From contig CDPCPM010000020.1 of the NCBI GenBank assembly GCA_976551045.1, positions 1,984,001 through 2,048,000 of the forward strand: DNA of 64,000 nucleotides. The letters run 5' to 3'. This DNA comes from Glaucostegus cemiculus (lineage: Eukaryota). Position 1 is the stretch's first letter. The number at the start of each line of letters is the position of its first letter. The position numbers were made by a program, and so were the translations under genes. Positions 1 through 64,000 of this stretch are shown here, in pieces. The notes below the pieces were generated by a model that was not told the DNA's origin, made no database searches, and worked only from the letters and a program-made list of their open reading frames with translations.

Positions 1-280
1 ACGTGGAAATATTCTCTCTATATCCCTCCTGTCAAGACCCCTCGGAATCTTACATGTTTCAATCAAGTCCCCTCTCACTCTTCTAAGCACCGGATACAAC
101 CCAGCCTGTCCAACCTTTCCTCATGATGACCAGCCCAATCCAGGTATCAGTCTAGTAAACCTCCATTGAACTGCTCCCAGTGCACTAACATCTTTCTTAA
201 ATAAGGAGACCAATACTGTACACAGTACTCCGGATGTGCCCTATACAACTGAAGCAATAGCCTCCCTACTTCTGTACTTT
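1..280 (-). mobile_element. CR1-type LINE fragment (ORF2 3' part)
   Basis: Similar to the reverse-strand CR1 copies at 17120-17670 and 18439-19350 (aatcaagtcccctctcactcttct, cacagtactcc). Confidence 0.8.
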
Positions 281-379
281 TGTAGAATACACTTCAGGTA
301 AATGTTTTGAATCCCATAATGTCTGGTTGGAAGATGTGCCTTGTGGTTTTACTAGGTAATGGGCTCTCTGCTGCCAAGA

Positions 380-672
380 TTACATGACTAGAACGGTAAC
401 CCAGACACCTGGACTAACAATCTGGAGAATCAGAATTCAGATGGCACGTGGCATATTAAGAATTTGAATTCAGTTTAGAAAATCTGGACATAATCAGCTA
501 GTATGAAACTGTTGGTTTGCTGTTGAAAACTGAACAAATTCACAAATGTCCCCTTTAGGAAGGGAATCCTGATGCCTTTAGCCATTCCAGTGTATATACA
601 ACTCAGGTGATTGACTCTTAGTGCTCTCTGAAATGATCAGGCGTGATTCAGTTTCTAAGGGCAACTAAAGAG
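380..672 (+). mobile_element. Degenerate SINE (related copy at ~17875-18175)
   Basis: Shared ctggacta..at(c/t)..gag head, tgaaact..tgg...gttg.aaa block and ggttgact block between the two loci. Confidence 0.5.
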
Positions 673-674
673 GG

Positions 675-1055
675 GTGTCAACTGTGCCTCTGGGTAGCAC
701 TTTTGCCCCAAACCAGACGATTATGGGTTCAAGCCCCACTTGAGAAATTAGAGGACAAAATAGTCTGACTCTCCTTTACTGCTGCATCACCCAAGGTGCT
801 GTGTTTTGATGAGATGTTAAACAATGGTTTGCTTTCTTGTGTAGAAGCTCCCAGGGTCTAACTTCAGAGAAGAGTTGGGGAGTTCTCCTCTGTCCTGGCT
901 AATGCTTATCCTTCAACCGAAAAGGATTAAACATTGGTGTTTAATGAAGTTGCTGAGTGCAAATCAGCTGCTGTGTTCCAGGTTTACAAGATTGAATGCA
1001 GTTCATTGGCTTTGGGATGTTCTGGGGTCACGAAAGGCGCTAAATACAAATTATT
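675..1055 (+). mobile_element. Deu-domain tRNA-derived SINE (SacSINE1-like)
   Basis: tRNA-like head (gggtagcact..., gggttcaagccccact), ggggagttctcctctgtcctggctaat core, tail gaaaggcgctaaatacaaa. Homologous to the reverse copy at 36640-37090. Confidence 0.7.
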
Positions 1056-2259
1056 TGCCAGCGATGCCTGTACCAACAGGAAAGCAAGAATGCAGCAAGC
1101 AAATAACCAGAAATGCAAAAGTTCAGGAACGCACAATGCAGAACTCAAGGTGCAGCAAATGGAATGCATAAAAGCAGGGCACGTGCAGGACTTTAAATCT
1201 GCTGGTCTATGGAGGGGCATGTACACCACTCCTTAATCTTATGGGAGGAACATAAGCACACGTCCATAACGTACTTATTTCTTTGGGATGCTTATTGAGC
1301 AAGAGAGGGAGGACCTCGCTTCTACCTGGCCCCATCCCTTTTGGCATGCCCCTCCATAAACGCAAAAGTGCAAGAAAGCAAAATGCAGCAAGCAGCCACC
1401 CAGGACTGGAAAACTGAGAAAGCAAAAATGCAGTAATGCAATGTACAGCACATCACATTCCAGCACTTGACATCCAACAACATGCCTTTTGCACTTAGTT
1501 CCCTGAAGACCAAAAGCTGTCTGCCCTTTGTTGTGGTGAACCCAGTGCACAGCACATTCCTGGGACAAAGATCAGAATTTATTCAGTGCAGTTTATTTGT
1601 AAGGCAATCTGGGCTTAAATGAAGTTCTACTTTTTTATATCTGAACACTTCAGGTTATCTGTACAATCAGATGTAACACAAATAGATCTGGTCACGTTTG
1701 TTCTGTGTTGCTGGCTGTAAAGTGTACACTGTAGTCTCAGTCCCAGCCTCAGCCCCTATCGCTATCCGATAACAACGGAGTGATGCTCAACAGAGTGAAG
1801 CTGTGAGCTGATTAAAGTTTATTTCAAAAGCTGATAGAGAAACAACTCTTGCCGTTCAAAGGATAAAATCACCGCTTGATGGAGTACTGGACTATCATAT
1901 AACTTGCCAGGTTAAGTTCTAGATCGGGATAAATTACCAAATGTTAGCTTTGTAGTGGAGGGGCCTTCCGGCATTTACTACCTGGCTTCATCTGCCAAGA
2001 ATAGCTACTTTGGTGAGGGAATTGTGAGAACAATTTTAAAAGCTTGTTGTAGTCAGATAGAACTATCTGTTCCCAGCTCAACAGTGGTGGAAGTTTGCTA
2101 CTTCCCCTCTGCCACCAAACTGGAGTTCCACCACATTAAAGCCAACGTTATTACAGTGGCTTCTCTGCAAATAATCTGTGAAAACAGTGTCATTTTACTT
2201 ACAATTAAAAGTCACAATGCTCATTAAGTACTCAAAGAATGAAAGCTGAATCTTTTCAA

Positions 2260-2560
2260 CCAAGATGCACTGTAATAGTCACCTTACCTCCACAACCCCT
2301 ATCACCAAGAAGGACATCGTGCACATGGGAACACCACCACCTGCAGGTTCCCCTCCAACTTTCACACCGTCCTGATTTGGAAATATATCACCATTCCTTC
2401 ATCATCGCTCAGTCCAAATCCTGGAACACACTATCCAACAGCACTGTGTGAGCGCTTTCACCAGCAGGTTCAAGAAGGCGGCAGCTCACCAGCACCTTCC
2501 CAAGGGCAATTAGGGATGAATAATAAATGCTGGCCTTGTCAGAGATGCCCAGATTAAGTA
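2260..2560 (+). mobile_element. 3' end of a CR1-like LINE family (other copies ~5995-6425 +, 8455-8740 -, 16300-16850 +, 26430-27030 -, 54270-54590 -)
   Basis: Recurrent gggaacaccaccacctgcag...ccaacagcactgtg...gggcaattagggatg...aataaatgctggcc. The 26720-26920 ORF has LKKLDTIQDTAAHL, typical of ORF2 C-termini. Confidence 0.75.
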
Positions 2561-3627
2561 AAAAAAAGAATAAATAACAAAAAGACTAATAAAGTTGTGG
2601 ACTAAGTTACCAGGCAACTCCATTCAAGCAGACACTCTGGGTTTTTGGGGAGATGTGTGACTCAGGGAAATCGTGACCATCCAGCAGGACTGATGTCAAA
2701 ACAGTGATGGCCTATTATACAAGAATGGTCTTTGGTGAAGAGCAACTTTCAATAAGGTACTCATCCAAAGGTTCTTTAAAAATATTATTTACTTTGCTTA
2801 AATTTTCAATTCCCTGTCTGAGGAGGATCTGCCAACAGCAATAACAAATGTTCTACGGAATTTTCCACGGTATTACTTCCCTTAAAGATTTATGCACCAA
2901 AAACCTTTATTCCAATTTCAAAACTACACTGAAGTCATCTTCTGATGCTTTCAAATTTAATGCTGATTTTTACTTCTGCAGCATTTACATTTTGTTTGGA
3001 GCACATATTTTTGTTTAAACCATCACCCTTAAAACTTACGTTGGTGAGTGCATTGGTTAGTGTGATACTAATCCATACAGGCTGCAAAGCTGTAAATCAA
3101 ATGCCCTAGTGTTCACTGATTTAATTGATCTCACCGAGCCAGCAGTTGGGGAGATATCATTAGTGTTAGCCTTATTTCTTCATGTGGTGAGATTTCAAGC
3201 TCAGTCATAACGAAAAGTGTCAAACATAAAGCAACTTCATCTACCAAGAGAGAAAGCAGATTCACCATGACTTTCTCTCCTGTACTGTCTATACTGATGG
3301 GTTATGGAAGGAGGTTTGGACCTGCTGACAAATGAACACCATCCACTGAGACATTCGCACAACACAGGTCAACTTCAATAATGCAGAGTGTGTGCTTTTA
3401 GAGTCCAAACCTTTGCACTAGTGCTGCATTCTAACAGTGTGATTGTTTCTATATGTACTTGATTGGTAATGGGAACTGAGTAACAGGTGGATTCAAATGA
3501 CAGGCACCAGCCTGGAGCTCAAAACTTTATGGAGAGTAACTGGTGCGTCCAATGCATGAATGTGCCATCATATAAGATACCGAATGCTAATAACATTAAT
3601 AGGACCTTTCTATCATTGTTCTTGCAG

Positions 3628-3846
3628 GTGTACTGGATTGGCCCCATCCTTGGTGCTGTTCTCGGTGGTATTTCTTATGAGTTCTTTTTTGCCTCCAGTG
3701 CCTCCCAAGAGAAGCTCATTGCCTGTATCACCTGCAAAGATATTGAGATTGTGGAAACGGCTAGTGTGTCCCGGTCATCATTGTTGACGGTCACCCAGTC
3801 TGCAATGCGAGTGAAACCGACTGCAAAAGTGCAGGACCACAGTTAA
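3628..3846 (+). CDS. aqp14: Terminal coding exon of a classical aquaporin, most likely aquaporin-14 (upstream exons lie left of the window)
   Basis: Acceptor tcattgttcttgcag|GTG at 3627/3628. Encodes VYWIGPILGAVLGGISYEFFFASSASQEKLIACITCKDIEIVETASVSRSSLLTVTQSAMRVKPTAKVQDHS*, i.e. aquaporin TM6 start (VYWxGP) plus a tail I recognise as Aqp14-type. Lies directly upstream of aqp0 on the same strand. No NPA-containing exon found in 1-3627. Confidence 0.8.
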   Translation: MYWIGPILGAVLGGISYEFFFASSASQEKLIACITCKDIEIVETASVSRSSLLTVTQSAMRVKPTAKVQDHS

Positions 3847-4829
3847 AATTAACATGGCACACTTTGTCTCCTCACTTATATTAGTAGCCTGACTTTAAAG
3901 GGATTGCTTTCGTGACTCTGTGCTCAAGACGTGGTTTGTCACAAATATTAGTATATGAAGGTAAATTAGTGTTAGTACCTGTGGTGTTCCAGAGATGAGA
4001 GCTCTGGCTAGTGTGGTACTAATTTATACAGACCAAAAAGTTGTAAATGAAATACCCCTGGCATGTGCTGACTTAAATGATCTCACCAGATCAGCATTTG
4101 GGGAATAATGTTAGTGTTGGAGGGGACCTATGAGATGGCAGCAGAGAAGTTAAATTACTTGGGCTATTATGCAGAAGCCTGAAGTCCTGATCCAATCCCA
4201 TCATTATGGCAGTTAAATAAATAGCTAGTGTTGGCAATAATGGCATGAAACCCATTTTGTTTGCTGGTGTCTTTTGGTGAAGAAAATCTGCCTTACCTGG
4301 TCTTGCCTACATGTAACTTCATGCTCACTGATGTGGTTCACCCTGCTAAGTATGCCTAGTAGGAAAGTCAGTTCAATAAATGCTGACCCTGCCAGTGGCA
4401 TCCACATCCTGTGAATGTTTATATTTCAAACACTCAGCCAGGTACCTGTTGCTGTTCATTGATCTACAGAAAATACATACATGAGCAGATACATTACAAA
4501 GTAGCTCGTGGCCTTTGGCTGAGGATGGGGAGGGGTGGCTGGTTGGTAGTTGGAGACACACACCTGGAATTATGGTGAACAATGACCAGTGAAAGGTCCT
4601 GAGCTACATGTGGCATACCGGCAGTTTAGAGGAAGGAGGCAACTGGAAGTAGAACCATATCACCACCTGTGTGGGATACCCAGCCTCCAACCTGCTGTCG
4701 GTAGCTACAGTATTTCTTGTTGAGTTTTAGTCAGTGCTGATGGGGGAGCTCCAGGATGTTGAATATCAGGGGTAGGTGCGTCAACTCTCTCATATTGGAG
4801 GTGTTCATTGCCTGGCATTTGTGAACTGC

Positions 4830-5118
4830 CTAGGGAGAATTTTACTGGTGCTAAGAAGGTGCTGTATTGTCGGAAGAAATGTCAAACCTAGTCTGCACTC
4901 TTAGGTGCAGGAAGCACATCCCAGAGCCCTGTTTGGAAAAAATACCCAGTTACTCCCGGTGTTCTGGCCCGATACATATTCCTCAACCAGCACCAAAACA
5001 AATTGCCTTTGTTGATGTCATGTTGTTGTGTGTTGGAACTTGGAGTGTATTCTGGTTGTGTAGTGCTTCAGGACCATGTGAAGAAGTGAAAGGTACTATA
5101 GAAATGGAAGTGTTTTAA
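4830..5118 (+). mobile_element. Degenerate Deu-domain SINE
   Basis: ctcccggtgttctggcc...cctcaacc...caccaaaac...gttgtgtgttggaacttg, similar to 675-1055. Confidence 0.5.
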
Positions 5119-5539
5119 ATGACACTTATAAGACATTTTATTCACAGCACTGAACATGTATACACATTCTTGTAAAAAGCTGAAACACAAGGAAAGATTT
5201 TCTTACTTTAGAGGGTTATATAAATATAAGCTGTTGTTGTCTCTTTTAAACAGCTGTTGAATTACTAAAGTAAATTCATTGACATCGAGACACCACAACT
5301 CAGAGTTATGCTCAGATTTGATATTTTTTGCCAGATTATTTTGATATTGTGGCATTCTTAATTGAAGCTCTGCTCTGTGAAACTGATGATAGCTGTTATG
5401 ACTGTGGGCCACAAAGACGTGGTGATGTGGTAAATTATGTACAAACACAATACTTTCTATACAGCCTCATCTGATGCAGAGACAGTAATGTAATTAAGGA
5501 AATTACCTGACCTCAGAAGCAACAGAAGTCGTCAGTTGA

Positions 5540-5930
5540 ACCCCTAGATTGGACTGCAGCCTGTAATCCTTGTCAGTGACCAATTTTTTAAAATTTTTAT
5601 CTGTAATTTTGTTTTGTGATTTTCTTCTCCCTGTCTGAAGTCACTGGGTCATGCTGAGATACATTCCATGTGCGCACAGGTGGCTCTCCTCCATGTGCGA
5701 GAATTGACTGTGTGAGTGAGCCTGTGACACCTGATGGCTCCTGATATCATTGTTGGCAGCAGGAGTGACTAGGTTACACTCAAGAGCAGCAACAATGCTT
5801 GAGGTTCCTTTCCTAAGCCTAGAATGCTGAGGCCAACTACTGCAAAGTCAGCACACAGCAGGAAGTAAAGGTGGGACTCTCTTTATCTGTATGCTTTAGT
5901 ACCAGACCACACGGAGCATGTTCTCAGTAA
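5540..5930 (-). mobile_element. Old tRNA-derived SINE family (fragments also ~3050-3170, 4010-4130, 10130-10380, 34220-34460, 36460-36620, 55600-55930, 56380-56660)
   Basis: Recurrent blocks such as ctga(g/c)ttagctgatctca.cc, gctgaggccaa, cagcc..catttctgctcct...gtgacccttg..ggaaagtgtac. Confidence 0.45.
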
Positions 5931-6914
5931 ATATTACAGCAGCTGCTTTTCAGGTTGTGTATTAATGCTGAGTGATACACATTAATTATATAACAAAAAT
6001 TATCCAGGACAAAGCAGCCCGCTTAATTGGCATTTCCTCCTTCATTCTACACATTTGTTTCTTCCACCTCCAGTGCACAGTGGCAGCAGTGTGTACCATC
6101 CACAAAATGCAATTATACACCCAGCTTATTCCAACAGTACCTCCCAAAACTTTCATCTCTACCGTCAAGACGGATGAGGGCAGCAGGCACAGGGGAACAC
6201 CGCCACCTGTATACTCCTCCCAAGCCGCACACCATCCTAACTGGGAAGTATATCACTGGTCCTTCACTGTCTCTGGGTCTAAATTCTGGAACTCTCTCCC
6301 CAACAGCACTGTGGAAGCGACTGCAGTGGCTCATGAAGTAGCTCGCCACTGCCTTCTCGGGGTAATTAGGGATGGACAATAAATGCTGGCCTGGCCAGTG
6401 ATGCTCAGATCCTGAAAATGACTAAATTAAAAAAAATGTACTTTAGAGAATACCAGGTTTATATGAATGGTTAAACACAGAAGAACTGACCGTCCTTCTT
6501 TGAGCAAATACCATTTTGTAAAGACTGGAATTTACGATAGGAATATGAAATGGTTCCTCTTCTTTTTCAAGAGCACAGGTCTGTTTTCGGGTAATCGAGG
6601 CTCTGCAGAAAAACGTCAGGGATGTGCTGCTATTTGGACAGATCTTATCTAGTTTGCCAACCAATAGCAGCCTGTGTTTTCAAACTCAGGCATTAACGGT
6701 GTTACTGTCAGCAGGATTTTATTGCAAGGACAATAGACTTGCCTAATCAGGTCCATGCTGGTCTTTCACATTATAATTCAACTGGCAACACGCAATGGCA
6801 AAAGACAAAAAACTTTGCAGAGCACATGGACCATATCTACTTTATGCTGCAATAGCAATTCATGCAGCTATATTACAAATGCTAAGTTAGTGAAAGCAGA
6901 GGAATGTGATGAGG

Positions 6915-7265
6915 TATAACTTTAAATGGAGCATAAGAAGGAAATATTAGGGAAGGTGACTAAACCTTTACAAAATGCATACATTTTAAAGGGAGTGTTG
7001 GGTGGTGTGGGTGGGGGGGGAGGGATGTAGAGAGGTTTAGGGAGGGAATTTAAGAACTGGAGGCATCTAAAGGCATAGCCACCAATGGTGAGGTGGAGAG
7101 AATGCAGTACGAATAAGAGGCCAGAATCACAGAGCAGGGGGAATGTTGTTGGGCTGTAGGAGTAGGGAGGAAGCAAGGCCATGGAGCAATTTTAGCAGGA
7201 GCATGAGAATCTTAAAAATGAGGCTTGGGTGTTCTGGGAGCCAGTGTAGGTAGGTGATTGAATTA
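6915..7265 (-). mobile_element. L2-type LINE 3' fragment (plus-strand copy at ~9510-9930)
   Basis: Both translate to the L2 C-terminal motif LHWLP...FKIL (YLHWLPEHPSLIFKIL; VHWLLVKHHLGFKIL). Confidence 0.7.
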
Positions 7266-10200
7266 GAGGGCTGAGTCCAATGCCGCTCTGTATTTGGCCA
7301 TGAGGAACTGCATGAGAGTAGCCAAGACAAGTTCTCTTCCTTTCCTTCATGTAGGAATTAGTTTACCTCTGTTGCTCGTCTACATAGAACAGTTGCACTC
7401 GTAGATCACAAATTCAGTACGCAGGTGGTGGCAGGTACAAATACTTGTTCCCTTGCTCCATCGTAGACCCCTGTCACCTCATTGCTTCCCCACCGAACAA
7501 GACATTCAAGTTTTACTCTTTAGTCAAACAATGTTTCTCAGTGTAGACCAGGACCATAGTGGACATCAAGTGTGATCCAAAAGGATGGAGAAGCTTGCTG
7601 TAGTGATCAGGAAATCCTCTCCATTACCGAGAATGACAGTTTTCTCTCTTCAATATTTACACTGAAATCATTAACAGATCCTTATTTCTGTCTTTATGAA
7701 TTAATTGTAATTAGGGGAACCATCTCCCCAACACTTTAAGAGTTCTGAGAAGTGACATACCACATTAAATTTTAATGAATATTGTAAAGATTTGGTTAAT
7801 GTTATTACTTTTATGTTGATCACCTGCTGTAACTGGCTGTCAGGATCTGAATCTGATACGTTCCAAATTGTATGTTCAGCTTTTACCATGAGACAATTCA
7901 ACCAAAAGGGAATGAAGGGTTAACATTATTTACTTATTACAATGCAGAAGGAGTCCATTTGTTCCATTAGGTCCATGGTGTCTTCCAACAGAGCAATCCC
8001 ATTAATCCCATTTCCCCTCTCATTATTTCCCTGCAGCCCTACAACTTATTCTTTCTCACATGTCCATCAAGTTTCTCTTTTTGCCATTAACCTACACTAA
8101 GGGGTAATTTACAGTAACCAATTAACCTATCACTGTACATTATATAACATTATATATGGTCTACCCCAAATACCAGGGACTCAAAAAAGTTTTCAAAATT
8201 ATGTTCAATGAGCCGACATGGGAATTTTCTACAATTGCATCTGCAGTGTTTGACCAGAACTTAAGTAAAATGGAACTGAACCTTTAAAAGAGGCAATACC
8301 CCATTTTTCTATCACGGTGAGCTTGCACCGTCAGACATCAAGTAGCACATTACACCCTATGAAGTATTTTTGAAAGGCAGTCGCTGTTATACAAAAACAC
8401 AATTTCTGCATAGCAAGCTCCCACATGCAGCATCAACCAGGGAGTCTTGCTTTTACTTTATTTATTTACAGGATGTGGCACTGCAGGTGAGCTGCCTTCT
8501 TGAACCGCTGCAAGCTGTGTTTTGGGGGTACTCCCACGGTGCGATTGGGCAGGAGATTTCTGGGTTTAGACCCTGCGGTGATGATACATTTCTGAGCTGG
8601 TACTTGAGTTGAAGGGAAACCTGCAGGGGGTGGTGTTCCCATACACCTGAAGCTCTTGTCCTTGGTGGTAGAGGCCAAGGGTTTAGCGGGCACTGTTGCA
8701 GCAGCCTTGACAAGTAACTGCAGTGCTCTCTGAAGACAGTATTTTAATAAAGTTAATGGATGAACACCAACCCCCTCAACTATCTTTCGGCAGTTTCAGC
8801 TCAGAATAAATGCTGTCCTGAGTGTTATGACCCACTCAATATAATATGGAGCTAGGCAGTTTGTACCATTGCATTTTAGTTCCATGTTGGGCAGTTGCCA
8901 TTGTTTAGCTCAGTCCAGTTCATTCTGGAACAGATGATGTAATTGCAACCAGCAAGTGCAAAGCAAAATTTTGCAAATTCACTGCTTTTATTCCTTCAGC
9001 AGCATTTGCTCCAATTTGCTGACAGCCCACATGTTAGATAGAAGATTACCCAAATGAAAGACACTTTGGCCCTCTGATGAATACATGTGTACTTACATAA
9101 TAATGTTCTAGTAAACAGCCCATAGTGCTGACCAGGAGCAGTTGATGAATGCAAGCATTTTGTCTACGTAAACTGGTGATGGAAATGTGAGATGTTCTTC
9201 TGAAAATTACTCCACGGTGCCACCCAAAGACCAGAGACTACAACTGCACATTGATGGTAAAATTAGTTGGGAAGTGTTAACAAGGCATTTTACACTGCCT
9301 AATATGGGCAGAAAAGCAGGACAAAGATTGTAACAACAGGAAGGGAGAAGCAAGCTTGTGAACAATAGGTCATCACACACAAAACAGGAATAAAGCTGCT
9401 CACGGTGATACTCTTCTTCCCAAAATCTTTTGGCCTCCCTCATTCTACCCCCCCACAAAAGTGAGGATGTGCATATTTTTGCTGCCAGATTCCCAAATCA
9501 CATTGGGTTCCTTTCACTCAACACCCTTGTGCTCACTGATGTACACTGGCTCCTGGTTAAGCATCACCTTGGCTTTAAAATTCTTGCCCTTGTTTTCAAA
9601 TCCCCGCATGGTCTCCCTGTGTCTATAATTTCCTCTTGCCCTAACCTAATGAGATATCTGCATTCTTCCAACTCTGACTTTGTAATCATTCCCCCAAATT
9701 TAATGCTCCACCACTGGCAACCGTACTCCTAAATTCTGGAATTTCCTCTTTAAACTTTCTTTTCCTCTTTTTATACACTCATTAAAATTTACCTCTGTGA
9801 CCGAGCTTTTTGATCTCTGCCCCAGTGTCTCCTCATGTGCCTCAGTGTCAAATTTTGTTTGGTAACACTCCTGTAAAGCACTGAGATTTTTTTGCTTCAA
9901 TAACAGTGCTTACAAATGAAATGTATTGTTGTAGAGTGTATTACATGGAAACAAGACAATAGTAAACTCCTCTTTGGTTATTGAACTTCTCTACTGCAAT
10001 AAAGCTATACATGGCTCTAAGTTCTGATTACGGGTAGACTACTTAAATTGTTATCACTTCACCTAAGTTTCTCCCCTCCTCTCCCAAAGGATCATTTAAT
10101 GGGGTGCACCATGAGCTCCAGGGAACCAAAGTGCCTCCATGAGTGAGTACACCTAAGACATAGTCCAAACAGTGCCCGTCAGCAGGGCTTTCAGTCATGG

Positions 10201-10784
10201 GGCATGTAGAGCCGAGCGCTGTCCTGCGTTCATCCAATGGCCATGCACAAGACCTTCCAGTGGGGCTCATTAATCAGAAATCAGGAAATGAATCTCGTTT
10301 GCAATTCTTTAACTTGGTACAGACACTGAAATCAAACTCGGGAGCTCTGCCCTGCTCTAAAATCAGCCCACTCACAATACATCTGAACAACTACAATTTT
10401 CATTTTGCAAATTTACAGCTTGATGCAAAAACTGTATTACTTTAAGGTAATCATAATCAGTAATACAACTCACACCTGGCGAAATATTCTTTCAAAGTGA
10501 ATTTTTGGTCAAAATGACTCATGGGAAATTGCCAATGTGGACTGACAATCATTCAACCAGCAGTTAAAAGGTTCACACTTGGCCTTAGCTTATAAAGGTA
10601 ATATCCAACAAAGTGCAGTCATCCGCTTCTAAGCGCGATTCTTTGGGATTATTCAACATCCACGGTTTAACGAAAAATGTGTTGTAGCATTAGGCATGCA
10701 ATATGACAAAAAACTGTAGAACTGTAAGGACATGCCTCCCAGGGTACTAAAGATGTACATTCCATACTCCCAAACATGGTCACA

Positions 10785-10984
10785 GTGCATGGAATGGGCT
10801 GCCGGAAATGGTGGTGGAGGCGGATACCATAGGGTCTTTCAAGAGACTGTTAGATAGGTACATGGAGCTAAGTAAAATAGAGGGCTATGAGTAAGCCTAG
10901 TAATTTCTAGTGTAAGGACATGTTTGGCACACCTTTGTGGGCTGAAGGGCCTGAATTGTGCTGTAGTTTTTCTATGTTTCTATG
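10785..10984 (+). mobile_element. CR1 3' terminus
   Basis: tggaatgggctgcc...tgggctgaagggcctg..ttgtgctgta...(ttctatgt)n tail. Confidence 0.8.
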
Positions 10985-12645
10985 GCTGAAGATATGCAGC
11001 CAAGATGAGACCCAACCTCACAATCCTATCTGTTACATGAAGGAAAGTAGGACACTGCTGCCTTGGCCAATGCAGATGACCCAATAAACTCCAGCAGAAA
11101 TGGAGTAACTGACCTTTTATCTCATTGAAGTCCTTGTGCACAAACTTACCGCTGAACTTCTCTGTGCAGTCAAGAGACTCGAAATTCCATTGTGTAGTGT
11201 GTGGTTTTTATGCTCTTCACAATAGATTTGAAGCTGAAAGTCAATCATGAGATGTGACTACTACTTCTGTGCATGTACAAGGCAGGTTTGACATCGCTGC
11301 TGCAACAACTGAATGTGCGGCTGCACTAAAGAAACTGCGTGAGGCTCAAATACAGAACAGGTCTTAATGGGAGGAAGTAAGTAAGTTGAAGGTCTATCCT
11401 TACCTCAGCCATGGCTGATACCACTTAATATCACCCTGAGAACTTTTCTGGACCAATTGTCCCCAGTGTTCCAGGTAAGGAATTTTTATTCTTTGGAGAG
11501 TTGGTTGGAGGTGGGAGGGGAATTCCTAACCATTCAGTGAAGATAAGCTGCTGGAGGAACTCAGCTGGTCAGGCAGCATCTAAGAAAGCAGAGGGATAGT
11601 TGATGTTTTGGGTTGAGCCCCTGAGAACTGGTCCCCTGAGTATTTCACAATACCCAATCATCTGTTGAAGATATTTGGTGCTATTTCCACTCTCTAACGC
11701 TCTTGTCTTAGCCACTTGAAGCCCATTATTTGATGCTGTGGCTCCTGATTAGAACTGCTGCTTCAAGAGCTCCCAACACAGTGCACAACTGCTGCCTGCT
11801 CAGTACTTGCAACACTTACACACACAACTCCATGCATGTCACACGGATAAGTAAATCACTGTCCTGCTGCCCTGCAAGAAACTGGTGCAGGCTTCCAGCA
11901 TAGCATCATTTCTCTGCTTAAGAATTTCTAGGCAAAAGTAATCCGTTAGATGTGAGGTTACTTTGAAATGCCCCGAGGCTATGAAAGGTGTTACATAATG
12001 CAAGTTCTCGCTTAAAGGTAGAGACACAGGTTCTATCATCAGGTACAAAGCAGAGGACCTTGAACGTTGCACTTGCTTAAGTTCATCTGAAATCCAAGAT
12101 CAGGAATTGAGTCCTGTCATACTGCATTGACTCAGTAAGGATGGTTTACCAACAAATGCACTTTCATTGAAATAATTGATCCTAGAAACGGAAACATTTA
12201 AGAAATTGGGGTCACAAAGCAGTTAAATTGAGGAAACTTAAACCTCTTGATTAAAAATACAACAACCCTCTGGATGCCAATTATAAAACCCTAAGAGCAA
12301 CCCTTGAAATGTGAAGGCCAAGTGTGGCATGTCTGCATCCTTCTGAAGTCTAAAGTTGTGACATATCAACTCCTCTGTCAACTCAATTGCACTGCAATGA
12401 CAAATAGACATGCATCTACAAGTATGCTCAAATTTTTCTGATGAAAGATTGACTCTGTTTCACTCTCTACAGATGCACCCTGATTGCTGAATATTTCTGG
12501 TATATTCTGCTTTTATTTCAGATTTCTAACATCTGCAGTATTTTCCTGTTTTATGCTTATCCTCATCAAGAACTGATGGATTTCAACAAAATTAGTTCCA
12601 TCTGAAGTGTAACTATTGATTGAATTACCATTAGTAGATAGGCAA

Positions 12646-12968
12646 GACCCCAACGGTGGAACAGGCGGACGAAGTCACTTCAAACTCAATGGCTGTGAAG
12701 GTGGATGAAGGCTGCAACAAATCCATCAGCTCCAATCATCGTGGTTTCCGTGCCATTGGAATCAGTTGGTTGATTTGTGAAGCATCGTGTGCTTTTTGCA
12801 GTGCAACATCATGTACACATTAAACAAATACACGCACAGGCGTCTTCGCTCTGTGGGCTTAATTTTCAGAGCCAAGGTTGGACATAAGCCACTTGAGAAC
12901 CCATAAATAGATCGACAGAACAAAGACCATCATCCTTGACCTCGAGGAATAGCCATGACAACGAGTCA
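12646..12968 (+). mobile_element. Non-autonomous retroelement insertion, RTE-like 3' end
   Basis: Flanked by 8-bp direct repeat ATAGGCAA (12638-12645, 12969-12976). Ends ccatcatccttgacctcgaggaatagccatgacaacga. Confidence 0.55.
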
Positions 12969-14714
12969 ATAGGCAAATAGAATTAGCAAATAGAAAACAG
13001 GCAGGCAGAGTATTATTGTTACTGTAAGGAAAGTGAAGTTCCTACTGCTGTTCAGACCCTTCACCGTGAGATCACCATTTATCTCCTCCAACAAAGCCCT
13101 CTTCATCAGTAATTTTTCACCTCCATATCATAATTAATTTTACAAGCATCTGGATAACAGACAAGTGAAGGGGAATAAATATTAAAATAGAAAACATAAA
13201 ATCTAAACAAAATGAGGGATGGATATTAGCAAAGATGTAAAAGAAATGGATCTGATACCATTACTGGGCATTCACTGAATGTATCAAATCAATGTGAAGC
13301 TCTTATCCCTAAAGCTAATGATATACAGGGATGCGAGAAAACATTGAAATAAGGCCATTCAAAATGTTATAAATTCTATAGAATATTGCAGAGGGCACAT
13401 AAAATTTATGTTTGCAATCTTGGGTCCCTCATGTTCAATTGAGGAAGATTCAAATAATAGCAACCATCTCTTTGGTTTAGAACTGAAATTTATATATTTT
13501 TAAATTGTATGAAAAGAAACTTAGAGAACCAAGCTTGCTTTCCATTGGAGAAGCACTGCAGAGGCCCAGGTAAGTGTAGATATAAGCAGCCTACAGTGAA
13601 TACAGAGCTAGATTACAAGAGAATGTTATTTACAAGCTTAAAGTGACAGTATGGATTGGAAAGTTTTTTCCATGCAATAGTGGATATGTGGAACAGATTA
13701 CTGACAGAAACAAGTTATGGCTGTAATAAAATGATAAACATCTAGTTAGAAACAGGTTTGGCAGCTCCAAGTAGACAATATAAGTTGTAACAGACAAGAT
13801 GCCACCCTTCTATGCTGTATCATTCTATAGTCAGGAACCATATTCTATGCCACATGGTGGTTTTTAGGCCAGCTGCCATGTTGCTTCAAAGAAAAAACCT
13901 GGTTAAAGATGAATAATGTGAGTTATGTGATTGAACAGATGTGGTGAGTTTTTCCTTGATTGCTTTTATGGGACAAGTGAAACAACTCCTCACTCAAGAG
14001 GTTAATAAATTGGGTAGAATCCATTGAAAGGGCAACTTGGACAAACTGTGCTCACTCTGTGGAAATAATGGATCAAACAAATCAAATGGTCGTGTTCTGT
14101 GCTTCCTGGTGTTACTTGATTCAACTCTCCACATTATAGCAAGCACAGGACAGAAATGACACCAAATCCAAACAGAACATGGGAAATCATCAAAAAAACT
14201 TCAATGATACTGTAACAGTCAGCAGCTTCACTATTCTAGCACACATTGAGTCAGTATTAAATACTATAGCTTCATTTAGTAGGCAGCAGAGAAAATCCCT
14301 AACCTGATTCTAGAGTTATTGCAGTCCAAAGGTATACAGGATTGAGTACTAAGTGAGAATAACTTACTTCATGACAAAATCCACCTGCCACAACATTAAA
14401 GTGATACATGAAGGAAGGCAGAGCCAGTGGATAAGGATTTCTATACATTTTTTTTAAATATCCCCCATTGCTGAGCATTTCTGTTCAGGATCAGAAATAT
14501 TCCTTATTGATACCAATTTTCCTTCCTGATGCAAACTGCTCCCATTAACAGCTCTGTCTTTGTTGTCAAACTTTATAATGTACAACGGGAAGAAACCATT
14601 TTACTAGAAAGGCATATGATAACAGCAAGCTTGATGGGAAAATTCATTAATAGTTTACTTGATTAATTAACAAAATAAAATAAGACTTTGGATTATTAGA
14701 GTATTATGGACCTT

Positions 14715-15345
14715 CTCAGCAAGATTTTCCCAAATGGAATGGTCATTTTTACATTTGAACATTCGCTTCTGGAGTCCCTTGAATGAAATACACACCATAC
14801 TTTCAAAAAACCCCGAATTCATTATGCGCTGTTATCTAGGTGCCCTGGATGGAATTCACATTATTATTTCAAGGCTCCCTGGAATGCAAACAGTACTTTG
14901 ATTTCAATAGTGTCTGAAATGAAATGTACACTGTCATTTCAGGATTCTCTGGATGTAAGATGCTTTGCTATTTCAGGATTCTTTAAAATGCAATTTGCAT
15001 TGTAATTTCAAGGTTCCCCATAACACAACATGCACCCTAGTTCCAGGATTCCCTGGTCGGAATGTGCACTGCTATTTCAGGATTTCCCCAGAATGCCGCG
15101 TGCTCTGTAATTTCAGGATTGGCAGGATGGAATACACTGTTATTTCAGGACTCCTAGAATGCAGGAACTATTCCTCTCTCAGGTCTCGCTAGATGGACGG
15201 CGCGTTGTTCCAGTCCCTGGAATCTGTATTTCATGGTTCCCTTGAATACACTACTACCGTAACATCAGAATTCCCTGGCACGTAATGCACGCAGTTATTT
15301 CAAGACTCCTTGGATAAACATGATAGTGCACTGTTTCTTCAAGAT
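14715..15345 (+). repeat. Degenerate ~35-bp tandem array (~18 units)
   Basis: ATTTCA-like anchors at 14866, 14901, 14936, 14970, 15005, 15040, 15074, 15110, 15142, 15176 ... 15297. Consensus about ATTTCAGGATTCCCTGGAATGCAATGTGCACTGYT. Confidence 0.85.
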
Positions 15346-17119
15346 CAAGAAAGAAACATTCATTTATCTGCAAACATTCAAATCCTTGATTTCAAAATGT
15401 ATGCAGTTGGAACTGCAAAAAGTGAGAATACATTTTTTTTTTGGGGGGGGAGCTAAAGCGTCTAATCCCACTAAATCTTCAACGCCCGAAATAACTAGAT
15501 TTTTTTCTCACTTCTTCAAGTGTCCAACTGAACAAACTTCGGCCTTCCAGAAAATCACAACATTTACACTCACCGAAGGTTTGTCTTGCCCGCCCTGGTC
15601 GGTTAAGTGACTTTGACCTTTCCAGTCTCGGTCACTGAGGGGCACTTTTATTAATTTGCATTTCTCAACGCTGGTCCAAAGTGAAATCGATTTATCTTTG
15701 CTTTTATCTTATGATATATGAGAGACGTTATAACAAAACGATAGCTTGCTATACTAAAAGACGTATTGCCATACGTGAAAATCAAACAATCTTCAAAAGA
15801 ATAGGGACTGTGCCCATAAATGCTGACGTACACATCACAAAATACGCAGAAGATGGCTTAACAGAGTGAGGCATATTCAGTTATAATTAAATGGCAGGCA
15901 GGACAAACTAGGCATTTTATTTACACCTCATCCGATCCATCGTTTGCTTCTTTCGTGTCCATTAGCACCCTCTTTCACCTTGTGCTGTCATCCCTTTTCT
16001 GTCATTTACTCGTTCCAGCAATTTACCCAGTCACCTACCTTGCCTTTTGTTCTATTATCTGCATTTTAAAGCCTGTTTAACTTTCTTTTCCCAGTCCTAA
16101 GGAAAGCTCATTGACCTGAAACTGTTTCTCTCTCCACAGACACTGCCTGACCTGCTGCATGTTTCCAGCATTTTCTGCTTTCATTTCAGATTTCCAGTAT
16201 CGGCAGTAATTTGCCTTTGGAGATTTGAAGTATGTGAAGAGATGATTTAACCAAATTCATTATGGAGCACATGAAGTAGTCTAGACCTGCTGGCAGCAAG
16301 ACTGAAACAACATATAGACACAGGATGATATGGCAGGCAACATTCACACTACAAAAGTGCCAGGCAATCTCCAAAAGTGAGTCCAACTATTCACTCTTGA
16401 CATTGAATGGCATTACCACTCTGAGTCTCACACCATCAACATCCCGAGGGTCACTATTGACGAGAAACTCAACTGAATCAACCAGATAAACACGTGAACT
16501 ACAAGAGCAGGTCAGAGTCTAGGGATCCTGCAGTGAGTGACTCACTCCTGACATCCCCAAAGACTTTCCACAAATCAGGAGTCTGAGGGAACACTCTCCA
16601 CTTGCTTGGATGAGAGGTCCAGGCACTCCGACATCCCCTCCCGAATCCACAGGCTCCATTACAACCGGGAAACGGATCGCCATTCCCTCATCATCACTGG
16701 GTCTAGATACTCGAACACCCATCCTAATGCACTGGGGGAGCACCTTCACCAAAAGGTCTGTAGTCAACAAATTGGCTCAGCACCACCTTCTCACCAGCAC
16801 GGGCAATGAATGGTGGCCTTGCCATCGAAACCCAGGTCCTAAAAATTGAAAGTAAATATAGAGAGCATTTAACAGAACACAGTGTGGAGAATTTGTATGG
16901 ACATGAGGATGGTCATTCTGTGGTACAGGAGACCATTCAAGTATGGTAAGGGGAGCAGTGAAGAGTAACATGGTAGTGGGTGGGGACAGTAAGTCAGGGG
17001 GAGAGATACTGCCCTCTATGAACATCAGCGTGAGTCCCACAGGTTGTATTTCATGCCCAGTGCAAGGGTTAATGTCACCTTCTTGGAGCTTGAGAGGATC
17101 CTGGTGTAGGAAGGGAAGA

Positions 17120-17670
17120 ACACATGAATTAGGAGCAGAAGTAGGCCACTCGGCCCATTGAGCCCATTCTGCCATTCAACAAAATCTTGGGTGAACTGAT
17201 TGTGGGTGAACTCAACATTCTCATCTACCCCACCCTTCAACTCTGCTTATCAAGAACCCATCAACCCCTACCTTCAAAATATTCAAAGACTCTGCTTCCA
17301 CCGCCCTTTGTGGAAGAGAGTTCCAAACACACCCCTCTCTCTACGTTTTGCTTCATCTCTGTCTTAGAAGGGCAACCTCCTATTTTTAAACAGTGACCAC
17401 CTAGTTCTAGATTCTCCCACAAGGAGAAGCATCCTCTGCACATCCACCTTATGAGGACCCCTCAGGATCTTATTATTCAATCAAGTCCCCTATCACTCTT
17501 CTAAACTCCAGTGGATACAAGCCTAGATTGTCCGACCTTTCCTAATAGGACAACAAGCTCATTCCAAGTATTGTTCCAGTAAACCTTCTCTGAACTATTT
17601 CCAGTCCATTACCATCCTTCCTTGAGAACAATACTGTACACAGTACTCCAGATGTGGGCTCACCAAGGAA
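17120..17670 (-). mobile_element. CR1 3' fragment
   Basis: aggagcagaagtaggccactcggcccattgagccc 3'-UTR signature followed by reverse ORF2 remnants. Confidence 0.8.
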
Positions 17671-18174
17671 CAATTTGTGGTGGAAAACCCATAGAGCTCT
17701 ACTGAAGAAACACGAGGATCTGTGGTCTAAATAAGTACAAGGGTAATAATCCCTGGATTACTACCTGAACTACATGAACATTCATGTATGGACAAACAGA
17801 TCAGAGACTTGGGTGTATGGGAGGAATGGGGTTTCAATTCATAGGCCACTGACACCAGTACTGGGAGTAACTAAGGTACAGTAGCATAGTGCTTAAATTA
17901 CTGGAGTAGCAACCAGAGATCTGGACTATTGATCCAGAGATTGAGCCCCACTGTGACAGATGGGAAATATAAAATCATGTAATTAAATAAAGTTCAGTAA
18001 TGGTAAGCATGAAACTACTGGACTGTTGTAAAACCCCATCTGCTGTCCTTACCTGGCCTAGTCTATGTGTGACTCGTGACTCACCAATGTGGTTGACTTC
18101 CCACTCCCGTTGGTTCAGAGGAAGTTATGGAGGGACAGTAAGTGGCAATTCCTCATGTCTACATTGCAGAAATG

Positions 18175-20490
18175 AATAACTAGAGAAAAAGTACCAGGCA
18201 AACTAATGGGACTGAAGGCTGACAAATCCCTCGAACCCAATAGCCTACATCCTGGGATCCTAAAAGAGCTGAATGCATTAGTTGTGTTTTTCCAAAATTC
18301 CAAGGATTCTGGAAAAGTCACAGTGATTGGAAAACATCAGATGTAACACTGCTTCTCAAGAAAGGAGGGAGAAAATTTAGAACAACAGAGCAGTTAGCTG
18401 AACAACATTTATCAGGAAAATGTTAGAATCCATTGTTAATCACAAGATCACAAGATCACAAGATAATGGAGCAGAAGCAGGCCAGTCGGCCCATCGAGTC
18501 TGCTCCAAAGGGAAGGGAAGGTGGGGGGGGGGGGGAGAAAAAAAAACCTACTATTCTAAGTCCAAATCCCTGCCTTATCTCCATATCCCCTGATACCTTG
18601 ACCAATTAGATATCTATCTATTTCCTTCTTGAATATCCCCAATGATCTGGCTTCCACTGCTCTCTGTGGTAAGGAGTTCCACAGGTTCACCACCCTCTGG
18701 CTAAAGAAATTCCTCCTTATCTCTGTTGTGAACCTGCTTCCTCTAATTCTAAGGTTGTGTCCTCTAGTCCTGGATTCCCCCACCAAGGGAAACAGCTTGA
18801 CCACATTCACTTGATCCATTCCTTTCAACATCTTGTACGTTTCTATTAGGTCCCCTCTCATTCTTCTGTACTCCAACGAGTACAGTCCAAGTGACGACAG
18901 TCGCTCGTCATATGTAAACTTTTTCATCCCAGGAATCATCCTAGTAAATCTCCTCTGAACCCTCTCCAACATCAGCACATCCTTCCTAAGGTATGGGGCC
19001 CAAAACTGCACACAGTACTCCAAGTGAGGCCTCACCAGTGCCCCATATAGCCTCATCAACACTTCCTTGCTTTTATATACTATACCCCTCGAAATAAATG
19101 CCAACATAGCATTCGCTTTCCTTACTGCCGATCCAACCTGGCGGTTAACCTTTAGGTTATCCTGTACGAGCACCCCTAAGTCCCTTTGTACTTCTGTGTT
19201 TCCAATTTTATCTCCTTCTAGATAATAGTCTGCCCTTCCATTTCTACTTCCGAAGTGTACAACTGCACATTTTTCCACGTTGAACCTCATCTGCCATTTC
19301 TTCGCCCATTCTCCTAGAATATCCAAGTCTCTCTGTAACTTTCCTGTCTCCTGTGTCTCAAGTGGATTGCTAAGAAAAGAGTTTCAGTGGACTAAACTGG
19401 TTTTATGAAAAGGAAATGAGATGTAAGATACTTATTACAGTTCTCTGAGTATGTAACTAGCAGAGTCACCAATGGGAGCCAGTTGGCATAGTGTATTTTG
19501 ATTTCTAAAAGGTATCCAACAAGGAACTACAAAAAAAGGTTACTGTACACGATAAGGGACTACGAATTGAGGATTTGTTTGAGAGAGAGTAAATATAATG
19601 TTTAGGTCAGCAAACTATAACTAGTGGGGTGCCGTGGAGATCAGGAGCTCAGCTATTTACAATCCACATTAATGACTCAGATGAAGGGACCAAATGTAAC
19701 ATATACAACTTTGCTTCCTAAACAGAGATATGTGGGACAGTGAACTGTGGAGAGGGCAAACGAGTCAGCAAAAGGATATAGAGGGGTTAAATACATTGGC
19801 AAAAAGATGGCAGATGGAACTCTGAGATTATCTATTTTTATAGGAAGAGACATAAAAAAATCAGAATATTATTTTGACTGCTGGTGTTCAGAAACATCTG
19901 GATGTTCTCATGCCAGAAATGCATAAAGGTAGCACACAGGTCCCAGAATAATCAAGGCAGCAAATGAAATGTTGGCCACTATTGCAAAGGGAATGAAGTA
20001 CAAGAGATAAACACTCTTGCTGGAACTGTACAAGGCGATGGTGAGACTACACCTGGAGTACTCTAGGCTCCTTATTTGAGGAAGGAGAATCTTATCTCAG
20101 TGGTGGTAGCAAAGATGAAATAGACTGATTCCTGGGGGAGCCTTTGAGAAAAGATTGAGCAAAATGGATTTATAATCTCTGAAGATTAGAAGAATGAGAA
20201 GTGATCTCACTGAAACATAAGATTTTGAGGGGGTACAGCTTTGGGGATTTTTGCCCTGATGAAATGGTCTAAGTTTAGGGGGCATGATTTGAGAGTTAAG
20301 CATTGGCCACTTGAGATGAGGAGAATTGTCTACATCAGAGGACTGTGAATGCTGAGTCACTGAGGCTGAGGGACATAGATTTTTGGAGTACAGGGGAATC
20401 TAGAGTGATGGGGATCCGGGAGGTAAATGGTCTTGAAGCCAAGGATTGAATCCTCCTCAAGGGACTGTACGGTTAACACATAAGGTCATA
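18175..20490 (+). mobile_element. Old, heavily mutated CR1 (RT region), host of a younger insertion
   Basis: ggactgaaggctgacaaatccc, aagaaaggagggaga, cagctatttacaatccacattaatgac, gtgagactacacctggagtac, agaagaatgagaagtgatctc. Confidence 0.75.
18439..19350 (-). mobile_element. Young 5'-truncated CR1 LINE with uninterrupted ORF2 C-terminus
   Basis: 256-aa stop-free ORF (WQMRFNVEKC, RDLGVLV, LYGALVRPHLEYCVQFWAP, RRMRGDLIETYK, RNFFSQRVVNLWNSLP) and (ATCACAAG)x3 tail at 18439-18462. Confidence 0.93.
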
Positions 20491-21189
20491 AATTGCTCCT
20501 TTTGTTGCATTGTTTTTTAACAGAGATGAACATGAGATGTAGAGATTGTTTAACATAAATCAAGGTGATGTTTCAGTCCACAACTTTTTGTTAGGGACAG
20601 GGGATTGACAATCCAAAATATTTCCAGTGTGCCACATGAAATTTTATTTTAGTGTTTTTTCAGTCCAAGCTTCTTGGAACTTTCAATGATCACTTTTGAT
20701 TTTTCACTTTTTTAAGTTCCCAATAAGAATTAAATATATTTAAAGTAACTAAATTAACTCAAACTAATGTATATTACATGAAACTTGCCTTTCTCCCTTG
20801 GATCTGTTCCTCTCTATTGTAGTGAGTAGTCACTGAATTTGCCTAATGTGGCCTGGCTTTAGTGGGCAGATTTCCTTGGGAAACATCGGGAACTTGGCAC
20901 TCCTCCACTGAACTTCATAAGGAATCCAATGTGGGAGCAATGTGGGAGCAATGTGAGAGTGCCTGCTGCAAGAACCACTCAACAAGTTTGGGACTTCTGC
21001 ATTTGCCTGAACAACCCTCATTAGTAATTCAGACTGTTAACCTAGACTTGCCTGCAAAAAAGTTCTGCATCTCTGAGTTAACAGCACTCAATGTGAAATC
21101 TATGTTGAAATTGTTTAATAGAGGTCGATATAAAGTATATGTCACGATTATTTAACATATCTTGGAATTAAGTATTTGGAATGATTATT

Positions 21190-22400
21190 TAATCTTAGAA
21201 TTGCAGGTGATCAGCAATGACTAAAGTTTGACATTTATGTTGTTAAGCCATTCTAATGAATTGAGAGTGAGTTCATAAAACTCAAGATACGGGGTCATCA
21301 AAGGATAGGATTGGGATAAGGTGAAGAATGTATTTCATTGATTGGGTTGAATGCCCACGGTCATATTTAGGAATTTGTTTGTGTGTTGGATGCATTAGTT
21401 GACCACACCTACACTGACCAGATCAGAGCCTGCTTAATGTGGACATTTCTTCCATTTGAAGTCATAGCCTAGACATTTGGATGTAGGGTCCTAGATGAAG
21501 ATTTTGTTGTGAGAAGTTATCTAGGTCCATGCACAAACAAGGGTTTGGGGGGATGGTTTTAAGATCCTCAACCTGTTACCACATTGGGGATAGCTTTATG
21601 GGGAAGTAGTGAATAGCAGGTAAGGATTTGCTGAGATTTCCTCCAGGTGAGTCTAGTCTGTGCTTCTATTAGGAAAGATGTTCTGGCTCAAGAAAGGCAG
21701 CCATTGTGAAGACCTGTTTTAAGTGACCCCATGACAGACACTGTACACAGGGATCAGACACCAACTCCTCAATTAGTGCAACAAGTTTGTTAACTAAGGA
21801 GAAAAAGGACTACATTTTCTGTCTGGATTTTTCAAGATGATGCTTGAAAGTTAAGCACCAATCCAGGGTTAAACCCAAGTTTGTGGGGTGAAAATTATGT
21901 TGTACTTTCTTTCCACATAAGGTGAGCTCCAGGTCCAATTCTGCATGACATTATCCAGGTGGGATGTAGAGACCACAGATCTGGAAAGGTTTGCCCTCAG
22001 GAACCAACAACAAAGATCTTTCCATTGATGGGTGCATTGTTAAGGTCATGAATTGGCCCCAGAAATGACCAGCTGTCTTGAGGACAGAGGCCATTTAGGG
22101 GCTTCCAGGTGGTTCATTTTTCCTTTGCCCCTTTGCTCAATCACACCAAAGCCCAAGTTCAGCCCACCGTCAAGATCTGTAAATCACACTTGCTACAAAT
22201 CTGTGTGGGTGGTCATAGTGGTTAGTGTTGGTTACCTGTATTGTCATGAGGAAGCTCCTGTGTATTTTTATGAAGGAGCATGTCCATGTGGGGGAGGGCT
22301 GGTATCTTCTGTCTGACAGAGGTAGATCTAGGAATAAGTTCTGCTCAGATTTTGAGAAGCTAGTGATCAAGTTGAAACGACCTTAAACACAATAATCTGG
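21190..22400 (-). mobile_element. Possible ancient LINE endonuclease-region remnant
   Basis: Minus-strand pieces translate to ICGLYIPPG and HPTH, loosely like APE-endonuclease motifs. Very degraded. Confidence 0.25.
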
Positions 22401-24297
22401 GAATTGTTATCTGAGTTATGTGAGATTTGGTGTAGGTTTCAATGGATCAGCAAGTTTACTTCTGACTCAAAGGTCATTGTAAGAGGAAAGACTTTTGAAT
22501 CATCCAGTACCAATACCGGGGATGAAAGAGCTATTCCACTGGGACAAGTTCTTTTTAAGCCAGCTGGGACCAGCGTCCTGGCAAATCTGCTAAGGCAGTG
22601 GGCAGGGCTTTAAACAAGTAAAGGAAAAGTGGGCATGGGGGTTTCAAGAGGAGGTTATAGATTTTAAGGAAATGGATGAGGCTATAGAGAAGAAGGATTT
22701 GAGTGACGATAATCAGAGTGTGATGGAGGGACAGCCGGTTTAACAGGAATGCTGCATCAGTAAACAAAGTCAATTCAAGGAAAAACGGTAAGAAGTTAAA
22801 ATGAATCCTCTCATATTTGAATGCATGAAGCATTTGGAACTGATGCTCAGATGGCATAAATAGAGAAAAATGTGTTTGACCTAACAGCTTTTACAGAAAA
22901 GTGGTAGCAAGGTGACCGAGGAACTGGCATTAAATACTCCAGGGTACTTGGCACTTAGAAAGGGTAAACAAGATGGGAAAAGAGATGGCAAAGACTTGAT
23001 AATACAGGATAAACCACTGAGGAATAATCTTGGCCCAGAAGAACAATAATAGAATCCATATTGGTGGAAGTAAGAGATAATGTCGGACAAAAATTACTGA
23101 TTGGAGAGGTTTATGGAAATAATACAATTGGAGAGAGAGTATTAATCAAGAAATAAGAATTGTTTCTATTAAAGGTAAAACAATATTGTGGGGGACTTTA
23201 ATCTTCACATAGATTTGCCAAATCAAATTTGCAAATATAATTTGGAGGATGAGGTCTGAGAATGTTGTCAGGGCAGCTTTTGGAACAGTATATCTTAGAA
23301 CCAATTAGACAATAGGTTGTCTTAGATTTTATTTTGTATAGTAAGATTGGGTTAATTAGTAATTTCATAATAAGGAGTGGAAAGGTGAAAACAATGCAAC
23401 AGAATCTTAAGATAAAGGTCAGTTAAAGCCTAGAGTCTTAAACCCAAATAAAGTCAACTAATAAAATTGAGGGGTGCACTGGCTAAGATATATTGGCAAC
23501 TAGTTTCAAAGTTTTGCTGGTAGATAAACAATGGCACATTATAGAGAAATCTCTCCACTGAGAAATTAAAAACTCCATAAGGCAAGTGGTCCATCAAAGG
23601 TTAACTAAAGAGGTTAAAGATAGTAGTAGGTTAAATGAAAAGGTTTATAACGTTGCCAAGAGGAGCTGTAGGACTGGGATAATTTCAGGAAGCAACAGTG
23701 AATGATCAAAACATTCACAAAGATGGAAAAAAATACATGATGAGATTAATTTAGCAAGAAATATAAAAAGATTATCGGAGCTACATGGTGGCATAATGGC
23801 ACAACAATTTGGTGGCAAAAATAAATGTGTGTCCCGAAGAGACATTGACAGGAGAAATTACATTGGAAAATAAAGAAATGGCTGAGGCATTAATCACATT
23901 TTTTATCAGTTTCACTGCAGAAGACACAATAAATGAGGGTCTAACGACAGCAAGGAACTTAAAGTCATCAAGGGGAATAAAACCAGATTAATCCAATCCC
24001 CTGGACTGGAGGACCTGCATCCACTTTAATGAGGATGTACCTAGCAGGGTGGATAAGAGGGAACCTGTAGACGTAATATATCTAGGTTTTCATAATGCAT
24101 TTGAAAAGATGCCATACAAAAGGTTGCTACTTAAAATAAGGGCTCATTGGGCTGAGGTTAAGATACTAAAATGGGTAGAGGATTGGGTAGACGATGAACA
24201 GCAAAGAATAGGAATTAATGGTTTGTTTTCAGGCAGACAAACTGTTACGATTGAAGTGCTACAGAAATCAGTCCTAGGCCTTCAGGTATACACAATT

Positions 24298-24544
24298 TTT
24301 TTTTTATTTACAGCATGGTAACAGGCCCTTTCGGCCCAACGAGTCCGCGCCGCCCATTTTAAACCCACAAATTAACCTACCCGTATGTCTTTTTAGAATG
24401 TGGGAGGAAACCGGAGCACCCGGAGGAAACCCACGCAGACAAGGGGAAAACGTACAAACTCCTTACAGTCAGCGACGGGAATCGAACCCCGATCGCTGGT
24501 GCCGTAACAGCGTCGTGCTAACCGCTACGCTATCGTGCTGCCCG
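24298..24544 (-). mobile_element. Young V-SINE (HE1-like)
   Basis: gtgggaggaaaccggagcacccggaggaaacccacgcagac core, tRNA B-box (gggaatcgaacccc on +), CpGs intact, putative TSD CAATT (24293-24297, 24545-24549). Confidence 0.9.
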
Positions 24545-24654
24545 CAATTCATGTAATGACATCAGAAAAAAACAGATTGTAATATATTTAAGTTTGCTAC
24601 TGATATAAAGCCTGATAGGAAAGTCAGTTGTGAGAAGGACATGAAGGGTCTACA

Positions 24655-25085
24655 GTTTCCCCTTCTATAACTTTTTTTTAAATTTAGAGAAACGGAGCTG
24701 ACGACATTATATTGTTCTATTTCTATTGAAAATTTTAGCCCAGTTTTTTTTTCCTTGTTTTGTTTTTTTTTCTTCTTTTTTTTAAATTCATTTTCGGTTT
24801 AATTTACTCTATATTATTATGATTTTTTAAAAATTGATTTGGGGTTTTTTTTTGCGTTTTTTTTCTAATTATATAACAAATCTTTTTCTTTTCTATCTTT
24901 CACATTACACTTATGAACCGAGAGATTGTTGTTACTATTTCTTTTATATATATCATATTTTATTGCTTTTTTTTAATGATTACCTACAATTTACTTGATA
25001 TTTCTATAATATATGTGTAAACATTGTTGTTATATATTTTAACCTGTAATGATTTATCAATAAAAAAGATTGAAAAAGAAAGAAA
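24655..25085 (+). mobile_element. L1/Tx1-type LINE 3' UTR insertion
   Basis: T-rich body, AATAAA then GAAA-type tail, exact 12-bp TSD GAAGGGTCTACA at 24643-24654 and 25086-25097. Confidence 0.8.
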
Positions 25086-27076
25086 GAAGGGTCTACAAAG
25101 AGATATAGCAGATTAAGTAAAATTAAGCAAATTGGCAAGAAGATGGCAGATTGAGTACAATGTGGGTAACTGTGGTTTTGCAGTTTGCTAGGAAGAATTG
25201 AAAGAAAAACAAACTATGTTTTAAATGATGTGAAATTGGTAAATGTTGCGGAGAAGAGGTATCTTGGTGTGCTGTTTCAAGAGGCATAAAACAATCATTC
25301 AGGTACAGCAAAGAAATTGTAAACAAATGATATGTTGGTCTTTATTGCAAGGGTGCTGGAGTATAAGTGTGAGGAAGTCTGCTGAGATTGTGCAAGGCTT
25401 TGGAATACTGTGGGCAGTTTTAGTCTTTGCACTTAAGGAATACATTTACCTTGGAGTCAGGGCAGTAAAGGTTCACTAGATTGATTTCTGGGATGAACGG
25501 TTGCCCTATGAGGAGAGATTGAGTAAGACTGGCCTTTACTCATTGGACTTCACAAGGGATAAGGTATTTAGTACTGAGGTGGAGACAAATTTCTTAAAGC
25601 AGAGGGTTGTAAACTTTGGAGTTCTTTACCTCAGAAACCTACAGATGCTGTTATTGAGGATACTGAAGGCTGCAAATGATACATTTTGGACACTAAGGAG
25701 ACCAGAGGATATTGGGTGCAAGCAGTAAAATGTGCATGAGGCACAGAATCAGCAATGATCTTATTGCATCGCAGACCAGGCTTGGCTTCACCTGCTTCTA
25801 TTTCTTATGTTCTTGTGTATTCGGCAGGGGTGGACAGGTGAATCAAAAGGGAGATGTTAATGTTCCCAGTTTTTGTCCAATGTGTTGCTATTGTCCATCT
25901 AGAAGAATTTGCAGGATGGAGTGGCCTGGATATTGCTGGTGTTATAGCCACTGAATACGTAGGAACCCTTGTGGTAGGTCGTTGATTAATGTCTGTGGTC
26001 CACTGTATTGTCCAGTGGGATAGATTTGCAGTGGTGCTCTCAAAGCAGAGAGGAAAGGAATGTGGTCACAAGGCGGCCATTTTTTTTCCAAACTACCAAA
26101 TATTTCTCCGTCCACAGATGCTGCCTGGCCTGCTGAGTGTTTCTAGAATTTTCAATTTTTATTTCAGGTTTCCAGCAGCAGCAGCTTTTTGGTCGTAATA
26201 TAACAGATTAACAAACACAGCTCCAGCTTTTTTGTTAATATTGCAGGTACCTGGCTTGAACGTGGTTAAGTTTGATCACAGCAGTCGCAGCAGATCTGAA
26301 GCTGATGTTCCTTTGAATCGTCCAGGAAAGGCTCTTTCCATCAGTGTGCTCACTGATATTGGGTACATCTTAAAGTATTTGCAGGGATTATTTACAGATT
26401 TTGGAGTGTCGTGTGTGCAGTTTCTATTCAGTCACAGGTTGTGGACATCACTGGCGAGGCCAGCATGTATTGCCCATCTCCAACTGCCATTGAGGAGATG
26501 GAGTTGAGCCACTTCCTTGGACTGCTGCAGTCTGCCTAGTGAAGGTGCTCCCACAAGTGCTGCTGGGGAGGGAGTTCCAGGACTTAGACCCAGTGACAGT
26601 GATCAGCGATATATTTCCAGGTCAGGATGGTGTGCGACTCAGAGGGGAACCGGCGGTGGTTGTCCCCTCTACCTACTGCCCTTATACTTCTTAGTAGCAG
26701 ATCACTGGCTTGGGATATGCTATTGAAAAAGTTCTAGGTGAGGGAATGCAGCAAAGCTTGCAGAGGGTACACATGGCAGCCACAGTGTGCTGCTGGTGAA
26801 GTGAATAAACTGGTGGGTGGTTGTTCCCATCAAGTGGGCTGCTGTGTCCTGGATGGTGTCAAGCTTCTTGAGTGTTGTTGAAGCCACACTCATCCAGGCA
26901 AGTGGAAGATACCCCATCACGCTCCTGACTTGTGCTTTGCAGATGGTGGAAAGGCTTTGGGATGTCAGCAGGTGAATAACTCACTGTAAAATAAACAGCC
27001 TCTGACCTGCTTTAGAAGCCACAGTATTTACGTTTCTGCATGCTGGCTCAGGCTGCTTCAGTATTTGAGGAAATGT

Positions 27077-27290
27077 AAACAGAAATTGCTGGAAACACTC
27101 AGTAGGGTGGGTAGCACCTGTGGAAACAGAAAGAGCTCAATGGTTCGGGTTGAATACCTTTTGTCAGACCTGAAATATCAACCATGTTTCTCTTTCCACA
27201 GATGCTGCCTGATCTGCTGAATGCTTCCAGCATTTTCTGTTTTTATTTCTGATTTCCAGCATCTGTTTTTTTTCTTTGATTTTCACTATC
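27077..27290. mobile_element. Inverted pair of the abundant 'ccacagatgctgcctgacctgctgag' repeat (Penelope-associated/MITE-like); single arms at ~11545, 12445, 16090, 26105, 41520, 43125, 57510
   Basis: ~56-bp arms 27077-27132 and 27187-27242 are imperfect reverse complements. Confidence 0.7.
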
Positions 27291-27499
27291 TGAAGAGATG
27301 TGAATGGAAATGAACATTGTACAATCTTCAGAAAACATCTCTGCTTCTGACCTTATGTTAGAAGAAGGTCATTGATGAAGTAGCTGAAGAGGGTCAAATC
27401 AGGAACAGGGGCAGGACCCTGAGGAACCCTCCGAGTGATGTCCTGGATCTAACAGGATTTGCCTCTAACAATCACAACCACCCCAAGTCTAAATTATTT

Positions 27500-28030
27500 G
27501 CACAAGTGGTGAAAAACAGTGGTTGTAGCATTGATTTCAGTGGATCATTGCTTTTCACATTCTGCCATTCTGAAGAACCTCCATTTCCCAGAACAGAATT
27601 TGTTCCATCCTTTTTGAACATTCACATAACATTACCTCCCTTTTCTATTATAGTGCCTCTTCTGCCTCTTTCCCAGCTTCTTTTAGTATGCATGGATGCA
27701 ACCTTGGAATCTTATCTTCTTTGTTTGTCTAGTTTAACAAGTATCACCCTCCTTTCAATCTAAAATGTCTTGATGTGTTTTAATATTTTCAAATGTCCTG
27801 TCGATTTTGTTAATGCACCGGTGAAAGCTGAGACTAAGTACCTTTTCGATACTTTTGCCATTTTATTGAGTTGTCCATCATGTGAGTTCATCTTGTGCAT
27901 TCTTTAGTCACCCTGTCCCTATTTTAATAGTTCTTTCGTAATTTATACTGCTGTAGAACACGTTCCTATTTATTTTTGCATTGGCCAATTTTATTTGATG
28001 TTCCATGAACCCTTCTTGAATGTTATCGCA
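27500..28030 (-). mobile_element. Decayed CR1 fragment abutting the mip promoter
   Basis: gtgaaagctgagactaagtacc...ttttgccatttt mirrors aaatggctgaggcattaatcac...ttcactg of the plus-strand CR1 at ~23875-23920. Confidence 0.5.
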
Positions 28031-28149
28031 TTTTGACTTACTTCCCGAGAACGGAACGTACTGCAGACCGAGGATGGTGGAAACGGAAATCATTAGAATA
28101 TGCCTCCTGCCCCGGGATGAAACAGTTAAATGTAATGACAAACTAGCTA

Positions 28150-28200
28150 AGTCCCTCCCCCAGATTCAGAGCCCCCTATAAATACTTCATTCTGAGCAAT
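28150..28200 (+). promoter_or_regulatory. mip core promoter (C-rich box + TATA)
   Basis: TATAAATA at 28177-28184, ~120 bp upstream of the ATG, preceded by CCCTCCCCC. Confidence 0.7.
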
Positions 28201-28301
28201 TAAATTTGGGGAAAACGTTTGAGGAGCCGGGAGACAATTTCATCTTTTTTTAAGAATTTTCTGTTATTTTGTAATAGTCTGCTTTTTGGAAGATCAGGAT
28301 C

Positions 28302-28661
28302 ATGTGGGAGCTGAAATCCATCGCCTTTTGGAGGGCAGTGTTTGCAGAGTTTTTTGCCACCATGCTCTTCGTGTTTTTTGGACTGGGCTTTACTATGCGA
28401 TGGTCTCCGGGCCCCGTGAACGTGCTGCTGGTTTCTCTGGGTTTTGGCTTTGTCCTAGCTGCCCTGGTACAGGCGGTGGGGCATGTCAGTGGAGCGCACC
28501 TCAACCCGGCTGTTACCTTTGCTTACCTGCTAGGGGCGCAACTGAGCATGTTCCGCTGTGTGATGTACATAATAGCTCAGCTCCTGGGGGCAGTGGCAGG
28601 GGCAGCTGTGCTGTATGGGGTCACCCCTCCTGCTGTACGGGGCAACCTAGGGCTTAACACG
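28302..28661 (+). CDS. mip: Aquaporin-0 / lens major intrinsic protein, exon 1 (codons 1-120)
   Basis: [29 protein letters not shown]...[13 protein letters not shown]...VRGNLGLNT with first NPA. 360 nt; donor ACG|gtaaat. Confidence 0.97.
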
Positions 28662-30799
28662 GTAAATATGTTGGCAAATAGCACGCTACGAAAAAAAGTT
28701 AGTGTGAACTTGTACAAACTAAAACCTTGTTTTGAAAACCAATATTAAAGTTTGAAGCAAAATGGGAAATGTCCTGGAAAATCAATGTGTTAAAAAATAT
28801 AGTAACAAAGTTAGTTGGTAAATATGACGAGTGTAAAGGTGTAGAGACCAAAAAAGTAACATTTAAAGGATATCTTTATAACAGGCTTGGGATATAAAAT
28901 ATATTGGAGAATGAATTGAAGCAACATTGATAGCTTTTAATAAGTGTTGGGTTATATTATTCGGAAATTATTAATTTGCGTCCAAATTCTAAGACCGTCT
29001 AAACTCTGGGACTTAAACATTTACCCAAAGTTAAAAGCCAGGGGTGAACTAGGAACTAAATGATATTGCTTTCGCGGGGAGTTAAATGGATTAAAATAAA
29101 CGATGTCGTTCAAAGAATATGAATCATTTCAAATTGAAGATTCCTGTATTATTAAACCCTTCAAAACTGGACCGACAGAAAGCAGATCTGATTCTTTTAG
29201 ATTTTGTACATACAAATACAGATCAATTGGAAGTAACGTGTTATTCTAAAGTACTTATCAGCGGTTTATTCCTAGAACCATTTACTTGTTGCTCCACCAT
29301 AATTTAAGATTAATAAATAATATAGCAGGGAACGAGAGTCTAGAATTTTCCCGCGTAGAATCAGATCGTCAATTCCCTGAGATTTATTGATCGATGGGAA
29401 TGTCAAGTCAGATCGTGTGTACAACGTGAAAATTGAGAGAAAAAACTTAAATGGGGCATAGGGTTAATGGAAAAGTTTTCAATTTTGTTTCGGTAAGGCT
29501 TTACTTCATTTAGTGTTTCGCGCGGTTTTCAGAAAGTAGCCGCATAATTTTTGAAAACTGCTTTTAAAAACTTTCTGAGGCCGTCTCAGAGGGTTCGAGT
29601 TTGTACAGAGCTCTGTACAACACCGACTTAATCTACAGACCAATGTGACAAAGGTAGGAAAACCATGTGTTTATAATGCAAGGTCTGGTGAATTTCGGAG
29701 GGTTTGTTGCTTTAGTTTGATTGGTTCTGAACTGTATTTATCCGGATAACCCAAAGTGACAGATTTCGATTCAAAGATTTACCGTGTTCATTGGATTTCA
29801 AGCGCTAAATCATGTTACAAGGGAGTTAGTTTCTGTTTCAATTCGACTTCAACATTTTTAAAAAATGGGCATGGTTTTACTTGGGTTTTCGATTTTACCG
29901 TGGGCGTCCTAACTTAAGGAATTTTATTTTAAAGTTCTGTGAGCTAAATCTCTCAAGAGATGAACAGAACATTTTCAGAGATTTGAAAACATCTGGAAAT
30001 GTGTCGGCAGCTTTATGCAACTTTCAGTTGGCTCGGGAATTAATGGTTACAGTGAGCTTTCGGTTTTCTGAACATTTTGTTCTGCTTGTAAGTTGCTGGT
30101 GTGAAAATTGGGGAACCACCTTTAAAAGGAGAGAACGCAAAGCTCGCTCGGCTGTGAATTCACGGACGTTCTGCAGACACAGCTCACTGAGTTCAAAAGC
30201 TCCCCGGGTACAGTGTGCGTGTTTGCATTCTCAGCTGCAGTGATCGTACTCTGGCTCTGGGCTGCAGTAAGCCCCATACCTTTCAAATTCAATGACATCA
30301 ACGTGCGAAAGGATGCCCGTAGTCAAAAGGTAAATCACCTTTGTGATTCGGGAGACACGTTGAGGAGTCTGAGACCTCCCTCTAACGTGACGGGTGTTAA
30401 ACCTACAGGTATGTGGGAATTGGATTTTCATAAGGGACGGTGTAAGCACTCCTTCCAATACTAAGTCTGCTAGTGAATCTAGACACGATATTATGCGGGG
30501 ATCAATGTTTTGTTGCCCACTGTTTACACCACAAATTATATGCTTCGGTCACCTTGTCGAGAGCTGGCATCGCGATCGGAATAAGTTGTGAAAAGCTCGG
30601 ATCGTTTCAAATAGAATTACATGTTGTTTTAGGCTTTGTGGTGCTCCAGAGCATGGAACACGCGCCATAGGTGTGCTACCGTTGTCCCAATCAATATTTT
30701 ACGGTTGGAAATGTGTACCTAGCTAGCAGCTATCGCTTTTAGAATTTGCGTTTGATTTACGCCAAAATAAAATCTGCAATATGAACGGTTTCTGACAGG

Positions 30800-32025
30800 G
30801 CTGGTTGATGTCTGTGACTCAGGTCACTGTGTCGGGATTGCGGCCACATTCCAAAGCATACAGGTGGCAAAAAAAAACCCTCACTTGCAACCGAGACCCT
30901 ATCGCTAGCGTGCCTCAGTTTCGCTGTCAATTCTGGCGCGGTAAACCGATCCCCTGCGCTATTTGGAGAGCAGAGTTCTCAGTGTGACCTGGGCCATACT
31001 TCTCACTGAAAACAGAGGGAACAAGCCACCGATCTCGTTCCTCTTTAGGCACTGCCGCAGTGTGCAAAGTATCAGAGCAAGCTAGCTGGTCACTGATGGC
31101 GTTGTTTGTGGGATGTTGCTGTGCGCAAAACACCACGAAAGCAAACTGGTAATCGATGTTGTAGTTTGTGGGACCTTCCCGTGTGCAGTGCATCAAAGCA
31201 AAGTAAGGGCTGGGCACGGTGTTGTTACTTGTGGTGTCCTGTTATGTGCAAAGCTTCGCAAGAAAGGACTAAGTGCCAATTGCTTAAAATATTTAATGGC
31301 TCTGACTGTGCGCAAACGCCAGCAAAGCAGACAAGGCTACCGTTGTTGCTTGCGGGATCTCGCTGAGCGCAGAACATCGCCAAGATGCATTAGGTGGCCA
31401 TTAATTTTTAGCGACATTTTGTTGAGCGCAGAACATCGCCAAAACTGACCAGGTGGCTATTAATTACACGTTAAAATGGGATCTTGCTGTGCGCAAAATA
31501 TCGCTAAAACGGACTGAGTGTTCATTATTTTTTGAGACGTCTTGCTGAGCGCAAAACCACTGCCAATAACAGTCTATGTGGTTATTGAACTTATTGTTGC
31601 GTGCGGTATCTTGCTATGTGTAAATCGCCACCAGAGCAGACTAGACTGTCATTGGTCTAACTTCTGCACAAAACAGAGTACCTCATCTCGAAAAGCAGCG
31701 CTGCCTGTCCTTAAATATACTGTAGGGCTGTAGGATCTCGGCTGCAAGTTACCATCAGAACACTGTCTGGTCACTGAATCATTGCTGACTTTGGGATCTT
31801 TCTGTGTGCGTGAAACTAAAACCAATTAAGAGATAATTGATCTCATTTCTACTTGCAGGAATCCTGCTATGCACAAAATTTTGGCAAAAGACTTTGTACA
31901 TTGACGTTTTTGTTCTTTGTGGAATCTAGCAGAAATGTGATATTACATTTATCGAATGTTGATTGAAGTCTGACTACTGCATTTTGAGAAACAACTGAAA
32001 AGCATGATAACATTACAGATACATT
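30800..32025 (+). mobile_element. Deu-domain SINE with internally amplified core
   Basis: SINE-like 5' part (gcagagttctcagtgtgacctgggccatacttctcactgaaaacaga), then the array, then a weak tail. Confidence 0.6.
31005..31935 (+). repeat. Degenerate ~62-bp tandem array (~15 units) in mip intron 1
   Basis: Recurrent (gt)gggatcttgctg(t/a)gcgcaaaa anchor at ~31064, 31125, 31185, 31248, 31312, 31369, 31428, 31493, 31551, 31620, 31668, 31744, 31808, 31873, 31929. Confidence 0.88.
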
Positions 32026-33933
32026 CGAGTATCACTTGTGAAACAATGCAGTTCACTTGCATCAAACACTATCTGCTAATGATACTCTACAAAGATGTAA
32101 TGAGGAATAGTATAAGTATTTTACCCAAACTTTGCCTATTGAGGCATTGAAACAGTTAAACACATGATTCACATACAAACTCATTACCATTACCTTAGAG
32201 GGCTACCTAAACTTCAGTTAGTGGTGACACACATACATCTAGTTCTTGGAAGACTGGTGGTGGTTAATTCCCTACTAGTCTGTCAAAACCAAAATATAAT
32301 TCAAAACAGCTAGTCAGGACTGCAGTGTATAACCTGTCACTAGCCTTCCTAGGATTAAATATACAGTTCCCACTAGGGACTAGAAGCAAAATTCACTATT
32401 TGCTTGACAGGGCACAGTTGTATATTTTACTGTATTGTTGTACTATACAAAATACTGCATTGAAACCAATGTATAATCCAGCAACAGATCTTTAAGACTT
32501 GGACACTTTTCAAGATATCACAGAAAGTTCATTGAAATCCATTATTTTTTAACCAAGGATCAAACACATGGTTCAGCACAAACTAGGTATAAAAACTGCA
32601 AATTCTCCCCAAAGTACTTCTGATCTGAAAAGTTAAAATGAAGTAATAGTAGCACATTAAAAATACTGTTTAGTTTTAGCCATAAGCTGCAGACAGAAAT
32701 GATACATAAGAAATATGTTTTGCCCTTCTAAGCAGGGCAAATTGTCTGCATCTTTGAATAAGCATATGCATCTTATGTATCAATTCCTCAATTGCTTAGA
32801 GCAAAGCAAATTTCACTTTGCTTCTAACCTTGTGCCATTACCATGCATTCAGATTAATTCAGTAAGGCATGGTAGAATATTTCCTACTCCACCTCTAGTG
32901 TCTCTCATCCTCAAGAAAGGCCCATCTACTAGGAGATCAGAAAGGACAGGTACTTAAATATAGTAAAAGTTCTCAATTTCTTGGACATATTTCATCATTA
33001 ATGTGATTTAATTATGGGATGTTATAAGTTTCCCCTATGCTGAACAAAACCCCAGTTTATCATTAAATGCATTATTCCAATATTGATTTTCAGGGATAGA
33101 TATTGACAATTTGAGGAAGGTCATAATTGAACTCTTTTCCCAGTAGAAGGGAAAAAGCAGTATTTTTAAAATATTTACTTTTGTCCCAAATATAGCTTCC
33201 TTCTCCCTGAAATCATGACTCATTGCAGGCTATTAGCTTTCCTATCTGAAACACATGAACAGTCTCAATCCAATTCCACATGAATATGGTTCCACATCTT
33301 TGAACTACACTTAAGAACTAGTTGCTGTTTTCATTGCAATAGCAATGCAAAGCTATTGTATGGAAAATGAAATAAAAGCACTTGAAGGTTAAGTCATACT
33401 GTTGGGCAAAGTACAGATGACTTTGGTTTTACTCAGATATTTCATGGTTTCAAAACTGGAGCAACTCCATTTTCCATCCAGCAAAGAAATCCCTCAAACT
33501 GATGAACACTAAAACACCATTACACATATTGTTTGTTCCTACTTATTGGCTATTTGATTCACAAAGAAGGGTGGGATTGAGGTGTAATGGAGATTAAGAG
33601 GAAAATAAATGAGTAAATTTAACTAAATTGGGTTATTTCATTAAATTAATTACCAAGTTCCTGAAGTAATGACACAATAATGATCACTCACTAAGCCATT
33701 CATTTCTAAGTTGTGTATCATTTTAAGTCACGTAGCACTCAGTAAATCTGTGGTTTGAGATGGCATTCAAACACTCTCAAGTTCAGATCCAGGAATGACT
33801 GTAGAGTCTAACAGTCATGTGGTTTGTTGATTTTTAGTAGCAGACAAATACACTTGCCTGTAAATACACCCCTCTATATTCACTTTTGGTCTATTGCTGC
33901 CATTTCTAATAGTAATTTTTTTTTATTCTTTAG

Positions 33934-34098
33934 CTTCATGCTGGAGTGGGTATTGGCCAGGGCACAGCTGTGGAGATATTCCTTACTCTTCAGTTTGTCC
34001 TCTGTATTTTTGCCACAACAGACATTCGCAGAAATGGATTCATGGGCTCAGCAGCTATGATCATTGGCTTTTCACTCACTGTGGGTCACTTCTTTGGG
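33934..34098 (+). CDS. mip: mip/aqp0 exon 2 (codons 121-175)
   Basis: ttttattctttag|CTT...GGG|gtaagt. 165 nt encoding [55 protein letters not shown]. Confidence 0.96.
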
Positions 34099-35431
34099 GT
34101 AAGTCTACAAATTTCCACCTCATTTGTCAAAGGACTAGGGTTAAGTGTGGAAAATATACCCAGCTCTGGACTAAAAGGTAACAAGCACTCTCCCAACAGT
34201 TGAGTTGCAAAATACAACTCTCTGTAGTGTTGCCCCATCCAGGCTAGGAGGATCTCCAGTGTTTCAGTTTACCTTGGCTACAATACAACCAAGGTGCTAG
34301 AACTGGCTGTGGCCTCTCAGAGGAGCAAGGGTTTTAAATTAGATGTTGATCTTATACTGCTGATCATCATTTAACAATTCCTGTTGGAAAGTACAAACAC
34401 ATAAACATGAAGCAAAGACAGACACCACCACTACCTGATCACTGTACATGTATCAGCCTCTTTAAGGCACCAGCTTTAATTGATTATATATACCCTATCA
34501 ATCCATACATCATTGCCTCCTTGGAAAATTTACCCAAAATTAGAATGATAATTAACCTGAGTTCAGGTCATTGCAAAAGGTACAACTGAATCTTCATTCA
34601 GTTCAACTGGCATTAATGGGGTCCTTGCCACCTAGTCATGCAACCAGCTTCATTCCTGTTTAATGTAGACGGTTGTGGACCAACAACTGGGAAGTGAGAT
34701 TAACCCAACAGTCTGCCTTTGGCCTGCATGAACCACCTCCTATGTTGTAAATTTGTAAGTTCTTATGTTTCTGTGAGCTTCACACCAGGTCCAGAGCAAT
34801 CACCCTTCTGGGCAAAGGGCTACTTTATTATGGAGATCAGAGATCCTCAGATATAAATCGGATTCAGATTTCCATTTTGGGTGTTGACTGCTTGGCACTA
34901 TTGGAGGGCAAGATTTGGCCAGTTCCATGGGTGTTAGAAGAGAAGAGGTTCTGCAAAGGTAAGGCTTGAATTATTTTTGAAGGTTACTGGTGCCCACAAC
35001 AATAACCTGGACCACTGATGTCCCATCTTGCCCTGCCCACCCCTCTTTGATTGCTCCCCGTATCTAGCTCATCCTGCTGCCAGGTCCAGGAGTTTTTTTG
35101 TTGTCTCAATGAGTTGTTGGGTTGGCTAGTTTGGTATTTTGCAGCTCTCCTGAAGAATATAATTGAAGCCAAAGACTCAGAAACACAGCCAGAAAAGTCA
35201 ATTGTGATCCTGTGTGAAGAATTAGGTTTAATTAGCAAATGGCTTTATGTTCTTTCATATTTTCTTGGATAGTACTGACTATTCACAGAAGTTTTAAACT
35301 CATGGCTCTGAATACTCAAATGATGATGAGTGGTAATCAGTACCATTTCTTTTGAATTGTCTGTTAAAACTTTTTATTCATGCAATTATGTCTAATTGGA
35401 ATAATACGGTACTCTCTTCCATTTTCTCCAG

Positions 35432-35512
35432 CTTCATTACACAGGATGTGGAATGAATCCAGCAAGGTCCTTTGCACCAGCTGTACTGACTAGAAATTTT
35501 GGAAACCACTGG
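35432..35512 (+). CDS. mip: mip/aqp0 exon 3 (codons 176-202)
   Basis: ttttctccag|CTT...TGG|gtaagc. 81 nt encoding [27 protein letters not shown] with the second NPA. Not in the ORF track. Confidence 0.96.
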
Positions 35513-36635
35513 GTAAGCACAAACTGAATTCAACTAAAACCGAGTGAGCAAGTGAACAAATCTGTTTTACAAAAGCACAAAAACATCAAAGATGCTTGTA
35601 AGATACACCAACATTTCTTCAATCACCACACATAAACAATCAAGTTAAGAACTATGGGGGTTTTGTGCCTCAGGGATTTTGTATAATTAGTTACTGATTG
35701 ATGACAGATTCTTCAAATACAGCTAAACAAGTTCAGGTATAATGGGGACAATGTATTTAATTATTTCAGGTGGCTTTGTCCCAGTATGTCTGATCATATA
35801 TTCTGCTTACTTGTGAAGCACTTACAAAAGGTCAAAGGTTGCCCATAATTTTTGAAGAGGATCTGTCAGATCAGAAAATTCAAAACATCTGCTGAGCTTG
35901 TACATGCTAATTAATGGCAAGCTTTGCCCATTTTTAATAAAGCATATGCTTTTTAGCATGCCCTTGATTCTGAGTAATCTGAAAAACTAGTTTAGCACGT
36001 CAAGTGGCCTCTTCCTGGTCTACAGGCTTTCAAAAATAGACATACCTGAATTAAAAAGCAAAATCTTCTATAATTCAGCAGAAATTGACTATGTTAGCAA
36101 CCTCATTTAGAAAGGGAATAAGGAAGTATGTGATGGGAACTGGAAATCTCTCACTGAACACTAAAGGGTGCTTTTAAGTAGTTATTTGCTCTCTAACTTT
36201 AAAAAAAAAAGTTCCATAGCAGCAGCAGCAAGGTGGATCCTACTGCAGAAATTGTAACAGGCGAACATTCAACAATGCTGCAAGTATATATCAGGAATCT
36301 GAAAATCTTGCTCTGGGTGAGGGAAGGTATGAGGTATTGTCCTGGTTTCCACAGCCACCTCTGTTCAACTTTCTATCAAACTGATGTGGTTATATAGCAT
36401 TGCTGCATTTTGCCAAACTTTGTAAGATATTTTTAAGCTACTGGGCACTGTGTTGCTTCTGAACATCAAGCCCTGTGAGTCAAAGTGAATTAGCTCATCA
36501 CAGCCAGGTGTCAAATATCCTCAGACTTGGGATGAAAAAAAAAGCCAGCATTTCTGCTCCTATTCACTGTTGGTGACCCTTGTAGGAAAGTGTACATGGG
36601 CAGATACAAAAAGTCCTGTACTTTTGATCTCTGGG

Positions 36636-36775
36636 TGTAAAGCACTTTACAGTCAAAGTACTTTTAAAGTGTAATTACAGTTTAAAAGTACTTTGACTGT
36701 AAAGTGCTTTACAGTCAATACTGGCTCAATTTCTGATCTTATAAATAATTACAGTTATAAAATCAGAAATTGAGC
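36636..36775. repeat. Two adjacent inverted repeats (39-bp arms with no loop; 21-bp arms with 10-nt loop)
   Basis: 36636-36674 vs 36675-36713 (1 mismatch); 36724-36744 vs 36755-36775 (1 mismatch). Confidence 0.95.
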
Positions 36776-37090
36776 AAGCAATTTATACACAGCTAGCTCC
36801 CACAAATAGCAAAATGATAATGACCCAGGTATTGGTTAATAGTGATGTTGAAATTGGCCTGAACAGCTGGGATAATTCCCCTGCCCTTTTTCTTTTTGTA
36901 AAATGATATGGATTTGAAAGAGCAGATGTGGCCTCATCTGTTCCTTCAGATGAGGTGACGTCTCACCTAGTAGAGCACCCCCACAAGTACTGCACTGGAG
37001 CATCATCTAAAATTTTCATGCTCACATCTCCTGAGTGGAGCTTAAACCCACTATCGTCCAGAGGCAAGGTTGCTACCAACTGAGACACTT
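36640..37090 (-). mobile_element. Deu-domain SINE (SacSINE1-like)
   Basis: aaagcactttacag...gctcccacaaatagcaa...gtactgcactggag...gagtggagcttaaacccac...gctaccaactgag, the reverse of 675-1055. Confidence 0.75.
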
Positions 37091-37354
37091 CTAACAGTAA
37101 GTGGAAATGTGTATTTTGGATAACATTAAGATCTGGCTCATCTGTAATGTTTCCCCGATGAAATAGCTAAATTGCTCAGATTCATGCATTAAGATAGTTA
37201 CCTGGGTAAGGTTCAGGTAGGATGTTAGGAACAATGGAGCCATTGGTGCACTGGCTCAGCCACAAGCCTTAGTAAAGAAAAATGAGGGAATGCTCAATTC
37301 TAATTAGTTAACACTATTTTGTTTCTCAATTATGTTACTTCTATATCTTTGCAG

Positions 37355-37540
37355 GTATACTGGGTAGGCCCCCTGATAGGAGGTGCTATTGCAGCTCTGC
37401 TGTACGATTTCATCCTGTTCCCCAGGATGAGAGGTCTCTCAGAGAGATTGGCTATTCTTAAAGGAGCTCATCCCCCAGAAGCTGATGGACAACAGGAACC
37501 CCGGAGTGATCCCATTGAACTCAAAACACAAGCCTTATAA
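37355..37540 (+). CDS. mip: mip/aqp0 exon 4 (codons 203-263 + stop)
   Basis: tatctttgcag|GTA. Encodes [10 protein letters not shown]...[16 protein letters not shown]...[10 protein letters not shown]. 360+165+81+186=792 nt gives 263 aa, the length and C-terminal TQAL of AQP0. Confidence 0.96.
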
Positions 37541-40500
37541 AAGTAGCTTTCTTTTTAAAGAAAGGGGTTTACAACACAAGAACTATCCTATCATCACGAA
37601 GTGACATTGTGAAATTTACTGTGTTGTTACTGAAGGTGTGCTTGAAAGAATATGAATGCTGTTAATGTCCCTAAGCAGGGAATTATAGTACAGAGGGTAT
37701 ATCTAAATTACTGTACAGACAAAGTTATCAAAAACAAGCAAATGGAGATAAATTACTCAGATATTTTCAACATTCTTCAAATTCAGGGTTTGAATGTAAT
37801 AATTCATTCTAATTGGACAAAAAAATCCTCACGAGCTTACTTGATTATTAATCATATTTTACAGTTACATTAAATTTATAACCTGCTGTTTTTAAAATGC
37901 TCGCTAATTGCAAATGCTTTAAGATAATATAATGGGCTGTTTTGATGGGACAAAAATGTTTTTAAGTTCTTTAAGTTCATGAAAAATGTAAGCAAGTTTA
38001 AATTTTACAGCAGTGAAAGTCTGATCAAGCTGGTTAAATCTACCTTTTCTGAAGTAGGATGGATTTTTGTTGATCTTATAACTTCCTTTTTTAAAAACTG
38101 CTCCCCATAACATCACCCAGCCCACCCCCTCACTCCACAACTCCCCAAAATAAAATGGAAGTTTACTTTGGGGAAAAAAAAAATCGCTAAATAAGCAAGT
38201 GCCAACAAGTGGAACTTTGCTGGTAACTTAGTTTTTTGAAAAATTTCTTTTGTAGCCAATAGATCTTATCAGACAGCTAGTGTTTGGTCACTTGGTCCAA
38301 TTTTAAAAAGTTCCCCTCCCACTCCAAGTAGTTTATAGTATTTACATAATCTCTGAGACATTTTTCACATGAACCCAACCCTGTATTATAACAGAACCTT
38401 CAAAATATTTATACATAGATTAGATTGTCTTTCAAGACAATTTAACTCTCAAGACAATTATACAAAGGAGCAAATTGTCCTTGGTCACAAAATCAATCTT
38501 CTGCTTGATGAAAAGTTATACATACAACCACTGACCATTATAGTCCTTTCATTTTGCAAAATAAATGCCAGGAAATTCAGTATTTAATTTAAAAATAGTT
38601 TGGATTGACTCTCTATTTTTTGCCGTGCCCACTCACAAGCTGATATTGGGTACATGCCCTGCATTTTCATGTTGCATCAGCATAGACTTTGGAGTTGCGA
38701 GAATTGAAATTTCAATATGCAGTGTTAAAGACTATAGAACAATTTATTTTGTGGTAGAGGTGCCAGTGTCTTTTTCCACAAAACATGTTGCAGAACTTGC
38801 CTCAAAATGGAAAAATAGTGTCTAATCAATCTGTGTGGAAAATGCAACACTGGTCCTTAATTTTCACATAATCTCTAACACTCTCACAATTCTCAGTAAG
38901 TCCACACCATTCATTTAATCAGTGAGAAACAGAGGCAGAAGGAAATATAATTTTGAAGATTTATGGGTTGGGATGAAAATTTGTATTATGGGGATTTGAA
39001 AGGGTTAAATCAAATCTTTAATGGTTGTAGGATACCTATTCAAAATCTATAAATCTGAAATTCACAAGTTCTAAATGTTCACCAGAATATATTTGGTAAT
39101 ATTCCCATTGAAGACATCATAATGTAAACTACAGTTCAGGAAATCTGCCAACAGTTCTTTACTGTTTATTTGTAGGGTTGTCCAAGTCTTCTACTCTGCT
39201 TGGTATACCAGGAAAGAGATGTAGACTTACTATATTAATAGAGGGGCAGTGGTTACAACCATTCCTCAAGGTTTTCTACTTTGCTGCGTAAAGCACTCAA
39301 GTTGACGAACAATTGTGGGGGAAAGAAAGCAGAGTTCTGTTCCTCATTTTTTTTCTGTTGACCCTTATTTTGTAAACTCCAAGCTAAGACTCAACATGTT
39401 TAGAAAATCCAATGCTGTATTGTTACAAATGGTGGAGCACAGGGCTCCCAAACCTGAATTACAACTCCAAATCCACACAAACATCCAAATACAACATTGG
39501 GTAAATCCTGTCACTTCTTGTTGAAGCTGCTAGATAAGATTATTACATAGTTCAAATATTAGCATCTTGAAAGATGAAGGGATATATGAATACTTCTACC
39601 TCACAAAGTTAGTCACCAGGGCAGCACAGGTGGCATCCGCAAAAAGAGCGCAGACCTTGTCAATCACTTGGCTGCAGTAAAAAGCAGCATGATGAGGCAG
39701 AAGGGAGAGGAAAAGGTACAAAAAAATTAAAATAGCTATGACTTAATAACAATGAATGAACTGAAAGAATAATGTCTATTTTGCACTCTGCATTGTGTTA
39801 AACCTAATATTATAAATTCAATTGATTTGTCAACTTATTCCCCATTGTGAATTCCTTCGGCTGCAGTGAATGGTAACTGGAAAACAAAGTTACTAGGGGA
39901 ATATTCCAATAACATTTAGTCAATTAGCATTTCTGTAAATGTGTTTCCCTGTAACAAACCTCTGGATTTGCACACATGGATTTTTTTTTTTTACAAGCTG
40001 TGTGAGATTTATGCTTTGTGGTGAGGTTTTTGGAAGTTGATTTTAGGAGGAAGAATACTACCCTTATTTGTTTTGGAATGGAGATTTTCTTCCCCTTCCC
40101 AGTCACATGAAATAAAATGTTAATTTAACATTGCCACGATTACTAGGATCAGTTCTTGTATTCAAGGGCAAACAGTTTGGACTTTTCTTGCCCCGCTGAG
40201 AGCAACTCCTTGCGTGTAATCACTTTGGTCTTTTCGACCAAATTTTTTTTGAATTGGGAGTGATGCTACAGTTGTTAAAATAGTGCATCTTTGTGGTATT
40301 GTTAAGGCATTATATTTTGAATAAATAAATTTTGAAAAGTGGCATAGCATTATTTCAGTGAAAGTTTAATTTGGTTGTGATTGCTTTGATGAATTCATAG
40401 TACATCAAATGGAAGTAGACTTAAAATGGCAAGTAAAACTCTGATCATCCTTAAAATATTCAAGATGTTAGTAAGGATGCAGGATGCCTTCTTACCTCAA

Positions 40501-41514
40501 ATTTTGCACTGAAATGACATTAACACGAGTCAGTCATTTGAACTCTCAATTACTCTGTGCTTAAACTTCCCTTTTTACAACCTTTGCAGATTGCTTTAGA
40601 AGGGAAGATATTTTGTTCAATGGTAATGGAAGCATTTTAATGTGGCATGCTTATGGGAAAACCTGCAGAGTTGACTCTTCAAAAAAAGGTCCATTAAACA
40701 AATCAACCTGCAACTGACAAAGGCTTAATTTTTTTTGAACATAGCACTATAATCAATTTTGTGCCTTCTCTAGCAAGATGCTAAAGGAGCTAGAAGTTCA
40801 TGAGAAACAGACTGCACAGACTTATTCTGACATTACGTCAAGCTTAACTGTATCCAGATACAATACACACAGTCAACTGAGCCTTCAGAATAAAACAGCG
40901 ATGTCATAAAAGTGCAAATTTAAAAACATTTTCCCCATCAACTATTTTAATGTGAACAAAAATAAATGAGCTCAATAGAAAGTGCAAGCGTAAATTAAAA
41001 TGTTCTTTATTGTTCTACATTTAACAGGATTCCATACAAATAAGTGCAAAGACTTTTATTTCCTTTTAAACAAAGTATTCACTTGGACTGTATTAATTTC
41101 TACTGTCCTGGAAACCTGTATCAATTGAAACATTAACCTAATGTTTAGAAGAACTTCCTAAAGGTAATCACATTTAAAAAAACTGTCAAACACAGCATAG
41201 CAAACAATATGTACAATATGTACATAATATTAATCCTATCAATTTATAGGATGATGCTGTTTGCAGCAATGGTTGTTCATTTTAATAATATTCTTAAATA
41301 GAGCAAAGTATAAGAATATCAAAATAGTCTGTGGTTTGGTTCTTATATTTAAAAATAAACTATATGGAAGTGGTTTGTAAATAATTGAACAAATGAACAA
41401 TGAGTACTGGACGTTAGAATTAAGAAGGGCATATGCTTTGGAATAACACTAATGTGATGACTTGTCTCCTTATGAGGAGCTATCTAGTTTCAGCGTGGCA
41501 ACTAAGAGCAGGAA

Positions 41515-43210
41515 CTTGAAATAAAAACAGAAAATGTTGGGAATACTCATAAGGTCAGATAGCATCTGTGGAAAAAAGGAGGTAGGATTAATGCTTTAAG
41601 TCTCTGACCATTCATCAGAATAGAAAGACATTACAGAACAAGAGCTCATGAAGAGGAACAGAGCCAGGAAATACGAACTGGGCAGAAAAAGAAATGTCCA
41701 TACACACACAAAGAAGATAAACTGTAAACTAATTTAGCTGGAAGCTAGGGACTGATTGAAAGGCAAAATATGTGTGAGACAGTAAAAGAAAACAATGAAA
41801 GAAATTAGACAAACAAAAGATGTTTCTAGGACCCAGGTATGCAGTAAAGATAAAAGCAGAATTACAGAAAGGCTCCAGTGGCTCACAACAGTAATGGAAG
41901 TAAAAGGCAGGGAGAAACCCAGGTGCAAACCACCAGTGGTCACGTACATCAAGGGGGAATTCCCTTTTCAAGCACTTGGTTAAAACCATCCTTATTCTTG
42001 GAAGTACCAGTACACTCATTCTAAATTACCAGCACGTACCGTCTGAGAGAAAATCAAAGCTGTAGTTTAGTTTTGAAGTTAAAAGACAAATTTTAAGGCA
42101 AAAGAGCTATAAAGTATGGAGTAGAAATATGGGGTCCTGTTTCACGAGCTTGTATTGTGCTCAAAAGAATAGTGCACAAGGCCACGTGCATAAAGACCGA
42201 AGTAAGAGTAAGATGGAGGCTTAATGAGACAGATGACTGTAACCCACAGGATCAAACATAAAAGAAGCATTTAACAAGGAGGTCACCCAATCCAAGTCTT
42301 CCCAACACTGAAAAGAATTCTGCATTTGCCTCCAACCATTGTGAAAGCAGGAAGAGTATACATTAGAAGACAAACTGTCTCACCTGGAAAATTCACTTGC
42401 AATCGCGGGCTGCAGAGCAGAAGGAAGGATGAACAGGTTCAAGGGAAGGTAGCGCTGTGGTTTAGAGTGTCACAAAGGAAATTGTCCCTTTGGAACTGCA
42501 GCAGGCAGAGGTGAAAATATTTTGGGGTTGGGCTGGAGGGGAATGTGAGATCATGTTGGAAGTGGCAGAGACTGATCTGTCAAATGGTGGTACAGTGTGA
42601 GGTGAACTTGGTAATAGATCTGAGATAGATAAGTGGAGTAAGTGCGAGAAATACAATGGATTTGGCTTGCAGCATTCTGTGTACAACAACAGAATGCAAC
42701 CTCTGGCTGAAGAATCTGGAAGACATTTCAGAAGCTCTGGCATATAAGAGTGGCATCATCTGGGCGGATACGACTTAAAAAGAAAGACTCAATGCGATGA
42801 AGTATAATTGAGTTAGCTATGGAAGTCAGTGGGCTCATAGTAATCAATGGACAACCATTAGCCAGATTGGAGATACAGATATTTAGAAAGAGAACAGAAG
42901 TGTCAAGGATGGACTGTGTCAAAAAAACAAGCAACATGTGAAGGTAAATTCATTGATTAATTTCTCCACCATAGACAGAAATCCTCAAGATAGATCAGGG
43001 CAGAGCATGACTGGAGGAATATTGAATGGGTGATAAAACAAAACCAACACAGTGAGAAACCTGGTAACTCCTGTTATTTGGGGGAAAATGTGAAAATGTT
43101 CAGCCAGAAAGAGGAAAGTGAGGAGACAAGAGACTGCAGATGCTGGAACCGGGAGCAATAAACAACCTGGAGGAACTCAGTGGGTCTAGCAGCATCGGTG
43201 GGAGGGGAAT
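41515..43210 (-). mobile_element. Decayed Penelope-like element
   Basis: Bounded by the aaacagaaaatg.tgg.aatactca / gactgcagatgctggaa repeats. Purine-skewed degraded interior (ggaggtcacccaatcc). Confidence 0.45.
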
Positions 43211-44401
43211 GGGGTTGGTGAATGGAGACTGAGGTCACTGATCAAGCAGGTGAATGAGTTACCCACAGACCATCCCAGTTTTTTTTTTTACTGTGAGGAT
43301 CACACTAGTGAGGAGATCTTTTGAGATCAATTTATTAGAATGAAGGATTACAGGTGCCAACGCTATAGCACAGTTCACCAAGGCTACAGTACGCCACACC
43401 TTCCAGAGAAATTTGTAAAATAAAGCATATGTGAAAAAAGCATGAAATTAATTTGAAAATCTCACATGAATTTTTACTGTAATATTAACCACTTTTATCT
43501 AGGCTCAGGTATTTTGAGTACAGCGATTAGACATCTTTGTTAAAAATATTGTTATAAGGGAGTAAAGTTGAGTGCTCATGAGCAGAACGTATAAAAGACA
43601 AAGTATTAATATAATTAAAGGTTGAGTGTACATGACATACATTGTAGATTTTGAAAGATATTCTTTCATCTGGCTGATGTTTGTTTTCAACATTACCATG
43701 CAAGTTTGGGGTTTTCATTGCCACGTGAGGATATTTTGCTTCATATTACATATCAATTACACATTTGCATTGTTGGTCTTTACATTCCAGAGTTGTCTGG
43801 TTTAAACGACAGCTTAATGTCCGTAAGCATAACTAAAAACTTAATTGGTTTATAATGACCGTTTAGCGAAGGAATTTTCTCACTTTACATACAGGACTAA
43901 ATAAGTCCTTTGAGCAGCAAATTAGCTTACTTGGTAATGCTGATTTTTTAGGGGGTAAAAAAAAATCAGTTTTGTTTACTGCAGCACCCTTTGCCAAATT
44001 ATTGGTGAACCCCATGCAAAGTTTTAATAATTATAAAATATCAGCAATTATTAACACCTGCCCCAACCCAGCATATGTGAAGGACAAAATAAATGCCAAT
44101 ATTGGAGCCAAAGATTCCTTTATAAAATGGTAGTTCAAATGTTTTTCCATAAGCAGATTATATTTAAAAAAATCATTAATTTTGACAGAATTTAAATTGA
44201 AGACACAAGTTTGAAACCAAAAAGTCAAATTTATAAATATGATACATAATAAGAAAACTCTGTTAATGTAACTAAATGATTTTAAATTTTGAATTTTTCT
44301 TGATCTCGTCAGTACTGGTATAACAATTCCTGTTTTATGCAAATATGTCATATTCAAACACATTACGTCCAACAGGAATCCGTGACACATTGAATAATGC
44401 T

Positions 44402-44407
44402 TTTATT
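44402..44407 (-). terminator. Candidate zc3h10 polyadenylation signal (alternative distal one at 41006-41011)
   Basis: AATAAA on minus strand followed by GU-rich tgtgtc...tgtgtttg, ~2.5 kb after the stop codon. Confidence 0.35.
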
Positions 44408-46923
44408 CACTCATCTATGTTAATCCTATAACTGAATCCACAGACTAGTTTGAAAATCCCTTGAAAATAATGCAATGTCTAGCATTTGCACCATTTTAAC
44501 TGTGGCTATTACCATGACTTGGTGGTAGTTATTTAGTTTACTATACTCTCAAGTCCATATAGCTCTTAAAATCAAATAAACTGGGACAGCCTCTTGGCTT
44601 CGAAGGACTCCTGAATGTCTTACAAGCATGTTGGCAATATTGTACTTGTGTTAATTTCAGTCAAGGGAATCCTGGAAGTTATCAATGGCAGTTAGGGAGC
44701 TATGGGTGAAGGTTGCCCAGAGAAATGTATATTCCCTCCCCACCTCTACTGCCTTAATATAAATTATAGCACAGCAGCTGAAGAGCTGTTACAAATATCT
44801 AGTAGAATAACAATGGAAACATTGCAAATAGCACATTTGATCATTTAAGCTTCTTTCAATTGTGCAAGATTAGATCATTGGTTCTAATTTCTAGACCTCA
44901 CAAGAACCTGACAAGCATCACGTGCATATTTGAAAAGACTAAATAACTACTATATACAAATTGGAGACAAGGTTAACAGAAAACCAACAATTGGGGTTAA
45001 ATGCCCCCAATAACTAGCTGATTAAACAACAACATAACCAACCTTTGGGTTCAATGTCACAGCTACTCCTTTAAAAACAAGCACCTGGACCAATGAAATT
45101 GAATTGCTACAGTTACAACAAGAGGTTTTAACAGTGAATAAACAAACACCATTCACACTGTTAACTAAATGGAAGATCATTTTGGCAAGTTTCAGGAAAA
45201 TGAATCATCTGGTCATGTGGGTCAGAACATTGAACACAAAATCCCAATAGGTTCTATCCTAATCTATGGATTTCCAGGAGGTAACCACAGTTTAAGAAAA
45301 AAACATACACTGTGTTCAAAATGCCTTTAAAGATATTATCTAGTTTGAAGCCAACTAGCCAGGAAAGGCAAGCTCTGCTCCCAATGGAGCTGGACGCAAG
45401 TTTGCTTTTGAAAGGGAGAAAAGACTTTCAACATGAATGTGCATGTGCCCTACCTGTTACAGCTTGGCTCAGCAAATTTCAAAGGTAGTGTGCAAACGTT
45501 TCCATTCTGGCCCCAAATAAGACAGCCTTAGATGTATTGTAAATTATCAGCTTTTAAAATGTTCCGCACAAGTTCTCAAACAATTTGTACATTTCTTGAA
45601 CTTGCATACAAATTACAATATCTGGATTAAATAGAATATGGATTTTCACACAAGGATTTGAAAAAGGTTTGCCTATCTTGCATTGCTGACCCACGCTGTA
45701 TGCAGAGGAACCGTTTTTGGCACTTGTTTTTTCACCCACTTTACTCAACTATCTTTATCCAATCCTATTCTCATTTCCCTTATTTACTGTCACCATCAAG
45801 AAATGTGCTTTGCTGCAGCTTTGGTGAACTCACAGCTCAAGAGAAGTGACACCGGGGCAACAACAGTGGCAGGCTAGATGCAGAGTCACATTCCATCTAT
45901 GTTTTGTTGACCTCTTGCTCAGAAGGACATCCTTCCTGAATATGTGTATTCCCCATCTGCTCCCATTTCTTCCAATAAGCTAGTTCAAGTAAAATGCCAA
46001 CCCAAGGACATTTTTGTGCTAGACACTGGTGTCCAGCAGAAAAAGAATTCAAATTCCTTTACCTCATATCATTCTTGTAGCTGGCAGAGAACTAAGATTT
46101 TAATCTCATTATTATGGATTTGAACAGATTCTTTCATACACTGGGCATCCAGTGCAACAAGAATGACAAAGCTGAAAGTACACTTTAGGTTCAGTCAGAA
46201 ATAAAATCATTCTAATGGCTTCCAAGTTAATTGGACACTTTGGTAACGCAATGTATTTTTTTCTCATATTGTGAGGATTGGATTGTAGTATCTGGATGGT
46301 TCAGAAAGTTTAAAAAGTATTTGTATTTAGCTAGTGCCACCTCATCTTCAAAACACACCAAAAAGTTTCACATACAGAATTACTTCCTGAAGTGCAATGG
46401 CCACTATCTGGGAAAATACAGCAGTCATTCAGCGCCAGCAACATCCACAAAATTTTTTTTAAATAATTCCTTTTTGCTTGTTATTGCCAGAAAAATTTAC
46501 AATTTCATATGCTACTACATTTCAGTTTTGCGTCAAGAAAGCAAACAGTTAAGCATGGGAGACAAAGGAGAAAAGTAGATCTGAATATTTGCGCAGCATC
46601 GCAGCCCAGTGATTTGTTTGTTCTAACACAAAAACTTTTATATAAAAAAAATGCTTTTGTGTCACTTGCACTCATTTTAAGTTGGATAATGGATTTACAG
46701 GAGTTGATGAAGTGAGCACAAAATTACGAGGGGATAAAACAAGTGTTCAGAATATACAATGAATTGAAGAGGAACTGTTTATAGACACAAAAAGAAATAA
46801 ATGCTGGGTCAGAATCCTATTTGGCTTTGGCGTGCATATTTATATAACACACGTCATGGGAAGCAACATAGGAACACAGAATTTCTTCTAAAGTCTTTAT
46901 GCATTTCTTTATATCAAGGCTTC

Positions 46924-48126
46924 TCAGTGAGGAATTGCTGTTATTCTCATACTCTGTGATGCAATTGGATAAGTAACCATTGGTGTGGTGGCATGGCTTA
47001 TGGTGATTCCTGGCAGCGCTTGTGCAATTGATACTGTCACTGGTGCAACAGAGACAGCCACTGGGGCCATGGAAACTGGAGGTGCCATTCCCTGGGCAAT
47101 GGTCTGGGCAAGTGCCGCAGGGAGAGAAGCAATTTCAGGATTAAGATGCTGTGCTGTTGGTGCAGCATTGGTAGGTGGTGCAGCAGAAGCTGCAGCAGTT
47201 GCCACTAGATCTTGCTGGGTGACAGGTCGCGGTTGAAGTGCTTGGCTACTCAAAGTGGTGTGAGTCTGTGCTACACCATGGTTGTAATTGGTCAGTGTAG
47301 CCACAGTTGGTGCTGCCAGTATTTGCTCTGTCGCTGTGGGAGTGGAGGTCAGCGTCACCACCTTAGTTTGGTTGCGAAAATGTGCGTTTTGCTCCAAAAG
47401 CACCTCATTAGTTGCCATCAAATTTGAGATCTGTTTTTTGAGTTCTTCAACACGCTTTCGAAGCATCAGATTCTCCTCTTCTAAAAATCTATAGTCCACT
47501 GGACGCGAGTTTGAGATACTAAAATCATAACTTTCAAATCGCAAGCCATCCACTCTTCTCCTCTTTAGTATATGGTCATAGTCAGTATAACGATCAGTGT
47601 CATAGAGGTCATCAAATGGGTCATATCGCCGCACTACAGGAGAAAGCACTTGGTCTCGTGCCAATCTCTCTAAAGTTCTGTTTTCATACTCATATTCATC
47701 ACGTTTTAAGTGCCGAAATTTACATTTAGATCCTCTTTGACAGTCCCCTTTCAGGTAATCTCGGCAGATTGGAACCTCACCTTTTTTAAAAGAAAGGTCA
47801 GAAGGTGAAAGGCCAAGACCCATGGCCACTGTAAGGCGCAGACGTGGGGGAAGCTCTCCTGATTTTTTGTAATGTTCCTCATCTTCCTTTGTCCCGTGAA
47901 TAAACTTGCAGTTGATACGAGTGCACTCCTTGTTCTGATAATCATGGCAAAAGACAAACTCATTTTTTTTAACACCCAAGTCGGACACCTCATTAATGTC
48001 GGGGTGGTAGAACTTGCAGCGCTTGCCACGTTTGCAGACATTGCGCAGGAAGTCACGGCAAATATCATCTGAGCTGTGGCCAGCCTCGTCATTACCACTG
48101 TTAAATAAATTATCTTTATCCGGCAT
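46924..48126 (-). CDS. zc3h10: Zinc finger CCCH domain-containing protein 10, single coding exon (400 aa)
   Basis: ATG at 48126 (the ORF track's 48132 start is GTG). MPDKD..., three CCCH fingers (CRDFLRNVCKRGKRCKFYH, CHDYQNKECTRINCKFIH, CRDYLKGDCQRGSKCKFRH), KRRR basic patch, coiled coil LEEENLMLRKRVEELKKQ, end ASQSMRITAIPH. Acceptor gattttctttttcag| ahead of 48171. Confidence 0.95.
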   Translation of the reverse strand: MPDKDNLFNSGNDEAGHSSDDICRDFLRNVCKRGKRCKFYHPDINEVSDLGVKKNEFVFCHDYQNKECTRINCKFIHGTKEDEEHYKKSGELPPRLRLTVAMGLGLSPSDLSFKKGEVPICRDYLKGDCQRGSKCKFRHLKRDEYEYENRTLERLARDQVLSPVVRRYDPFDDLYDTDRYTDYDHILKRRRVDGLRFESYDFSISNSRPVDYRFLEEENLMLRKRVEELKKQISNLMATNEVLLEQNAHFRNQTKVVTLTSTPTATEQILAAPTVATLTNYNHGVAQTHTTLSSQALQPRPVTQQDLVATAAASAAPPTNAAPTAQHLNPEIASLPAALAQTIAQGMAPPVSMAPVAVSVAPVTVSIAQALPGITISHATTPMVTYPIASQSMRITAIPH

Positions 48127-51058
48127 CTTCACAGACTATTATTGTTTCTCAGCAACTGTACATTAAAACATCTGAAAAAGAAAATCAAGGTATGTCTTTA
48201 CAGAGAAGGAGGAATTAACCCACAAAGTAAGTGTTACTTGAACCACTGCATTTTGAGCTCAGCAAGCTGAACAACGTTTGCGTGGGAAAAATAAAGATTT
48301 CTAAAGGTGTGCGTCTGGTGTCAGCATCAAATATTATAAGGTTAGTTGTAATACACTTCCCTTTGAACAGGCCCCATTGTATCAGTGACATAACTTCATT
48401 CCCCAATAACTTATCCCTGAAGGCTAACACTGGAAATGATGGGTGCTATTTTATTTAGTAAATTTTAGATTTATTTTGTGCAGTTACTTATGCCCATTAA
48501 GATTTTGTTTAAAATTTGCCAAACTTATTTTGTTTTGAACATCACAACCAAAAGAGAAAAAGAGTGCTCCCTTCATTACTGTGGGATAAACAACTGCACT
48601 TACATGAATGCCAACATTTCCAAGATTTTTGGAAAAGTAGTTTTTAGAATAAAGATTTTCACTGGGAATTCTTTATCTCCACTGAATGTGTATGCATGCT
48701 TTCAAATGATTCAGCCAGTAATCACCATGTCTGTGCCCCCTCACACCTCCTGAGATACTGGCTTGATATAGTTTTAGGAGAAAATGTTTGCATCTTCAGC
48801 CAACAAATATTTCCTGGTATGTTGGTGGCAAGTCCAAAGATGGTGCAAAATTGATATAATGAATTACAATGAGGTCAGCTTGTACTGATTTAATGGCAGT
48901 TGCCCTTAGGCCAAAGGAAAGGGGGAAAAATAAACATAACCAGAGATCCCACTTCTGATTTGAACACAGTGACTTCTGCTGGAAAGTGTATATCTGCAGA
49001 CTAGGGCTTCCCAAAGTATTTTCCAATACTTTATTTCCATTTTAATACTTGAAATTTCACATGACCCCAGAAATCAACCAAAACAAAACAGTAATCAAGC
49101 TGTTTGCACAAGTTGCAATGTGATGATAACCAAATAATTTATTAAAGCAATGCAGTTTAATGGATAACTATTAACTACAATTACGAGGAATTACAGTTCC
49201 TGGTAATGGACAACACAACTTGGATGAGGACCTTGGCACCCAACCAATGGCTGGGTGGAAGCACTGTAGGGACAGGTCTCTTTCTCTCTCACTTTTTTCT
49301 AGGGGCTCTACACCAGTAGTCTCCAAGGGAGAAAGACATGGAGTACACCACCATTACCTACAGTTGTCACATGTCAGCAGAGTAAATCATTAGTCCTTCA
49401 CTCCCATGCCTCAAGATTAATATATCTTAACAAGACAGCAGGAGCTGCAAGGCATAATCTGACTGCTTTCTAACATTGGCCAAGACCAGTATCTGTGACA
49501 ATGTGATGGGCTTAACATGGTCCATGGATCATGACTCCAACAACTCATGCTACAAACAATTTGGGGTCATGACACAGAATTTGGAAAGCACTATGTAGAG
49601 TTTGGTCATACGTAGGCTGTGGTCAGATGTGGTGCCACCCACTGTAAAAGGACCTACCAATAATTACTCATCTTGGCTCACGTACAAGGAAACCCATCGC
49701 CTGGGAAGATGAGACAATCGGAACTTTACCCCAGGAAGAGTCTGCACTTTTAGAAGAGAGAGACAAAATTGAGCATGGGATCCAATATTTGCAATAATGA
49801 TCAAGAAGTATTAACCTAAGGAAAAAAAGTTACAGCATCATGGAAGTAGAAATGCAATGAAAGACCAAAAGATGAAAATGGTGAGTAACAGAAACATACT
49901 GATGAAAATAATAATGGAAATAAAAATGATTACCTTTAGGCATTATTTTGAATTTTTGGTGTATCAGTTGTTAAAATAGTGGGTACATCTGATAGTAGAT
50001 AAGAAAGTGACTTGAAGTCCCAGTTGCTCAGTCAAACAACTGAACAAATGCATACAGCTGAAAAGTCAAGGTAATTAAAACATTCTGGGTGCTAAATATA
50101 TAAGCTTCCTTCCTCCATTTAATTATAGACACCCAGGAAGCTCTAATTAATATGATTGAATTGGGGCAAGTAGCAAAAATTGCTGACTTACTCAATGGAT
50201 TTCAAACTGGTATGATGAATAAAATGTGGCATCAATAGCCCTCTACATATCTGCAGACACAATGCATCAATTTGAACTATCATGATGCCAAAGTATCTGT
50301 AATGTAAACTGTACTGTGGAGGGTTAATTTTTGTAAATGAAATATTTTGAAAAGGCTAATAGTAGGTGTGGGGATCCTGAAGGTAGCTTTACTTTGCGGA
50401 CATTGAGTACCACACAATTTTTGCTTACTACCTGAACCACATGTAAATTGGCATGGGGTCAGTAAGATCAGAATTCAGAGAAAAAGGACCTTAGATCTGA
50501 AATTCAAATAGTAGAACCAGTTTGGACAGACCCAAGAAACACAAGGGGCAGAAAATATTGATAAGAGTTGTCTATAGCCCTCAAACAGGTGTAGCTCTTA
50601 CTTATTCTGCTAGTTACAAATAGCTAACAGATTTGTCAAATGTGATTTCCCTTTCATACATGCACCTTGACTCTGCTCAATTATATTATCATCATGTGTG
50701 CATTGTTACCACATCCTTCGTAATAGATTCTATTATTTTTCCTACCACTGATGTCAGGCTAACTGGTCTGTAATTTCCCATATTCTCACTCATTCCTTTT
50801 TTAAATAGTGGGGTTATACTAGCTACCTTCTACCTTGCAATGGATTGTTTTCAGGTTGGGACACTGCGAGTAATGGTGTACCACAGGGACTGGCGCTGGG
50901 GCCCCAAGTGTTCAGCTTCTATATCAATAATTTTGAAGAAGGGACCAAGAGTAATATACCCAAATTTGCTAATTATACAAAGTTGAATGGCAGTGGCAGT
51001 TGTCAGGAGAATGCAGAGAGAGACTTCAGGTGATACAGGAATCTCAGTGAATGGGTAT

Positions 51059-51971
51059 TGTTATAGATTAGGTTACTATTGANNNNNNNNNNNNNNNNNN
51101 NNNNNNNNNNNNNNNNNNNNNNNNNNNNNNNNNNNNNNNNNNNNNNNNNNNNNNNNNNNNNNNNNNNNNNNNNNNNNNNNNNNNNNNNNNNNNNNNNNNN
51201 NNNNNNNNNNNNNNNNNNNNNNNNNNNNNNNNNNNNNNNNAGATAAAAAGAATGTGATGACATTATTGGAAAGAGAGAGAGAGAGAGAGAGACACAAAGG
51301 AAGAGAGAGCGACAGCAGCCTGTTTGTTTCTGTCGATGGATGAAAAACAGTAACTGTGTTTGTCAATCAATCCACGGATGGATTTCTGGAGTCATCCAGT
51401 GGAGTCCACTTTGTCATTAACCTGAAGAAGGAAACAGGTAGTTGTGTGGATGGCCACATTTCAGATGCTTTTCAGAGTGGCAGATGCTTTGGAACAAAGT
51501 GGTGGAATTCACTTTGCTGTTAACCTGTAGAAGGAAACAGGTATTTGAGTGGACTGTCATGATTCGGGAATTTTTGGGGTGAGGGAGTCGCTACCCAGCA
51601 AACACTGAAATGCCATTTGAGTTCCCAAGTGGAAACATTTGGATTTCATGATTCCTCTCTAAGTTCTCTCTATATCCATGTTTTGTCTTCGGTTGACGGT
51701 GCTTATGAAGAAGCCTTTACTCATGTTTCATCTTACGGCTTACTGAACTGAACTTTGAGAACCATTCCTGGACTTGGAGTTTAGGAATTTGCCACACACA
51801 CATGACAAGTTTAGTTTTTGGGGTTAATGTTTAAGATTCTAACATTTTTATTTCTAACATTCTAACTTTTTTTATATTTATTTTTCTTATTATCGTAAGT
51901 AGTTATTAATAAAGTAGTTTTTAACACTGAATTATGACTTGGTGTGTTTCTTTTGTCGCTGGTTTGTAACA
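51059..51971 (+). mobile_element. Solo LTR (contains assembly gap)
   Basis: TGTTA...TAACA termini, 4-bp flanks GTAT/GTGT, (GA)n tract, ~100-bp internal duplication (taacctg.agaaggaaacaggta x2), AATAAA ~60 bp before the end. Confidence 0.75.
51083..51240. other. Assembly gap (158 N)
   Basis: Run of n. Confidence 1.
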
Positions 51972-54900
51972 GTGTGAACATGGCACATGGAATATAATGT
52001 GGTAAGATATGATGTCATCCACTTTGTTTTTTCTTATAAAAAAGTAGAGTATTCTTTAAATGCTGAGAAATTGAAAGATGTTGGTGTTTCGAGAGACCTG
52101 GTGCTTTGTACATGAGACACTAACATTTAATGCACAGTTACAGCAAAAATTAGGAAGGCAAAGAGTACATTAACTTTTATTGCCATCTTGCGAGGCCTAC
52201 CCTTGTTTTGAGTCTGTGGCCTTTATTACAAGAGGTATTCAGTACAAGAGTAAAGACTTCTTGCTAAAATTATGCACGCTCGGACCAAGACTGCACTTGA
52301 AATATTGTGTACAGGTCTGTTCTCCCCAAGGAGGATATACTTACCATAGAGAGAGTGCATTGATTCTTGGGGCAGGGACAGATTGCCCTTTAAGGGAAAC
52401 TAAGCAGACAAGGTCTATACTCTCCAGAGTTTACAGAAATGAGAGGTGATCTCATTGAAATATACAAAATTCATATGGGGCTTGACAGGGTAGATGCAGG
52501 GATAATGTTTCCCTTGTCGTGGGTATCTGGAACCAGATGTCACAGACTAAAAACAAGAGTAGGTCTTGCAGGACTGATGAGAAGAAACTTCTTCACCCAG
52601 TCATGAACCTTTCTACCCAAGAGGACATGAAGGTTTAGTTGCTGAGTATATTCAATAGAGAGATCAATAGCTTTTTGGCTACTACAAGAATCAAGGGGCA
52701 CGGGGCTAGTGCAGGGAAGTGGTACTAAGGTAAAAGATTGGCTATAATTTAACTGAATGGCACACTTGATGTGAAAGACTAAAAAGCCTACTCCTGTTTT
52801 TATTTCTTACTTTCTTATATTTATGTGAAAACATAATTCTCTAGTTAAGATATACCAAGTGCATTCACTCTCAAAATATTTTCAATTGCACTAGCTTAAG
52901 GTCCTAACAAAAGAGCAAACCAAAGGGACAGAGCAAAAAAGCATGGATCCGATAACTAACTTGTACAAATCCTTTACTACGCTGCAGCTGGGCATTGTGT
53001 ATGGTTTTGGGATTCCCAGTATAGGAAAGATGTAGAAGTTATGGAGAAAATGCAGAGTAAATCAACTATAATGTTTTCAATGTACATAAAAGATAACAAT
53101 TATGAAAGGAATAACGAGGAGATTAAGCTTTTCCCTCAGAGTTGAGAAGGATAAGGGACAGACAACCTTAGAGGCCTTCAGAATTATGGGGGATTATGAT
53201 TAGGACAAATTGTGATCAACTGTTTCCATTAGTCAGTGAAATGACAATGAGAGCATAAATAAAGGAAAGGATCACAAAAGGCATGAAATATGATTTCAGA
53301 TAGGGCATGATTACACTGTGAAAGCTTCTGCCAAGATCCATTGTTAAATGAGAGCCCATAAATTACTTTAAATAGGAAATTAAGCAGTTGCTTAGAAATG
53401 ATATGGGAAGCATGAAGGAGGATGAGATTGGGCTGAGTTGGTAAATGAAGAACAACCATATGACACTTAAACCTCAAATTTCTTGTCACATTCTGTGATT
53501 CTAACATTTGTATTTATAGTTGAAATCAGGTTAAGTTATGAGCAAAAAAAAAGCTGGAAAAACCAGGCTTCTAAGTTTTGAAAAGAGGCAAGTAACATGG
53601 AGCTACGCAGTAGTACATAAAACACTAACTGGAATATTAAAGATTAATTTGAGCAATGCTTTATTAAACTATGATTCTGGAACAAGGGGGACAAAGGTAC
53701 AAAATGATAAAGGACTGTGCAAAATCATTTGCACAGAGATGAACAGTTGAAATCCTCAAGATGTGGAGGCAAAACCCTCGTATTCACTCAAAAGGTGGTG
53801 AGATGTTCTGAAGTAGCTGGAATTGCAGATTTCTATAAAATGTTCAGCAAGATCTATCTCCCTCTCTGCACTTCTGTCTAAATACATTGCAAGAGGCCTT
53901 CCCAGAATTCACAGAAGTATTTCAGCCTTTACTGCTCTTCGCTTTCTGATTGTGGTCAAACAAGCCAACTATATCTGATCCTGACACAGATCAGTCATTA
54001 TGGATTCAATGAATCATGTAATAATATTATAACAATATTTTGGAAAAAATTGAGAAGTTGCTGCAAAGCTTCACATTCATTTCTGTAGAAATAAACAGCA
54101 CATCGGAATACAAGATCCAAAAAAAAATGTCAATTAAAAGCAGTTGCTTGAAAACCGCAACTTGTTAGAACTTGCTGGCAGTGATAAGCTGCCTGCGCAC
54201 ACTGCTGACTTCTGTTTAATGTTTGAACTTACTCTTCTGGAATCACCAATGGTATCTTGTGTATTTTAAATTTTATTTGTTCATGGGATGCAAGCATCAC
54301 TGGCAAGACTAACATTTACTGTCCGTTCCTAATTGCCCTTGAGAAGGTAGAGGCGAGCCACCTTCTTAAACTTCTGCAGTCCTTCAATTGAAAATAATCT
54401 CACAATGTTTAGGGTAGGGAATTCCAAGATTTAGACCCAATGACTCTGAAGGAACTATGCTATATTGCCAAGTCAGGATGATTTGTGACTTGGAGAGACC
54501 TGCAGATGATGGCGTTCTCGTAAGCCTGCTGCCCTTTCCCTTTTTGGTGGTAGATGTCATGGGTTTATGAGGTGTTGCCCAAAACTGTCCTGATCCAAAA
54601 TGGTCAGGCCATGTGTAGCAGCAGGGCAGTGCGCTAGGTAATGCTGTCATGTGGGCGAGGTGGGCTGATCTGCCTTCCTTGCCTGTATTGTTGTCTTAAT
54701 AAGTTGCAGGAAGCCTCCCAACAGAAACAAAAACATTCTTCCAGGATGTGGAGTCACAAAACAGCTGAGAAAGATGGCAGCCGGCAAAACCACATACCCA
54801 GGCTTAGCTGATTTTCAAATCTGACAAGAACTGATGCTTTTGAATGTCATTAACATTCAGAGACACTCAAAGCTATACAAATAAACTAAACAATATTTAA

Positions 54901-57900
54901 ATATTAAAACACTTAGCAAATCTGATTAATTTAAAAAATTGTAAATTACCTTATACTGCCTTGGTCCCTTGCAGCCCCATGCTCGTGAATTTACAGCATG
55001 TTTGCACTCTGCTGCTGGATTCCATGAGGAGTCCAACATTGGAGTGCTGTCACTTTATAGGCCAGCAAATTCGGGGCCTCTGATTCTGCTCCCTCAATCC
55101 CCCATTGCGAGATTCATTGTAGCAGAAAGAGGGTGTCACCTTACAATGTGATGAACTGCAATCTCCATAAATTTAAAAACGGTTGTATTTTTATAAAGAA
55201 GAGTTTCAATGGCAGCACTTGCTTGAGATGTGGAACCAAATGGTTGATCATGAATTTATCTGCATTAAAGTGTCAATACACACAGATTTGTGAGAGGACA
55301 GCTCATAATCAGTGAAAATTCTAAAAGCAGCATTCTAAATTAAGCTTTCGCATAAGCAAATGAAATGTTAATGTGTAAACCTGACAATAACTATCCTACA
55401 TTTTGCATTTCAGAGAGAAAAATCTCCTTAATTTTAGACCACATCTTGATACCAAGGAGGAAATCTGGTACAACTACATCCCGTGATATCAAAAGATCTA
55501 AAAGGTATCTAACAAGATCACAAAGTTTATCAAGACATCACCCACCCTAAGTATCACCTGAGCAAACAGCCTCAATGCCTGTGACAGGGTAGTGAATTTG
55601 CAACCTTTGCCTAGTACCCAACCTTCCACATGGCTATTATCAAAAATACATAGTTCAGAAGTATGCAACACCATGCTAAGTAACTAGTTAGCAAATGGCT
55701 TACTATATTCTGAAATGCCATGTAAGCAAATATATATTTCCAGCAAGTAACTGGTGTGAAATTTTGGATAAACAGGATGGGTACAAAGACTAAGGACTCC
55801 TCCAATCTGTCTGAATCCACTGATCAGTAGAGCCTCACAGGCCAGTGAAGACTTGGGATTGGTCCCTAATTTGTGCCAAGTTAGCTGTTCCCATCCAGTC
55901 AAGCAGCAACTGTTGTATAACTCACCTCAGAAAACCTGCCAAAATCAATTACCAATTGACACATAGAGCATCAACATATTGAACCACAGAATGCAGACTC
56001 ACTCCTGTAAAAGTTAAGTTTCCTGACCTACCATCAAGAAAAACCCAGGGTCTTCCTCAGAATGGAAAGGAAGGGAAAAAGAGAAATCAAAAAATAAATC
56101 ACTGACATATTCCTGTCAGATTACACCATCATATCTGCTAAGGTGAGGGTGTTTATAGTATTATTGTATACTAATTTAACATACACTTTGGTAATGCATT
56201 TCCACTGCTACATCTCTATATTTTCCATTGGATTCCTTACAAATATGAAGCCACTACTTTAGGAGCAAGGAACAAAGGATGCAATTGAGCACAGGAATGC
56301 AACTTTCTCTAAACAGGATTTTAGCTGCCAGCTTTAAGCAGCACAAAAGGAAAATGTCTTCAATTCGGTGCAACACACAGTAATGTCCCAGGTTTAAATC
56401 CTGGGACTATTATATGAAGTAGCATCTCCAGAAAGGAGGAATTGTGTGACCAAGTTCCTATCCTTGAATATTATTCTGTTAGGCTGTTAGGAATATGCAG
56501 GTGCGGCTTCCATATGGTTTACAGACAAAAACCCTATTGACATTCCCAGCTCAACTCACCCTATGAAGAATGTTGCCTTTGATGGGAGAACTAAGAGTTT
56601 CCAGCACCCATTGAACAGTATATCCAGCTAAGTCACTGTTTTCAGGATAGGGTTGGCATAAAAGGATAGTTAGGAGGAGAAATTGCCAAGGGTGGAGTTA
56701 TTCTCTTTAGAATAGAGGAAGCCAAGGAAAGGTTGAATCAAGGTGTATAAAATGCGAGGCCCAGATAGGATGGACTGATTTTCCCCACTAGCAAGGACAA
56801 TAACTAGGGAGGGGCATAGATTTGCAAAGGATCAGAAGGGAACAGAGAATTTTTCTGCAATCAAAGATTGCTGACAGGCTAGAACTCACTACCTGAAAGG
56901 ATGAAAGGATGACAGAGACAGAAACCCTTGTATTTAAAAAGAGGAACACTCAAAGTGTGGCTTTTTTTTGTGCAGCTGGCAAAGGCACAATAAGCTGCAA
57001 CCCCTCTTTCTCTCCTCCAATCTTCTATCATACTATGAGGGAAAGGGAAAACAAGTGGCTCCAAAACTCATTACAAATATCCAGCATGCTTATGACATTA
57101 TTTCATTATTAATTTCAGGACATAAATTAAGGCTTCATCTCTTTTACCATGGATATCTAATCTGCTTTAGAGCTACTCTATCAAAGAGATGCACAGAGAT
57201 TATGATTTACTGTATGTAACTGAGATACTCGACATGGATTAGTTCATCTCAGCTGCATAAAATAAATGACAACTTCTATCCATAAGTTTTCAAAATTGTA
57301 TACTACCAACAAAACAAATATTTAGATTCATTTTCATTCTCACCAGGTTTTTTCCCTTTTCCAGATGTTTCCAGTTTTCTATTCAATATTAAGTCCTAGT
57401 CACCTGGATCTTTGCCTACTTCAACCAGACTGTCACAGCACAGAGATTTCAAAATTCTCACCTACAAATCTTGCCATTGCCTCACTGCCAAAATTTCTCA
57501 AGACCAAATAAAAACAGAAAGTACTGAAATGGCTAATGGGTCTCCAACTTGAAACATTAACTCCATTTCTCCTTCCACAGACAATGACTGACCTATTGAC
57601 TGTTTCCAGCATTTTCTGTAGTTATTCCACATTTCCAATGTCTACAGTTTTTGAAAAATGTTCTCATCCAACCTTTCTTTTCATACTTTCTTCTCCTTCG
57701 AGCTTGGCCTACTTGTGCATCAGACACTTTCCCACAACCCACCTATCCTAATGGTACAATCTTCAACTATAAATACCTATGTTTGTAGATTCTACTCCTA
57801 AATCCACTTCACCTTGCTGCCTCTTCTACCTGTTTCCCCACCTTCAAATCTTTTCTTCAATCACACCTTCAGTTACCTCACACAACTCTCCCTGACAGAC

Positions 57901-58359
57901 CAATCCCCTCTTTTTAAAGTTTTTTCGGACATTTTCTTACATTAGTTTATATTTGTGCAAGACATTTTTAAAGTACTAAGAGAAAAAATTAAAGCGTTTT
58001 GTCCAGAAACACTATCTTATTAAAATCACCTATTAATAGCAGATATCGAGTCTTTTCTGTTTCATGGGCAATCCAAGAATTTTGAAGACAATGTTTATTA
58101 AGCCTGTTACTATGAATCACAATATATACAGTAACAAACTTGCTAAGGCTGTTACGGGATTTCTAGGCCTCAACATTCTGCTGCATGGAACAACTTCAAA
58201 CATAAACCGAACTGAATCCCTACTCAAAATATTTAAACTCTAGGCATAATTAAAAGAGTGGATTGGAACAATTACAAAATTGACAGAAAACAGGGACATA
58301 TTTACATACACGGTTCAATTCCTTTACTCACTCCTCCAAACACAACGAGTACCAAACAG

Positions 58360-59470
58360 GTCCTCCCAGACAAGAGCGACTTAGAACCAAAGAGCTGCGC
58401 TTCGAATGCTTAATTTCTTTTGATCATATTCACAATGAGATGAGGTACTTCAGACTCAAAATTGTGTAAACTGAATGCCCTAAAGACAAATTTTGAAATC
58501 AAACGTCCGAAAATATTGTAATGGAAAACAGTTCCGAAACACACAGTCGTTACCAGCTGCTGAGCAGATTGCCGGGCATCGACAGCTGCCTGCAGAGACG
58601 CTCCAAACAGCGTCTTCTCCGGTTGCTCTTGCCTCGGAGGACCTGAATCGAAGCTCGTCGTGCTTGGAGGACCAAGTGAGGGGGGAAAAAGGCTAAATAG
58701 TGTAAGTAAATGTGTTTCTTTCTTCTGTTCGTTATTTATCGAGTTTATTCCCAGTATTGGTAAAGTGAGGTTATTTATTTACGTCTTTAAAAATGCGAAC
58801 AATTTTTTTTTTGTTCATTTGCCTACTGGAATTTATGTCAATTTGTGTAAAGCACTTGAGGCCTAGGAGCGCAGTCGAAGCCTCGCACCAAGTTCGAGAA
58901 CTTTCCACCGCGACGCCACCAAAACTGTCAACATCCCGCTTTCGAGCGAGTCTCCTCACGGCGGTAGGCCGAGGAACTAGAACTGTTTGAGGGGAGATCA
59001 CGTCCAGTGGTTAGGTTAAAACTTACGGCCGTCTTGAAAGAATGGAATTGCGAATTCCGGACACACAAAAAGAAAATACACAATGTCAAAATGAAAGTCC
59101 AATGAATGAAACATGAAAGAATATCCAAACTGAATTTATAGATGTTTCAATCACGAGATTCCTACGGGATGTTAAAATTCTTGACTTAAAATTTCCGTTT
59201 TTAAACTAATTGAAGCCGTTTGCTCCAGAAACCGACTTCCTTTTGATATCGCGAAACAACGGTGTTGCCCACCTTCAACCAAATGGCTGTGCAGCATTTA
59301 GTGCCCCGGCTGGGGATGTCGGAAGGTTCCGCTGAGTGTGGGGAAAGAGATCATCGCAGTTCAGTCTGATTCACGATGCGTTGATGAAATGAAAGAATGG
59401 ATATCTTTGTCGTCCACCCTGGTGTTTGGAGAGTGAAGCTGAAACCTTCCCAGTCCATGTCGTGCAGTAC
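58360..59470. promoter_or_regulatory. CpG-rich promoter region, probably zc3h10 promoter and non-coding first exon(s)
   Basis: Marked local CpG retention. Housekeeping-type motifs near 59230-59325: ACTTCC (ETS), ATCGCGA (BANP-like), GTTGCC (RFX-like), AAATGGC (YY1-like). Minus-strand donors GCC|GTAAGT (59027/59026) and CTG|GTAACG (58554/58553). Nearest CpG island 5' of the zc3h10 coding exon. Confidence 0.7.
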
Positions 59471-60179
59471 TCATTCCGGTCGTTTTCAACCACTAAATCA
59501 ATGGAACTCAAAGTACATATGTACATGTGCTTCAAAAATAAATGTTTTAACCAGTTGACTTATAAAAAGAGTATTGACAACTGGTTTTTAAAATCTTATT
59601 TCCAAATGACTGTTACTATGATATTATTTACCATTTTCCTCCTTAGGTCACTGCATCTTTTGCCATTCAAGAGGCGTAATCAGCAAGGTTCACTTGGCCA
59701 CTTACAGGTATGAGGAAGGGCAAATGATCAGATTTTCTTTTCTCTTTGCTATTCTGTGAGGCAATAATGGATTATTATTTTGTGACCCCTTTCAGTTTGT
59801 GACTAACGTTGGCATCTCATGATATGAATGCTTTTAAAATTCCTCTCTACCCTGTCCAGTTTTGTTTCCTTAACCTTCCTAAAGTTGATGAAAAGTGAGG
59901 TATAGCCCACAGGCGGCACCATTTATTTACCTAAGAGTTTACCCATGTAATCATTGATAACCTAAGTGTAAATATTGAGTGCTACAGAGGTCCACAGCCA
60001 GAGTTAATCCTGCCCAGTGTCCTTATAGGTGTCAGTCTTAGGGTATAGGATGATAATTTGTGCCTTGTTGGTCAATACCTCATTGAGTGTTGCTTGGTGT
60101 GGCTCAGAATTTCTCTTTGTCCTGAATATTTCTGTCACACTTGCTGCAGATGAAGGCAGTGGTCTGAGAAGGTGCAAAA

Positions 60180-60510
60180 TTTGCTAATCTCTGCTTTCTC
60201 TGACCTCTTTTAGTTGAATTTTCTGTTTCTTGTTTCTTCCAAAACCCTCCTGAACAGTCAAACTCCAGAGGTCATGCTGGTGCCCACCTTCTTCATATCA
60301 CACTTACAGTTGTCCTTGTAGTGGAGATGTGGGCATCCAGCTGGTTGTGACCCCATGACCAGTTCACCAGACAGAATGTCATTGGGAATATGGCTATCAT
60401 CCATCTGATGAATGTGGTTACCTCATTGCAGATGTTATTAGCTTAGTAGTAAGTGTTTGCTGATGGACTTGGTGTACTCCAGGATCTCTGAGTGACCTTG
60501 TCCTGCTAGA
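60180..60510 (-). mobile_element. RTE-type LINE C-terminal fragment
   Basis: Reverse frames give degraded HQMDDSHIP.DIL.GEL..GS.P.G.PHL.YKD, an RTE ORF C-terminus pattern. Confidence 0.6.
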
Positions 60511-60511
60511 C

Positions 60512-60807
60512 GATAAGATAAGATCTTTATTAGTCACATGTACATCGAAATACACAGTGAAATACATCTTTTGTATTGTGATTTTTGGGGGGCAGCCCGC
60601 TTCTCATGCTTCCGGTGCCTACATAGCATGCCCATAACTTCCTAACCTGTACGTCTTTGGAAAGTGGGAGGAAACCAGAGCACCTGGAGGAAACCCACAC
60701 AGACATGGGGAGAACGTACAAACTCCTTACAGACAGTGGCCGGATTTGAACCCGAGTTGCTGGCGCTGTAAGACATTGTGCTAACCACTATGCTACTGTG
60801 TCGTCCC
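60512..60807 (-). mobile_element. V-SINE with (ATCTT)n-type tail
   Basis: gataagataagat tail, gtgggaggaaaccagagcacctggaggaaacccac core, ggatttgaacccgag B-box. Confidence 0.9.
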
Positions 60808-61589
60808 GTGTCGAGAATACATCTGTCCAAAGGTGTACGCTTTAATCCTGTTTGGACTGGAATCTTACCATTTAAAAAAAAATCTTAAAAGCCAAAGCCT
60901 GGTTTGTTTTCTTCTTCTGTTGTGGCCATAGTTGAGATAAGCTGGCTAAGTGCATACTGTGGGGAAAATTCAGACACTGTGCTATCCTGCCTTATTGTTC
61001 ATTGCCACACTATGTCTTGTATTTTTGGCAGGAGTGAGGTGGGAAGAGGAGAGGATTCTTTGTGTTTTTGACTAGGTTGTATTGCTACATTGTTTTAAAA
61101 ACAAGTCACAGGAAAGTACCGTGGTACAAAGTTCTGTCCTATCTGTATTTCTCAGGTGAGAAAATGATCCTCCCCTGCCTGGAGTGAGTTCAGTATCACA
61201 AATTGGACCAGAAACTGGTTAGGATTATTTACTAAAATACTGAAAGTTCAGAACTCAAAGGCACAATACAACTTAAAATTGTATGATCCAATTTGTCAAT
61301 GTTACTTCGGCAAAACCATTCAATGAGTAAGTATGCTGCTCTGGAAGGTTGATGAATGATACTTGAAACAGTTCATCAGATGATTGTCATGTTCTTGATT
61401 CCAGCTTTGAGAAAATGGACCAATAACTTGAATATTTTATTTAACTGATTTCAGGTTATGTGCTTCATGGTACTGATGGTAACAGACTTCTGACATTAGG
61501 AAGCAGAGCAGCATTTTCCTCTTAGATATGCTGTTATTGAACTCCTCCTCCAGAATGCAAATTAGAACGTGCAAGGTGCAAGGAAAGAG

Positions 61590-63600
61590 TATGCCTTATT
61601 AGAGCCCAAATAGCAGCCTGAGTGCAAAGACAGAAGACGTGTAGAGTTGTATAAGAATACTTCATCTGTCTTCAGAGAAGTGGGGTATGATATATGTATT
61701 GACATTGTGAAGTATCGTGAGGACATATTAAAGCAGTCTGGCATCTTTAAAATAGATAAATTGCTTGGTCTGGATTAAATATATTCCAAGCCCTCAAAAG
61801 AAACAGGAGAGGATATAGTGCAGGCTCTGACTATAATTTTCTTGTGCTCTTTGTCTGCACATGTGGTGATGGAGGACTGGAAGGTTGCTCTCTGGTACTG
61901 TTTTTCTTAAATGAGGAGAAAAAGATAGACAGAGATCCACACGTCAGTTGCTTTGACTGGCAAGGGGCAGGTTGTTGGAAATTTTGGAGAGGCACCAAGT
62001 TACTCAAGGACACTTAGCATGTATTTGTTAAAGGAAGCTTTGTGTCTGACAACCTTAATTACATTTTTTTTAGGAGATTCCTGCTGATGAGGGCAGAGCA
62101 TTTGATGCAATATAAATGGATTTTGGAAAGGTGTTTGATTAAAGTCTCACAGAGCAGATCGATCAAGAAAGTATATGCCGACAGAATCCAAGGTAAAGTG
62201 GCAATTGAATTAATAGTTTGCAATGTGGCAGAGGCTAATGTTTGACAGAACTTCAATGACTGGAGGGCAATATACGATCGGGTTCCATAGGGCTCAGTGC
62301 TTTGTTTTTTTCTGTGTGATGTATCAAACTTGGAGGCTTGAAGAGAGTAAACACTAAAAAGATGTGTTTCCCTTAGCGAGACCAATAATTTGGGGGCATA
62401 GGTTTAAGATAATTAATTGGTAGAAAGGTTAGAGGGGAATTAAGAACAAAAATCAAACATTGAATGGCGGTGGTCTGGAATTCATTGCCTGAAAGACCAT
62501 AAGAAATAGAAGAAGGAGAAGGTCATTCAGATCCTTGAGCCTGCTCCGCCATTTAATAAGATCATGAATAATCCATCTTTTGTCCAGTCCTCTTCTTTTA
62601 TCTATGCCCTCTGATCTGAGAGTCTCCCATGTGGGGTAAATTATTCCAACCTTCCTAAGAACCTTAGATACTTCAATAAGATTGCCTCTCATTCTTCTAA
62701 ACACCAATGAGTGGACCCAACCTGTTCAATCTTTCCCCATAAAGCAATCCCACTGCTCCCAGGATCATCCTGGTGGCGCTTCTTTGAACTGCCTCTAATG
62801 GTAATATATCTTATCTAAGGGGACCAGAACTGAACACTAATCTAGATATGGTTTCGCTGGTGCCTTCTACAGCTGTGGTTAGACTTCCTGACCTTTATAC
62901 TTCAAGCCCCTTGAAATACAAGCTAGCATTCCATCAACCTTCCTGATTACCTTCTGCATCTCTACACTGGCCTTCTGTGTTTCTTGTTCAAGGACCCTTA
63001 AATCCCTTTGTCCTGCAGGCATTCCCCATTTGAATAATGATCTGTTTAATTATTCTTCCTTTCAAAGTGAACAATTTTTACACTCCTCATATTATACTTA
63101 ATTTGGCATTCTTTTGCCTACTTTTTGTATCAATATCTTCTTGTAAACTCTGTATCTTCCTTGCAGCTTGTCTTTCCACACTCTTTATTATTTGCAAATT
63201 TACCCTTGGTGTATTTACTACTTTCCTCAAAGTTCTTTTCAGCATGGATGTGGGCTGAAGGGCCCATTTCTGTGCTGTATTCTTAATCATTAATATATGT
63301 TGTAAACAACTGTGTCATCACTGATCCCTGTGTCCCTCCAATAGTTCCAAATTCCCAACCTGAAAAATGACCCCTACCTGATGTAGATATATTACCTCCA
63401 ATACCATAAGCTCTTATCTGATTTTGTGTGGCACCTTGTTGATCTTTTGAAAATCCAAATATGTCTTAAGGGTGATAGAGGCAGAAAACCTCCAAACATT
63501 TAAAAGGTATCTGGATGGGCAAGACTGTGGACTGAAAGTTGGGAACTGATGTCCTAATGTCCTCCTTTGTATAGCAAGGACACAGTGAGCACAATGGGCT
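61590..63600. mobile_element. Cluster of decayed CR1 fragments (+ ~61590-62490; - ~62495-63460)
   Basis: tggaggactggaaggttgct, gtgtctgacaaccttaatt, reverse ORF RRMRGNLIEVSKVL. Confidence 0.75.
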
Positions 63601-64000
63601 CCTACACCTTAAATCTGAATGTTTATTTTGTACAATGGAGAAACTTCGATACTAAGCCCTTTTCTAGAGAATGCCAGAAAAGATCGAGGTCAAAAGATCT
63701 GCTAAACTAGAATGTGATAATTAGATCAGAAATTGAGGTAACAAGTTCTTTGATTTGGAGGCCCTGAGAAGAATTAATTAAAGAATAGTGCAATGAGTTT
63801 TGATTTCTCTCAGTGAGGATGTAGGAGTACTGTGTAGGAGTCTTGGAGAGGCAAGAGAAGTTGCTCAGAAGAGTACATCAATCTAAATTTTGACGTATAT
63901 TAAATAAAAGTCAATGAGTGTCAATTCTCTTAACCACCAAACAGTACGTGTTTTTTTGCATCATATTTAGAAAAGTGCCAGAAGAACAAGCTACTACTTT

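Follow-up and report, generated by a model that had tools for sequence, protein, structure and literature searches.

The aquaporin gene analyzed here from the ray Glaucostegus cemiculus is, in our confident view, the single, intact aqp0 of this genome, located behind aqp14, and its product is likely a fish-type AQP0. By analogy with other aquaporins, this ray Aqp0 is likely a fast, mercury-blockable water pore that also acts as cell glue, and is unlikely to replace AQP2 of the kidney. The gene, its location, its pore cysteine (C181) and kidney expression in dogfish were all already in print.

Structure and position of the aqp0 gene

The window is the whole stretch of 64,000 nucleotides analyzed (contig CDPCPM010000020.1, positions 1,984,001 to 2,048,000), and its features are listed in Table 1. 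The four aqp0 exons joined to an open 263-aa protein, which starts with MWELKSIAF and ends with IELKTQAL, and all introns were of the GT..AG type and in phase 0. A single 1747-base contig of RNA run X1 spanned all three exon joints. Run X23 of a related organism gave 1, 1 and 2 reads for these joints, and no aqp0 joint was found in runs X21 and X24. The RNA runs came from a relative and carried no tissue labels, so they confirm splicing only. The initial annotation had described a spliced 263-aa protein with F23, T149, H177, C181 and A235 and an AQP0-type tail; all five residues were present, the splicing was seen in the RNA of the relative, and the tail is of the ELKTQAL type. Three aqp14 exons are located at contig positions 1979713-1982633, just before the window, on the same strand as aqp0. 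The last aqp14 exon is within the window, and 24.5 kb separate it from the start of aqp0 downstream. The aqp14-aqp0 cassette is not new, and aqp14 upstream of aqp0 is the published vertebrate rule (PMC6906440). An Rfam search of the window gave no match.

Table 1. Features of the aqp14-aqp0 region, in window positions
Feature	Position	Strand	Remarks
aqp14 last exon	3628..3846	+	earlier exons precede the window
aqp0 exon 1	28302..28661	+	aa 1-120; TM1-3, first NPA; Pfam MIP 5e-38; RNA joint; F23, R33, N40, F48, P109/P110/R113
F23 codon	28368-70	+	
aqp0 exon 2	33934..34098	+	aa 121-175; TM4, loop D, TM5; RNA joint; T149, I151, F156, H172
T149 codon	34018-20	+	
F156 codon	34039..34041	+	loop D (calmodulin-gating loop); Arg in most bony AQP0
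aqp0 exon 3	35432..35512	+	aa 176-202; second NPA; RNA joint; H177, C181, G182, R187
H177 codon	35435..35437	+	lineage-restricted Tyr-to-His change
C181 codon (TGT)	35447..35449	+	ar/R position 3 = human AQP2 C181 / AQP1 C189
aqp0 exon 4, coding part	37355..37540	+	aa 203-263 and stop; TM6; RNA joint; C-terminal helix G229/S231/A235; AQP0-type tail
A235 codon	37451-53	+	
aqp0 3' UTR	37541..38097	+	extends at least to 38097; run X1 contig aligns 37354-38097

Identity of the product as AQP0

The position of the protein was examined in a 72-protein tree from which the six tested columns had been removed. The AQP0 clade had a support of 99.7/100 and the elasmobranch AQP0 clade within this tree 100/100, and the ray protein fell outside the AQP2-like clade. 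In the free tree, elasmobranch AQP0 was placed next to that of tetrapods, but this grouping was weakly supported (33/85), and the deep AQP0 relationships are accordingly poorly resolved. A genome search found five classical aquaporin loci (aqp0, 1, 4, 14 and 15); no AQP2/5/6 was found among the 22/22 candidates scored, although such searches give lower bounds. The AQP1 and AQP15 genes are paralogues on other contigs, and elasmobranch AQP1 and AQP15 have about 51% and 44% identity to ray Aqp0.

The protein has NPA boxes at 68-70 and 184-186 and an ar/R filter of F48/H172/C181/R187, which fits the water-selective pattern F-H-(A/C)-R. Its closest known counterparts are other elasmobranch Aqp0 proteins, such as that of the spiny dogfish (PMC12898837) and Pristis pectinata XP_051865517.1, which shares 260/263 residues with it; their genes likewise have four exons and lie behind aqp14. 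The model of the 99%-identical Pristis protein P0128 (pLDDT 85.6) showed a six-helix fold with two half helices, with AQP0 structures at ranks 1-4 of its structure matches, and the P0128 sequence scored 437 bits to mammalian AQP0 in comparison with 317 to human AQP2. Mammalian AQP0 (PDB 2b6o, 1ymg) aligned with ray Aqp0 at about 72% identity, at the same length and without gaps; a ten-residue loop is identical, and both have R33 and H122, but the mammalian protein differs in Y23, Y149, H40, A181, R156, S229 and S235. Aqp0 of teleosts, bichir, sturgeon and lungfish has F23, T149, A235, G229 and an ELKTQ(A/S)L tail like that of the ray, but differs in having A181, R156 and E151 in place of C181, F156 and I151. 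The tree clade, the tail and the synteny therefore agree with the assignment to AQP0 made initially, and the mammalian AQP0 and human AQP2 motifs given there matched the PDB sequences.

Distribution and history of C181

The elasmobranch tallies cover 15 listed proteins of 19 cluster members. All 15 have F23, T149, F156, C181 and A235 in common, and C181 is therefore not specific to one species. The bony-vertebrate tallies cover 89 intact AQP0s, 54/143 candidate ids having been dropped earlier as partial or mis-spliced models; Ala181 was present in 83/89 of these and Cys in one, anchovy P0083, on its own. Cys was also found at the same filter position in AQP1 and AQP15 of this genome and in 28/28 tetrapod AQP2/5, and Thr in three basal AQP2-like genes (two of coelacanth and one of lungfish). 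Over the ten residues that read TGCSMNPARS in AQP2, shark AQP1 reads exactly as ray Aqp0 and is the closer match. The cysteine was tabulated in 2014, with the filter F-H-C-R for chondrichthyan AQP0 and F-H-A-R for all bony groups (Finn 2014 Table 1).

Ancestral states were judged by counts of changes. Inheritance of C181 from the channel ancestral to both AQP0 and AQP2/5/6, with a later switch to Ala in bony-fish AQP0, is a tentative reading. It is in keeping with the Cys of tetrapod AQP2/5 and of the sister group AQP1 + AQP15. On the species-constrained tree, which was not rejected (AU p=0.154), a hand count gave it 5 changes among gnathostome-type channels, a tie with the alternative; the overall minimum at site 181 was 6 changes with lamprey Ser. 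Gene conversion from aqp1 into aqp0 exon 3 was also considered, and the absence of any signal (51/81 bases, against 48-56 in other pairs) speaks for inheritance. However, retention cost 6 changes against 5 on the free tree and 10 codon steps against 9, and the loss would sit on a branch 0.023 long, where the elasmobranch stem measures 0.21. The Thr of the basal AQP2-like genes can become Ala by one base change but needs two to become Cys, and the anchovy Cys indicates that regain happens (1/89). The counts tie on the species-constrained tree, and codon steps and branch lengths lean to an independent gain. Because coelacanth and lungfish AQP2-like genes carry Thr and an anchovy AQP0 carries Cys, 'ancestral' is at most a tentative description of C181. 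Of the earlier claim that C181 preceded the AQP0/AQP2 split, the refuting case of a species-specific change did not apply, and the count of changes ended in a tie.

An origin of the AQP2 clade from sarcopterygian AQP0 was disfavored (AU p=0.016), weakly, because a fast search and one model were used. Lamprey Aqp01 was not found, the lamprey proteins examined grouping with AQP4, and exon 3 of a holocephalan Aqp0 was not found, the Callorhinchus model P0280 consisting of exon 1 only. Callorhinchus P0280 carries L23.

Kidney expression

Expression of Aqp0 outside the lens, including kidney, had been suggested and is published for dogfish (PMC12898837, PMC5568229), in which the eye also shows strong expression (PMC12898837). 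It is unlikely that elasmobranch Aqp0 is a functional AQP2 substitute, that is, the main apical channel in regulated renal water reabsorption. Such a role would fit the absence of AQP2/5/6 among the candidates scored in this genome, the moderately strong Aqp0 mRNA of dogfish kidney, where antibody also labelled some tubules of the sinus zone apically (PMC12898837), and the presence of Aqp0 in a dogfish kidney assembly (PMC5568229). However, the RRxS256 PKA trafficking motif, a feature of the AQP2 tail, is absent from ray Aqp0, in which Pro occupies the corresponding position, followed by just 8 further residues, and the V2a receptor is missing in cartilaginous fish (PMC12496175). Salinity had no significant effect on dogfish Aqp0 (p=0.06, 0.08), and the staining was patchy (PMC12898837). 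In the red stingray, a nearer relative, Aqp0 was not among the renal aquaporins above 5 TPM and was absent from the 8-row RNA-seq table, and the late distal tubule was marked by Aqp1, 3-1, 3-2 and 15. Since the trafficking motif is absent, any kidney role of ray Aqp0 would be constitutive and species-dependent.

The AQP2-like residues

The initial annotation had grouped H177/C181, F23, T149 and A235 into an AQP2-like pore signature, which fell apart on comparison. Tetrapod AQP2 (and AQP5/6) does share F23, T149, C181, often A235 and a similar N-terminus with ray Aqp0, but AQP2/5/6 form a separate clade with 55-60% identity to it. F23, T149 and A235 are general fish-AQP0 states, present together in 55/89 intact bony-vertebrate AQP0s. 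H177 is recent: it was shared only by Pristis P0128 among the 15 listed other elasmobranchs, the other 14 having Tyr, one base change away, and was found in 4/89 bony AQP0 and only 6/28 tetrapod AQP2/5. In the P0128 model residue 177 is located just beyond the end of helix 160-175, outside the filter, whose His is H172. Position 182 holds Gly, the residue that AQP0 and AQP1 also have there, whereas Ser182 was found in 28/28 tetrapod AQP2/5 and 6/6 basal entries; the protein therefore lacks the AQP2/5/6 loop E motif G-(C/T)-S-M-NPA.

Overall likeness to AQP2 was not raised either: identity to tetrapod AQP2 was 0.59, below that of lungfish AQP0 (0.62) and therian AQP0 (0.61), and 0/30 relative-rate comparisons were significant (lowest p 0.08). 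Eleven AQP0 sites are fixed in elasmobranchs and nearly absent from bony AQP0, and only C181 and S45 of these are common in AQP2-type channels. F156 was present in 15/15 listed elasmobranch and 0/89 bony AQP0s, 83/89 of the latter having Arg. Human AQP2 is resembled at the N-terminus and in the motif that precedes the second NPA, but the idea that the gene is of AQP2 lineage, an AQP0/AQP2 chimera or a mis-splice can be dismissed on the tree, tail and synteny, on these identities, rates and sites, and on the joints read in RNA.

Predicted pore, gating and adhesion

As a fish-type AQP0, the product would be a water-selective tetrameric pore that passes water faster than mammalian AQP0 and glues lens fibre cells. 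F23 and T149 would take away two tyrosine barriers and raise permeability several-fold above that of mammalian AQP0, as in teleosts; PMC11317983 explains fast fish AQP0 by F23 and predicts high water permeability from F23/T149, in line with the high permeability first proposed. Like the corresponding cysteines of AQP1 and AQP2, C181 should provide a mercury site. Mercury block of ray Aqp0 is plausible by this analogy and would be weakly diagnostic; most zebrafish aquaporins are mercury-blocked without this Cys (PMC2829555). The acid-pH switch should be abolished by N40, with no His at 39/40, whereas many teleost Aqp0s have His39/40; Asn40 in Chondrichthyes has been noted previously. The junction residues R33, P109, P110 and R113 were kept and residue 123 is Ala (4/5 kept); P123 is among the four junction residues named in PMC8392583. 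The four that were kept should retain junction-forming adhesion, and P110 favours adhesion according to the literature.

A literature search, from which subscription journals were mostly missing, found no transport or functional assay of shark or ray Aqp0, and no A181C AQP0 mutant, A210C AQP4 mutant or oocyte study of shark Aqp0 that names Cys181; the statements on permeability, mercury block, pH response and adhesion are therefore all extrapolated. Apart from C181 and S45, nine substitutions are elasmobranch-specific and could alter Aqp0 behaviour, and loop-D F156 is a candidate lead on calmodulin gating. All parts taken together, namely a shark and ray Aqp0 that is always open, fast and mercury-sensitive, that has lost both its acid-pH switch (N40) and its gating by calmodulin (F156, I151, G229, A235), with mammal-type adhesion loops, serving some sharks as a constitutive apical kidney channel in place of AQP2 and carrying C181 as an ancestral relic, make an improbable combination.

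Residue 156 has been implicated in the calmodulin gating of mammalian AQP0, and F156 is a naturally occurring variant there. The function of cartilaginous-fish Aqp0 could show whether the lens channel originally passed water fast and ungated, and at what point the tyrosine barriers and calmodulin gating arose.

Structure of the aqp0 locus

Translation of the four coding exons gave an open frame of 263 residues carrying F23, T149, H177, C181 and A235 exactly where the initial annotation had placed them, and the aqp14 gene it named as neighbour was found on the same strand, 24.5 kb upstream. This aqp14-aqp0 cassette has already been described (PMC4245216, PMC6906440). In data from a related organism, all three aqp0 splice joints were crossed by one 1747-base contig from sequencing run X1 and by a few reads of RNA run X23; no aqp0 splice joint was seen in runs X21 and X24.

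Features of the aqp0 region (window positions; G000:C20, source contig)
Feature	Position	Strand	Remark
aqp14 last exon	3628-3846	+	other three exons just before the window
Open frame	18556-19383	-	275 codons
TATAAA	28177-28182		
aqp0 coding exons 1-4	28302-28661, 33934-34098, 35432-35512, 37355-37540	+	GT..AG introns
X1 contig match	31030-31203		aqp0 intron 1
Degenerate array	31099-31643		aqp0 intron 1
Loop D, I151 to F156	34024-34041		aqp0
Palindrome	36636-36713		aqp0 intron 3
Hairpin	36721-36778		aqp0 intron 3
Repeat	36786-36825		aqp0 intron 3
CCCH zinc-finger gene 1	46924-48135	-	single exon
Run of N	51083-51240		158 bases; masked or gap
CCCH zinc-finger gene 2	L033:1690-3336 = G000:C20:2049690-2051336	+	single exon, 548 aa

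The TATAAA, a possible core promoter, precedes the aqp0 start codon by about 120 bases. The intron 1 array, which lies in a GC-richer patch and is built of units of about 60 bases, yielded seven copies with 64-76% identity to the reference, and the X1 match falls at this array region. In intron 3, a near-perfect palindrome of 78 bases (97%) is directly followed by a hairpin with 24-base arms, the two probably being a small mobile-element remnant or a local fold-back duplication; reads from several runs piled up on the repeat. The two CCCH genes, 52% identical, stand back to back with about 17.5 kb between them. The first we take to resemble ZC3H10, and the second, whose first finger unit is present in four tandem copies of about 53 aa each, is a lineage duplicate with finger expansion. 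The 275-codon open frame, presumably similar to a CR1/L2-type LINE reverse transcriptase in its C-terminal part, gave no match in a Pfam search, and similar fragments were present in the flanks.

The product is AQP0 and not AQP2

The aqp0 product differed from Pristis pectinata AQP0 at 3 of 263 positions and from stingray and skate AQP0 at 7, which makes a batoid the most likely source. In a tree of 72 proteins, with the six tested columns left out, it fell inside the elasmobranch clade (100/100) within AQP0 (99.7/100), separate from the AQP2-like clade. The near-identical Pristis protein P0128 scored 437 bits on mammalian AQP0 versus 317 on human AQP2, and the first matches of its structure model were AQP0 structures. 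The genome held five classical aquaporin loci (aqp0, 1, 4, 14 and 15), the set published for cartilaginous fish (PMC13109646, PMC4245216), and no AQP2/5/6 locus was found among the scored candidates. The gene is an ordinary orthologue, and its lineage-specific residue has been published.

Taken over its full length, the protein is not primitive. Its identity to tetrapod AQP2 (0.59) was lower than that of therian AQP0 (0.61) and lungfish (0.62), and of the eight compared it was one of those lying farthest from the AQP0 root (0.255); the relative-rate tests, 30 in all, gave no significant result. Eleven sites were invariant in elasmobranchs with a residue that bony AQP0 almost never had, and at nine of these the residue was rare or absent in AQP2-type channels.

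C181 is the only marker among the five residues

The five residues had been read as an AQP2-like pore signature. They were tallied in 15 listed elasmobranch proteins from a 19-member cluster, in 89 intact bony-vertebrate AQP0 kept from 143 candidate ids, and in AQP2-type channels (28 tetrapod AQP2/5 plus 6 entries that represent 3 basal AQP2-like genes). The signature did not survive this comparison. F23, T149 and A235 were each present in 15/15 listed elasmobranchs and in 61, 56 and 64 of the 89 bony AQP0, occurring jointly in 55, bichir, sturgeon and lungfish among them; on these counts they are the general fish AQP0 state, and Y23, Y149 and S235 arose in sarcopterygians or tetrapods. H177 does not belong to the filter, whose His is H172, and sits beyond helix 5. 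Its codon is one base from Tyr, the residue of 14/15 listed elasmobranchs, and His was found in 4/89 bony AQP0 and 6/28 AQP2/5.

C181, by the same tallies the sole real marker, was present in 15/15 listed elasmobranchs and also in Squalus suckleyi AQP0 (a row of a published supplement), and of the 89 bony AQP0, 83 had Ala, 5 had Thr and 1, from an anchovy, had Cys. Finn et al. (2014, Table 1, PMC4245216) gave the filter as F-H-C-R in chondrichthyan AQP0 versus F-H-A-R in every bony group; for lungfish and coelacanth AQP2-like channels they listed Thr or Thr/Ala at this site. C181 is not AQP2-specific, because AQP1 and AQP15 of the same genome also carry Cys there. The local motif of shark AQP1 fits the aqp0 product better than that of AQP2 does, tetrapod AQP2/5 having Ser at 182 in 28/28.

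The Cys181 of the anchovy protein P0083 (Coilia grayii) is apparently an independent gain. The Callorhinchus milii model P0280, exon 1 only, had Leu23, Lys33 and Thr110, in which it departs from each of the 15 elasmobranch proteins.

History of C181

Over all rows, site 181 needed at least six changes. By hand count on the constrained tree, lamprey Ser excluded, five changes each were needed for retention of C181 from the AQP0/AQP2 ancestor with loss in bony AQP0, and for ancestral Ala followed by independent gains of Cys in AQP1/15, elasmobranch AQP0 and tetrapod AQP2. Retention, which we consider possible but somewhat doubtful, agrees with the Cys of the sister group AQP1/15 and of all tetrapod AQP2/5, and no conversion from aqp1 was detected in exon 3. 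However, it cost 10 codon steps versus 9 for gain (Ala-Cys 2, Ala-Thr 1, Thr-Cys 2) and 6 changes versus 5 on the free tree, and it places the loss on a branch 0.023 long, versus 0.21 for the gain. The free tree put elasmobranchs next to tetrapod AQP0 with weak support; the species-constrained tree was not rejected (AU p=0.154), and one in which AQP2 descends from sarcopterygian AQP0 was rejected (AU p=0.016, fast search).

Renal role

Action outside the lens, for example in kidney, had also been proposed. Expression in dogfish kidney and other extra-ocular tissues agrees with this, being the topic of PMC12898837 and, for kidney, reported in PMC5568229; in the former, PCR and patchy apical staining, accompanied by a salinity trend that was not significant, favor some renal role. 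The available text of this 2026 paper makes no mention of mercury or AQP2. An AQP2-like role is opposed by the absence from the aqp0 product of the RRxS256 trafficking motif (PMC2151666), by the lack of a V2a receptor in cartilaginous fish (PMC12496175) and by the red stingray, whose renal aquaporins exceeding 5 TPM, in the accessible part of the same paper, did not include Aqp0, which was missing from its 8-row table too.

Predicted channel function

The aqp0 product has the six helices and two NPA boxes of an aquaporin, and its filter is F48/H172/C181/R187. Mercury is a laboratory probe, and we know of no physiological role for C181. No functional study of chondrichthyan Aqp0 was found in a literature search covering few subscription journals. 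Mercury acts on AQP2 at C181 and on AQP1 at the equivalent C189 (PMC11353066), so mercury block would be likely by analogy; since mercury also blocks most zebrafish aquaporins in the absence of this Cys (PMC2829555), mercury sensitivity alone would be no distinction from teleost Aqp0. With Y23 and Y149 absent, water passage should be several-fold faster than in mammalian AQP0, and fish AQP0s are reported to be faster (PMC11317983). N40 predicts absence of the acid-pH switch, as already remarked for Chondrichthyes (PMC4423293). Of the adhesion residues, R33, P109, P110 and R113 are present and P123 is missing, which would make lens-type adhesion likely by analogy (PMC8392583).

Loop D has I151 and F156 versus E151/R156 of bony AQP0. 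F156 was found in 15/15 listed elasmobranchs and 0/89 bony AQP0, of which 83 had Arg. This change, fixed across elasmobranchs, was unmentioned in the initial annotation. S231 is kept, and S229 and S235 are absent. In mammalian AQP0, published work links R156 and the loop D stretch 150-156 to gating by calmodulin. Loss of this gating in the aqp0 product is a prediction only, and I151/F156 may affect calmodulin gating of elasmobranch Aqp0.

Follow-up and report, generated by a model that had tools for sequence, protein, structure and literature searches.

The first intron of the lens aquaporin gene mip/aqp0 in Glaucostegus cemiculus contains an old tandem array of SINE-derived units at the edge of a CpG-rich island, which raises the question of whether the array serves as a regulatory element or is a relic of its own amplification. 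An earlier note on the window (the whole stretch of 64,000 nucleotides analysed here, from a genome of 2.85 Gb) had proposed a cluster of transcription factor sites that might act as an intronic enhancer or island boundary. We consider it somewhat more probable than an even chance that the array is a frozen, largely neutral SINE-derived minisatellite. The features on which this assessment is based are listed in Table 1.

Table 1. Positions of the array, its surroundings and its relatives in the genome (window positions unless a contig handle is given).
Feature	Position	Strand	Remarks
mip/aqp0 exon 1	28302..28661	+	120 codons; Asn instead of His at residue 40
mip/aqp0 intron 1, host of the array	28662..33933	+	GT...AG; exon 2 and exon 4 frames
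CpG-rich, low-GC island over exon 1 and 5' intron 1	28001..31955		o/e 0.45-0.98 by section
SINE body piece, extended 5' terminal	30941..31010	+	Profile positions 234-311; 57/67 identities, p<0.001
Array of 15 diverged units	31006..31935	+	Units of 48-76 bp, all copied from SINE profile positions ~314-380
Eight TGCRCNC cores in units 1, 2, 3, 5, 6, 7, 8, 9	31060..31553	-	Predicted MTF-1 sites; 5' ends at 31066, 31127, 31187, 31314, 31371, 31430, 31495, 31553
Units 10-15	31556..31935	+	No intact MRE core, fewer CpGs
Ordinary single-copy SINE in intron 3, unit reference	36700..37101	-	E=6e-44
Sister array	C19:29241641-29242510
Sister array	C172:397933-398690
Sister array	C202:338135-338705
Sister array	C266:366874-368429
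Sister array	C309:962950-963114
Sister array	C317:1653047-1653179
Sister array	C358:123026-123395
Sister array	C622:482966-483610
Sister array	C803:44195-44823
Sister array	C840:23615-23872
Sister array	C956:26046-30776

The host is a four-exon gene of the MIP family at positions 28302-37540. Its identity as AQP0/MIP is indicated by a Pfam MIP match and by exon 4, which matches lens MIP best (E=6e-22 vs 4e-13 for AQP5). The encoded protein has His122 and an Asn at position 40. A Pfam scan of 150 open reading frames, out of 195 of at least 66 amino acids in the window, gave no matches other than the MIP exons, a CCCH protein and, below threshold, one frame in the array.

The earlier count of about 15 diverged units of 48-76 bp in mip intron 1 proved accurate, the lengths of units 1-15 being 63, 61, 60, 63, 64, 57, 59, 65, 58, 69, 48, 76, 67, 62 and 58 bp. 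At lags of 55-67, the array scores 145 for periodicity, while 1000 shuffles averaged 45 and did not exceed 74. Of 300 other windows that were scored, the top three (143-152) start at 24201-24601, near a poly-T run at 24744. TRF, which had been suggested as a check, does not report the array because the units are too diverged. Their mean pairwise identity is 51%, with a maximum of 71% among units 7-9, and the unit tree is nearly star-shaped, with internal branches amounting to 11% of the tree length. The units are therefore old and diverged, as had been proposed, and the array at this locus is not homogenised. Outside the core, their identity to the SINE profile is 0.67, compared to 0.75 in a set of dispersed copies that is biased towards well-kept ones. 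This pattern suggests one early burst of amplification with a few later duplications and without homogenisation.

The origin of the units from a SINE is well supported. For 11 of the 15, the alignment to a single segment of a first SINE profile, built from 30 copies of this genome, reaches p<=0.01, and the HMM of the final profile, which has 507 positions and derives from 68 loci picked on three different motifs, places the repeated segment (66 bp) at positions ~314-380. A 23-mer based on the units has 178 exact matches in the genome in its YG form, and none as a reversed control. Together with the SINE body piece that leads into the first unit, these alignments support tandem amplification of a SINE segment. 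Other details of the earlier description need correction. The SINE-like head in front of the array is indeed SINE sequence over 70 bp, but it is body and not tRNA head; a tRNA head was undetectable before the array (p=0.48), and the 5' piece does not detectably reach the SINE 5' terminus. The weak tail reported behind the array was likewise undetectable (p=0.5-0.7). The same segment does occur once at about 36780-36850 on the reverse strand, as had been noticed, where it belongs to the whole dispersed element in intron 3. At the 3' end of that SINE copy, positions 36610-36760 hold inverted, partly duplicated SINE tail pieces.

The parent element is a dispersed, old SINE of ~460 bp whose 5' part is tRNA-like. 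Its profile contains a B box and a relaxed ARAGORN match without anticodon, and exact pol III boxes are present in only 3-4 of 100 old SINE copies or fragments. The parent is probably SacSINE1. In size and type, tRNA-like head and B box, it appears to fit SacSINE1 and the DeuSINEs of cartilaginous fishes as the accessible text of two papers describes them (PMC5499810, PMC4824008); the difference is that here only one segment has been amplified. Lying ~280-345 nt from the SINE start, this segment probably belongs to the vertebrate Deu domain of 330 bp (PMC4824008). It is outside the 124-258 core that lamprey and zebrafish have in common with SacSINE1 (PMC5499810, Table 1).

Genome-wide, the SINE 23-mer occurs 534 times exactly (356 CA and 178 YG forms), compared to 47 times for a 22-mer of the tail and 10 times for a 25-mer of the head side. 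A G variant is linked to CA among the 23-mer matches, while a T variant was counted by eye in 14 of 100 listed CA matches vs 41 of 100 listed YG matches. The linkage and the abundance of the 23-mer suggest either that the SINE has subfamilies or that this block is better kept. That CA forms outnumber YG forms was also considered as a decay bias that would point to selection, and was set aside as subfamily structure. Since decay looks symmetric in T-type copies, the array's ratio of ~5 TG to 1 CA is not significant.

Five other organisms have words in common with the region, and the contigs of four were compared; no RNA data set was listed as containing this stretch. Two relatives span the whole array in overlapping contigs (overlaps <31 letters), one spans most of it and one a part; in the two that span it fully, the unit number is likely the same, as judged from the contig sequences. 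Among the listed pieces, with straddling ones left out and the array taken as a whole, divergence is 86/1267 (6.8%) for pieces wholly inside the array and 306/4662 (6.6%) for pieces wholly outside (p=0.80). The array thus diverges at the rate of the intron, not below that of its flanks, and is therefore not constrained as a whole across species. Rates taken over whole pieces would miss a constraint limited to ~6 of the 62 bases in a unit. Inside the array, the relatives differ by indels of 2 and 4 bases, and two of them have ~30 gap letters in units 10-15. The array predates the splits from the compared relatives several-fold.

When the array was used as a DNA query against the genome, it matched only itself. 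Tandem patterns with intact CpGs gave 0 and 1 matches, the one being the mip locus, and the idea that the array is unique was overturned by patterns that tolerate CpG decay, which revealed that the segment also forms another array. When the upstream 12-mer was searched in tandem form, 110 matches were obtained (reversed control 0), and the 100 listed comprise 11 arrays and one non-array that was dropped. The genome search proposed in the earlier note therefore yielded at least 11 other minisatellites that have a 16-bp SINE block in common with the mip array, with the qualification that the block was ascertained on 12 of its bases. These sister arrays contain 3-79 motif copies at a spacing of ~27-92 bp and differ in their spacers. 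The four unqueried bases 3' of the 12-mer are kept in 9/11 sister arrays and the four bases 5' of it in 1/11; the T variant is present in 9/11 and in the mip array, compared to ~23-41% of the dispersed matches. A SINE-body lead-in like that of the mip array precedes 4/11 of them. As a single control, a 12-mer of the SINE tail has 10 tandem matches, none of which continues as SINE tail by eye, and the control and block 12-mers are intact in 2/71 vs 3/70 dispersed copies. Because the block seeds at least 11 other arrays and the tail control none, such SINE-derived satellites form a recurrent class, to which the mip array belongs as an old member.

The class spans a range of ages. Some sister arrays are 97-98% homogeneous, and the array C266:366874-368429 shows an age gradient, in which degenerate units of 31, 62 and 64 bp are followed by 21.7 copies at 98% and then by GC-rich units that run into a CpG island. 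Elsewhere in the genome, two related 31-bp minisatellites with a B-box-like piece lie 320 kb apart on opposite strands (C286, at 177 kb and 497 kb).

The closest known systems are the squamate satellites sSat1-3 (Vassetzky et al. 2023, PMC10702118), which, according to the accessible text of that paper, likewise repeat a single internal portion of a SINE in tandem, have at one end a longer unit that matches the SINE (here the 5' piece), arose at independent loci with differing units (here at least 11 other arrays) and often keep their unit number at orthologous loci (PMC10702118). With units from a SINE portion, a longer terminal unit and several loci, the mip array has the architecture of this type. 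In contrast to the mip array, the sSats derive from another SINE family in another clade, and the word 'shark' does not occur in the accessible text (PMC10702118). The mip array also differs from them in its low pairwise identity and in its intronic position at a CpG-island edge, as do the sister arrays in having one 16-bp block in common among units of 27-92 bp (PMC10702118). Homogenised long arrays and a subtelomeric position are further traits of the sSat type; the absence of homogenisation at mip is a state that the accessible text allows for short loci (PMC10702118). A search of the openly accessible literature found no description of satellites from this SINE or block, and a full-text search with the letters of the 16-bp block, on both strands and in both variants, returned no occurrence.

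We therefore favour, at the strength given above, a history in which one 66-bp SINE segment was likely duplicated locally, head to tail, into 15 copies during one old burst. The block, in its T variant, may have acted as a seed that favoured slippage or unequal exchange, and the setting could have been open, recombining, CpG-rich DNA or a protein that binds the block. For the latter, the PRDM9 motif in THE1 offers an analogy only: it is also a short retroelement motif that is linked to local sequence turnover where the surroundings are GC-rich, but PRDM9 targets erode quickly, as far as the accessible text describes them, while the 16-bp block is found both in very old and in near-homogeneous arrays (PMC5698624). 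Homogenisation would have stopped soon after formation, and the array has likely drifted since, without a sequence-specific job over most of its length. The block itself is not selectively kept in the mip array; its identity compared to the rest of the unit is 0.73 vs 0.66 there and 0.81 vs 0.73 in dispersed copies. If this history is right, one SINE block has seeded at least 12 arrays, from near-homogeneous to ~50% diverged, and would provide a natural age series of minisatellite birth and freezing. The 16-bp block would also be a concrete sequence for why the 'highly conserved domains' of SINEs persist.

Three observations sit uneasily with a frozen relic: the retention of one short motif described below, the coincidence of the island end with the array end, and the stability of the array compared to its surroundings. 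Concerning the last point, only one of the listed joints in the alignments with the relatives touches the array, a skip over the whole array supported by 22 letters in one low-depth contig, and none falls within it, while the flanks carry several indels of 41-66 bp.

The CpGs of the array, which the earlier note had singled out, are well retained (o/e 0.73 overall). However, this is not special to the units, as the unique intron upstream (28663-31005) has an o/e of 0.85-0.98. Because the array is no richer than this upstream sequence, its CpGs belong to the whole 4-kb island, and the array presumably kept them because it lies inside an island that is unmethylated in the germline. The o/e is 0.82 in units 1-11, falls to 0.46 in units 12-15 (31673-31935) and is 0.07 directly after the array. 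Units 10-15 are likely a methylated shore, which would have decayed at the island edge.

Within the units, the earlier note had named TTGCTG(T/A)GCGCA as the best-kept part. Its columns are indeed kept better than the rest of the unit (0.75 vs 0.61 in the array, compared to 0.63 vs 0.60 in 41 dispersed copies chosen without regard to the motif, with gaps counted as mismatches). What stands out is the 3' half together with the A's that follow, while the exact 13-mer is present in only 3/15 units. When substitutions alone are counted, most of the excess falls in profile columns 372-380 (0.83-0.92 vs 0.66). On the minus strand, these columns spell the metal-response-element (MRE) core TGCRCNC, a match noticed post hoc. 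TGCRCNC is given as the core of MTF-1, the targets of which carry MREs in multiple copies, in the accessible text of one paper (PMC4879176). Eight such cores fall within a 500-bp part of the array; the best other 930-bp stretch of the window has three (mean 0.47), and 300 dinucleotide shuffles gave a mean of 1.6 and a maximum of 7. The core is kept in 8/15 units, compared to 1.6-3.1 expected under neutral models, and the tolerated changes fall on its degenerate positions.

This retention is the basis of the main rival, an exapted metal-responsive enhancer, in which units 1-9 would have been kept as predicted MTF-1 sites at ~60-bp spacing, making mip or a neighbour responsive to zinc or cadmium. 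We consider it unlikely. The probability of at least eight cores on the unit tree is 0.002 at that spot (2 of 969; 2 of 990) and 0.002-0.07 when related units are merged into one, but it rises to 0.047 (46 of 969) or 0.069 (68 of 990) once all windows of this shape are admitted. TGCRCNC is intact in 2/40 dispersed copies (one misaligned copy dropped), a contrast that is inflated because of CpG decay in methylated copies and the apparent G/CA subfamily. The metallothionein promoter of the same genome has four cores within 75 bp, one of them nearly identical to the array sites and with similar flanks. In contrast to metallothionein MREs, however, the mip cores are predicted sites that lie in an intron, 2.7 kb away from the start codon, at even spacing and on one strand, and that were inherited from a retroposon (PMC4879176, for which the accessible text was compared). 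The site is ancestral in the SINE, and units 10-15 contain no core.

At the protein level, zinc modulates AQP0 in oocyte assays, as described in the accessible text of PMC2151666. His40 is necessary for this effect, and killifish AQP0 is zinc-insensitive (PMC2151666). The AQP0 encoded here lacks His40, and none of the 26 matches listed in a search for ZIP-family zinc transporters, from 89 scored candidates, lies on this contig. A link between MTF-1 and mip did not stand out in the literature searched. Exapted mammalian AmnSINE1 enhancers, as the accessible text presents them, resemble the mip case as DeuSINE-type sequences near a tissue-specific gene, but they are single copies under purifying selection, while mip has a tandem array without overall constraint (PMC4824008). 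The sister arrays are also informative: 9/11 contain 0-2 MRE cores, so amplification does not need them. If the array is the neutral minisatellite that we prefer, its eight cores would have been inherited from the SINE and have survived mainly by escaping CpG decay.

If the MRE cluster is functional, tandem amplification of a retroposon would have created a stress-responsive enhancer and given lens aquaporin-0 a new regulatory input; otherwise, the locus is an ordinary fossil repeat. We give a still smaller chance to the joint scenario, read from sequence, of a SINE that carries a 16-bp minisatellite seed next to an MTF-1 site and that at mip would have produced an eight-site metal-responsive enhancer, making transcription of the lens water channel zinc-dependent.

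Lower again we place a role at the island edge, in which putative zinc-finger protein sites, in the 16-bp block, the CpG-bearing core or both, would maintain the 3' border of the unmethylated island. The boundary proposed by the earlier note does exist insofar as the array forms the 3' edge of the island, and it is known in principle that tandem repeats alter transcription factor site density or island methylation (PMC12776774, accessible text). CpG-rich DNA immediately flanks 6/11 sister arrays vs 1/68 dispersed copies (p=1e-5; within-locus ranks p=3e-5), and the retention of the four 3' but not the four 5' bases, along with the prevalence of the T variant, is what a defined binding site would leave. 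However, the same kind of flank adjoins 11/30 unrelated minisatellites in the fetched loci, so the CpG link of the sister arrays may be generic, and the lack of selective retention of the block at mip also argues against this role.

The cluster of Maf half-sites that the earlier note had envisaged as a lens enhancer of mip is very improbable. The host is a lens gene and unit 13 has one TGCTGAC, but TGCTGA occurs only twice in the array, compared to 0.9 expected from the window rate, the SINE and most units carry the ancestral TGCTGT instead, and no full AP1/MARE core is present in the array. Consensus patterns for Maf, C/EBP, NRF1, AP1 and Sox were not enriched in the array. Least probable of all is a role at the level of RNA or protein, be it as a cryptic exon, a small ORF or a structured RNA of the intron. 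An open frame of 120 codons does overlap the array, but its sole Pfam match is below the cut-off, the relatives have the 2- and 4-base indels mentioned above, and the RNA folds no better than shuffles (z=-0.77).

Several further features were observed along the way. A three-exon metallothionein gene at C26:927490-928546 (-) carries a TATA box preceded by four MRE cores; a processed metallothionein copy without introns lies at C693:271744-271923. A 14-bp repeat at 30 kb of C364 belongs to a 3-kb locus with 15 MRE-like cores. In the window, a single 403-amino-acid frame at 46927-48135 (-) encodes CCCH zinc fingers according to the Pfam scan and is presumably ZC3H10. A 275-amino-acid open frame at 18559-19383 (-), which has no Pfam match, resembles what we take to be the C-terminal end of a CR1/L2-type LINE ORF2. 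Further CpG-rich stretches of the window lie at 15001-16000, 24001-25000, 47001-48000 and 58501-59500, with o/e values of up to 0.7-1.2.
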